A stretch of 50,510 bases of DNA, from positions 1-50,510 of the forward strand of contig JABEVB010000127.1 in the NCBI GenBank assembly GCA_013044165.1, read 5' to 3'. Source of the stretch: Phycisphaerales bacterium. Lineage in GTDB: Bacteria > Planctomycetota > Phycisphaerae > WQYP01. Below, one piece after another: positions 1 to 50,510 of the stretch. A program made the position numbers and the translations under genes. The notes under the pieces are model-generated. The model made no database searches and was not told where the DNA came from. It was given only the letters and a program-made list of their open reading frames with translations. Numbering within the stretch: position 1 is the stretch's first letter; every line of letters starts with the position of its first letter.

Positions 1-140
1 ATGCCAAAGCGCCCAGCGAGGCTTCCAGCGATTAAACAGTTCTCAACTGATAAAGGATGTTCTGGAAGGAATTGTCTTCGAAGATGGAGTTAAAAAACAA
101 ACCGCCTGAAACTTCCATCCACAAGATTTGACAATAGCTC
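1..140 (+). mobile_element. Right end of an IS256-family insertion sequence (transposase C-terminus plus right inverted repeat), truncated by the window start
   Basis: Frame starting at nt 2 reads CQSAQRGFQRLNSSQLIKDVLEGIVFEDGVKKQTA* (stop 107-109). This resembles the IS256 transposase C-terminus (S-A-x-x-x-W/F-x-R-L...G-V/I-x-F-x-D-G). It is followed by CACAAGATTTGACAATAGCTC ending at 140, which is typical of IS256-type termini. Not in the ORF track. Confidence 0.8.
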
Positions 141-277
141 GGTGGAAAACTTTGGGTTAATGCGTTCCGCTCGCGCATGGGCGTACTTCTGACTGCAATA
201 ACTACCTCAAGCAGGGCCGGTCGCCCGCAGAAGTGAGCCGCCTATGGCCAGCGACGATAAGCTCTCTGCACTGCTGT

Positions 278-2488
278 TTATCCACCGGCGCGAACGGTGA
301 CGGTAATGGTCTCGGGAGAACTTGTGCCTGTGCGTTTAACTTGGAACGACGCAACATGATCCTGATAACGCATTGCGGAAATGGCACCCATAGAAGCAGA
401 TACTTTAGGCATGCGGGCGGCATAAACTTGCAGCGGAAGAGTGTCTTCGCCTTTGGCAAACCGCAGCGCAATCGCCAAGGTGTCGTGGCTGATGGCGACA
501 TGAGGAATGCGGCTGCGTCCTGTGGGTACAAACTGTGCGGTATCGCCGAGGAGAGCCATGCCCGATGTGATGGGGCAAAGCTCATAATACTTCCACATCG
601 CCGGCTTGAGGTGCCCACTTATGGCGACGGTAGCAGCCTGCACGCGTCCGTTATGAGTCCGCAGGTTGTAAATATAGCACTGGCCGGAGATGCCAAGTGA
701 GGTCGGAGTAACGGTAAACTCGCCACGATCACCATCTCGTCGGCAGATGAATACATAATCTGTGCGTGGGTTCTGATGAGCAAACGTAGCTGCGATGAGA
801 GGGCGAGATAAGTGGCGAGCGTCGTTCAAGATGGTTTGGTCTGTTGGAACCAGTGGTTCATCAGGTTTTACTATGACGCCATCGGCGCGAATTGCGCGAA
901 AAATGTTGGAAGCTGACTCTTTGCCAAGTGCATCGCTAACGCCTACAGGCCCAGCGGTGAGCGTGGCGATCAGGATATTCTCGGTTTCGGTGCTGCGAAA
1001 GTTGTCTACCCAGGGCCACGAGCCAATCGCTCTGGCAAATGCGTCATTGTAAATGGCATCGTTGTAACGATCCGGGCAGAAGCCGTCGGTCGCCACGCGA
1101 ACGGATGTAAGGTTGCCATAGTGCGCGCCTTGCAGCAAAAACCGTGGAGTCTCCATGCAATATTGCATGGCCAAGCCGTACTTCTCGCACGCAGTGGCCA
1201 TATTGCCAGTAAAAGCCTTGCCAATACCGGGCGTGGAGGCCATGGCGGGCGAATGGCGGTAGATTTCGTTGAGCCAGTCTTGTTCGTAGCAGATTACGCC
1301 TGATCTATAGAGATAGTGAACAATATGATTCCACCAGCGCGCGTCAATCGCGGCGACGCCGGATATCAGATACTTCTTATGGTAAGGACTGGCGGGATCA
1401 ATCCATCGGGCGTGCGTTATAAGTGGCAAGCCAAGCTGATGTTGAAATGCTGCCAAGCCATCAGGAAAAAGTTCCGGCGCTGCTTTATACAGCATCGTTC
1501 CGCCGTAGTGGTTCCATGTCCCTTGTGCTATTTTGTCATTCATGGCGCCAAGCGGTCGGCCGCTGACGGACCTGTTTGATTTTTGATACCACCAACTATC
1601 GAGCTGAATATAATGTAACGGAATATGTTCCGAGGCAAATTGTTTCTTTAGCGCCAGCAGGGTGCCAATATAGCCAATCGCTTTATCAAAATGGTAATAG
1701 TAAGCTGCGCCGTTGTCAGTCCAGTAGCCGAGGTATTTGAGCAAGGCACCGGCGTTATTGGCTGTATGCGGGCGATGAAACGAGGTAGTTAACGCCCGGC
1801 CCCATTGGCTGAATGTATTCTCAATGCCACGTCCAAAAATCATGATCGTCGCGAGGCGTAATGTGCCCTCCCTCAGCCGCACCCGCCGTCCCACCGTTTG
1901 ACCGATCAGCGATTGACCGTTGCCGATCATGGCGTTGGTCATAAAGCCGTGCAGTGGGGAGATGACGGCGGTATGAAAGTGGTTGTCAAATAAAATCCAG
2001 GGAGTAGCGGTTGCGGCTAATTTAAATACATGCGGATAAAACACATGATTAGCAAAGCTAAAATGTAACAATCTCACCGGGGACCGGGTAAACGCCGGAA
2101 ATACTGGAAATGGGGTGTGGGCTGGCCCATGGATATCAAGATTAAACTCAACCATCGGCTTTTTTGAATAGCACCGAATAAAAGCCTGATTGGCCTGCTT
2201 GCCGGGCCAGGTAAATGCTACCTCTTGCCAAGGACCGTTGGCGTCCATACCTGACTGTACCTTAGCTTGGGTTATCGGACTGCCAACGGCGCCGCTGAAT
2301 GACCAATGGAATGGCATAAAAGTAACGGCATAGATGCCACTGTTGGGGGAGACAGTCACCTGTAATTGGGCCGACGCTCCGGCAAGCTTCAGCCTTTGCG
2401 GAGGTGATGATGCCATTGCATACGGTGCTAAGTTAATACCGGCCACAAATATGGCCGAGATGCCCGCCAGAATACCAAACTTGTGCAT
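278..2488 (-). CDS. Secreted uncharacterised glycoside hydrolase (GH36/raffinose synthase-like, GH-D clan-like), copy 1
   Basis: Start moved to MHKFG (ATG 2488), which has a GGAG RBS and is followed by a signal peptide. Motifs YWTDNGAAYYY, IQLDSWWY, YEQDW, MQYCM, RVATD and GPVGVSD. Confidence 0.75.
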   Translation of the reverse strand: MHKFGILAGISAIFVAGINLAPYAMASSPPQRLKLAGASAQLQVTVSPNSGIYAVTFMPFHWSFSGAVGSPITQAKVQSGMDANGPWQEVAFTWPGKQANQAFIRCYSKKPMVEFNLDIHGPAHTPFPVFPAFTRSPVRLLHFSFANHVFYPHVFKLAATATPWILFDNHFHTAVISPLHGFMTNAMIGNGQSLIGQTVGRRVRLREGTLRLATIMIFGRGIENTFSQWGRALTTSFHRPHTANNAGALLKYLGYWTDNGAAYYYHFDKAIGYIGTLLALKKQFASEHIPLHYIQLDSWWYQKSNRSVSGRPLGAMNDKIAQGTWNHYGGTMLYKAAPELFPDGLAAFQHQLGLPLITHARWIDPASPYHKKYLISGVAAIDARWWNHIVHYLYRSGVICYEQDWLNEIYRHSPAMASTPGIGKAFTGNMATACEKYGLAMQYCMETPRFLLQGAHYGNLTSVRVATDGFCPDRYNDAIYNDAFARAIGSWPWVDNFRSTETENILIATLTAGPVGVSDALGKESASNIFRAIRADGVIVKPDEPLVPTDQTILNDARHLSRPLIAATFAHQNPRTDYVFICRRDGDRGEFTVTPTSLGISGQCYIYNLRTHNGRVQAATVAISGHLKPAMWKYYELCPITSGMALLGDTAQFVPTGRSRIPHVAISHDTLAIALRFAKGEDTLPLQVYAARMPKVSASMGAISAMRYQDHVASFQVKRTGTSSPETITVTVRAGG

Positions 2489-2519
2489 GTAGACCGCTCC
2501 ATATGGAATTTCAAAACAA

Positions 2520-2548
2520 ATTATAGTGCGGTAGGGACTCAATACCAA
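2520..2548 (-). promoter_or_regulatory. Sigma70-type promoter of GH copy 1
   Basis: TTGGTA-N17-TATAAT on the minus strand, about 30 nt upstream of ATG 2488. Confidence 0.7.
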
Positions 2549-2838
2549 CTGCTCATGGCCCCGCGGTTGAGCATGGCAGGCATCGCACAAGTGACGTACA
2601 TGTTGGTCATCGCAATGTAACGAATTCAAATTCTGCTGAGGCGTCGCTACCCTCATACCTGCTTATTGATTGAAGGTTCGTACGTCGGGTCCAGTGCCCC
2701 ACAAACGCGCCTGCAATGCAGAAACGCTGCAAGCCAAATGTGTCGAGTATCAGGCCTTAAGGCGATGACCGACACGCCACAAGCTCCGTCAGTTGACAAT
2801 GGCGATAGACGTTCGTGTTGTCGTCCAATGTGCTTTAA

Positions 2839-5052
2839 TTATTGCCCGTTGCTCGTGGCAGTCATGTTTACGTTGCCGGTTACATCATGGCCGCTGCGTT
2901 TTACCTCGCAGGTAAAAATATCATTTTGATAGCGACCATCAGCTATAGCGCCGCCAGAAGCGGTTAATTTGGGCATGTGGGTAGCATAGAGTTGCATCGG
3001 CAAAGTGGCTTCGCCTTTGGCAAACCGCAAAGCAACCGTCAATGTGCCGTGTCTGATCACGGCGTGAGGAATGCGGCTGCGTCCTGTGGGTACAAACTGA
3101 GCTGTATCGCCGAGGAGAGCAATGCCCGAGGTTATGGGGCAAAGTTCATAATAGGCCCAGCCGGCTTTGCCTAGCTGGTCGCGGACGGGCTGAGCAGACG
3201 CCTGCGCATGGCCGCTCTTAGTCCGCATGTTGTAAATATAGCACTGGCCGGAGAGACCAAGCGAAGCCGGCGTGAAGGAAAAATCGCTTTGGTCGGCCTC
3301 TCGTCGGCAGATGAACACATACTCTGTGCGTGGGTTCTGATTGGTAAACGTGGCAGCAATGAGAGGGTGAGATAGGTGCCGGGCATCGGCCAGAATGGTT
3401 TGGTCGGTTGGCACGATAGGCTCATCCGGTTTGACGATCACTCCATCAGCACGAACGGCCTCAAAGATATTGGAGGGGGATTCCTGCCCCATGGCGTCGC
3501 TTACGCCCACTACGCCGGCGGAAAGCGTCGCAAGAATCAGGTTCTCGGTTTCCGTGCTGCGAAAGTTGTCTACCCAAGGCCACGAGCCAATGGCGCGGGC
3601 AAAAGCGTAGTTGTAAAGAGCATCGTCGTAACGGTCATAGCAGAATCGGTCGGTTGCAACCCGGACGGAGGTGAGGTTGGCATAATGAGCGCCCTGCAGC
3701 ATGAATCGAGGTGTTTCCATGCAGTATTGCATAGCCAAGCCATACTTTTGACATGCCACGGCCATGTCATCGGTAAATGCCCGGCCGATACCCGGCGTGG
3801 TGGCCATGGCTGGCGAATGACGGTAGATTCGATTCATCCAATCCTGTGCGTAGCAAATGACTCCCGATGAATGTAAATAGTTCGCGATATGGTTCCACCA
3901 GCGTGGATCAATCGCAGCTACGCCGGATATTACATACTTTTTGTGATAGGGGCTGTCTACATCAATCCATCGGCCGTGTGTTATCAGCGGCAGTCCAAGC
4001 TTGTGTTGAAAAGCCGCCAAGCCATCAGGAAAAAGCTCCGGAGCGGCCTTATAGAGCATGGTTCCGCCGTAATGATTCCATGAGCCTTGCGCTACTTTGC
4101 CATTCATGGCTCCAAGATGTCTGCCGTTGATGAAGGTGTTGGATTTTTCATACCACCAACTGTCGAGTTGCAGGTAGCCCAGCGGGATATGCTCGCTGGC
4201 GAATTGCTTTTTTACCGCCAGCAAAGTGCCCGCATACCCAAGCGACCTGACAAAGTGGTAGTAATACACGGCACCATTGTCCGTCCAATAGCCAAGGTAT
4301 TTGAGCATGGCATTGGCATTGTTTGCGGTGCGCGGGCGATGAAAGGCGGTCGTGAGTGTGCGTCCCCATTGTCGAAATGTATGCTCGATGCCGTGGCCAA
4401 AGACCATAATGGTTGTAAGCGGCAGCGTGCCGCTGGTCAGTCGCACGCGGGAGCCGACTGTCTGGCCCAGTAACGAATGACCACTGCCGATCATCGTGTT
4501 GGTCATAAAGCTGTGGAGCGGCGACATGACGACGGTCGCAAAGGCGTGGTTAAAGAGTATCCAGGGAGTAGCAGTGCGAGCTAAGTAGAAGGCATGAGGA
4601 TAAAACTCGTGATTACCAAAACTCAGATGAAACAAGCCTCGTGGAAATTTGGTAAACGCCGGAAATACTGGAAATGGCGTGTGGGCTGGCCCATGGATAT
4701 CAAGATTAAACTCAACCATCGTTTTTTTTGAATAACACCGAATAAATGCCTGATTGGCCTGCTGGCCGGGCCAGGTAAACGCTATCTCCTGCCAAGGACC
4801 GTTGGCGTCCATACCTGACTGTACCTTAGCTTGGGTTATCGGACTGCCAACGGTGCCGCTGAATGACCAATGGAATGGGGTAAAGGTAACGGCATAGGTT
4901 CCGATGCTGGGGGAGACAGTCACCTCCAATTGGTCAGATGCTGCAGAAACGTTGAGTGTTTGGGGAGGTGACGATGCCATCGCTCGCGGCGCTAAGTTAA
5001 TACCGGCTGCAAATAAGGCCAGGATAGCCACCAGAAGGCCAAACTTTTGCAT
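2839..5052 (-). CDS. Secreted uncharacterised glycoside hydrolase (GH-D clan-like), copy 2; tandem paralog of 278..2488
   Basis: 737 aa, collinear with copy 1. GGAG RBS and signal peptide. Motifs YWTDNGAVYYY, LQLDSWWY, YAQDW and RVATD. Confidence 0.75.
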   Translation of the reverse strand: MQKFGLLVAILALFAAGINLAPRAMASSPPQTLNVSAASDQLEVTVSPSIGTYAVTFTPFHWSFSGTVGSPITQAKVQSGMDANGPWQEIAFTWPGQQANQAFIRCYSKKTMVEFNLDIHGPAHTPFPVFPAFTKFPRGLFHLSFGNHEFYPHAFYLARTATPWILFNHAFATVVMSPLHSFMTNTMIGSGHSLLGQTVGSRVRLTSGTLPLTTIMVFGHGIEHTFRQWGRTLTTAFHRPRTANNANAMLKYLGYWTDNGAVYYYHFVRSLGYAGTLLAVKKQFASEHIPLGYLQLDSWWYEKSNTFINGRHLGAMNGKVAQGSWNHYGGTMLYKAAPELFPDGLAAFQHKLGLPLITHGRWIDVDSPYHKKYVISGVAAIDPRWWNHIANYLHSSGVICYAQDWMNRIYRHSPAMATTPGIGRAFTDDMAVACQKYGLAMQYCMETPRFMLQGAHYANLTSVRVATDRFCYDRYDDALYNYAFARAIGSWPWVDNFRSTETENLILATLSAGVVGVSDAMGQESPSNIFEAVRADGVIVKPDEPIVPTDQTILADARHLSHPLIAATFTNQNPRTEYVFICRREADQSDFSFTPASLGLSGQCYIYNMRTKSGHAQASAQPVRDQLGKAGWAYYELCPITSGIALLGDTAQFVPTGRSRIPHAVIRHGTLTVALRFAKGEATLPMQLYATHMPKLTASGGAIADGRYQNDIFTCEVKRSGHDVTGNVNMTATSNGQ

Positions 5053-5082
5053 GTAACTACTCCAAGTATAATTTCCTCATGA

Positions 5083-5111
5083 ATGATAGTGGGGCGGCGA
5101 CTGAATGCCAA
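5083..5111 (-). promoter_or_regulatory. Sigma70-type promoter of GH copy 2
   Basis: TTGGCA-N17-TATCAT on the minus strand, homologous to the copy 1 promoter. Confidence 0.65.
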
Positions 5112-5494
5112 CTGCAATTGGCCAGACCATCGAGCATGATGGGCAAAGCGTTGCTCTGATGTTGTGTTGTCAATTAAAGTTAAGTGCTGTTTAGCCGGTA
5201 GAACCGAGGACTCATCTCCGCGGGCGCATGCAGCAAACGACTGTTTTGTGCACATCGCGTATTACAGGCTGTACGTTGCAGGGACATCCTGTAAATCTGA
5301 AACACTCTTGAGATCGGTGGGCCGCCATGCGTGCCACGCTGTCAAATAACAATGCGCATGCGATTTATAAAGCAGCTCATTTATGCGGTTTTATTGAAAT
5401 CCATAAGCTACGCAAAGGTTGCTTCAGGCAGAGTTCGCCCGCCGTGATCATGCCTTCTCCTGCTGGCAACGGGCGTCCGCTTCAAAGTTGCCGG

Positions 5495-7531
5495 CTACGG
5501 TTGCGGCAGGTTGATGGCGTGGTTGCCACTGCTTGCGAATGCCACATGCGCCTGCCAGCGGGCTTGTGCCGGGCGGCAAACCGATGCCACGCCATTGGTG
5601 CAGTAACTGTAGTAAATATCGAAGCTCCAGGTGCCATCGGTTGCAAGGGCCGACCTGGGCAATGTTTTGGGATCAAGCGTGAATGTGACTTGATGCGTCT
5701 TGCCGGCCCCCAGCGTTTGTTGAAAAAGCACCGCGCCGCCGTCTGCTACTCGCAGCGAGACCGGTACCCCCGGAGTAAGGTGCGCATCGGTGGGAATGTG
5801 CAAATCGGCATTGATGACAACTGGTTTGCCATCACTGAGGGTTAGATTGAGCGTGGTGTTTGCCGTGATTGCCAAGTCGCGGGCTTCCTGTTGCGGTATA
5901 AGGGGCGAATGCAGGCCGGCGATAACCACTTCATGCCAGGTCTTGGTGCGGCCATTGATCATGACGATGCGTTGGTTGTCGGTATCGGCAACAAAAATGG
6001 TGTTGCCAGTAACGCTTAGCCCGCCGGGTTCATAAAACTGCACCGCGCCTCCGGGGGTGCCTACACCCGGTTGGCCCGTGCCCGCAAAGGTGGCCACATT
6101 GCCCGTCTTGGGATTGATAAGTCGCAGTTTATGATTGTAGGTATCAGCAACAAGCAGTTTGCCGTTGAAGACTGCCACGCCCAGGTCGTGCTGCAACAGC
6201 GCCACGTCACGGTTGCCGTCTTCATCACCAAAATCAAACAGGCCGTGGCCCACCACGGTAAAAACGTTGTCGTTGGTAAGGTTAACGCCGCGTACAGCGC
6301 TGTTTTCAGAGTCGGCAAAGTATAGGGTGTTGCCGTCGAGTGCCAAGCCCGCGGGTTGAGCGAGCGCGGCATCAGGACCGTAGCCGTCCTGCAGGCCCTC
6401 ACCGCCGGAACCAGCCAACGGTTGGGCCTTAAGAGTTTTGAGATTCATCTTCCAAATTTGATGCTCACCAGCCATTGCAATGTAAAGTCTCTGTGCGCGA
6501 ACCGCCAAGTCCCATGGCGAGTTAATGCCCTGTGCCGTACCCGTTCCGCCGCCGGTAACATCATAAACCTCATGGCCTGTGCCGAGGATGGTTGTTACCT
6601 GCATGGTTTTCAGATTGACTTTGCGAATCAGGTGGTTAAGCGTGTCGGCAACATAGAGAGTGTGTCCTTCCAAAGCAAGACCTTGGGGACCGTTAAACTC
6701 TGCGGTTGCTGCCGAGCCGTCGCGGTGACCGGCTTTGCCACAGCCGATAATGGCTTCGAGCGTGGCCATGGCGTGATCGTTGGGCCAAGAAGCGATCACA
6801 ATGCGGTTATGGTCGCTGTCGCTGATGAAAAGTCGCTTGCCTTCGGCATCGGCCAGCACCTTGCCAGGAAAAGACAAGCCTGAAGCGGACTGCAGGGCGG
6901 CTTGGTGCGGCAGAACCAAAGGTTCTTTGGCCAGCCAGCCGTGCAGTCGGTCGGTAAGCAGCGTTTTGGCAATGACTTTTTCCAAACTGTCGCGGTTGCC
7001 TTCGCCGGACACGGCTCCCACAATGCGCCCACGCGCATCCACCAGAACGAGCGTGGGCCAACTGTTTACGCCATAACTGTCCCAGATTTTCATGTTTTGA
7101 TCTACGACGATGGGGTGCTGGATTTTATACCGGAGCACCGCCTGGCGGATATTGGCGAGGGTGCTTTCATTGGTGAACTTTGCGGAATGTACTCCAATAA
7201 TAACGAATGGCTGGCCTTTGAAGTGGTTCTGCAGGTAATCGAGATCAGGAATAATGTGCATGAAATTGATGCAGCCGTAGGTCCAAAAGTCCAGCAGCAC
7301 AACCTGACCCTTGAGCTGATGTTTGAAGCTCAAAGGTTCAGGCGTATTGAGCCACTTAAAATCTGGCGGAAAATCGGGTGCACGCACCTGATCGTCAAAC
7401 ATGCTGGCCGCTCCATATAAGAACGCGGGCGGATGCAGAATAAGCCGCAGCGACAAGGCCGCCACGACGATAGCGCCGCACACGAGGGATATAAAACCAA
7501 TTCGCCATTGCTTGAACCATGAGAAAAGCAT
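5495..7531 (-). CDS. Membrane-anchored thioredoxin-like + NHL-repeat protein (NHLRC2/SOQ1-like)
   Basis: N-terminal hydrophobic segment; Trx domain LDFWTYGCINFMH...GVHSAKF...SWPTLVL; NHL repeats (ISDSDHNRI, VADTLNHLIR, ADTYNHKL, ADTDNQRI); C-terminal domain with YC-x7-C. Confidence 0.9.
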   Translation of the reverse strand: MLFSWFKQWRIGFISLVCGAIVVAALSLRLILHPPAFLYGAASMFDDQVRAPDFPPDFKWLNTPEPLSFKHQLKGQVVLLDFWTYGCINFMHIIPDLDYLQNHFKGQPFVIIGVHSAKFTNESTLANIRQAVLRYKIQHPIVVDQNMKIWDSYGVNSWPTLVLVDARGRIVGAVSGEGNRDSLEKVIAKTLLTDRLHGWLAKEPLVLPHQAALQSASGLSFPGKVLADAEGKRLFISDSDHNRIVIASWPNDHAMATLEAIIGCGKAGHRDGSAATAEFNGPQGLALEGHTLYVADTLNHLIRKVNLKTMQVTTILGTGHEVYDVTGGGTGTAQGINSPWDLAVRAQRLYIAMAGEHQIWKMNLKTLKAQPLAGSGGEGLQDGYGPDAALAQPAGLALDGNTLYFADSENSAVRGVNLTNDNVFTVVGHGLFDFGDEDGNRDVALLQHDLGVAVFNGKLLVADTYNHKLRLINPKTGNVATFAGTGQPGVGTPGGAVQFYEPGGLSVTGNTIFVADTDNQRIVMINGRTKTWHEVVIAGLHSPLIPQQEARDLAITANTTLNLTLSDGKPVVINADLHIPTDAHLTPGVPVSLRVADGGAVLFQQTLGAGKTHQVTFTLDPKTLPRSALATDGTWSFDIYYSYCTNGVASVCRPAQARWQAHVAFASSGNHAINLPQP

Positions 7532-7643
7532 TATAACACTCCATGAACGCCTTGTGTGCCACTGCCAGCCCCAAATTCAGGATCGGCAAGGGTTGGTCGC
7601 GTAAGCACCGATTACCTTACGTTTGAGCCTAGGAGATCAGATT

Positions 7644-7913
7644 ATGCCCGGATGTATCATTTTACTGGCGGGGGCGATCTGGCCGCGGTTTACGCTGGCC
7701 ATGTTGTGGCTGTTTTCGGACTATCCGGCAAAGGCCTTTGACTCCGTGTTGTGGCCCTTGCTGGGCTTTTTTGTGCTGCCGGCAACCACTTTGGGTTACG
7801 AACTGGCCCGCAATTGGAGCACTCATGGCTCTCTTGCCGGCGGATGGTTTTTGCTGCCGGCGGTGGGTTTGCTGTATGACCTCGGCTACACGGGCGCGGC
7901 GGCCAAGCGATGA
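7644..7913 (+). CDS. Small conserved integral membrane protein (89 aa)
   Basis: AGGAG at 7631 and ATG at 7644; hydrophobic sequence with PR...W...AF...WPLLGFFVLPATTLGY. Confidence 0.75.
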   Translation: MPGCIILLAGAIWPRFTLAMLWLFSDYPAKAFDSVLWPLLGFFVLPATTLGYELARNWSTHGSLAGGWFLLPAVGLLYDLGYTGAAAKR

Positions 7914-8195
7914 CGATCGGCGGCTGTTAATCGCCACCGGCTGCCGCCGTGGCATTTGTGCAGGCGTTGGGAATGTTTGCCATCGAGGTGGGGTTAAGAA
8001 GGCTTGCGGGCACGACCGGATGTAACGACGTAGGTTGTGGCGTTCGAAATAGGTACGTCTACCGCTATGCGGCATCGGCGGGTGAATGCAGGAGGCCGCA
8101 AGAACATCGTTCAGAAGTTGGATCGGTTTTTCGGTCGGATCATAACATGGGTAGGGCCGTAGGAATATAAATAGTTACCAGTTCTGCTGGTGCGG

Positions 8196-9158
8196 CTAGC
8201 CTTTGATGCCGGTGGTGGCAATACCCTCGATGAATGTCTTTTGTGCCATGAAAAACAGCACCAGCACGGGCACAATGACCAGCACGCTGGCGGCCATCAG
8301 CAGGTTCCATGATGTGTTGCCAAGCTGCGAATAAAAGCTTTGCAATCCCAAGGCAAGGGTGTACTGCTGCGATCGTTGAATGTAGACCAAGGGTGCTAAA
8401 AAGTCGTTCCAAACGGCCATGAACGAAAACAGTGCCACCACCGTAAGGGCGGGTTTGGCCAGCGGCAGAATAATGCGTACAAAGATGCCGAACTCAGAGC
8501 AGCCGTCCATGCGAGCCGCTTCGGAGAGTTCATCGGGGATGGTCATAAAGAATTGTCGCAGCAAAAAGATGTTAAAAGCCGAGCCAAACCATGCTGGCAC
8601 CCAGAGTGGTTTAAACGTGCCCAGCCATTGCATGCCGGTATGATCGCCAAGCCAGCGAAAGATAATAAACAGCGACACCATCGTTACCGGAAAAGGGATC
8701 ATCATGGTGGCGAGCATGATGGCAAACAAGACGCCGCGGCCACGGAACTTAATTTTGGCAAAGCCATAGGCGACAATCGCGCTGGAAATGGTGGTGCCCA
8801 GCACGGTCAGCAGCGCGATGATGAGGGTATTGCGTGTCCAGAGCAGAAAGTTGCTGTTATGTCGGGTGAAAATGGCTTTGTAGTTATGCCATTGGACGGG
8901 ATGGGGAATCCATTGCGGGGGGTTGCTCATAACATGGGAGTTGCTTTTAAGGCTGGTGGATACCATCCATAAAAATGGCACCAGAGCCGCAGCGCAAATT
9001 AAAATGAGCGCAGCATGGATGAGCAATTGCTGCATCAGGCGACGTCGCTTTTGCATGGCCAGATGGGTGTGCATTACAGCCTGGCCGACCAGTGCCTGAT
9101 GGCGCAGCGAATCGGGCGGCGGTGTTTGTGGTGTTGGGATGTTGTGTGCGTTGGTCAT
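8196..9158 (-). CDS. Carbohydrate ABC transporter permease (MalG-type)
   Basis: EAA loop IPDELSEAARMDGC, WNDFLAPL and multiple TM helices. Confidence 0.95.
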   Translation of the reverse strand: MTNAHNIPTPQTPPPDSLRHQALVGQAVMHTHLAMQKRRRLMQQLLIHAALILICAAALVPFLWMVSTSLKSNSHVMSNPPQWIPHPVQWHNYKAIFTRHNSNFLLWTRNTLIIALLTVLGTTISSAIVAYGFAKIKFRGRGVLFAIMLATMMIPFPVTMVSLFIIFRWLGDHTGMQWLGTFKPLWVPAWFGSAFNIFLLRQFFMTIPDELSEAARMDGCSEFGIFVRIILPLAKPALTVVALFSFMAVWNDFLAPLVYIQRSQQYTLALGLQSFYSQLGNTSWNLLMAASVLVIVPVLVLFFMAQKTFIEGIATTGIKG

Positions 9159-9185
9159 AAAGTTGCTTTGATTTTTTAGTTGGTT

Positions 9186-10076
9186 TTATTTGCCTTGATA
9201 ATGCACCCAAAAGCGGCTGGTCCAAAAGGCCAGGGCGGTGAGGGTCAACACCAGGAGCAACTGGACCCATGCCAAAGCGCTGGCGTAACCCATGCGCAAA
9301 AAAGTGAACGCGTTGTCATAGAGATACATCGTGTAAAGGTAGGTTGCCCGAATAGGGCCGCCCTGTGTCATGATGAATGGCTGCGTGAAGGTTTGCAGCG
9401 ATCCGATAATGCCCATGATGAGGTTAAAAAAGATGACCGGCGAAATACTGGGCAATGTGACATGCCAAATTTTGCGGGGCAGGTTGGCACCATCGAGATC
9501 AGCGGCCTCGTAAAGCTCCCGCGGCACATCCTGCAGACCGGCGAGATAAATCACCACAGTGTTGCCGAGGCTCCAAAAGCTCATGAGCACCAGCGCCGGC
9601 ATGGCCCACTGGGTGGAGGTAAGCCAAGGTGGAGGGTGGGCAATGCCCAGGCTGCGCAGCGTTACATTAATCAAACCGAGTTTGCTGTTGTACATCCACA
9701 GCCACAGCATGGCTGAGGCAACAAGTGGAATGAGCGAAGGCAAAAAAATGATGGTGCGATAGATGGACAATCCCCGGATATTTGCATTAAGCAGCAGGGC
9801 CAGGGCCAGAGCGATCACCATGCCCATGGGCAGAGACATCAGGGCATAAAGCAGAGTGTTTTTGAGCGATATCCAAAAAACATGATCGTGAATCATGTAG
9901 TTGTAATTGTGCCAGCCGACAAACACCGGAGGTTGCACCAACGGATAGTTGCAGAAACTGTAATACAGTGAGAGGCCAATAGGTATGGTGGTAAAAACCA
10001 AAACGCCAACCAGCCATGGCGACAAGAAAGCCATGCCTTTGAGAAAGTTGACGGTTTGGCGGCTCATACGCGGCAA
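9186..10076 (-). CDS. Carbohydrate ABC transporter permease (MalF-type)
   Basis: YLAGLQDVPRELYEAADLDGA and MTQGGP; AGGAG 8 nt before the TTG start. Confidence 0.95.
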   Translation of the reverse strand: MPRMSRQTVNFLKGMAFLSPWLVGVLVFTTIPIGLSLYYSFCNYPLVQPPVFVGWHNYNYMIHDHVFWISLKNTLLYALMSLPMGMVIALALALLLNANIRGLSIYRTIIFLPSLIPLVASAMLWLWMYNSKLGLINVTLRSLGIAHPPPWLTSTQWAMPALVLMSFWSLGNTVVIYLAGLQDVPRELYEAADLDGANLPRKIWHVTLPSISPVIFFNLIMGIIGSLQTFTQPFIMTQGGPIRATYLYTMYLYDNAFTFLRMGYASALAWVQLLLVLTLTALAFWTSRFWVHYQGK

Positions 10077-10100
10077 GCAGATGCTCCTGATGAAAGCTGT

Positions 10101-11636
10101 TTACGGATTATACTCGCCCCCGGCCCCGGTGATAGCCTGCCGTCGCAGTTGCATGGCATGAAAAGCGTCATAAAGTCTTTGGAGCCTGGCTTGGGCCAGG
10201 GCCAAGGCATGTCGTGGAGTGTCTTTAAGCAACCCGACACGTTCGGCCGTAATGCCAAGCTCGGCCTTTAATTGCGGACCGATGGGCACGGGCGGAAAGC
10301 TGCGTGCGTTGGGGCTGGCGGCAAGTTTTTCAAACACGCCGATGTACGGGTTTTTGTTGTGCAGTAAAAACTTGCGACTCACCTTGGCCAGGGGGGAGTT
10401 TTTGCCGTGCATGGCGCAGAGCTTTTCCATCACGGGTTGCTGGTTTACATAGGCGATAAAGGCAAATGCGGACCGCGGGTGTTTGGCGCCTCGTGGTATG
10501 CATAGACAGTCAAATGAGCAGTAGCTGACATCTTTCAGGCCCGGCACCGCGCTGGGGAACGGCGCAAAAGCCCATGAATAGTTTTGGTAGCGCTGGCTCA
10601 GCGGCATTTTTAATTCAACACTCTTGGGCCAGAGCAGGGTGGACAGGTGCGGGGCAAAGTTGTAAATGTAATTGGCCATCCATGGGCCTTGCATTTCCAT
10701 AACTTCCTGCCCGGCCAAAAAGGGGTTTTCGGGTGAGTCAAAGTTCCCTTCGCCGGACTGAAAACTATTGATGGCCTGCGGACCGAGCCATTGGGAGTAT
10801 TTTTGAATCCATTGAAAAGATCGGACCACCGCGGGGCTGGTGAGCGTGAACTTATGCGTTTGGGCATTCCACACATGCCCGCCAAACCACATCCATAAGT
10901 CGCCAAGATACCAACTTGTCATGGGAACAAAGCCGGCCTGCAAAATCTGTCCACGGGAAGAGACAATTGTCAGTGCGTGGGCGTAGCGATCAAACTCTTT
11001 GAGGGTGCCTGGCGGACGGTTTGGATTAAGCCCCGCGGCGCGCAGCCGTGCCGCATCAGCTTTAAAAATGGCCTTGTTGTAAAGCAGGGCTACGGCGGCC
11101 GGGGTGCTAACGAGTGCATACAAATGACCATGATAATGGCATCCGCGCCAGTAAACGGGCAGGTAGCTTGCGGCGGTAATGCCGTAGGATTTTGCCATGG
11201 TGCCCAAGCGTTTCAGGCAGCCAAGGGCGGCAAACTGAGAAAGCGTTTCGTTCCAGAGGCCGGCGATATCGGGTGGCACGCCAGCAGCGATGGCGGTTAA
11301 GGTTTTTTGATCTATGGAACTGGTGGAAATATAGCGCACAAAAATATGGTCGCGGCGGCCGATGGTGGAGTTAAAGTCATTCACGATTTCGGCCATCTGG
11401 TCGCCTTCGGTGCCATTCCATTTTTCCCAGTATTCCACGACGGTTGTATGTGGCGGGGCTTTAACGATGCCTCGAGGCCCAAAGGCAAGCACCAGGGCGG
11501 CGGCTACGGCCATGCTGATGGAGATGGCCATGCGGAGGTAGCGCCGCCAACTACGCTTTTGGCTGCTACGGCTTGGCACGCTGGCATCGAGCTGGCCGGC
11601 AATAATTGGCTTGGGATGCTTTCGGTAGCGGGTCAA
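10101..11636 (-). CDS. Carbohydrate ABC transporter substrate-binding protein (membrane-anchored)
   Basis: TTG start with AGGAG; TM anchor, then EYWEKW, AIAAGVPPDI, ALLYNKAIF and MQGPW (CUT1 binding-protein motifs). Confidence 0.92.
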   Translation of the reverse strand: MTRYRKHPKPIIAGQLDASVPSRSSQKRSWRRYLRMAISISMAVAAALVLAFGPRGIVKAPPHTTVVEYWEKWNGTEGDQMAEIVNDFNSTIGRRDHIFVRYISTSSIDQKTLTAIAAGVPPDIAGLWNETLSQFAALGCLKRLGTMAKSYGITAASYLPVYWRGCHYHGHLYALVSTPAAVALLYNKAIFKADAARLRAAGLNPNRPPGTLKEFDRYAHALTIVSSRGQILQAGFVPMTSWYLGDLWMWFGGHVWNAQTHKFTLTSPAVVRSFQWIQKYSQWLGPQAINSFQSGEGNFDSPENPFLAGQEVMEMQGPWMANYIYNFAPHLSTLLWPKSVELKMPLSQRYQNYSWAFAPFPSAVPGLKDVSYCSFDCLCIPRGAKHPRSAFAFIAYVNQQPVMEKLCAMHGKNSPLAKVSRKFLLHNKNPYIGVFEKLAASPNARSFPPVPIGPQLKAELGITAERVGLLKDTPRHALALAQARLQRLYDAFHAMQLRRQAITGAGGEYNP

Positions 11637-11769
11637 TGCAACGGCTCCTGAGCACCTGAGGCTGCCTGAGGAATACTGCCCGCTGGTTGGTCAAGGCCAG
11701 AGGGTTTGAACTGCTTGGCTTTCGCAGTTCCTGGTACGCCACTTTTGGCTAACGCGTATATTTGCATAA

Positions 11770-11778
11770 ATTGTAACA
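11770..11778 (-). promoter_or_regulatory. Extended -10 promoter element for the ABC operon
   Basis: TGTTACAAT (TGn-TACAAT) on the minus strand, about 135 nt upstream of the binding-protein start. Confidence 0.45.
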
Positions 11779-12103
11779 CGAGACGGTGCGCATGCCAGCG
11801 GCCTTCAGTTTTGGCAATTGTGTCGCATAGTGTTGACCCTGGGGCGGGGTTTTGAATTCGCTAAGCTGCACCGCTGATGGGCGGTTGGTGTTTACAGGCC
11901 GAGTTTTAGAGAGAGCCGCCGCAACATTACGAATACTCACACGAGCCATTGGGCTGCCGTTTTGACATTGTTAGCAGTTGACTTCGCGCGACTGCTGCCA
12001 AGGAGGCAGGAGCCGCAGTGCGGATATGCTTCTTGGACGAAATGGATGTAAGTTATTATAAAATAATGTCTTATATGATTGCCATTCGATTCGCTTTTGG
12101 CAA

Positions 12104-12119
12104 TGGCACAACCCTTGCT
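12104..12119 (+). promoter_or_regulatory. Sigma54 (-24/-12) promoter of the groEL operon
   Basis: TGGCAC-AACCC-TTGCT, an exact match to TGGCAC-N5-TTGCW, 110 nt upstream of groEL, with an AT-rich tract at 12048-12078. Confidence 0.85.
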
Positions 12120-12175
12120 TATGTAATAGGCGAACAGGCTGCGCCCGGATTGTGGGGCGGCTGGAGTGGGGATAG

Positions 12176-13930
<1,755 letters not shown>

Positions 13931-13991
13931 CCCCGTGGCGCTGTTGCCGAGACAATGAACATTAGCACAAGTTTTAACAGGAGTTTACGCA

Positions 13992-14282
13992 ATGAAAATC
14001 AAGCCGATTGATGATCGCGTGGTGGTGCAGGCGGTAGAAGCGGAAGCTAAGACGGCGACGGGCATTTACCTGCCCGACTCCGCCAAAGAAAAGCCTACCC
14101 GTGGCAAGGTAATTAGCGTTGGCCCCGGCAAATTGCTGGATTCGGGCAAGCGCGTTGCCGTGCCTGTGAAGGTTGGCGATGAAGTGTACTACGGCAAATA
14201 TGCTGGCACGGAAGTAAAAGTCAATGAAGATAAGTTTGTGATTCTCCGCGAGAGCGATTTGCTCGGCGTGGTGACCCGGTAA
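13992..14282 (+). CDS. groS: Co-chaperonin GroES
   Basis: [12 protein letters not shown]...[12 protein letters not shown]...VGPG...KYAGTEVK; AGGAG RBS. Confidence 0.98.
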
Positions 14283-14385
14283 CGATGCCGCCGCGAGCCC
14301 GTTGGGCCGGGCGTGTAAAGTTTGGATACAAGGTTCAAGGCAGTGCATAACGCTCCTGGGCCTGATTAAGGAAAGGTAAAAAATC

Positions 14386-15999
14386 ATGGCAGCTAAGCAA
14401 ATGGTGTTTGATTCGGCAGCGCGGCAAAAAGTGCTCGATGGTCTGTCTAAACTCGCCGCGGCAGTCAAGGTGACGTTGGGGCCATCGGGTCGCAATGTGG
14501 TGCTGGCTAAAAGCTGGGGTTCGCCGCAAGTTACGCGCGATGGCGTAACGGTGGCCAAAGAGGTTGAACTCCCGGAACCTTTCGAGAACATGGGCGCCAA
14601 GCTCGTGAATGAAGTGGCTGGAAAAACCAACGATATTGCCGGTGATGGGACCACCACGGCAACAGTGCTGGCCGAAGCAATTTACACTGCGGGCCTTCGG
14701 ACCGTAACGACGGGCGTGAACCCGGTGGTTGTGAAGCGCGGCATTGACAAGGCCGTTGAGGCGGCCACGGCGGCCATCAGCGATATGTCGCGCAAAGTCA
14801 GCGGCAAAGACGATCTGAAGAAGGTGGCGACCATTTCGGCCAACTCCGACAGCGCAATTGGCGACCTGATTGCTGACGCACTCGATCGTGTCGGCAAGGA
14901 TGGGGTTGTCACCATTGAAGAAGGTAAGAGCACCGAGACCACGATGACCCTGGTGGAGGGCATGGCGTTTGACAAAGGGTTCCTGTCGCCATACTTCATG
15001 ACCAGCCCGGGCACGATGGAGTGTGTGCTGGAAGACCCCTACATACTGCTGTATGAGAAAAAGATCAGCACGATCAGCGAGATTTTGCCGCTGCTGAATA
15101 AAGTGGTGACGGCGGCCAAGCCGGTTCTTCTTATTGCTGAAGATGTGGAAGCCGAAGCCTTGGCGACGCTGGTTGTGAACAGGTTGCGTGGCATTTTGCA
15201 TGTGTGTGCGGTGAAAGCTCCCGGTTTTGGTGATCGGCGCAAGGCCATCATGGGTGATTTGGCGGTGGTGACGGGCGGCAAGTTCATCAGCGAAGACCTT
15301 GGAGCAAAGCTTGATGCCATTGAACTTTCCGACTTGGGTCGCGCCAAGAAAGTGGTCATAGACAAAGACAACACAACCATTGTGGAAGGCGCCGGCAAGA
15401 AGAAGGACATTGAAGCACGCGTCGGCCAGATTCGCCTCCAGGTTGAAAAGACCACCAGCGATTATGATCGCGAAAAGCTTCAGGAACGTCTTGCCAAACT
15501 TACCGGCGGAGTGGCCGTGCTTCGCGTGGGCGGCAGCACCGAAACCGAAATGAAGGAACGCAAGTTCCGCGTTGACGATGCCTTGCACGCAACGCGTGCG
15601 GCTGCGGAAGAAGGCATTGTTCCCGGCGGTGGCGTGGCGTTTCTGCGGGCGATTGCTGCAGTGGAGACGGCCAAGTCCAAGGCACGCGGTGACGAAAAGG
15701 TTGGGTTTGACATTATTGAGTCTGCTCTGAAGGCCCCGACCCGTCAGATTTGCGAAAACGCCGGTGAAGACGGCAGTGTTGTGGTGGACGCTATCCTCGA
15801 AAAGGATGGCTCGTTCGGCTACAATGCGGCCACGCGGGAGTATGGCGACATGTTTAAAATGGGCGTCGTAGATCCGGCGAAGGTTACGCGTACAGCGCTG
15901 CAGAATGCAGCCTCGGTCGCGGGCCTTCTGCTCACCACCGATGTGCTGGTGACCGAAGCCAAGGAAGACCAGGAGGCTGTGCCAGGAGCCGTCCGCTGA
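14386..15999 (+). CDS. groL: Chaperonin GroEL (second, divergent copy without GGM tail)
   Basis: [25 protein letters not shown] and [10 protein letters not shown]; ends ...EAVPGAVR. Confidence 0.98.
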
Positions 16000-16061
16000 T
16001 TATGCCGTTGGTAGTCCGAGGATGAAGCGGGGCCTTTTGGTGGACCGCATAAACGTTTTTG

Positions 16062-16101
16062 AAGGCCTGGGGATGGCGTACATTGGCTCCCGGGCCTTTT
16101 C
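16062..16101 (+). terminator. Hairpin plus short U-tract between groEL2 and dnaJ (partial terminator or stabiliser)
   Basis: AAGGCCTGGG...CCCGGGCCTT-TTC. Confidence 0.5.
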
Positions 16102-16124
16102 TATTGTGGACAGGCGAAGCAATT

Positions 16125-17297
16125 ATGGCTTCCAAGCGAGATTATTATGAAGTGCTCGGGGTGGATCGCAGCGCCTCGGCGGATGCGATTAAAAGCGCCT
16201 ACCGCAAGGCGGCTTTGAAATTTCACCCGGACAAAAATCCGGGCGATAAAGAAGCCGAGCACAAATTCAAAGAGGCGTCGGAAGCGTATGAAGTACTCTC
16301 CGACACCGATAAGCGAGCCCGGTACGATCAGTTCGGCCATGCGGGTCTTGGCGGCACCGCAGTGCATGATTATGAGCACATGCGTTATGACGACATCTTT
16401 TCGATGTTTCATGATATTTTTGGCGGTGGAGGTGGCGGCGGTGGGCGTCGCGGACCATCGCGCGGGTACGACCTGGAAACGCAGGTGCAGATTTCGCTCC
16501 TTGAGGTAGCCCAAGGCTGTCAGCGCGAAGTGGACTTTACGCGACAGGATGTATGTGAAACGTGCAGCGGTTCGGGTGCCAAACCGGGCAGCAAGCGACG
16601 TGTATGCTCCACCTGCGGTGGACGCGGGCAGGTCGCGCAGCGTGGATTTGGCGGCATGTTTCAGGTGGTGACCACATGCCCGGCGTGCCTTGGACAAGGC
16701 TCCACAGTGGATAAGCCCTGTCCAACCTGTGATGGCTCGGGTCGCGGAACAAAAAAGCGAAATCTAACGGTGAAAATACCGCCCGGTATACATGACGGGC
16801 AGGCGGTGCGTGTGCGGGGCGAAGGCGAGCCGGGGGAACAAGGCGCATCACGCGGCGATCTTTTGGTATACGTTCGGGTAAAAGAGCACGAGTTTTTTCA
16901 TCGGCGCGAAAATGATTTGGTGTTGGAGGTGCCCGTCAGTATTGCCCAGGCGGCGCTGGGAGCGGACGTTGAAGTTCCAACGCTTTTTGGCAAGTCAAAC
17001 CTGCATGTTGAGTCGGGCACGCAGCACGGCCAGGTGTTGACGCTCAAGGGATTAGGCCTGCCCGACCTGCAAGGCGGTCGGCAGGGCAATCTGCTGTGCC
17101 AGGTTCATGTGGCTGTGCCACGAAGACTCACACGCAAACAGGAACAGTTGCTGCGCGAGTATGCCGCCACTGAAGATCACACCGTCTCGCCAATTCAAAA
17201 GACATTTTTTGAAAAGCTCAAGGATTATCTGGTGGGCACGGAGTCTGCGGCTGGCGGCGTTGATGACAAGGCCGGTGCGGGCAAGTCGGCCAGTTGA
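16125..17297 (+). CDS. dnaJ: Chaperone DnaJ
   Basis: [13 protein letters not shown] (ATG 16125), HPD motif and four CxxCxGxG repeats. Confidence 0.97.
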
Positions 17298-17333
17298 TGA
17301 CCATGAGGCCGTATTCATTCAAGAGGTAAGTTT

Positions 17334-17897
17334 ATGAGTAAAGACAATCAACCCCATTCGAGTCACGATGAGACGCTTGAGCAGAATGCCGCAGCATCGC
17401 AGGGGCCGGAATCTTCCGAGCCAACGGATGTTGCCAGTTCCGGTGATATTGCCGCGGCTATTGCTGAGGCCAATGATCTTCGAGAAAAACTTGTTCGTTG
17501 GCAGGCCGATTTTGAAAATTTGCGGCGTCGCAGTGCTCGCGAGGTGCTCGAGGCGCGCCAGGTGGCCGAGGGAGATTTTGCGCGCGACCTTCTCGATGTA
17601 CTGGATCACTTTGAGAGTGCGTTAAGCGTAGACCCGGCCAAAACCGATGCCGCCAGCCTGCTGCAAGGCATCAAAATTACCTACGATGAACTGGTGAAGG
17701 TGCTGGGCAGAAAAGGCATTGAGTCGTATGAGCCTTCAGGGCAGGCATTTGACCCTCATTGCCATGAGGCGGTAGCGCGAGAGGATCGTAGCGATCTTCC
17801 GGCGGGGCAGGTGATTCAGACTTTTCAGCGCGGCTATAAACTGCGCGATCGAATTTTGCGGCCCGCCAAAGTGAAGGTCAGCGCCAAGCCGGCATAA
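17334..17897 (+). CDS. grpE: Nucleotide exchange factor GrpE
   Basis: ADFENLRRR, FDPHCHEAV and QRGYKLRDRILRPAKVKV. Confidence 0.97.
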   Translation: MSKDNQPHSSHDETLEQNAAASQGPESSEPTDVASSGDIAAAIAEANDLREKLVRWQADFENLRRRSAREVLEARQVAEGDFARDLLDVLDHFESALSVDPAKTDAASLLQGIKITYDELVKVLGRKGIESYEPSGQAFDPHCHEAVAREDRSDLPAGQVIQTFQRGYKLRDRILRPAKVKVSAKPA

Positions 17898-17982
17898 TCG
17901 CCTGGCGGGAGAGCGGCGGCGTATCAATTGGGACAGTCCGTTTGTTGTGTCGCCGAAAATATAGCATTGGAGAACGTACAAT

Positions 17983-18354
17983 ATGCCTACGTATGAATAT
18001 CGCTGCGGGGCCTGCGGCCATGAGTTTGAGGAGTTTCAGTCCATTACGGCGGCTGCTCTCAAAAAGTGCCCTAAGTGCGGAAAAAATAAATTGGCGCGGC
18101 TGATTTCGGCCGGGGCCGGTATTATATTCAAGGGCAGTGGATTCTACGAGACAGATTACCGCTCGGACTCTTATAAGGCGGCGGCAAAAAAAGATTCATC
18201 GCAAGGTGCAGCACCTGCTGCGGCCAGCGGAAACCAGGCGGGCGGAAGCGAGAAGTCGGCTGCAGCGCCCAGTGCGCCTGGTGCCACCGCCACACCGGCA
18301 GAAACTAAACCGGCGACCGGTAGTAAGTCGCCAGGCAAGACCGCGAAGAAATAG
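17983..18354 (+). CDS. FmdB-family zinc-ribbon protein with Ala/Lys/Pro-rich tail
   Basis: MPTYEYRCGACGHEFE...CPKCG...FKGSGFYETDY. Confidence 0.92.
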   Translation: MPTYEYRCGACGHEFEEFQSITAAALKKCPKCGKNKLARLISAGAGIIFKGSGFYETDYRSDSYKAAAKKDSSQGAAPAAASGNQAGGSEKSAAAPSAPGATATPAETKPATGSKSPGKTAKK

Positions 18355-18416
18355 CCCATTAACGCATGGCGCTCGACGCTCTGATACGTCGGCTCACGTC
18401 CATACGGTGCAACGAT

Positions 18417-18632
18417 ATGGTAACTGACTTTTCATCAGAGAACGTCCTCAAAAGTGGCGATAGCTTGTTCTGCCCGGTGTGCCGCAAAGCTCCCGGAGTT
18501 GTGGGCAGCGATTGTTTTCCATTTTGCTCGCAGCGCTGTCGGCTTGTGGATTTGGGTCGCTGGCTGGACGGGAGTTACGCATCGTCGCGGCCATTGGACC
18601 CGTCCGAGGATGATCCGCTCGACACGGATTAG
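18417..18632 (+). CDS. yacG: DNA gyrase inhibitor YacG
   Basis: CPVC...FPFCSQRCRLVDLGRWLDGSY; start uncertain (18366 or 18417). Confidence 0.9.
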   Translation: MVTDFSSENVLKSGDSLFCPVCRKAPGVVGSDCFPFCSQRCRLVDLGRWLDGSYASSRPLDPSEDDPLDTD

Positions 18633-18901
18633 GCCAACCCCAAGCGAGCGGTTCCACCGATTGATGGAAACCATTAAACGGGTGTGAACGGCCAAATGGA
18701 TGTCAAAAACTCAATGCTGTTTGAGCCGTGAACGCCGCCGTTATATTCGCAAATGAGGATATTCTGGTTGGTTTGTATGTACTTTTTGCAATCAGAAGGC
18801 CGATAAGAGTAGTATTGCTATTCAAGGAATGCGACGCATGCCGCCTCTGTGAGGCGGTGAGATGCGGCTAGTCATGTAGGGTCTTTGCAGGAGCACGCCA
18901 T

Positions 18902-19081
18902 ATGATGCAAGAGTACGAGAATCTCAAAAGGATTATCGAATCGGCGGCGGAAGATGTTGCCAAAGCCGAGGGCGGCAACAAAATGGCCGGGACGCGTGTT
19001 CGCAAGGTGATGCAGGACGTGCGGCACGCGGCGCAGGAACTTCGCAAGAAGATTCTTGAGCTTCGTACGCAAGCGCCTTGA
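18902..19081 (+). CDS. Histone H1-like protein Hc1 family (59 aa), missing from the ORF track
   Basis: GCAGGAG RBS; MMQEYENLKRIIESAAEDVAKAEGGNKMAGTRVRKVMQDVRHAAQELRKKILELRTQAP*, carrying the Hc1 GNKxAGTRxRK signature. Confidence 0.9.
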   Translation: MMQEYENLKRIIESAAEDVAKAEGGNKMAGTRVRKVMQDVRHAAQELRKKILELRTQAP

Positions 19082-19290
19082 CGCACGGGTATGTTGCGAT
19101 ACGCTTAGGGGGCCGCCAACTTGCGCAGTCGCTTTGCGCATAAGGGGTGGTCTGTTCGCTGTGCGAACCGGGCAAGGTAGTCTGCCGGGTGCGGTGGCCA
19201 GAAGAAATAAATTGATGCTTGTGGCGGCAGGTGGCGCGAGCCAGGCTGCGTGCCCTGCCGGCGCATCAGACAGAAAGGGATTTCCATCGT

Positions 19291-19764
19291 ATGGCACCGC
19301 CATTTTTATATGATCTTACACAGCTCGATTTAAACAAAATAATCATTCCAATTGAAGAAATTCGCAAATTTAATCCGCAGCGGTTCGAGATGGAGCAACT
19401 ATCGGGCATTATTCATCTGGATAATGCGACTCTGACCGCAGTCGGCGTAAAGGAGCTGACGGAACACGAGTTCTGGGTTCGCGGGCACATTCCAGGCCGC
19501 CCGCTGATGCCGGGGGTAATCATGGTGGAGGCGGCAGCGCAATTGTGCGCATATCTTGCGCACCGGGAGATGCCGGAAGTGGGTTTTATCGGTTTTGCCA
19601 AATGTGATGAAACTCGCTTTCGTGGGGCGGTGTCACCGCCGGGAAAATTTTATATCATTGCGCAAATGACCAGCATGAATCGGCGTCGCGTGGTGGCGAA
19701 CTGTCAGGGTATTTACAACGGCACCTTGGTATTTGAAACGATCATCACCGGCATGCCGGTTTAA
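19291..19764 (+). CDS. fabZ: 3-hydroxyacyl-ACP dehydratase (FabZ/FabA hot-dog fold)
   Basis: NPQRFEMEQL and GHIPGRPLMPGVIMVEAAAQ; start MAPPF with AAGGGA upstream. Confidence 0.88.
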   Translation: MAPPFLYDLTQLDLNKIIIPIEEIRKFNPQRFEMEQLSGIIHLDNATLTAVGVKELTEHEFWVRGHIPGRPLMPGVIMVEAAAQLCAYLAHREMPEVGFIGFAKCDETRFRGAVSPPGKFYIIAQMTSMNRRRVVANCQGIYNGTLVFETIITGMPV

Positions 19765-19827
19765 GCGACTGGTGGCCAATGTAGCGGTGGTTCGGCCCCC
19801 GCAATCCTGTTGAGGCGAGGCCCTGCA

Positions 19828-21138
19828 ATGAGCGAGTGCCCTGAGCCTTCCCAAGATACTCTAGCCGAATTATTGCCTTATTGTGTTGGCCTGCAGCCGC
19901 ATGACGTCGGCAATGCCGCGCAAGCCGCGCTTCCCACAAGCTCAGCTGTGTACCTGCTGCTTGCGGCCAACGATGCGCCGATCCTGCTGGCGGTTACCTC
20001 GAATGTGCGAGCGGCGGTAGAGCGAAAGATGCATCCGCCGGATCAGGCGGCTCATGCTGCAATCAAGCTGGCAGGGGTCGCAACGCAGGTGCGCTATCGG
20101 TTGGTGCGCAGTGCGCTGGCCGCCAATTGGTGGTACTACCGCTGCGCTCGGCTCCTGTACCCGCAGCAATACACACGTATGCTGGGTTGGCAACCAGCCT
20201 GGTTTGTGGCATGCGATGCGGTCGGGCCTTATCCTCGATTTTGGGCTGCCAACCGGGTGGATGCGCACGAGGGCACGACATTGCTTGGGCCGCTTGCGAG
20301 GCAGACGGCCGCCCAACGCGTGGTAGAACTGCTCGAAAATATCTTCGACTTATGCCGGTATGATGATCTGCTCAAGCAAAGTCCCAAGGCTCGGCCCTGT
20401 TCATATAAAGATATGGGAAAATGCACTGCGGTTTGCGATGGCACCATTTCAATGGAGCATTATCGAAAACAGATCGCCATGGCGCTGCGTTTTGTGGAGG
20501 CATTGGGGGCTTACCGGGACTGCGGCGGAGAGGGGACTTCTGTTACAGCGTTTGCGGCCTTGCGAGGTGAGTGGGAGGGGCAGATGCGACAGGCTGCCGG
20601 CAGGCTCGATTTTCGCATGGCAGCAGCCATGAAAGCTCGCCTGGCGGCGGCGGATGAACTGCTTGGCCCTCGCTTCATGGGCTTGCGAGATTTGCGGCGA
20701 TGTGCGGGCATAGCGCTGCAGACCGGTGGCGGAAGTCGGCAGATTGAACCGTTTTTTTTTCGCGGTGGCTCGCTGGACGTGGCACCAGCCGTCATGCAGC
20801 GACATTTGCCAGAGGCGTGTAGCGCATGGGCCTTGCGCCTTGCGGAACTGCGCCAATCGAAGATTTCCCACCAGTGGGATCAGGCCGATGTAGAGCTCGC
20901 AGGGCTGCTGGCACACCATTTGACTCGGCACAGCGATACGGGGCTTTATCTGTTTGCCGACGAGGTAGCAGGGGCAGACGACCTGCATCGGCGCATTATG
21001 GAATGGTTGGCCACGCGGCGCAGACATTCAGGTTCCGCCGGACAGCAGAGGGAGGATTCGCAGCTTGCTCCCGGGGTAGACAGTGCTGTAGGCGCAGAGG
21101 ACATGGGCAATGAAAGTTCACCGGATGGAGCATCGTGA
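19828..21138 (+). CDS. UvrC/Cho-like protein with degenerate GIY-YIG, Cys cluster and UVR coiled coil
   Basis: LPTSSAVYLL..., LLGPL, FDLCRY...RPCSYKDMGKCTAVC and MRQAAGRLDFRMAAAMK. Confidence 0.75.
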   Translation: MSECPEPSQDTLAELLPYCVGLQPHDVGNAAQAALPTSSAVYLLLAANDAPILLAVTSNVRAAVERKMHPPDQAAHAAIKLAGVATQVRYRLVRSALAANWWYYRCARLLYPQQYTRMLGWQPAWFVACDAVGPYPRFWAANRVDAHEGTTLLGPLARQTAAQRVVELLENIFDLCRYDDLLKQSPKARPCSYKDMGKCTAVCDGTISMEHYRKQIAMALRFVEALGAYRDCGGEGTSVTAFAALRGEWEGQMRQAAGRLDFRMAAAMKARLAAADELLGPRFMGLRDLRRCAGIALQTGGGSRQIEPFFFRGGSLDVAPAVMQRHLPEACSAWALRLAELRQSKISHQWDQADVELAGLLAHHLTRHSDTGLYLFADEVAGADDLHRRIMEWLATRRRHSGSAGQQREDSQLAPGVDSAVGAEDMGNESSPDGAS

Positions 21139-21278
21139 TGTTCCCCGGAACGTGTCGGCGCTGGCCGTATGCTGTGGAACACCTTACAATTCGAGATGTG
21201 CCCCGGCAAGTTCGGGGAGTTGTGTTATTGTGCCGATTTTCGGCGTGTATAATTGTTGATCGCGCAAAGGAGCTTCTC

Positions 21279-21764
21279 ATGGCCCAGGCTGCCAACCCCC
21301 AAGTCACGATTGAAACCGAACATGGAAAAATAGAATTGGAGCTTTGGCCAGACGTTGCGCCCAAGACGGTTGAAAATTTTGTGACGCTGGCCGGCAAGGG
21401 CTTTTATGACGGTTTGACGTTTCATCGCATCATTCCAGGATTCATGATTCAGGGCGGGTGCCCGCAGGGAACTGGCACGGGCGGGCCAGGCTACCATATC
21501 AAGGGAGAGTTCAGCAATCGAAAGCATGTACGCGGTGTAATAAGCATGGCTCGCGCAAACGACCCGGATTCCGCAGGCTCGCAGTTTTTTATCATGCATC
21601 AGGACTCGCCGCACCTCGATGGGCAATACGCCTGCTTTGGGCAAGTTACGGCTGGCATTGAGGTGGTGGACAAGATCGCCAAAACGCCGCTGCGAAACCC
21701 CGGCGCAGGGACGCCGGTGGCTGCACCAAAAATAATTAAAGTTACCGTGGCTGCTGTTGCTTGA
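21279..21764 (+). CDS. ppiA: Cyclophilin-type peptidyl-prolyl isomerase
   Basis: APKTVENF, FHRIIPGFMIQGG, SMARA, SAGSQFFI and HLDGQY; AAGGAG RBS; TATAAT at 21248. Confidence 0.95.
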   Translation: MAQAANPQVTIETEHGKIELELWPDVAPKTVENFVTLAGKGFYDGLTFHRIIPGFMIQGGCPQGTGTGGPGYHIKGEFSNRKHVRGVISMARANDPDSAGSQFFIMHQDSPHLDGQYACFGQVTAGIEVVDKIAKTPLRNPGAGTPVAAPKIIKVTVAAVA

Positions 21765-21841
21765 TCTCGGTGGGTCGGCGACGGTTGTTGCCCAGGCCGC
21801 CGGTAACATCATGTGGATGCATGATGCTGTGAGCATCGCCG

Positions 21842-22459
21842 ATGGATATCGCTTTTCCGTGCGACCTTGTTCTGCCACTGGCCCTCTTTGTTGCTACGGG
21901 CGCTGTGCACTGCCTGGCACCAAAGTTCCATGGATCGGGTCAGTTGCCATGGCGTAAAAGCCTGCTGCTGGCGTTGACGGCTATTGCCGCGGTGGTGCCG
22001 ACCATGCTTCTGTTTCCCGGGTCGTTGATGGGGCAAAGTGCTGTTGAGAACGTCGCACCCGAGGTGATTTTTACCCTTGGGCCAGGTTTTACGGCGCGGG
22101 AATTATCGCAGCTATCAGCTTACATCGAATTGGTTAAGCCAAAGCCACGCACCATCGGCATTGATCTAAATGGCCCCCATCCAATTTTTGCTCTGCAGTA
22201 CGCCTTGCTGCAGTCGCGGCATCCTCGCCCGACATTCGAATATTTTAATGCGTCCGTGCAGGTGCCGGGACGGCCGGAGGCTGAGCCAGATATTGTGGTA
22301 GGCAGTTCATCGGAAACATTGTTGCGCCATCGAGATACGGGCACGTTGTACCGCAGGGTAAAGATATGTGGCCGTTTTGGAGTGTTTTGCCGGGTTTTGC
22401 CGCTCGAGCAAGTCATAGCGCCTGTTCTGCGCCAGGAGCAACAAACTTTGCGCCAATAA
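21842..22459 (+). CDS. Hypothetical membrane-anchored protein
   Basis: 205-aa ORF filling the ppiA-GH31 gap, with two hydrophobic N-terminal segments; no RBS and no recognisable motif. Confidence 0.45.
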   Translation: MDIAFPCDLVLPLALFVATGAVHCLAPKFHGSGQLPWRKSLLLALTAIAAVVPTMLLFPGSLMGQSAVENVAPEVIFTLGPGFTARELSQLSAYIELVKPKPRTIGIDLNGPHPIFALQYALLQSRHPRPTFEYFNASVQVPGRPEAEPDIVVGSSSETLLRHRDTGTLYRRVKICGRFGVFCRVLPLEQVIAPVLRQEQQTLRQ

Positions 22460-22462
22460 AAG

Positions 22463-22490
22463 TAGACAGATTGGCGTTCTATATTATGAT
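22463..22490 (+). promoter_or_regulatory. Sigma70-type promoter of the GH31 gene
   Basis: TAGACA-N16-TATGAT, about 50 nt upstream of ATG 22539. Confidence 0.55.
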
Positions 22491-22538
22491 TTGCGTGCTA
22501 AAGCTACGCGTTGTACAGCAATAATGATGGAGTTGACT

Positions 22539-25337
22539 ATGAATAGCAATGTTTCGGGAAGTGAACAACAATTTGCGGTCGCCAGGCGCGATTTTCTTAA
22601 GGCTGCCGGCGTGGCATCGCTTGCGGCGGGCACTTCATTTGCCCCAGGAAATGTGGCCAGCGCAGCGTTGGCCATGCATCGGCAGCCGGATGGCGTTGTG
22701 CTGGACTATCCCAATGGGCGGTTGCGGCTACAGGTGTTTTCGGATCGCATCATTCGTGTTCTGTTTTCTCCCAAAGGTGCAGCGCCCAAGCCCGCGAGCC
22801 TGTCGGTGGTGGCAACTCCGGCAAAGGTGAATTGGCAGCTTACCCATGAGGCAGGCAACATTGTCATAAAGACGGCAGCGCTTACGGCCAAGGTTGACGA
22901 GGCCACCGGGACGGTGCAGTTTTTTGATACAGCCGGAACGCTGCTCACGGCCGAAGCAGCCAACGGCAGGCACTTCGAGCCATTTACGTTTAAGGATGTG
23001 CCAACGTACCGTGTCACGCAAAAATTTGTGCTGGCCGCCAACGAAGCCGTGTACGGCCTGGGACAGCACACCAAAGGACTGATGGATTACCGCGGTGCCA
23101 CTGTGCGGCTCGAGCAGCGCAACCGGCATGTGGCGGTTCCGGTGATGCTCTCAAGTCGGGGCTATGGCATTTTTTGGGATAATCCGGCCATTACCGATGT
23201 TTCAGTGGCGGCTGCATCGCCGCAATGGCTTTCCGGCAAGTATATCTTTGATGAGCATGGCAAGCCCGGCGCCCTGACGGGCCGCTACTACACCGGCGAT
23301 AATTTTCAAACCCTGAAGCTTACGCGACGCGACAAAAAAATAGATTTCGTCTGGAATCATGGTCCGGCTAAGGGTATGGGCGAAGATAACTTTTCTATTA
23401 AATGGACCGGATTCATTGAGCCACCCGTCACGGGCGAGTACTTATTTACCACGTTGTCGGATGATGGCATTCGGCTGTGGGTGGATGGCAAGAAGCTCAT
23501 CGAGGATTGGCTTATTCAAAGCCCAAAGGAGTCTGCGGGACGGATTCATCTCGAAGCCGGAAAGAAATATCCAATCAAGATAGAATATTTTCAGGGCGGA
23601 GGCGGTGCGGAGGCGCATGTGGGTTGGCAATGGCCTGTTGCCAAGAGTTCTGCGGAGCATATATCGTGGCGTAGTCAAGCAGGTTTCGCGGTTGATTACT
23701 ATATGATGGCGGGACCAGCTCTTGATGATGTGATCGGCGCCTATCGCGAACTGACGGGACACGCCCCAATGTTCGGTCGCTGGGCGTGGGGCTTTTGGCA
23801 GTGCAAAGAGCATTACAATACACAGGCTCAGATATTGGGCGTGGCGGCTACGTATCGCTCGATGCACATCCCGATAGATAACGTCATTCAAGACTGGTTT
23901 TACTGGAGTCCGCATCCGTGGGGTTCCAATGAATTTGACCTCACACGCTATCCCGACGTAAAAGACATGATGAAAATGCTGCATAGTTGGCATGTTCACA
24001 TGATCATTTCGGTATGGGCGAAGTTCGCCAAAGGCTCGGCTAACTATCACAAAATGGACCAAGCCGGCGTGTTGCTCGACATGCCGGGTACACGTTATTA
24101 CGATCCGTTCAACCCGCGCGGGCGGGCATTGTACTGGCAATTAATGAATAAGCAGCTTTTTTCGCTGGGGATTGATGGCTGGTGGCTTGATGCGTCCGAG
24201 CCGGAGCTTAATTCTCGCTGGGGCGAGTTTGCAAACTATAAAACCTTCTTGGGTTATGGCGAGTTTGTTTACAACGCCTATCCACTGATGCACACCATGG
24301 CGGTGTACCAGGGGCAGCGAGCGACAACCTCGGCCAAACGTGTGTTCATTTTGACACGCTCCGCTTTTGCCGGCCAACAGCGCAACAGTGCCGTGACGTG
24401 GTCGGGAGACACCACCGGAACATGGGCCACGTTTAAAGAGCAGATACCGGCGGGGTTGAACTTCGCCATGAGCGGTATTCCATATTGGAATACAGACATT
24501 GGTGGATTTTATATATCCGACGGGCCAACAGACGCGGCTTATCAGGAACTGTTTGTGCGGTGGTTTCAGTTTGGGGCTTTCTGCCCGATGTTCCGCGTGC
24601 ATGGCACCCACTATCCGAAGGAAATGTGGCGTTTTGGGCCGCATATAATGCCCATGCTGGTGAAGTACGACAAGCTGCGCTACCGCCTGCTACCGTATAT
24701 TTACAGTGTGGCTTGGCAGGTGACCAGTGCTGGCTACACCATGATGCGTGCTCTTGTGATGGACTTTAGAGAAGATGCCCGGGCGCAGAGTGTGGCTGAT
24801 CAGTTCATGTTTGGGCCGGCGTTAATGATTGCTCCGGTAACGGAGCCGGGCGCGAAGAATCGCCCGGTATATTTGCCCGCTGGCAGCGGTTGGCAGGACT
24901 TCTGGACGGGCAAAAACCTCGTCGGCGGAGCCACCGCCGTCATGGATGCTCCGCTCGATACTCTGCCGATAGCCGTTCGCGCCGGGGCGATTATTCCACT
25001 GGGGCCGGTGATGCAGTATTCCAATGCTGAGCCGGTAGACCCAATTGAACTGCGCGTGTACACCGGAGCCGACGGAAGCTTTACGCTCTACGAAGATGAA
25101 GATGACAATTACAACTACGAAAAAGGTGTATACGCCACTATCGCATTCAAGTGGAGCGAGGCCGACAAACGCCTGACGATTGGCGCCCGCAAGGGTGAAT
25201 TCCCCGGGATGTTAAAACAGCGGACCATTAACGTAGTGTTTGTGCGGCCGGGCCATGGTATCGGATTGCTAGTTGAGGCCGCGCCCGACAAGGTCGTCGC
25301 CTACAGCGGCGACGAGGTGCAGGTACATGCTGGTTGA
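22539..25337 (+). CDS. Tat-exported GH31 glycosidase (alpha-xylosidase-like) with PA14 insert
   Basis: Tat motif ARRDFLK; PA14 (FSIKWTG...SDDGIRLWVDG...IEYFQ); GH31 nucleophile WWLDASEP, WSGD and YWNTDIGGF; GGAG RBS. Confidence 0.93.
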   Translation: MNSNVSGSEQQFAVARRDFLKAAGVASLAAGTSFAPGNVASAALAMHRQPDGVVLDYPNGRLRLQVFSDRIIRVLFSPKGAAPKPASLSVVATPAKVNWQLTHEAGNIVIKTAALTAKVDEATGTVQFFDTAGTLLTAEAANGRHFEPFTFKDVPTYRVTQKFVLAANEAVYGLGQHTKGLMDYRGATVRLEQRNRHVAVPVMLSSRGYGIFWDNPAITDVSVAAASPQWLSGKYIFDEHGKPGALTGRYYTGDNFQTLKLTRRDKKIDFVWNHGPAKGMGEDNFSIKWTGFIEPPVTGEYLFTTLSDDGIRLWVDGKKLIEDWLIQSPKESAGRIHLEAGKKYPIKIEYFQGGGGAEAHVGWQWPVAKSSAEHISWRSQAGFAVDYYMMAGPALDDVIGAYRELTGHAPMFGRWAWGFWQCKEHYNTQAQILGVAATYRSMHIPIDNVIQDWFYWSPHPWGSNEFDLTRYPDVKDMMKMLHSWHVHMIISVWAKFAKGSANYHKMDQAGVLLDMPGTRYYDPFNPRGRALYWQLMNKQLFSLGIDGWWLDASEPELNSRWGEFANYKTFLGYGEFVYNAYPLMHTMAVYQGQRATTSAKRVFILTRSAFAGQQRNSAVTWSGDTTGTWATFKEQIPAGLNFAMSGIPYWNTDIGGFYISDGPTDAAYQELFVRWFQFGAFCPMFRVHGTHYPKEMWRFGPHIMPMLVKYDKLRYRLLPYIYSVAWQVTSAGYTMMRALVMDFREDARAQSVADQFMFGPALMIAPVTEPGAKNRPVYLPAGSGWQDFWTGKNLVGGATAVMDAPLDTLPIAVRAGAIIPLGPVMQYSNAEPVDPIELRVYTGADGSFTLYEDEDDNYNYEKGVYATIAFKWSEADKRLTIGARKGEFPGMLKQRTINVVFVRPGHGIGLLVEAAPDKVVAYSGDEVQVHAG

Positions 25338-25370
25338 CCAAGCTTATTGACTATTGCGGGCTGCGCCGGG

Positions 25371-26900
25371 CTATCTGAAAAAGAACAGCAGGCCAATGAT
25401 GGCAAGCACCGTTCCCAGGCACGGCAGGGCGTAGCGAAAAAGGTAGCCTAAGAAGCCGGGGCACATAGCGCCCTCCTGTTGGGCGATGGCACGCACAAGC
25501 AGATTGGGACCGTTGCCAATCCAGGTGAGTCCTCCAAAAAATACCGCGCCCAGAGAAATGGCGAGCAATTGCCGGGCAAAGTTTGGATCTGTGAGCCGTG
25601 TCATTATCTGCTCTTGGGTATTTGGAAGTGTTCTTCGCAGATTAATTTTGATTTGAACCGAAGCGGCGATATTGGAGGTTCCCGGCTTGGTGTCTGTAAT
25701 GAGTTGAGAGTGGAGCATGGCCATGTAGGTTGGCGCATTATCCAGAACAGAAGAGCAAAGGCCGGTGGTAAGATAAGACGCTGCCGGGGTGGATGTGTAT
25801 TTTGCTAATTGTCCATTGTGCGATTGATTATCCAGCAGATTGAGCACGGGTGCCAGGGTCAAAAAAATACCGAAAAAAAGCACGGCAACTTCCACGATGG
25901 GTTCAAAGTTAAAACGGTTGGCTTGACGCAGCGATGTAGGGCATATCAGCAGCGATGCCGCCGCCAGAACGATCAGCGATATCTCCCGCCAAGGTGAGGC
26001 AAGGCATAGAGCGGCAAGCACCAGCGGCAGCACTGCGAGTTGATTTAAGCCAGATATAACAACCGCCGGCTCGGCACCGGGTGCCGGAGATGCCGGTAAC
26101 CTCCTGGTGGCCCGGCTGTCGAGAGCGTAGAACATTGCCAAAAGCAGGGTCAAGGCCAGCAACCAAGCAGGCCAGGCATGCATGGTGATCCACCAGAATG
26201 GCACACCCGATAAAAATCCGAGCAGCAGGGGGGGGTCTCCAAGAGGCGTTATGGCACCGCCAACATTAGCTACGATCATCACAAAAAACACAACATGTCG
26301 TCCGGCAAGGTGTTGCCGATTGATCCGAAAAAATGGCCTTGCCAGCAGCACCGCTGCACCCATAGTGCCGAGGCATCCGGCCAAAAGTGCGCCCGTGAGC
26401 AGGCACAGTACATTGACTCTGGGCGATGGGTCGCAATGAATGCGCACTTCAATGGCCGAGCCAATGATAAAAAGAGTTCCAATGGCGATGATAAAATCAA
26501 CATAGGTACCCAAGCTTTCGGCGCTTTGTGCAACGGCTCCCGGGCCGAATCGCAGCATGTACAAAGCGGCCGCGGCTATCCCCAGCCCTCCGGAGATCCA
26601 GCCATGAAACCGCTGCCACCAGGCGGGCATAAGTGCCGGCAATGTTGCAATCGCCAGCAGCAATGCGGCGAAAGGCATCGCCCAAGGCCAAGTGACGTGA
26701 GGCGGCTGGGTGCGCATTTCAAATGGAGCGAGAATAAACAGGCTGGTCACTACCACGGCAATGACCACGGCGGTGCCGGCAAGCAGTGTTTTGGGGGCTA
26801 TAAAGTGGCGATCCGGTGTGGTAGCGGCGGCATCGCCAGAGCTGCGAGCGTGTGACAGATGCAATTGCAGGCGAGGCTGTTTGGAACGGGTAGGAACCAT
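25371..26900 (-). CDS. Ion-transporter superfamily protein (putative Na+/H+ antiporter / CitMHS-like)
   Basis: ANVGGAITPLGDPPLLLGFL, EVAVLFFGIF, SSVLDNAPTY and AISLGAVFFGGLTWIGNGPN; start uncertain. Confidence 0.85.
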   Translation of the reverse strand: MVPTRSKQPRLQLHLSHARSSGDAAATTPDRHFIAPKTLLAGTAVVIAVVVTSLFILAPFEMRTQPPHVTWPWAMPFAALLLAIATLPALMPAWWQRFHGWISGGLGIAAAALYMLRFGPGAVAQSAESLGTYVDFIIAIGTLFIIGSAIEVRIHCDPSPRVNVLCLLTGALLAGCLGTMGAAVLLARPFFRINRQHLAGRHVVFFVMIVANVGGAITPLGDPPLLLGFLSGVPFWWITMHAWPAWLLALTLLLAMFYALDSRATRRLPASPAPGAEPAVVISGLNQLAVLPLVLAALCLASPWREISLIVLAAASLLICPTSLRQANRFNFEPIVEVAVLFFGIFLTLAPVLNLLDNQSHNGQLAKYTSTPAASYLTTGLCSSVLDNAPTYMAMLHSQLITDTKPGTSNIAASVQIKINLRRTLPNTQEQIMTRLTDPNFARQLLAISLGAVFFGGLTWIGNGPNLLVRAIAQQEGAMCPGFLGYLFRYALPCLGTVLAIIGLLFFFR

Positions 26901-26940
26901 AGGTAGATTGTCGCGGCAAAGGCCGATGATGCAAGGGCGC

Positions 26941-26984
26941 AAAGAAAAACCGCACCAGCCTTCAAGCTGCCTTACCTGCCGGTT
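26941..26984 (-). terminator. Putative intrinsic terminator or attenuator
   Basis: Minus strand ACCG-GCA...CAGCTT-GA-AGGCTG-G-TGC-GGT followed by TTTTCTTT. Confidence 0.5.
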
Positions 26985-27180
26985 ATGAAGAAATATAGAC
27001 TTGCGTTTAATTTCCGGCGGTTAAAGCGACGAATGTTGGCGTGCGGCCCTTCCGATCATCGCGACGATGATATTCACTGCTTGGCGGTTCGCCTCCTTTC
27101 GATGCACTCCTGTCGGGGTGCAACTCATCCATGTATATTGTCCCAACGCCGAGTTGCAAATGCAACTGCAGTGATTGAAA
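26941..27180 (-). ncRNA. Candidate sigma54-dependent structured small RNA or leader
   Basis: Lies between a -24/-12 box and a terminator. Hairpins at 27056-27072, 27083-27093, 27103-27122 and 27153-27166; six GGA trinucleotides; GAAAGGAGGCGAACC. Confidence 0.5.
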
Positions 27181-27190
27181 CATAAACGAT

Positions 27191-27206
27191 TGCAACTGGC
27201 TCGCCA
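27191..27206 (-). promoter_or_regulatory. Sigma54-type promoter
   Basis: TGGCGA-GCCAG-TTGCA on the minus strand (GG-N10-GC with the TT intact). Confidence 0.6.
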
Positions 27207-27222
27207 ATCTTGTGTGCGGGCG

Positions 27223-28611
27223 TTATTGAGGAAGTTTGAGATTTTTAAGTGTGAAATGGACTAAGACGTTGGTGAATTGGGCCGGACTTTGCCACAAAAA
27301 CTTTATAGGCCTTGTGAAGTTTTCAGGGGTGGATTGTTTGGCGGGCTTGCTCGAGGCGGTATCTATGCCGGCCTGAATTGCTTGGGTGCCCGCAGGCGAG
27401 GGCGGCGCAAAGGAAAGCGTTCCTTTCCCGTCTTGTTGGCAGCCACAATCGGGTTGCCAATCACATTGGTAATGATGACCGGCCGCGTCGGTCAGCACAG
27501 GCAGAGGACGGGTGAAGATAAGGTCCTCTGCGGTGGCGATTTTTTGGGTGGAGGTGTCATTCAGGTGCGCCGGGTTAACGCCAGGAGGTGCAACCTGCAC
27601 TCTCATTGCATAGGTGTTGCCATGGGCGGCAATGGGCTTAAGTATGAGCTTATTGCCAAGCACATAGATGATGCGAAGTTTGGGCTGCATGATATGGTCA
27701 ATGGCAATATTTTTTGATGCGGTACGAGCGCCGATTGAAATAGTTCCATGGATTCTGGCGATTTGCGTACCAAGGTTGACCGGTCGCCGAAGATAAAACG
27801 TTAAGTTGTGATACCAGTATGCGCCAGCGTTATAAATGTCGGGAGGCTGAGCTTTGTGCGACTCGGGCACGAGCAGATTGTTGCCGCGGTTATCCATGGC
27901 CAGGGTAAGTACCGCGTGCGGGCCGACGATAATGCCCCGGAGCATCGGTTCGGAAAATAGATCAATTTGCAGAGTCAGTCGGTTCGTCTGTTGTGGCTTA
28001 TCGCCGGTGAAGGTGAGCTTGGCGTGGTCGTCGGTGGTGCTGGCGACGATTAAAAAGCGTCCGGTTTGATCGTGCGGGCCTGCGAGCACTGTGCCACCCA
28101 TTGCGGTGATGTCGAGTACATGGTTGTAGGGGTTAAGCGAATAGCCGCTTTTAGTGAGAAGTTTGCGAAGCGCCGTGAAAAAAGGAACTTTTTCAACATT
28201 AAAATTCATAGGAGCCGGTTGCGGGCCAAATGGCATTGGCTCAAATTTGTACTTCAGACCAACTTGCGTACATAGCGCTTGGCAAACCTGGGCCGGGGAG
28301 GCATGTGTAAGGTGCAGTGTTATTAAGGTTGGCTGCATAAATAAATGCTGTGCAAAGCGTTGTTGCTTGGTTAGCGTTGCGGCGGGCGGCAACAGATGGG
28401 CAAGGTCCTCCGGTGCGGTACTTGTGGCGGCATTTGCACCAGCCGCATTGGTGTATGACAGGAATGAGCCAACCCCCAGACCGCCCAAAAGCATCAGCCC
28501 CGATAACAGCCGTTGCCATCTGCCGCGATTGGCGGGAATTGGGGAGACCCAGGGCCGTCGCTGCAACGCAATATTAGCCTTAGGTGAGTGAGGCATACGG
28601 GCGATATTCAT
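27223..28611 (-). CDS. Secreted or membrane-anchored hypothetical protein (paralog of 28646..30190)
   Basis: Hydrophobic N-terminal segment; motifs PTLITLH, FFTAL, GRFLIV, LFSEP, AMDNRGNNLL and FTLKNLKLP. Confidence 0.8.
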   Translation of the reverse strand: MNIARMPHSPKANIALQRRPWVSPIPANRGRWQRLLSGLMLLGGLGVGSFLSYTNAAGANAATSTAPEDLAHLLPPAATLTKQQRFAQHLFMQPTLITLHLTHASPAQVCQALCTQVGLKYKFEPMPFGPQPAPMNFNVEKVPFFTALRKLLTKSGYSLNPYNHVLDITAMGGTVLAGPHDQTGRFLIVASTTDDHAKLTFTGDKPQQTNRLTLQIDLFSEPMLRGIIVGPHAVLTLAMDNRGNNLLVPESHKAQPPDIYNAGAYWYHNLTFYLRRPVNLGTQIARIHGTISIGARTASKNIAIDHIMQPKLRIIYVLGNKLILKPIAAHGNTYAMRVQVAPPGVNPAHLNDTSTQKIATAEDLIFTRPLPVLTDAAGHHYQCDWQPDCGCQQDGKGTLSFAPPSPAGTQAIQAGIDTASSKPAKQSTPENFTRPIKFLWQSPAQFTNVLVHFTLKNLKLPQ

Positions 28612-28645
28612 GGCGATATTCCTTTACGCAAAGATGCCCAAACAC

Positions 28646-30190
28646 TCAGGGTTGCGGAACCGGGATATTGTGGAAGGCGAAGGTGATGCGTGGAGTTACG
28701 ACGCCTTGCGGTAGTTTCCATACCAGCCGGATGGGCGGGCCAACGGGTCCACCAGAGGCAGCGGCTCCTGGGTGTGTAGCAACGGCCTTGGGCAGCAGGC
28801 CTGAGTTTTCGCCCGCGAGGCGCAAGTCGAACCGAACGCCTGCGGATGAATCGTTAAACGCCATCGTGCTTTGCGCTGTGAGGCGGTACGCATGGCCGCT
28901 TTTGTCGTACATTATGGCGCCCTGGCCGCCCAAGAGCATTTGTCTGATCTGGCGCTGCTGTTGGCTAAGCGATTGGAACTGTGGGCCTTGAAAGGTCATG
29001 GTGTTGACAAGCGCGACAATAGTGTATTTGCCTGTGAGGTGATGGATAACTTTACCCAACACAATGGAAAATCCGGAGGCTTGATGCGTGCGCTCTTTGA
29101 TATTGTTAATATTGTCAATTGTCCATACTTTATTGCCAATCAAGAGCGGCCTAAGTAAAAAGCCGGATAAATGGCGGATGCTCTTGGGCGCCTTGCCCGA
29201 AAGATTGAGCATAAGCAGACACGAACCATCGAATGGTCCGCTGTCGCGTGTAATGTCGTTATCGGCGAAGTTGCCTGGTTGTTGAGGAGTGAGAAGGCTT
29301 TTATTGTTCTGATCGGTTGCACGGACAACATTTAGCTGAAGCTGAGGATCGAAGCTTCCGTAGTTAAATGAGTCGTTGCCCGGGGCCGGAATGGGTGATT
29401 TCGGTTCGGTCAGCACCTTAATATGAATGGTCAGTGTCGGAGAATTTGCTTGATTGCCAAACTGGTTCTGTGCTGGTTGCAGGTTTTGAGTAGATTCCCA
29501 AGCGATGCTTTTAATGAGCAGCAGATAGGGGCCGGCCACACAATACGGCTCATGCTTGCCGATGTAGCCATGCTTCTTTAGATCTATCCCTTGAGGGGGT
29601 GCTGTTGGACCAATGCTATGGAGCAAGCCTGCCGGGCTGCAACCCGTAATATGAGCCATGTCCACCATGGCCTGCCAAAAGCTGAGTTTTCTATCGGGCA
29701 GTGACATAATGCGTTTGAGTGATGGAATGGCAGGCATCACAAAGGGCGTCCCGCCATCAGCTTGATTGCAGCATTGTTGGACCACTTGCAGCGCAGGCAG
29801 GTGTATGGCCGAAAAGTGAATAATCGTAGGCTGGCTGACGCGGTTGATTTCAACGCGGAGCAGAAGCTTTTGTAATGTCCTTCGCTCAGTCGTAGGGGCC
29901 GTTAAAAGAGCTTTCTTGATTGCGGCAACGGCTTTGGTGGGATTTTCAGCCAGCAGAGCCCCCTGCGGCGACTTTAAACTGTCTCCGGAAGATGCTACTT
30001 TCAGCACCAGCGAGGGCGTGATAGCCGGGGGCGGTTTTATTATCGCGGCAATGCAAGTGCTTTGCTGCGCCAGTGCTCCCGTCAGCGCCACGGAAAGTAC
30101 CCCCGCAACCCAAGAGATTTTGAACAATGGCATGAGCCTGCAGCATAAGTTATGCGACGGCCGAATAGTCAACGTATTGTTGTTGCACAT
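28646..30190 (-). CDS. Secreted hypothetical protein (paralog of 27223..28611)
   Basis: GGAG 8 nt before ATG 30190; signal-like segment; motifs PTIIHF, FWQAM, GPYLLL, VLTEP, ATDQNNKSLL and FAFHNIPVP. Confidence 0.8.
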   Translation of the reverse strand: MCNNNTLTIRPSHNLCCRLMPLFKISWVAGVLSVALTGALAQQSTCIAAIIKPPPAITPSLVLKVASSGDSLKSPQGALLAENPTKAVAAIKKALLTAPTTERRTLQKLLLRVEINRVSQPTIIHFSAIHLPALQVVQQCCNQADGGTPFVMPAIPSLKRIMSLPDRKLSFWQAMVDMAHITGCSPAGLLHSIGPTAPPQGIDLKKHGYIGKHEPYCVAGPYLLLIKSIAWESTQNLQPAQNQFGNQANSPTLTIHIKVLTEPKSPIPAPGNDSFNYGSFDPQLQLNVVRATDQNNKSLLTPQQPGNFADNDITRDSGPFDGSCLLMLNLSGKAPKSIRHLSGFLLRPLLIGNKVWTIDNINNIKERTHQASGFSIVLGKVIHHLTGKYTIVALVNTMTFQGPQFQSLSQQQRQIRQMLLGGQGAIMYDKSGHAYRLTAQSTMAFNDSSAGVRFDLRLAGENSGLLPKAVATHPGAAASGGPVGPPIRLVWKLPQGVVTPRITFAFHNIPVPQP

Positions 30191-30269
30191 TGCCAAGACT
30201 CCAGTTGGGCACGCCTATATTGTATTAAGCAAAACGACGTCAAACAAGAGAATGGAGCCGGATCGCTTG

Positions 30270-33200
30270 TCATTCTATCTCCACGAGTAAATCGCCAGTG
30301 GCGACGGTCATGCCAGGGCGTACGTCAATAGCCTTGATTTTTCCGTCACGCGGGCTGTAGACTGCGGTTTCCATTTTCATGGCTTCGATGGAGAGCAGTT
30401 TGTCCCCTCGCGCGATGGCTTGGCCAAGGCTTACCGAAACGGCGCTGATTTTGCCGGGCATGGGAGCGCCGACATGTGACGGATTGTCTTTATCAGCCTT
30501 GGGAAGTTCAGCGCGCGCTTTACCGGCGAGCGATTTATCGGCAACCTTAACTTCGCGTGGCTGACCATTGAGTTCAAAAAAGACAGTACGCATCCCATCG
30601 GGGTCGGCATCGCCGACGGTCAAAAACTTCACGAGCAGAGTTTTGCCGGTATCAATTTGAATGGGGACTTCGACATAAGGCTGCATCGGGTAAAAGAACG
30701 CGGGCGTTGGAATGATGCTGACATCATCAAAGTGGTGTCGCATGCGGTCGAAAGCGAGGTATACCTGCGGGTACATGAGGTAGCTGGCGAGATTGGTGTC
30801 GCTTGCCGGGCCATAGGACTTTTCGGCAAGTTCTTTGCGTGCGGCCTCGAGATCAACGGAAGGGAGTTTGGCGCCGGGCCTTGCGGTGTTGGGCTTGGTG
30901 GCTTTGAGGATGATCTTTTGCAGGGCTTTGGGCCATCCACCGGGAGGCTGGCCGAGGTCGCCGCGGAACATCTCGACGACGCTCTTGGGCAGATCCAGAT
31001 GGCGCGACTCATCGAGCAGGTCTTGTGGCTGCAGGTTGTTGGTGACCATAAACAGGGCCATATCACCGACGACCTTGCTGGAGGGGGTCACTTTAACGAT
31101 ATCGCCAAAAAGCTGATTGACTTTGGCGTACATGGAGGCGACTTCGTTCCAGCGGTCGGCGAGGCCGAGGCTGCGAGCCTGCACACGCAGGTTGGTGTAT
31201 TGGCCGCCGGGCATTTCGTGCTCGTAAACCGAAGCGGTGGAGGCAAGCATGCCTTCTTCAAAGGGTTGATAGAATCGTCGTACAGCCTCCCAGTAATCGG
31301 CGAGGCGGGCGAGGGCTTCCTGGTCAAGTTCGCTGTCGCGTGGGGTGTTGGCCAGGGACGCGACCAGGGAGTTCAGATTGGGCTGGCTGGTCATGCCACT
31401 CATGGAGCTGATGGCGGCATCCACGATGTTGACTCCGGCCTGTGAGGCCATGAGTATGCTGGCGGCCTGCACGCCGGCGGTATCGTGCGTATGAAAATGA
31501 ATGGGAATACCGACCTCCTCGCGGAGGGCTTTGACGAGCCTCTGCGCTGCAAATGGCTTGAGAAGGCCTGCCATATCTTTAATGCCAAGAATATGCGTTC
31601 CCATCTTTTCGAGTTCGCGGGCCATCTTGACGTAGTAGCGCAGCGAATACTTATGGCGTTTAGGGTCGAGAATGTCGCCGGTGTAGCAAATGGCGGCTTC
31701 AAGAATGGCGCCGTTGTTGAGCACGGCATCCATCGCTACCTGCATGTTGCGCGTCCAGTTGAGCGAATCAAAAACACGGAAAACATCTATGCCGTTTTCG
31801 GCGGCCTGCTTGACAAAAAACTTAACAACATTGTCGGCGTAGTTGGTGTAGCCAACGGCGTTGCTGGCCCGCAAGAGCATTTGAAACAGAATGTTGGGAA
31901 CCCTCTCTCGCAGGTTGGCGAGGCGCTTCCAGGGGTCCTCATGCAGGAATCGCATGGCGGTATCGAAGGTGGCTCCGCCCCACATCTCAAGGCTAAAGAG
32001 GTTGGGCAGTCGGTGGGCGATTGCGTCGGCCGGGCCGAGCAGGTCCACGGTGCGTACCCTGGTGGCCAGGAGCGACTGATGTGCATCGCGCATCGTGGTG
32101 TCGGTAAACATAAGCCGCTTTTGGTTCAGCAGCCATTTGGAAAATCCTGCAGCACCAAGCTCTTTGAACTTGTCGCGTGACCCTGTGGGTATTAACGAGC
32201 CGTGCTCAAATGGTATGGTCGGTGGCGGCGTCATGACCGCAAGATCGGGGAGATGTTTTACGTCGGGCGAGCCATTGACAATAACATTGCCGAGGAAGGT
32301 CAGCAGTTTGGTAGCGCGGTCACGGCGGATGGTAAGACGAAAGAGCGCCGGCGTAGAGTCTACAAAAGTGGTGGTAGCGTCGCCGGCCAGAAACGTGGGG
32401 TGTTGGACCAGATTTTCGAGGAACGGAATATTGGTTTTTACGCCGCGCACGCGAAACTCGGAAAGCGCACGCACGGTGCGGGCAACGGTTTCTTCAAAGG
32501 TGGATGCAAAGCATGTGAGCTTGACGAGCAGTGAATCGAAATGGGGTGTAATGACCGCTCCGGTATAGGCGGTGCCACCATCGAGTCGCACGCCAAAGCC
32601 GGCGGGCGATCGGTAGCTGGTAATGCGACCGTAATCAGGGATGAAGTGATTGACCGGGTCTTCGCTGGTAATGCGCGACTGCAGCGCAACGCCGCGATAG
32701 GTAATGTGCTCCTGCTGCGGGATGTTGATGGGGGGCTTGTGGAGCGAGTACCCCTGTGCGACGAGAAGTTGAGATTTAACGAGGTCTACACCGGTGATAA
32801 TTTCAGTGACGGTGTGCTCCACCTGAATGCGCGGATTGACTTCTATAAAGAAAAACTCGCCACTTTCCGCATCTACAAGAAATTCAACGGTGCCGGCGTT
32901 TTGGTATCGTACCTGCCGACCGATAAGCAAGGCGGCGTGACAAATGCGATCGCGCAGGGCGGGATCGAGGCCAACGGCGGGGGCGAGTTCGACGACCTTC
33001 TGGTGGCGACGCTGTACGGAGCAGTCGCGTTCAAAGAGATGTACGAGATTGCCATGGGAATCGCCGAGCAGTTGGACTTCAATATGCTTGGCTCGGGTGA
33101 TGTAGCGCTCCATGAAGACTTCGGTTTTGCCGAAGGCGCCGCCAGCCTCGCGCTGTGCTTCTTCGAGCTTGCCGGCGAGTTCATCGGCAGATTTGACGAC

Positions 33201-33707
33201 GCGCATGCCACGGCCGCCGCCCCCAAAACTGGCTTTAATGATGAGGGGGAAGCCTATTTGCCTGGATTCCTTTTTGATGGCGGCGGGATCGGTCATACCG
33301 TGCTCCGTACCGGGGAGAATGGGCACGCCGGCTTTGCGGGCAATGTTGCGCGCGGCGGTTTTATCGCCAAAAGCGCGGAGCATGGCAGGGGTAGGGCCTA
33401 CGAAGGTGATGTCGGCATCGGCACAGGCCTGGGCAAAGTCAGCATTTTCAGATAGAAATCCATAGCCTGGGTGAATGGCATCCACACCATGTTCTTTGGC
33501 CAGAGCAATAATGGCCGGAATATTAAGGTAGTTTTTGACGGGCGCGTCAGGGCCGCCGACCTGATAGGATTCGTCCGCCTTAAAGCGGTGAAGGCTGTAA
33601 CGGTCTTCGTGACTGTAAATGGCTACGGTAGACAGTCCCAGCTCGGTGGCAGCCCGGAAAACGCGAATAGCAATTTCGCTGCGGTTGGCAACAAGCAATT
33701 TTTTCAT
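30270..33707 (-). CDS. pyc: Pyruvate carboxylase
   Basis: MKKLLVANRSEIA (ATG 33707), HPGYGFLSEN, RDCSVQRRHQK, RDAHQSL and biotin motif EAMKME. Confidence 0.98.
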   Translation of the reverse strand: MKKLLVANRSEIAIRVFRAATELGLSTVAIYSHEDRYSLHRFKADESYQVGGPDAPVKNYLNIPAIIALAKEHGVDAIHPGYGFLSENADFAQACADADITFVGPTPAMLRAFGDKTAARNIARKAGVPILPGTEHGMTDPAAIKKESRQIGFPLIIKASFGGGGRGMRVVKSADELAGKLEEAQREAGGAFGKTEVFMERYITRAKHIEVQLLGDSHGNLVHLFERDCSVQRRHQKVVELAPAVGLDPALRDRICHAALLIGRQVRYQNAGTVEFLVDAESGEFFFIEVNPRIQVEHTVTEIITGVDLVKSQLLVAQGYSLHKPPINIPQQEHITYRGVALQSRITSEDPVNHFIPDYGRITSYRSPAGFGVRLDGGTAYTGAVITPHFDSLLVKLTCFASTFEETVARTVRALSEFRVRGVKTNIPFLENLVQHPTFLAGDATTTFVDSTPALFRLTIRRDRATKLLTFLGNVIVNGSPDVKHLPDLAVMTPPPTIPFEHGSLIPTGSRDKFKELGAAGFSKWLLNQKRLMFTDTTMRDAHQSLLATRVRTVDLLGPADAIAHRLPNLFSLEMWGGATFDTAMRFLHEDPWKRLANLRERVPNILFQMLLRASNAVGYTNYADNVVKFFVKQAAENGIDVFRVFDSLNWTRNMQVAMDAVLNNGAILEAAICYTGDILDPKRHKYSLRYYVKMARELEKMGTHILGIKDMAGLLKPFAAQRLVKALREEVGIPIHFHTHDTAGVQAASILMASQAGVNIVDAAISSMSGMTSQPNLNSLVASLANTPRDSELDQEALARLADYWEAVRRFYQPFEEGMLASTASVYEHEMPGGQYTNLRVQARSLGLADRWNEVASMYAKVNQLFGDIVKVTPSSKVVGDMALFMVTNNLQPQDLLDESRHLDLPKSVVEMFRGDLGQPPGGWPKALQKIILKATKPNTARPGAKLPSVDLEAARKELAEKSYGPASDTNLASYLMYPQVYLAFDRMRHHFDDVSIIPTPAFFYPMQPYVEVPIQIDTGKTLLVKFLTVGDADPDGMRTVFFELNGQPREVKVADKSLAGKARAELPKADKDNPSHVGAPMPGKISAVSVSLGQAIARGDKLLSIEAMKMETAVYSPRDGKIKAIDVRPGMTVATGDLLVEIE

Positions 33708-33871
33708 ATTTAAGGTTCCTTTATGGTGGCAATACCCTTCAAGAATAATCGAAAAAGCTGCATTCGTTAAGCATGTACGAGCGTTTTTGAGAGAAATTCT
33801 GGCTGGCAAAGGAGCCAGAGAAACCCGGCGGCGCTTTACCGTCCGGCTTGAAGCCAATATAAGCTTGGGCC

Positions 33872-35005
33872 ATGGGAATAAGGTTTACGGTATCAGGGCA
33901 GGATTCTGGCTCGGCGGCGCGGCTTGGGCGCGTGGAGACCGAGCATGGCGGGTTTGACACGCCCGCGTTTATGACGGTGGGCACCCGCGGCAGTGTCAAA
34001 GGCCTCACCCCGGCGATGCTGCGCGATTGTGGTTGTCAAATAGTACTTGGCAACACCTATCATCTGATGTTGCGGCCTGGCTCGGCCGTGGTGGCGGCAC
34101 TTGGCGGGTTGCCGGAATTCAGCGGTTGGCGTGGCCCCATGCTTACCGATTCGGGTGGATTTCAAGTTTTTTCGCTGGCGAGCCTGCGAGAGTTTGGTGA
34201 TGATGGCGTCATTTTTAGATCGCACATTGATGGTGCTGAAATCCACTTAGGTCCGTTGGAATCCATGCGTGTACAGCATGAGCTTGGCGCTGATATTGCC
34301 ATGACCTTTGACGACTGTCCGCCGGCCGACTGCTCGCCGGAACGTCTGAGTGATGCAATAGCCCGCACACTGCGGTGGGCCGAGATGTGCTGCCGGGAAC
34401 ATCAGCGATTAGATCCACAGGGGCGGCAGGCACTCTTTGGCATTGTTCAGGGTGGCACAGATGCTGCGGTACGACACCAATGCGCGGTGGAACTGATCAA
34501 ACTGGACTTTGCCGGCTACGCCATTGGCGGCTTGGCGGTTGGTGAAGGCCACGCCCGTATGGTGGAGACGATTGCCGTCACCGCGCCATTGCTGCCGGCG
34601 CATAAGCCGCGTTACCTGATGGGGGTTGGCTACCCGCGGGATATTTTGGAGGCGGTAAAATGCGGCGTAGATATGTTCGACTGCGTGCTGCCGACGCGCA
34701 ATGGGCGTAACGCTTTGGCGTTTACATATGATGGACCCATGCGGCTGCGTAATGCGCAATACATAAGTGATGCCCGACCCTTGGAGCCGGGTTGCGATTG
34801 CCTGTGTTGCCGGGAGTTTTCGCGAGGGTACATTCGGCACCTGTTTTCGGTAGGGGAGATGCTCGGACCAACGCTGGTGTCGGTGCATAATGTCAGGTTC
34901 TTCCAGCGCTGGATGCTGGACATCAGGCGTGCTATACGGGACAATAACCTTTCTGCCCTGAAAGCGCCCGATGCGGGCGCTATCAGGGGCGAAAATGGCG
35001 TGTAA
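33872..35005 (+). CDS. tgt: tRNA-guanine transglycosylase
   Basis: TPAFMTVGT, GNTYHL, TDSGGFQ, GVDMFDCV and Zn site CDCLCC...H. Confidence 0.97.
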   Translation: MGIRFTVSGQDSGSAARLGRVETEHGGFDTPAFMTVGTRGSVKGLTPAMLRDCGCQIVLGNTYHLMLRPGSAVVAALGGLPEFSGWRGPMLTDSGGFQVFSLASLREFGDDGVIFRSHIDGAEIHLGPLESMRVQHELGADIAMTFDDCPPADCSPERLSDAIARTLRWAEMCCREHQRLDPQGRQALFGIVQGGTDAAVRHQCAVELIKLDFAGYAIGGLAVGEGHARMVETIAVTAPLLPAHKPRYLMGVGYPRDILEAVKCGVDMFDCVLPTRNGRNALAFTYDGPMRLRNAQYISDARPLEPGCDCLCCREFSRGYIRHLFSVGEMLGPTLVSVHNVRFFQRWMLDIRRAIRDNNLSALKAPDAGAIRGENGV

Positions 35006-35165
35006 TGCCGGTTTCGCCGGCATCCGGCGGCTGCGGAGAATCCAAACATAAATTTGGCGGCCCGGTGCTCCGGCCTGTGGCTGGCCGGGTGAATCTGCTG
35101 GCTTGGCTTGTTGCCTGAAGGCAGGCGACAGGCACGCGGCGAGTTAATAATTAAGAGGAACAGTT

Positions 35166-35726
35166 ATGCAACGTAAGTTAGCGGTGTTGGCATTAGTGGT
35201 GTCGCTTGGGGTACTAACACCAGGCGGGAAAAGTGCCATGACCTTGGCCGACAATAGTGCCCCGGTGGCTATGCCCGTGGCGGGCGGCGCGCCGGTGGCT
35301 GCGCCTGCGGCCGCTCCGGTGGCGGGTGCAGGCAATGCTGCTGCTGCAGTCGGGCAAAAGGCGACAGCGGGCGCGGCCAAGGCCGGTACCGCAGCCGCGC
35401 AAGCCCCGACGGCAAAGAAGCCGGTGCCCGATCAGGGGTTTTCCCTCACCAGCCTGATTTTACCGGTGGGTTTAATTCTCATTCTGTTCTTTTTGATGCG
35501 GGCTCCCAAAAAAGAACAAAAGCGGCGTGAGCAGATGATGGCGTCGCTGAAAAAGGGAGATCGCGTCGTAACCACCGGGGGCATGGTGTGCTCGGTGGTG
35601 GATGTGCGCGACGACGACATTGTGCTGAAGATTGACGAGTCGAACAACGTCAAAGCCAGATTTTTGAAAACGGCGGTGGCCTCGGTGGTGCCGGACGATA
35701 AGGCGGGCGATGATAGTAAAAATTGA
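35166..35726 (+). CDS. yajC: Preprotein translocase subunit YajC with N-terminal extension
   Basis: TM helix then PKKEQKRR...LKKGDRVVTTGG; tgt-yajC-secDF synteny. Confidence 0.92.
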   Translation: MQRKLAVLALVVSLGVLTPGGKSAMTLADNSAPVAMPVAGGAPVAAPAAAPVAGAGNAAAAVGQKATAGAAKAGTAAAQAPTAKKPVPDQGFSLTSLILPVGLILILFFLMRAPKKEQKRREQMMASLKKGDRVVTTGGMVCSVVDVRDDDIVLKIDESNNVKARFLKTAVASVVPDDKAGDDSKN

Positions 35727-35798
35727 TAATCGCCTTGTCGGCACTCGCTGACAGCTAAAATCGAATGCCATCTTTGCAACAACAGCCTCGGAAACGAT

Positions 35799-38700
35799 AT
35801 GAAGACAAACTTATGGGCAAGGTTCGGACTTATATTTGCGGCTATCGCGCTGGCGGTGCTGTGCATTTACTTCAATGGCGTCAAGGGCGGCATTGATCTC
35901 TCCGGCGGCACGGACCTCATTTACCAGCTTAATATTCCCAAAGGGTTTCATGGCGATCCCAATCGGCTGGCGCAGCAGGTGGTGGATGTGCTTAAAAAGA
36001 GAGTAGACCCAAAAAGCGTGCGCAATTTGGTGTGGCGGGTGCTCAGCGGCAACCGCATCGAAATTCAGATGCCGCTGGCTGATGAGAAATCGCGGCAAGC
36101 GCAGGCTGCTTATCAAAAGCTCGTTGACAAACTGCTGGCCGACAACATTCAGCCATCGCAGATTAATGCGGCTGTGGCTGCCCAGCCTGCCAGCCTTCGT
36201 GAGAAGGATATTGCAGCTCTGGCGGGTACCAATCAGAAGCGGCTGGTGTTGCTCAAGCAGCTTGCCATAAGTTACGACGCGTACCACAGCGCCCGACAGG
36301 CTGCAGGACGCTACAGTCCGACGGATTTACCTGATGCGCTGCTGCAGCGGCTGAACAATACCGAGGCGGTTTATGAGCAGGCACTTAACGCCGTGCTGGC
36401 GGAAAATATCAACGTGCGGCAATTGGCGAACGTGCTTGAAGCCATTTACGACACCGGCAGCGCTCAGGCGAAGACTTCGTTAAGTCAGCTGATCGCCAAT
36501 CATCCGGGGCGAGCGGCTGTTATTCACCAGCTTGTGGCGGCCTACAGCAATTTGCGTAAGCATAGTGGCGGCTTGGACAATCCTGCCGAGCTTGAGCGGT
36601 TGTTGCGTGGCGCCGGTGTGCTTGATTTTAGAATTGCGGCCAGCCCAAGTTTGCCGGGTATGCTTACGGCCGTTCGGCAACTTGAGGCCAAGGGTCCGCA
36701 TAATGCCATCACACCGTCTGGTCTGCGCTGGTTTGAAATTGATCCTGTCAATGGCAAAGATCTGCTGCCCAAGCCAAGTGAACCGCCATATTATGTAACC
36801 GGTGAATATCAAGGTCGGCACTACGTTCTTTTGTATGATGCTCCAGGCAAAATGATGACTCACGCGCCAAGCTTTAAGCCGTGGAAGGTTGAATTGGCGC
36901 AGTTTGGGTCTGATCCAAGTACGGGCCAGCCGACGGTTTACTTCAATCTTGATGATGCCGGCGGTTACTACATGGGGCAGTTGACCAGTGCGAATCGCAA
37001 TCAAAATATGGCAATCTTGCTGGATGGCAAGGCAATTACGGCACCGAGCATTCGTGGGATCATTCATAAGCAGGGGCAAATAACGCTGGGCACAGCCACC
37101 AACGTGCTGGCGGCTCGATCCATTGCCAATGAAGGCCACACGAGCACGCAGATACTCAACGCGGGTTCGCTGCCGGCTACGCTGCAATCGCAGCCGATAT
37201 CGGTGCAAACAATTGGTTCGACGCTTGGAGCCGACAATCTTCGCGCCGGTTTGCGCAGCGCCGTCATAGCCGTGATTGTGGTGTTGCTGTTCATGTTTAC
37301 CTACTACACGATTACCGGTGCGTTTGCGGACATAGCACTGTTGATGAACCTGCTGCTGTTGATGGGCGTCATGTCGCTGCTGCATGCGACATTCACCCTG
37401 CCGGGCATCGCCGGCGTGGTGTTGACCCTGGGTATGGCGGTGGATGCGAACATTCTGATTAATGAGCGTATCCGCGAGGAGTTGCACAAGGGTGCTTCGC
37501 TGTGGTTGGCGGTTAAGCAGGGATATGACAAGGTTTTCTGGACTATTTTTGACGCTAACCTTACAACGTCGCTTACCAGCATCGTGCTGATAGAACTCGG
37601 ATCGGAAGACGTAAAGGGCTTTGGCATAACGCTGCTGATTGGTTTGGCGGTGCACATGTTTACGGCCTTGTTTGTCACGCGCACGCTGATGATTACCGCC
37701 ATTCGTACGGGTGTGATGCGTAAGATAGATGATCTTTCTGTGGCGGAATATTTCCGCGATTTGTTTACGTTTACCTGGCTCAGAGGTCGCTGGCCTTTTA
37801 TGCGGGTTTTCACGCTGACCAACTTTGATTGGATCAGCAAACGTTACATTTTCTGGATTGTTTCGGCATTGGTCATGATTTCTGGCATGGTGGCGTTTTG
37901 GGCACGCGGCACCCATAAGTATGACACGGAATTTAACGGCGGCACTCAAATTACGCTGCACCTTAAACCGGGAAAGACGCTTGCGGTGTCGGCGGTGCGC
38001 GAGCGCGTTGCGGCACTGGGGCGGAGCGATCGGGCGCTGGCAGCGTTGCGGCGAGCCACGGTTTACAGTGTGGGTGCCAAGCATAATGAGTTTACGATCA
38101 TCACAAGCATCGTAAACCCGGAAAGCAAGCCTGGCGCGACTGCAACTGCAAGCCCCGTTCAGGACCTTACACAGAAGCTTGAAGCGACGTTTGCGGATGT
38201 GATTGCCGTCACGCGCAAACTGAACTTTTCGGACGTCAATGTCTCGCCGAGCCATATACAACGGCTGTTTGACGACGGCACGATTTTCGCAATCACCAAA
38301 AATAGTCTGCAGGAATTGATTCCGCACGGCCCAAATGTTGATGTAAGCGATTACCACGGTGGCGTGGGTGTGGTGCTTCGTAATATTTCGCCGCCGGAGA
38401 CGGTGGCTCACCTTATGTCTCGCATCCGGCAGATGGCGCAGGAGCCGGATTTCGCCCGGCTGCAGTACCGGCCTTTTAAGGTGATTCCACTGGCCTATGC
38501 GGCAAACGCGGCAGGCAAAGGCCCCGCCCCCGTGACGGCGGCCGTGGTGGTGGCGGTGGATGACAACTTCCTTTACAACCCCGACGATTCCGGCAAGACG
38601 GCTCTCTGGAAGCAACAGGTTGCCGCTTCACAATGGGACATTATCCGCACCGCGCTGACAACATCCGGTGGGCTTGCGGGTGTCAACAGCTTTGCGCCGC

Positions 38701-39317
38701 AGGTGGCGACCGAAGCGCGGCTCAATGCGCTGATTGCCGTGGGTATTTCACTGCTGTTGATTGTAGCCTATGTGTGGATACGCTTTGGCGGTATTAGGTA
38801 TGGCTTTGGCGTTATCTTTTCGCTGGTGCACGATGCAATTGTTGCAGTGGCGGCCACGGTGCTCGCTGTGTACATCCATCGCACGGCCATCGGCCACTTT
38901 TTGCTGGTGGACAACTTCAAGATAAACATGACGATGATCGCGGCGTATTTAACCATTATTGGTTACAGCGTCAACGATACGATCGTGATCTTTGACCGGG
39001 TGCGAGAAAACCGCGGGCGACTTAAGTTGCCATTGACGTCCAAGCTGGTGAACGACTCTATCAATCAGTGTTTTGGTCGAACCATTTGGACCACCTTTAC
39101 CGTGTTTGTGGTCGTCATGATTCTGTATATCTGGGGCGGACAAGGCGTGCATGGTTTTGCCTACGCCATGCTGATCGGTGTATTTACCGGTGCCTACAGC
39201 ACGCTGGCCATTGCCTCACCAACATTGTTGCACGCCAAGGAAGCCGCAAAGCAGGCGCTGCCGGCGGTTCAGGACGATGGTCAAGAAAAGGCCAATGAGT
39301 CGGCCTTGGCCCGGTAA
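35799..39317 (+). CDS. secDF: Fused protein translocase subunit SecDF
   Basis: GIDLSGG, LNAGSLP, TLPGIAGVVLTLGMAVDANILINERIREE, EFNGG and GYSVNDTIVIFDRVREN. Confidence 0.96.
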   Translation: MKTNLWARFGLIFAAIALAVLCIYFNGVKGGIDLSGGTDLIYQLNIPKGFHGDPNRLAQQVVDVLKKRVDPKSVRNLVWRVLSGNRIEIQMPLADEKSRQAQAAYQKLVDKLLADNIQPSQINAAVAAQPASLREKDIAALAGTNQKRLVLLKQLAISYDAYHSARQAAGRYSPTDLPDALLQRLNNTEAVYEQALNAVLAENINVRQLANVLEAIYDTGSAQAKTSLSQLIANHPGRAAVIHQLVAAYSNLRKHSGGLDNPAELERLLRGAGVLDFRIAASPSLPGMLTAVRQLEAKGPHNAITPSGLRWFEIDPVNGKDLLPKPSEPPYYVTGEYQGRHYVLLYDAPGKMMTHAPSFKPWKVELAQFGSDPSTGQPTVYFNLDDAGGYYMGQLTSANRNQNMAILLDGKAITAPSIRGIIHKQGQITLGTATNVLAARSIANEGHTSTQILNAGSLPATLQSQPISVQTIGSTLGADNLRAGLRSAVIAVIVVLLFMFTYYTITGAFADIALLMNLLLLMGVMSLLHATFTLPGIAGVVLTLGMAVDANILINERIREELHKGASLWLAVKQGYDKVFWTIFDANLTTSLTSIVLIELGSEDVKGFGITLLIGLAVHMFTALFVTRTLMITAIRTGVMRKIDDLSVAEYFRDLFTFTWLRGRWPFMRVFTLTNFDWISKRYIFWIVSALVMISGMVAFWARGTHKYDTEFNGGTQITLHLKPGKTLAVSAVRERVAALGRSDRALAALRRATVYSVGAKHNEFTIITSIVNPESKPGATATASPVQDLTQKLEATFADVIAVTRKLNFSDVNVSPSHIQRLFDDGTIFAITKNSLQELIPHGPNVDVSDYHGGVGVVLRNISPPETVAHLMSRIRQMAQEPDFARLQYRPFKVIPLAYAANAAGKGPAPVTAAVVVAVDDNFLYNPDDSGKTALWKQQVAASQWDIIRTALTTSGGLAGVNSFAPQVATEARLNALIAVGISLLLIVAYVWIRFGGIRYGFGVIFSLVHDAIVAVAATVLAVYIHRTAIGHFLLVDNFKINMTMIAAYLTIIGYSVNDTIVIFDRVRENRGRLKLPLTSKLVNDSINQCFGRTIWTTFTVFVVVMILYIWGGQGVHGFAYAMLIGVFTGAYSTLAIASPTLLHAKEAAKQALPAVQDDGQEKANESALAR

Positions 39318-39362
39318 TGGCGTGCCAGATGAGCCGACGACGGAGCCTTTGAAGTTGCAACG

Positions 39363-40595
39363 ATGGGTTTCGTCTCCCCAATGGCGATCCTTCAGGAGGC
39401 TTGGCTCATTGGCAATATAAGATTTTTTATCTCAGCTGCGGAGCATAGCGGCGACAGTCTGGGCCAGGCGCTGATAGAATCGCTGCGGCGTAAGTTTCCC
39501 AACGCGCAGTTTGTGGGCGTCGGCGGCCCTAAGATGGCTGCGGCGGGCTGTCGGCTGCTGGCCGACCCAACCCGCAATGCAGCCATGCTGCTTGGGGCTT
39601 TGCGCCAGGTAGGGTATTGGCTGCGGCTGCTCAAGCAAATCCGCCGTGAGTTTGTAAACAACCGGCCCGATGTGGTCATTCCCATTGACTCGCCCACCGT
39701 TAATGTCCGTATTGGGTTGATGGCGCGTCGTATGAAACTGCCGGTTTGCTACTATGTCGCGCCGCAGCACTGGGCTTGGGCGCCCTGGCGGACGCGCAAG
39801 CTTTCGCGGGCGGTTAATACGCTCTGCTGCGTGCTGCCTTTTGAAGAGCCTTACTTTCGGCAGCAACGCATTGATGCCGTATACGTTGGCCATCCGCTAT
39901 TTGACCGATTGGCTGATCAGCCAACAGCGGCAGCGACTGCGTCCCCGTTGCCGCAGGCCAAGCTGAAAGTCGCTATTCTGCCGGGATCTCGCAGCAGTGA
40001 GGTCGCATCGAACTTGCCGGTGATGCTGGAGGTCGCTTCGCAACTAAGAGGGCGGGTGCAGGAGTGCGTATTTGTGGCGGCAGCCGCGGATAAAAACAGG
40101 GCGCTGCAGATTCAGGCCCATCTTATGCGCAGTTCCGAACGCATTGAAATTCGAACGCATGCCACGGATGCTGTCATCGCCTGGGCAGACCTGGTGCTGG
40201 TGTGCAGTGGCACCGCAACGCTGCAGGTCGCCAGCCATTACAAGCCCATGATTGTGCTTTACGCTCTGAGCCGCTGGAAATGGAATTTGGTCGGGCGCTT
40301 TCTTATTAGAACAAAGTATATGTCTCTGGTGAACATATTGGCAGATCGCGAATTGGTGCCTGAGTTCATGCCGTTTTATGGTTCAACGCGTCCGGTGGTT
40401 CAACGCGTGGTCGAACTGCTCAAAAATCCGCAGCAGCGGATGGAAATAAGTTCGCAGCTTTCGCAATTGGTTTCGCCCATGGAGCGATTTTCGCGACAGA
40501 TGCCGGCCGGCGACCGGGTGGCGGTTGAAGTGGCTCGACTGCTGGAGCCTAAATTGCAACCGCCGAGCCAGCCTGTGTCGCCTTCTCGCGGATGA
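39363..40595 (+). CDS. lpxB: Lipid-A-disaccharide synthase
   Basis: FISAAEHSGD, GVGGPKM, YYVAPQHWAW, LPFE, YVGHPL, LPGSR and SGTATL; true start may be 39408. Confidence 0.93.
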   Translation: MGFVSPMAILQEAWLIGNIRFFISAAEHSGDSLGQALIESLRRKFPNAQFVGVGGPKMAAAGCRLLADPTRNAAMLLGALRQVGYWLRLLKQIRREFVNNRPDVVIPIDSPTVNVRIGLMARRMKLPVCYYVAPQHWAWAPWRTRKLSRAVNTLCCVLPFEEPYFRQQRIDAVYVGHPLFDRLADQPTAAATASPLPQAKLKVAILPGSRSSEVASNLPVMLEVASQLRGRVQECVFVAAAADKNRALQIQAHLMRSSERIEIRTHATDAVIAWADLVLVCSGTATLQVASHYKPMIVLYALSRWKWNLVGRFLIRTKYMSLVNILADRELVPEFMPFYGSTRPVVQRVVELLKNPQQRMEISSQLSQLVSPMERFSRQMPAGDRVAVEVARLLEPKLQPPSQPVSPSRG

Positions 40596-41577
40596 TCGGC
40601 ATGCGATCGCGCACTTCCGCAGCGATGCGGGCATTGGGGAACTCGTCAATAATCTGCTGGCCGATTCGGGCCGCTTCCGGCCAGTTTTTGTCGCTGACAT
40701 GCAGGGCAAACTGCACGCCAAGCTGCTGAAGCCGCTTCTTAAATACATCGCGGGCAATTTCTTTGTAGCCTTCGGCCTCACCGGGTGTCAGATATTGGTC
40801 GAGCTGCTTGAGCAGTTCGACGCTGCGGTCGACGTCATCGCGAGAAACGGCGTCCTTCCATTCCTTGAGCAACGCGCGTTTGTGCGTGTCGCGGGCATTC
40901 TGCACGCGTTCGGGCAGACGCTGAATGTCCGGATGGAAGGAGAACATTTTCATGAGTTGTTCCATCTCTCGGTAGCAGGCCGCCCAGTCAAAACGCTTGA
41001 GAAGCAGGTCGAAATGCGTCAGAGCCTCACGCACTTCAGTTTCAATAAATTTACGTCGCGATGATTCAATAATGTCCCGGAACTGGGCGGATTCCTGTTT
41101 GCTGCCAAAGCGGCGTTCCATTTCACTTGTCAGCCAGTAGGCGGCTTCGTAGTCGTTTTTATCAATATCCTCACGGATGGCGTGCCGTAGCGCTTCGCGG
41201 TCCTTATGGCGGTAGGCGATCTGCTTGGCAGCATCGGAAAGGGCCACGCTCTCTCGAATGGCCTCTAGCTGCTGGCGTTGGTTTTCAATGGCGCCACGCA
41301 CCTGCTCGTAGCGCCAACTTGCGTCGGATGCCTGCTGAAACCGCACGGCCGTCAGTGGCTGCAGCACCGCTCCCGCGATGGTGACCGCTAGGCCAAAACA
41401 GGCAATTAGAATGCCGGGCTCAAAATCGTGAATAATGGTGGCCAAATCGGCATGGCTGCCCGAATTGTGTGCCGCTAAGGTGGCAATCACTATCCCGACA
41501 ACGAGTATCGCTAGCCCTAAGATAACAACCAACCCCAAGAGCCGCTTGGTTCGTACCGCCGCTTTTTCAAGATTCAT
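40549..41577 (-). CDS. Conserved hypothetical protein (2 TM helices plus helical/TPR-like soluble domain)
   Basis: AGGAG RBS; two hydrophobic segments, then a charged helical region (LSDAAKQIAYR...LKQLDQYLTP...IIDEFPN). Confidence 0.85.
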   Translation of the reverse strand: MNLEKAAVRTKRLLGLVVILGLAILVVGIVIATLAAHNSGSHADLATIIHDFEPGILIACFGLAVTIAGAVLQPLTAVRFQQASDASWRYEQVRGAIENQRQQLEAIRESVALSDAAKQIAYRHKDREALRHAIREDIDKNDYEAAYWLTSEMERRFGSKQESAQFRDIIESSRRKFIETEVREALTHFDLLLKRFDWAACYREMEQLMKMFSFHPDIQRLPERVQNARDTHKRALLKEWKDAVSRDDVDRSVELLKQLDQYLTPGEAEGYKEIARDVFKKRLQQLGVQFALHVSDKNWPEAARIGQQIIDEFPNARIAAEVRDRMPIIREKATQAGSAVAI

Positions 41578-41829
41578 GATCTGTTTCTCCTAAGCACAGT
41601 CCCTGAAGCGGGGCGAATGCTCTTTGCGCTTGCCGGGTAGTGTTTCCCAAGATGCTGCGAACATCCGGCATGTTTGCAGCCCCGGTGCCGATATGCTCCG
41701 GTTCCTATGTTAACATCGCCTGCTTATCGGTCAAGAACAAACTTCGAACAAAAAGGAGTAAAAGCGGCCCTTCGGAGCCGGGAAGCTTTGTTCTGGCATC
41801 CAAGCGGCGCCCACGCGTCCAAAGCAGGC

Positions 41830-42005
41830 GATGACGCTATTGCATTAAAATGAGGCTGCTCGGCGTTTATTATATCGTCATAAGCGAGGTGCGGAGTAAA
41901 GCACTAAATCTACGGAGGTTATGGCACGTGCCAGGCACAATGACCAAGCACAAAAGTGACGTTATTAACCTTTTACTTTTGCTGCAGCCGAGCCTCAGTT
42001 AGCCC
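41830..42005 (+). ncRNA. Candidate structured RNA (6S-like extended hairpin with central bubble)
   Basis: 41851-41864 pairs with 41987-41997; CGTCAT/GTGACG and GGTTAT/ATGACC inner stems; AU-rich unpaired strands between them. Confidence 0.3.
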
Positions 42006-42195
42006 GCAGCGCAGGATGAGGTGATGCCATCTGTTAAGTTTGCGTTAGGGTTTAGGCGAGTGGGTCGCTTACCACGAGACTCGGGTACGTGAAGCGGAAT
42101 AAACTTGATCGTGAATAATTTTTAACTTATTTGTTTGGATGCGTCCGATACCATAGAATATGGAAGTAAAGGTTTTGCATTAAGGCGTGGTTGTC

Positions 42196-42930
42196 ATGGC
42201 AAAGACTGGCAGGTCGGCAGGTTCTCGGAAAACAACGGTGAGCCAAAGGCGCGTACTTACGGTGCTTAGTTCGCTGGTGGCAAGCCTGACCGTAGGCGCT
42301 GGTTTGCTGATGTTGCTTGAAGGTCAACCGATTACCAGCCCGGTTAGGTCTTTGTCGGCGACAACACCAATGGACGACAACTTTTCTCGTGCCATTAAAC
42401 CCCTTGTATCATTGCAGCCGAACCGATGGAACTATATCATCATCTACCAGTCGAACAGTTTGGCGGGCGATGCGTCCGATCTGGCCGACGGTGTTCTACC
42501 GGGAGGACAAGTTCCAAGAGCGATGGATATGCGTTCGGCTCAAGAGCGGCCTAAGCGGGTTTGGCCGGTGGATTTTCACTTTGTAGTAGACAACGGTCAA
42601 AACGCCGACCAGAAGGGTGATGGAACCGTAGAAGTTGGATCCTCGTGGTTGGCACAGCGAAGCACAGCGCCAGTATGCCAGTGGCCAAATTATCGAAATC
42701 ATAATTATTTACCTTATAAAAACGCTATTGGCATTTGCGTAATTGGCAACCTCAACGTTCAAGGTTTTTCCAGCAACCAAGTTAACTCGCTGGCCAAGCT
42801 GACCCGGGCCTTGCAGAGCAAACTAAGCATTCCTGTATCGCGTGTGGTATTTCAGTGGCAGATCACGGGCCATCAAACGCCGGCCCAAGCCGCCTTTACC
42901 CGGCGATTCCAGCAGATGTTGGGCCGTTAG
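42196..42930 (+). CDS. Membrane-anchored Amidase_2/PGRP-like protein, apparently lacking Zn ligands
   Basis: TM helix; RWNYIIIYQS, FHFVVDNG...DGTVEVG..W..Q, AIGICVIGN and Q..SLAKL...L.....IP..RV. Confidence 0.75.
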   Translation: MAKTGRSAGSRKTTVSQRRVLTVLSSLVASLTVGAGLLMLLEGQPITSPVRSLSATTPMDDNFSRAIKPLVSLQPNRWNYIIIYQSNSLAGDASDLADGVLPGGQVPRAMDMRSAQERPKRVWPVDFHFVVDNGQNADQKGDGTVEVGSSWLAQRSTAPVCQWPNYRNHNYLPYKNAIGICVIGNLNVQGFSSNQVNSLAKLTRALQSKLSIPVSRVVFQWQITGHQTPAQAAFTRRFQQMLGR

Positions 42931-43091
42931 GCTTAACTCTTTGTCGTTGGCTGCGATCCATTCGCCCTGTTCTTCCACCGCATGTTTATACCCATGAGGC
43001 CGTGGCTGCATTTGGATGGTGCAGAGCTTGCACGGGTGGGTGGCTTTGGTGCATTGGCAAGGCTTTCCGTGGAAATGGAAAAAGCGACTCG

Positions 43092-43991
43092 ATGGATAGC
43101 GCCCCTGAATTTTCGGATTTTGAAGTGCTTTCGACGCTGGGCTACGGCGCTCGCAGCACCATCTATGCTGTTTGCGAAAAGCGAACCGGGCAACTCTATG
43201 CGCTTAAGCGGGTCCTCCGACGCAGCGCCGAGGACGACCGCTTCCTCGAACAGGCAACACAGGAGTACGAAATCAGCAGTCAGTTTGATCATCCGGTGCT
43301 GCGCAAAAGCCATCGCTTGATTCGTAAGCGCAAACTTCTAACGGTTACCGAGTTGCACCTGCTGATGGACCTTGTGGATGGAACTTCGATAGATTCTGAC
43401 CGGCCGGGGTCGCTCCGCAGTTTGCTGGACGTCTCGTGCGCTGTGGCACGAGGGCTTTCCGCCATGCATAAGCTGGGATTTGTGCATGCCGACATTAAAC
43501 CCAACAATATTTTAATTACCTCCGACAATGGCTGCAAAATCATTGACTTTGGCCAGAGTTGCGCAATCGGTACGGTTAAAACGCGCATTCAGGGAACGCC
43601 CGATTATATTGCGCCGGAACAGGTTGCCCTTGGTCCGCTTACTCCCGCGACTGACATCTTCAATTTTGGCGCTACACTTTACTGGTGCGTCACCGACCGG
43701 CATGTGCCGACAGTCATTCCGCGTCGGCGTCAGGGCGTTGCGGCTGTCGCATCGCAGGCACTGATAGCGCCCCACGAGTTAAATCCACGGATTCCACTGG
43801 CGCTTTCAAAACTGATTATTGAGTGTGTTGAAAATCGTCCGTCTAAGCGCCCAGCCAGCATGGACGACGTGCTGAGCCGACTTGAGTTCGTGCTTAGCCT
43901 CAATGCGGCTGTTCGCCTCGATGAGGCCATTGGCGTGAACACGGCCAAAGATGAGGCAACGGAAAACGCTGAGGCTGATACCGTAACCTGA
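43092..43991 (+). CDS. Soluble Hanks-type Ser/Thr protein kinase
   Basis: LGYGARS, YALK, HADIKPNN, IDFG, GTPDYIAPE and DIFNFG; start moved to MDSAPEF. Confidence 0.93.
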   Translation: MDSAPEFSDFEVLSTLGYGARSTIYAVCEKRTGQLYALKRVLRRSAEDDRFLEQATQEYEISSQFDHPVLRKSHRLIRKRKLLTVTELHLLMDLVDGTSIDSDRPGSLRSLLDVSCAVARGLSAMHKLGFVHADIKPNNILITSDNGCKIIDFGQSCAIGTVKTRIQGTPDYIAPEQVALGPLTPATDIFNFGATLYWCVTDRHVPTVIPRRRQGVAAVASQALIAPHELNPRIPLALSKLIIECVENRPSKRPASMDDVLSRLEFVLSLNAAVRLDEAIGVNTAKDEATENAEADTVT

Positions 43992-44084
43992 AAGCCTTGG
44001 CACGAAGCAACGCGGGTTGGCGGACTCGCGCGGCGGCGCCTGAAACGGAAATCCGCTTGTCAGCTTCGAGATGGATTACGCAGC

Positions 44085-44936
44085 ATGTCGGCAGGACACG
44101 CCATTGATATTTTTCAGCACGCAGCCGAGAACAATCGGTTTGATCCGATTCGCTCGGCTCAAATGCTGTACTTTCCATCGGTTGGGGAACTACTGGTAAC
44201 GGGAGACTTGCATAATCATCGCCGCAACTTTGAACGCATCGTCAAGGCCGCGTCGCTGGATATGTTTCCGCGACGCCATGTTCTGCTGCAGGAGATCATT
44301 CATGGTGGGGCGCTTGGGGCTGATGGCGAAGACACCAGCCTGGACCTTTTATTGGACGCGGTGGAGTGGTCGCTTAAATTTCCGAGGCAGGTTCATTTTC
44401 TTCTGGCCAATCACGACTGGGCGCAAATTTTCGGCATGGCTATCCTGAAGGAAGGGTATGATCTCACCGAGCGGTTTTCGCGGGCGTTTACCTTGCGCTA
44501 TGGCGGCCGGGCCGACGATGTTCGTGAAGCATTTCGGAAGTTTGTACTCAGTATGCCACTGGCGGGCATAACGGTTACCGGCATTTTTTTGAGTCATTCG
44601 TTGCCCACTTGGCGCGATCTCGGCGATTTTGACTCCACCATTTTGCGGCGCCCGCTTGTCGAAAGCGATTACCTGCGCAACGGCTCGGTATACAAATTGC
44701 TTTGGGGACGATCGCAAACGGAGAGTTCACTCGATAAGTTATCAAAAATGTGGTTTTCGGAATTGTTTATTTGTGGCCACCAGCAGCAGGATAAGGGCTG
44801 GGGCGTATTGGCCAAAAGAATGTTTATTGTGGATTCTTCGCACAATCATGGCGTCATGCTGCCGCTGGATTTGAGCCGCCAGCATACCATTGACGATTTC
44901 AAAAAGGCCATTATGCCGCTGGCCGCGATTGCCTGA
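44085..44936 (+). CDS. Calcineurin-like metallophosphoesterase
   Basis: GDLHN, QEIIHGG, LLANHD, SHS and ICGH. Confidence 0.85.
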   Translation: MSAGHAIDIFQHAAENNRFDPIRSAQMLYFPSVGELLVTGDLHNHRRNFERIVKAASLDMFPRRHVLLQEIIHGGALGADGEDTSLDLLLDAVEWSLKFPRQVHFLLANHDWAQIFGMAILKEGYDLTERFSRAFTLRYGGRADDVREAFRKFVLSMPLAGITVTGIFLSHSLPTWRDLGDFDSTILRRPLVESDYLRNGSVYKLLWGRSQTESSLDKLSKMWFSELFICGHQQQDKGWGVLAKRMFIVDSSHNHGVMLPLDLSRQHTIDDFKKAIMPLAAIA

Positions 44937-44963
44937 TGAGCCGGTGGCTTTGAATGAGCCTTG

Positions 44964-46253
44964 TTATGCTTGCGCCCTTTCAACCGGGCCAAGTACTTGC
45001 GTCTGCGAGCGACTGCGCATCCGATAGCGAATACCACGCCAGATAAGAATGCGGCCAAACCCGGCCTGCAGCAGCGCCGTCAGCATAAACAGCTGCGCCA
45101 GAGGAATTCCAAAAATAAACCAGCGAGCGGCGGGCCTGATGGCCAGCCAATGCATCGGCAGCAGTCGCCGTGCCGCCAGCAAAAGCATTATGCCACGCAG
45201 GATGCTTAGCGTGTAAAGGCAAATAAAAACCGCTATGCACCACGGCCACCAGGTCGTATGCGCAACCAGACCGGCGATGGCAAACGCCCAGCTTCCAAGC
45301 AGGGTGAACAAGTACAAAAGTGCTCCACACAGGGCCGCCAGCCATAGCCGCAGCGAGCATATTCGCGTGATGCGCAGTTGCCGCACCACAAACTCGCGCA
45401 GGCTTGCCGCGTTAAAGGACGCTCGAGATGCAACGAGGCACTGCGGCACAAAGTGAATCTTGCGACGGCTTGCCTTTTTTACCTGCCAGGTTAAAGCGAA
45501 GTCGTCGCTCAAAGCGCCTTGCCAGGCGTCATATACACCATAGTTGAAGAAGTCCTCTCGACGGATGGCCATCGAACCACCCCACGCCACCGCCCGACGA
45601 TACGGGCCTAAAAAACTACCGACCATTGCGTTGAGCAGGCAAAGGATGTGATTGGCTCCAGTCGGTTGTGCCGGTACATAAAAGCGATAACCGGTGGTGG
45701 CTCCAATGTGGGGGCCATAGTGCAGTGGCTGCACCAGTGCGTGGAGCCAATTGGGATCGGGATGGGCGTCAGCGTCCATAAAAGCCAGAATGCCGTCGGC
45801 CGAAGTTGTGGCGGCTACGCCCGCAAGTTGATTATGAACTTTCTGGCCGCGATGTTTTGCGTTGCCTGCCACCACAACCATGACGCGCTGCGGCTGCTTA
45901 CACACCAAAATATCCAAGAGTTGACATACAGGATCGTCTGCGGATTGTACTACGAAAATCAACCGGTAGTTTGCATAATTTTGTTGCAGCAGCGCCTCAA
46001 GGTTGCCCTGCGTATCTGCATCTGATCCTTTAATGGGTACAATGACGCCAACCGCGGCGGTGGCCGGCTCAAGTGGGCGAGCCGTTACCTGTGGCATGCG
46101 GTAGCTGAAAAACTGCGCCACGCGCAGCGTCCATACCGCAATCGCAAGTCCAAACAGCCACAGCAACCAAATGGTTAAGACGATCCACAACACGCTGAAG
46201 GCAACTCCCCAACACGCAAAGTCTCCGATGGCCCCAACAGATGCTGTCAACAT
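44964..46253 (-). CDS. Membrane glycosyltransferase (GT2/GT21, ceramide glucosyltransferase/HpnI-like)
   Basis: IVPIKG, QNY, GQKVHNQ, FMDAD, WGGSMA, ALSDD and VRQLR; N- and C-terminal TM helices; start uncertain. Confidence 0.85.
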   Translation of the reverse strand: MLTASVGAIGDFACWGVAFSVLWIVLTIWLLWLFGLAIAVWTLRVAQFFSYRMPQVTARPLEPATAAVGVIVPIKGSDADTQGNLEALLQQNYANYRLIFVVQSADDPVCQLLDILVCKQPQRVMVVVAGNAKHRGQKVHNQLAGVAATTSADGILAFMDADAHPDPNWLHALVQPLHYGPHIGATTGYRFYVPAQPTGANHILCLLNAMVGSFLGPYRRAVAWGGSMAIRREDFFNYGVYDAWQGALSDDFALTWQVKKASRRKIHFVPQCLVASRASFNAASLREFVVRQLRITRICSLRLWLAALCGALLYLFTLLGSWAFAIAGLVAHTTWWPWCIAVFICLYTLSILRGIMLLLAARRLLPMHWLAIRPAARWFIFGIPLAQLFMLTALLQAGFGRILIWRGIRYRMRSRSQTQVLGPVERAQA

Positions 46254-46422
46254 CGCCGGAGAATCGAAATTACAACAAGAGGATGATAACCAAACTCTTG
46301 CACTTTGCGCCTGTTTGCAGGTAGGTGCGTGAGTTTGTCGTCCGAGGCTCATTCAGATGGCTGGGCGTATGCCCTGCGGGACGCCGTAGCCCTATTGCAA
46401 TCAGTTGTTGTATGAGGCCGCC

Positions 46423-47664
46423 TTATACCATGGTAAAGGGTTCCGCATGAGCCGTTGAAACGCGTATCTCAAGCGAGCTAAATCGCTCGGTCAGGCGTTC
46501 TCTTAGCCGGTGCAGCACGGGCAACTCGCTGGAGCCATGGCCAAGGCAGATGGTCGCGATGCCGGCCGCTTTATATGCGAGCATATCATGATGTTTAAGC
46601 TCTCCGGTAATCAGGCAATCAGGCTGTGGATGGTCGCCGCCATCGAGCGCCAGGCGGCCGGCGCTGCCGGCAATAAGGGCCACCGTTTCAATATGTCTTG
46701 ACGGTTCGCCAACAACCTGTACCTGTAAAAGGCCGAGGCGTGTTTTGCATTGCTGCGCCAACTCCTGCAGGGCGAGTTTGACGTGAGCAATTTTGCCTGT
46801 TCCTGTCGCATCGGGCGGGGTATACATAACGAGCAAATCAAAGGCCGGTTCTTCGTAAGGGTGGCTGGTTCGCAGGGCTGCTACGACCGCGTCGGCCAAC
46901 CGGACAGGCAGCACCGTTTCAAAACGCACTTCGCGCACAAACTCCATGCGCCCCGCTTCGCCAACGGTTGGATGCGTGGATTCCTCACCAAAAAAAGTCC
47001 CGGTGCCGGGGGTACGAAAGCTGCAGTGGTGATAGCGGCTGTTTTGGCCAACGCGGCCGGCACCAGCGAGAAATACAGCATCGGCTACCTTTTCTACTTC
47101 GTTTTCAGGGATAAAAGTCACGAGTTTGAGGTGTGGCTCGCCCGCATGACTGGGGCGCATGTTGCCTGTAACGTTCAGGTTAAGCGCGGCAGCCAGCGCA
47201 TCATTCGTACCGCCGCTGGCGGTATCGAGAGCAGTATGTGGGCTGTATATCCAAATGCCCGCCGCGTGCGCCAAAAGTGCGTTGCCGCACGGAGCATTTG
47301 GCTGCGGCACAAGTGTTTTGATCGGCTGAAAAATCGGCGGGTGATAACACACCAATAAATCGGCATTCCAGGCCATCGCCTCATGGAGTACTGTCGCAGT
47401 AAGGTCAAGCGCTACAAGCACTCGGGCAACCGACGCTCCGGGGCATGCACTAAGAAGTCCGGCGTTATCCCACGGCTCGGCGAGGGCCGGTGGTGAAAGC
47501 TCATCTAAAAATTCGGCTACTGTCTCAAGCGGGTACGGGCCGGCTTGACCGGTGTACCAGAGATTGGCCGGCCGCCGCTCGCCAGCGGCGGTACTTGCCG
47601 CTGGGCTGACCTGATATGGAACTGCTTCTGGGCCAGCGACGGTGGTTGCGTTCGTACGCTTCAT
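46423..47664 (-). CDS. Nif3-like dinuclear metal centre protein with PII-like insert
   Basis: AEPWDNAGL, YHPPIF, HTALD...GGTND, KLVTFIP...HPYEEPAFD, ITGELKHH and GHGSSE. Confidence 0.93.
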   Translation of the reverse strand: MKRTNATTVAGPEAVPYQVSPAASTAAGERRPANLWYTGQAGPYPLETVAEFLDELSPPALAEPWDNAGLLSACPGASVARVLVALDLTATVLHEAMAWNADLLVCYHPPIFQPIKTLVPQPNAPCGNALLAHAAGIWIYSPHTALDTASGGTNDALAAALNLNVTGNMRPSHAGEPHLKLVTFIPENEVEKVADAVFLAGAGRVGQNSRYHHCSFRTPGTGTFFGEESTHPTVGEAGRMEFVREVRFETVLPVRLADAVVAALRTSHPYEEPAFDLLVMYTPPDATGTGKIAHVKLALQELAQQCKTRLGLLQVQVVGEPSRHIETVALIAGSAGRLALDGGDHPQPDCLITGELKHHDMLAYKAAGIATICLGHGSSELPVLHRLRERLTERFSSLEIRVSTAHAEPFTMV

Positions 47665-47680
47665 AATGAATGCTCCGACA

Positions 47681-48577
47681 TCAGGGGGCTACCGATAGTT
47701 TGTCGAGATGTGCGAGATAGGCTTGCCGCAGTTGCTGTGTGACAGCACCGGGCTTTTCATCACCTACGCCATGACGTTCGATTCGCACAACGGGCATAAT
47801 TCCCATGATTGCATTGGTCACAAAAACCTCTTTAGCAGCCAATAGGTCATTGATGGTGAGCAGCTTTTCATGCACGATAAGTGCAGATTCTACGGCGAGC
47901 TGGCACACCAGCGAGCGTGTAATGCCGGGCAGCACCATGCGATGACCGGTTTGTTCCGGATGCTCGATCGGGCAGGTGGCGATTTCTTCGGCCGCGGTAA
48001 CGATAAAGACATTGCTGATGCAACCCTCGGCTAGATATTTCTCGCCAACAGTAAACCAGAACGCTTCGCCTGCGCCAGACTGTTGAGCCTCGCGAAGAGC
48101 CAGCAGTCGATCAAGATAGCTGGTTGATTTGTGCCCGCACAGCGGGGAAAAGGGGTTCTGTTGATACCGGGAGACTATCGCCGTCATGCCTTTTTCGTAG
48201 AGCACTTCGGGGTAGGGCTTAAACTCACTTGCGGAAACCAGGGTTGTGGTGGGGAGATCGGGAGTTGCCGCATCAATGTTACTTAAGTCGCCGCGCGTAA
48301 CAGTCAGCCGGAGGCGTGCGTCGCTTAGGTCATTGGCCTGAAGGACTTCCGATATTAACTCTGCAAGAACCGATTGTTCGAGATGTACCGGCATAGCCAG
48401 GGCAGTAGCGCTGGCGGTGAGTCTTGCAAGATGGTCGTCAAATGCGATGATCCGGCCGCCGATCACACGCATTGTTTCAAACAGGCCGGCACCGTGCAAT
48501 ACTCCGGCATCGAAGGGTGCGATGCGGGCATTTTCATATGGGATGATCTGTCCATTGATCGCAACAAAATCCGTCAT
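47681..48577 (-). CDS. Class IV PLP aminotransferase (IlvE/PabC/Dat-like)
   Basis: GAGLFETMR, HLARL, HKSTSY, EGCISNVF, LPGITR and EVFVTN. Confidence 0.92.
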   Translation of the reverse strand: MTDFVAINGQIIPYENARIAPFDAGVLHGAGLFETMRVIGGRIIAFDDHLARLTASATALAMPVHLEQSVLAELISEVLQANDLSDARLRLTVTRGDLSNIDAATPDLPTTTLVSASEFKPYPEVLYEKGMTAIVSRYQQNPFSPLCGHKSTSYLDRLLALREAQQSGAGEAFWFTVGEKYLAEGCISNVFIVTAAEEIATCPIEHPEQTGHRMVLPGITRSLVCQLAVESALIVHEKLLTINDLLAAKEVFVTNAIMGIMPVVRIERHGVGDEKPGAVTQQLRQAYLAHLDKLSVAP

Positions 48578-48659
48578 GACAATCTCGCAAATGGGTCTCG
48601 TGATTGGCCCGGCCGTCCATTGGCCTGCAGCCGCCGCAGCCCTGCTGGAGAAGAAGTTA

Positions 48660-49586
48660 TCATTTAGCGATGATTTGTGAAAGCCTGAGAAAGTCGCCGG
48701 GCGTAAGGGTAGCCGGACGGCTTACCGGATTTATATTGGCCGCGTTCAGGGCCGACACGATGGTCGCCATATCAGGTGGCTTTAAACCATGCCTGATAGC
48801 ATTGACCAGATTTTGTCTCCGATGAGCAAAAACGCCGCGCAGCACGGCGCTGAGCTGCTCAATGTTGCTGATCGCGCCAAAGCGAGCGGGTTGCACTATG
48901 ACTTCAACCAGCGCGGACCGCACCTTGGGCGGCGGCCAAAACGCGCCAGGCTCAATGCTGCGGACGATGCGTACATCTGCGAGCAGCTGCATGAGTATGC
49001 CAAGAGAGCCGTAATCAGCGCAATCCGGTGGGGCGGCCATGCGCTGGGCTACTTCCCACTGCACGGTAAAAATCAGGCGTTCAAAAATCAGGCGTGGAGC
49101 GGCCCGAGTGGAGGGTGTTTGAAAAGCGTCGCGTCTTTGTTCGTGCCAGCATAGAGTAAGCAGTTCTGCAATAAGAGGGCTGGCTGCATTATATGGGAGG
49201 TTGGCGATGAGTTTGAGCGATCCGGTCGCCGTTGCGTGGAGTGAGCGAAGTTCGCTGAGCATCTCAGGGGCAAGCTTGTGCTTGCTGGCAAGTGCGTCGG
49301 CATGTAGCCAACGAATGTTGGTCAGGTGACGCCAATGGTTTGCGGCGGCGTGCATCAGCGGCTCATCAATGTCTACCGCCAGTATGTGGCCGGCCCTGGC
49401 CGCCATAAGACTGGTAAGGTTGCCAGCGCCCGGCCCAACTTCAAGTACCGTGTCGCCGGAGCTTAATTGGCCTGCCTCAACAATAGCAGAGAGCGCCCGC
49501 TGGTCCATCATGAAGTTCTGGCCGAAGCGATGCTGTGGTCTTGCGCCGGCCGCAGCGAGCACCTGCATAATTTGATGCCTGTCCAT
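48660..49586 (-). CDS. rsmA: 16S rRNA dimethyladenosine transferase
   Basis: FGQNFM, VLEVGPGAG, ANLPYN, QWEVAQRM and FWPPPKVRS. Confidence 0.96.
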   Translation of the reverse strand: MDRHQIMQVLAAAGARPQHRFGQNFMMDQRALSAIVEAGQLSSGDTVLEVGPGAGNLTSLMAARAGHILAVDIDEPLMHAAANHWRHLTNIRWLHADALASKHKLAPEMLSELRSLHATATGSLKLIANLPYNAASPLIAELLTLCWHEQRRDAFQTPSTRAAPRLIFERLIFTVQWEVAQRMAAPPDCADYGSLGILMQLLADVRIVRSIEPGAFWPPPKVRSALVEVIVQPARFGAISNIEQLSAVLRGVFAHRRQNLVNAIRHGLKPPDMATIVSALNAANINPVSRPATLTPGDFLRLSQIIAK

Positions 49587-49606
49587 ACCGTGGTCATGCC
49601 TTGCAT

Positions 49607-50461
49607 TTAAGGAGCTGAAAACTCAATCACCAGCCGTGCGGGTATGCTTTGTCCCAGCTGGTCCTCGTGCGAGGCTTCGACGCTTAAGCGTCGAAGGATC
49701 ATCTGGCGATGATTAAAGTCCAATGCCAGCGGAAAGGACCTGCTGTCAAGCGCGGCTTCAATCATGCTGACAATCTGTGGCGTGATGCGGCGGGCGTAGC
49801 GTGCGCCCCCGTAAAGGTCCAAGGTGTGCTCGATGGACGGCGCGAGCCGTGGGATGAGTGATTGAAGCTCGGCAATAAGCAAAAAACGAGGGATAGGCAG
49901 TTCCCCGCTGTGGAGCGAGAGGATTTGAATGTGTCCTTGTGGTGCCGCACCAGGCGTCAACGCCGGGGCTGTGCGCACGCCAATGGTTATGCTGGCCACG
50001 GAGGACGCGAAGAGTCCATGAAGGCGTGCCGCAAGTGTTATGCGGCCATTGCTGAAGCGAACAAAAGGCTGTTGGACCATAGCTGCGCGGCCCTTATGCT
50101 CGCTGGCGGAACTTTCATCATAAACGAGCGAGAGCAGGCTGTTGACCTGATTTTGGGTGATGATCCATTTAACATAACGAATGTGAGGATTCTGAACTTG
50201 ATTTCGCAGGTTCAGCACCAGCGACTGCGCTTCACGAGCCTGCTCTTGGACGATGGGGCTGGTGGCGCTGAGAGGTTGGTACCATCTTGGCGTCCAGAGC
50301 GTGAGGCACCACGACAGCAGCATTAGAATCAGCGCGATGACAAGCAATCGCCATAACCACCCCAAGGCATGTTTGGGCCGGGTAAAAAAAGTTCGCAGCC
50401 CCGCGCGCCACCAAGGTTGCGGTTTGCCACCAATTAAAAAAGCGTTGCCGGGTTTGCTCAT
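49607..50461 (-). CDS. Hypothetical membrane-anchored protein
   Basis: 284-aa ORF co-oriented with rsmA; single TM helix, then P.WY, ITQNQVNSLL and GELPIP. Confidence 0.75.
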   Translation of the reverse strand: MSKPGNAFLIGGKPQPWWRAGLRTFFTRPKHALGWLWRLLVIALILMLLSWCLTLWTPRWYQPLSATSPIVQEQAREAQSLVLNLRNQVQNPHIRYVKWIITQNQVNSLLSLVYDESSASEHKGRAAMVQQPFVRFSNGRITLAARLHGLFASSVASITIGVRTAPALTPGAAPQGHIQILSLHSGELPIPRFLLIAELQSLIPRLAPSIEHTLDLYGGARYARRITPQIVSMIEAALDSRSFPLALDFNHRQMILRRLSVEASHEDQLGQSIPARLVIEFSAP

Positions 50462-50510
50462 GACTGTTCCAGAGGTTTCGACTTCAATTATTGACGTGTC
50501 AAACGCTTAG

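Follow-up and report, generated by a model that had tools for sequence, protein, structure and literature searches.

A candidate family-restricted small RNA gene with its own sigma-70-type promoter upstream of a CitMHS_2 transporter gene in a Phycisphaerales bacterium

The window analysed here, a whole stretch of 50,510 nt from a Phycisphaerales bacterium (contig JABEVB010000127.1; genome designated G000), contains a spacer of 322 nt that separates a hypothetical gene of 462 codons from the gene for a CitMHS_2 transporter, both on the minus strand. The question raised by this spacer is whether it holds a gene of its own or a control region of the transporter. An earlier note had proposed a structured minus-strand RNA of about 240 nt, started near 27180 from a sigma-54 promoter, that was either a self-contained regulatory RNA or an attenuating leader of the transporter. 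The strings on which that proposal was built were all present at their positions, although several of them turned out to lack the significance given to them. The reading reached here, with a probability of about 0.9, is that a structured non-coding RNA of about 189 nt is encoded on the minus strand by a free-standing gene, with its own sigma-70-type promoter and a long intrinsic-terminator hairpin followed by a U-run, and that this gene belongs to an uncatalogued single-copy family confined, as far as it was searched, to one family of Phycisphaerae. Thus, the self-contained minus-strand RNA ending at a hairpin and U-run was retained from the two earlier alternatives, and the leader was abandoned. 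The features of the locus, in the direction of transcription, were as follows.

27223-28611, minus strand: 462-codon hypothetical gene, without Pfam or NCBIfam match
27191-27206, minus strand: sigma-54-like box TGGCGAGCCAGTTGCA, judged to lie outside the gene
27160-27165, minus strand: putative -35 element TTGCAT, with TTG.AT invariant in 9 sequences from 3 genera
27137-27142, minus strand: putative -10 element GACAAT, 17 nt past the -35 element, with GA.AAT invariant across the 3 genera
26942-27130, minus strand: predicted RNA of about 189 nt, from full-length matches to models R1 and R2
27124-27130, minus strand: conserved 5' motif GGAUGAG, from alignments A7 and A9
27103-27122, minus strand: hairpin P1, UGCACCCC-GACA-GGAGUGCA, from predicted folds
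27091-27099, minus strand: Shine-Dalgarno (SD)-like element AAAGGAGGC, from the sequence listing of 31 members
27083-27093, minus strand: P2, GGCG-AAC-CGCC, local to genus g1 and unconserved as a helix
27077-27083, minus strand: unpaired linker CAAGCAG (family consensus MARCAG), conserved in alignment A9
27055-27071, minus strand: hairpin P3, AUCAUCG-UCG-CGAUGAU, with 7/7 pairs changed on both sides
26943-27053, minus strand: P4, long terminator hairpin of 111 nt (helices 3-6 of the covariation analysis), its base formed by GGAAGGGCCGCA paired with UGCGGUUUUUCU
27014-27020 with 26975-26982, minus strand: apical helix of P4, 97.2% paired, with G-C/A-U exchange
26983-27013, minus strand: AU-rich loop of P4, 31 nt, with the motif CGCWAU..U...UUUAUA
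26937-26949, minus strand: U-run UUUUUCUUU, then invariant GCGC (TGCGC in the family)
26901-26934, minus strand: promoter-like TTGCAT-N16-GACAAT of the transporter, 6 nt ahead of its ATG
ATG at 26900, minus strand: CitMHS_2 transporter gene (Pfam E 1e-105)

Relatives of the spacer were sought with models of increasing depth. Covariance model R1, built from G000 and G001 (a genome of the same genus), gave full-length matches in two further genera, namely g13 (2 genomes) and g2 (5/5), and model R2, built from these nine sequences, found one full-length copy each in 32/45 genomes of the same family, distributed over 11/17 genera, and none in 130 genomes from 20 other families of the class (0/130). 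A sequence-only model, R3, made on alignment A9 without base pairs, added one member of g5 (G006, checked by eye) and gave a weak match in G008; of its matches outside the family, that in G136 was a coding repeat and was rejected as false, and that in G162 was a partial one of 50 nt. G002 gave no match, its contigs being broken at the locus, and no second copy was found in G000. Simpler comparisons reached no further than the genus: BLAST in 41 relatives recovered only G001, plus the upstream gene in G002; the pattern scan of the genome collection returned only the G001 record; and the nhmmer comparison of the intergenic region with the regions upstream of 30 transporter loci returned only G000 and G001. 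In the metagenomes, a protein-pattern scan gave 20 stretches, none of them confirmed, and a 21-mer scan gave none. No match to Rfam 15 was found in the window at the gathering threshold, and at E up to 10 the region 26700-27400 gave only two chance-level matches (E 1.5 and 3.9).

The 3' half has the form of an intrinsic terminator, that is, a GC-rich stem directly followed by a U-run; the hairpin listed earlier and TTTTTCTTT at 26949-26941 are the 111-nt hairpin P4 and its U-run. GCGGTTTT was present in 31/31 aligned members, all of which end GCGGUUUU...UGCGC, and the CCGC/GCGG pairs of the terminator were invariant in 30/30 distinct rows. The letters following the U-run were likewise invariant (TGCGC, 31/31). 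The earlier caveat that one hairpin pairs better on the plus strand was settled in favour of the minus strand, which would be the one expressed, by the energies of this 3' hairpin: for 26941-27054, the minus strand had z -3.5 (G000) and -4.8 (G001) and the plus strand -2.0 and -3.4, and the consensus energy against column shuffles gave z -5.8 and -2.3, respectively.

In the 5' half, the GGAUGAG motif appears as GAGAAACGC in a second subgroup (g5, g9, g11, g16 and g17), and a visual reading of the folds placed a local hairpin at the P1 site in 10/11 genera, with differing stems (GCAC/GUGC, CCAA/UUGG, GAUC/GAUC, CCCC/GGGG, CGG/CCG); P1 was weak in g6. The linker had a mean predicted unpaired probability of 0.85 and 94.7% of the P3 cells were paired. 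Among the four hairpins listed originally, TGCACCCC/GGAGTGCA (P1) and ATCATCG/CGATGAT (P3) are real helices, GGCG/CGCC (P2) is unconserved as a helix, and GTTGCA/TGCAAC has its 5' arm in promoter DNA and is destroyed in G001 without compensation. The suggested closing helix, 27035-27042 with 27143-27150, also has its 5' arm in promoter DNA, as does the CACTGC/GCAGTG closing helix of the minimum-energy fold, which too is destroyed in G001 and left uncompensated. As to the conservation in relatives by which the proposal was to be judged, the sigma-54-like box is unconserved; the helices P1 and P3 are real, and P3 covaries. The palindrome ATCATCG-N3-CGATGAT was considered as an operator and rejected, as it has 2 sites only in the genome and covaries as RNA. 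A hammerhead (GAUGAG-stem-GAAA) was rejected as well: GAUGA lacks the preceding CU, genera g2, g15 and g16 have no GAAA, and there is no stem I, cleavage-site U or Rfam match.

Folding energy alone gave little. Taken by itself, the 5' part (27055-27150) is no more stable than its shuffles (z -0.67), and the energy of the whole 190-nt RNA is unremarkable (z -1.61); the case for structure therefore rests on covariation and not on energy. The 245-nt stretch first proposed had a small advantage over shuffles on either strand (minus, z -2.30; plus, z -2.27). Covariation was assessed on alignment A8 (31 rows, 30 of them distinct), which was fitted to the model and thus favours its structure. Standard pairs fill 88.2% of the cells of this alignment, compared with 71.8% after shuffling, and in 29 of the 39 modelled pairs both partners have changed. 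The covariation score was 0.431; shuffles gave 0.181, and 0/500 of them reached the observed value. When partners were slid by 1-3 columns, the score fell to 0.05-0.10 (at most 0.104). Given these slid controls and the many pair types, we argue that the covariation signal is real despite the model-fitted alignment.

Comparison of G000 with G001 gave a picture at closer range. G001 aligns collinearly with the window for about 35 kb (88.2% identity), except for 27183-30019; homology restarts at 27182 and continues into the transporter, and this indel leaves the RNA gene intact. Identity was 0.89 over 26943-27182 and 0.96 over 27050-27149, including an exact run of 59 nt (27074-27132), compared with 0.76 at third codon positions and 0.74-0.90 in other spacers. 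P4 has 15 substitutions, 7 of them in pairs; G-U or A-U pairing preserves 5 of these pairs and the other 2 are re-registered, an outcome that random placement equals in about 4% of trials (P about 0.04). A small protein or leader peptide was tried and rejected: the candidate frames show mostly non-synonymous changes between the two genomes, with one stop lost, frames and lengths vary between genera, and the hairpin shows covariation at the RNA level. The substitution pattern also ruled out small ORFs of 41, 41, 18 and 35 codons, and no conserved reading frame was present among the family members compared. The SRP RNA is located elsewhere in the genome.

The family carries TTGNNN-N16-18-GAYAAT: in pattern scans, TTG of the -35 element was found in 30/31 loci and a GAYAAT-like hexamer with a spacer of 16-18 nt in all 31, the spacer being 17 nt in 23 loci, and the -10 hexamer read GATAAT (17 loci), GACAAT (4), GAAAAT (4), GAAGAT (3) or AATAAT (3). 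A T-run often lies upstream of these hexamers in the 31 loci. Across three genera the hexamers are invariant and the spacer between them varies, and the substitutions of G001 within the promoter fall in the spacer only. The 5' motif follows the -10 hexamer at a constant 7-8 nt (27/31 in the scan, which in the remaining 4 chose another hexamer or motif occurrence), and the intervening 6-7 nt vary. In G000, ATGs that open long frames peak 6-7 nt past TAYAAT (22 at each distance, the background being about 6), so starts in this genome tend to lie 6-7 nt from a TAYAAT-type hexamer; by that spacing the RNA would start at 27130 ± 2, as deduced from the position of the -10 element, and would end at 26941-26946 (about 26942), as deduced from the U-run. 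The length would then be about 189 nt in place of about 240 nt; measured up to the invariant TGCGC, the 31 aligned members are 186-203 nt long.

The rival view, that of a sigma-54-dependent RNA of about 240 nt started near 27180, can claim that the spacing of the box TGGCGA-N5-TTGCA (27206-27191) is right and that rpoN is present in G000, yet we regard it as hardly credible. The relaxed pattern TGGC-N7-TTGCW occurs at chance frequency, with 4 matches in the window against 2.91 expected (37/100 shuffles have at least 4) and 192 across the genome, and the site is not among the 9 genomic occurrences of the strict TGGCAC-N5-TTGCW. It lies within the 2.84-kb segment 27183-30019, which carries two hypothetical genes besides the box and is specific to G000, G001 having 7 bases in its place (G001:C7:25166-25172); in G002 the end of the 462-codon gene is present and the box is altered to CGGT...TTTAA. 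The box is absent from all family members beyond the G000 lineage, a conserved -24 GG/-12 GC box was not found in the family, and the stretch 27131-27180 contains the conserved sigma-70 hexamers with their variable spacer, TTGCAT-N17-GACAAT (27165-27137). Both the sigma-54 promoter and the start near 27180 were accordingly given up.

Equally, an attenuator or riboswitch-like leader acting in cis on the CitMHS_2 transporter would suit the strand, which is the same as that of the transporter, the terminator 40 nt ahead of its ATG, and the joint conservation of the two in G001. This we consider highly improbable, and the 40-nt distance to the transporter is incidental. Transporter orthologues are present in 32/45 genomes, and in the genera searched other than g1 they lie on other contigs than the RNA; the nhmmer comparison drew a blank in the regions preceding the 28 other orthologues that were tested, neither the locus nor the regions before the orthologues gave an Rfam riboswitch, and Rfam at the gathering threshold gave nothing relevant on 20 orthologue loci. 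The neighbours differ by genus, that is, methyladenine glycosylase, RNA, csrA and a convergent H2TH glycosylase in g2; a divergent radA-like gene, RNA and a convergent unknown gene in g3; a PIN-TRAM or HTH-S24 gene, RNA and convergent recA in g6; a divergent methyltransferase, RNA and a convergent TatC or unknown gene in g13; Sua5/LMWPc upstream and ribF downstream in g11; and Peptidase_C26 downstream in g16. In 15/31 loci the gene downstream has the opposite orientation. The gene is therefore free-standing and no leader of the transporter, and it is not consistently upstream of and co-oriented with one gene class as a cis leader would be. The transporter, moreover, has a promoter-like element of its own, in which all three G001 substitutions fall in the spacer. 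From ATG 26900 on, differences between G000 and G001 are mainly at third codon positions, and the 14 codons upstream of it show first- and second-position changes only; by this pattern of substitutions, ATG 26900 is the true start. The position of the element 6 nt before it suggests a leaderless mRNA, and the transporter mRNA is thus probably leaderless and independent of the RNA gene. Judged by comparison of the genomes, the locus is that of a real, new and family-restricted small RNA gene, and the sigma-54 and leader readings are wrong.

What the RNA may do was considered from its conserved parts. From 5' to 3' these would be GGAUGAG, hairpin P1, the SD-like GAAAGGAGG, the unpaired MARCAG linker, the covarying hairpin P3, an A-rich stretch, and the 111-nt P4 with its conserved AU-rich apical loop. 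The SD-like element reads AGGAGG in 23/31 members, AGGGGG in 5, AGGAGU in 2 and GGGAGG in 1, and in G004 GAAAGGAGGU is perfectly complementary, over 10 nt, to the 3' end of the 16S of that same genome, ACCUCCUUUC. Its GGRGG core was partly paired in predicted ensembles, in which the pattern took the wrong motif in g1 and most g3 rows. An upstream ORF behind AAGGAGG was rejected, AGGAGG followed by a long ORF having a frequency of 8.5% against 4.0-7.9% for control words and the start codon being unconserved; AGGAGG was not enriched before long ORFs in G000. Identity and mechanism taken together, the explanation preferred here is likely to be the best one. Its mechanistic part is tentative, at somewhat below even odds: the RNA would imitate a translation-initiation region and act in trans, the SD-like element and the flanking unpaired motifs being recognized by a partner whose usual targets are such regions. 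CsrA may be this partner, which is rather unlikely, and the anti-SD end that 16S rRNA presents in the 30S subunit is a quite improbable one. Also improbable is a bolder form, in which an abundant decoy shaped like an initiation region, in a lineage hardly using SD sequences, would occupy the free 30S anti-SD tail or CsrA through GAAAGGAGGU and so set global translation capacity.

CsrA came into consideration through gene content. csrA (Pfam PF02599) is present in 43/45 genomes, mostly in two copies, and in 5/5 g2 genomes the RNA is followed by the major csrA at a distance of 229-235 nt; FliW was not found in these five (0/5). Against the mimic mechanism, the adjacency in g2 is a single evolutionary event, csrA lying on other contigs than the RNA in the remaining 27 RNA-bearing genomes, FliW adjoins the major csrA in 30/45 genomes, GGGGG replaces GGAGG in five g3 members, and GGA is not enriched, with 1-7 per RNA against about 3.5 expected (2.7-4.8) and per-genus means of 2.0-6.5 against 3.2-4.4, one member having a single GGA. 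Another possibility is a strict Csr/Rsm-type sponge, which would titrate many CsrA dimers via multiple GGA loops like CsrB, RsmY and RsmZ. The g2 adjacency, GGAUGA with AAGGAGG in most members and the two csrA genes of most genomes would fit it; a GGA count equal to chance expectation instead of well above it, the missing 5' GGA in g6 and in the GAGAAACGC subgroup, an adjacency confined to one genus and a FliW-csrA pair in most genomes would not, and the sponge is considered quite unlikely.

The majority of promoter-to-terminator small RNAs of this size act by antisense pairing with mRNAs, and the same RNA may likewise be a riboregulator that alters translation or stability of mRNAs through a conserved unpaired segment, either the 5' GGAUGAG, the MARCAG linker or the apical loop CGCWAU..UUUAUA. 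The usual mode of such RNAs, the existence of conserved unpaired segments and the lack of GGA enrichment speak for this possibility, whose odds we put nearer one in three than even. On the other side, Hfq was not found in G000 (89.8% complete), and the unpaired element with the best conservation resembles an SD, not an anti-SD, sequence and so would be unable to pair with initiation regions. Length and four-helix architecture are retained between genera whose transporter orthologues share only 36-52% identity, which suits a structure-dependent partner.

Free-standing genes for trans-encoded small RNAs are represented by Spot 42, RyhB and GcvB in enterobacteria and RsaE/RoxS in Firmicutes. The present gene resembles them in its own promoter and intrinsic terminator, lack of a conserved frame, single copy and conserved unpaired motifs between hairpins, and differs in having no sequence or model similarity to them (Rfam 15) and in its phylum; compared with most trans-encoded RNAs it is also longer and more elaborately folded, with an SD-like instead of an anti-SD-like motif and Hfq not found. 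With CsrB, CsrC, RsmX, RsmY and RsmZ it shares a non-coding nature, GGA in SD-like contexts, a place beside csrA in one genus and CsrA in the organism; unlike them it has no GGA excess, only one to three conserved GGA sites and no match to the Rfam Csr/Rsm models at E up to 10. Similarity to 6S RNA (RF00013) lies in a length of about 190 nt, a single copy and a strong-looking promoter with an upstream T-run, whereas four separate hairpins are predicted in place of a rod closed by the 5' and 3' ends with a central bubble, and RF00013 had no match at the locus at E up to 10. A weak 6S candidate was seen elsewhere in the genome (G000:C153, 27.4 bits, below the 46.4 cut-off). The sigma-54-dependent Qrr and GlmY/GlmZ RNAs are matched by the chance box at 27206-27191 only; the -24/-12 elements are unconserved here and the conserved promoter is of the -35/-10 type.

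Small RNAs of this phylum are sparsely catalogued. The table of a 2022 review counts 8 annotated small RNA families for the PVC group (Planctomycetes-Verrucomicrobia-Chlamydiae) against 345 for Proteobacteria (PMC9029176), and in the motif table of a 2010 survey one motif, Rhodopirellula-1, has Planctomycetes among its taxa, in a row without Rfam accession (PMC2864571). Those parts of the literature that were accessible on small RNAs of Planctomycetes, on CsrA in Planctomycetes and on anti-SD-sequestering small RNAs held no description of such an RNA. The family, well delimited by promoter, terminator, covariation-supported fold and 30+ members, is ready for Rfam-type catalogues and genome annotation, and its SD-like element, with the csrA link in one genus, may offer a handle on post-transcriptional control in Phycisphaerae. 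The logic of annotation is corrected as well, as the transporter would not be regulated in cis by the RNA. If true, the decoy reading would constitute a regulatory principle undescribed for any small RNA and the first functional small RNA class for Planctomycetota.

Contigs of sequencing run X3 cover 26851-27164 with 24 differing letters and one insertion and represent a further variant of the locus.

The 2.84-kb segment immediately upstream of the RNA gene, a predicted ~189-nt minus-strand ncRNA, was present in the genome of the window and not in that of G001, a relative of the same genus. This segment and the sequence preceding the transporter (CitMHS_2) gene lay as follows:

27183-30019: 2.84-kb segment with two hypothetical genes
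26901-26934, minus strand: promoter-like TTGCAT-N16-GACAAT, 6 nt before the transporter ATG

The two hypothetical genes, of 462 and up to 516 codons, had no match in Pfam, NCBIfam or PADLOC. In G001, 7 bases (G001:C7:25166-25172) stood in place of the segment, and the spacer containing the RNA gene came directly after pyruvate carboxylase; the edge of the indel was 17 nt upstream of the -35 element of the RNA gene. At the other end, TGCGC (26937-26941, minus strand) immediately followed the terminator U-run and was invariant in 31/31 family loci, its expected position being at or past the predicted 3′-end of the RNA.

Since TTGCAT-N16-GACAAT ends 6 nt before the transporter ATG, the sequence suggests that the transporter mRNA is leaderless. 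Genome-wide, ATG codons opening long frames peaked 6–7 nt after TAYAAT, and leaderless genes may thus be common in this organism. Shine-Dalgarno use seems low, judged from start-codon context: across the whole genome, long ORFs started after AGGAGG in 8.5% of cases versus 4.0–7.9% for control hexamers, which was counted as no more frequent. The canonical 16S rRNA end CACCUCCUUUCU was nevertheless kept in a family member.

DNA-repair genes recurred as neighbours of the RNA gene in three genera:

g3, loci L090-L109: radA-like gene, divergent
g6, loci L094-L098 and L114: recA, convergent
g2, loci L085-L101: methyladenine glycosylase and H2TH glycosylase

This recurrence may be due to chance. An HTH-S24 (LexA-like) gene was located upstream of the RNA gene in one g6 locus. 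The major csrA had fliW directly upstream in 30/45 genomes, including that of the window (G000:C66:10822-11553), and most family genomes carried a second, more divergent csrA paralogue; among the family genomes searched, FliW was not found in g2 (0/5), g15, g10 or g8.

A full-length 6S RNA match at G000:C153:10657-10856 (minus strand) was sub-threshold (27.4 bits versus a cut-off of 46.4); it may be the lineage's genuine 6S RNA in a divergent form. Elsewhere in the window, tandem Cpn60/GroEL paralogues were observed:

12104-12119, plus strand: strict sigma-54 consensus box TGGCACAACCCTTGCT
12224-13930: first paralogue, ~105 nt downstream of the box
13931-14385: 455-nt spacer
14386-15999: second paralogue

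The spacer shared 89.9% identity with G001, a conservation equal to that of the RNA locus. Two stretches without a 100-codon ORF, as defined by a crude gene call, 18355-19218 (864 nt) and 40596-42854 (2259 nt), shared 85–86% identity with G001.
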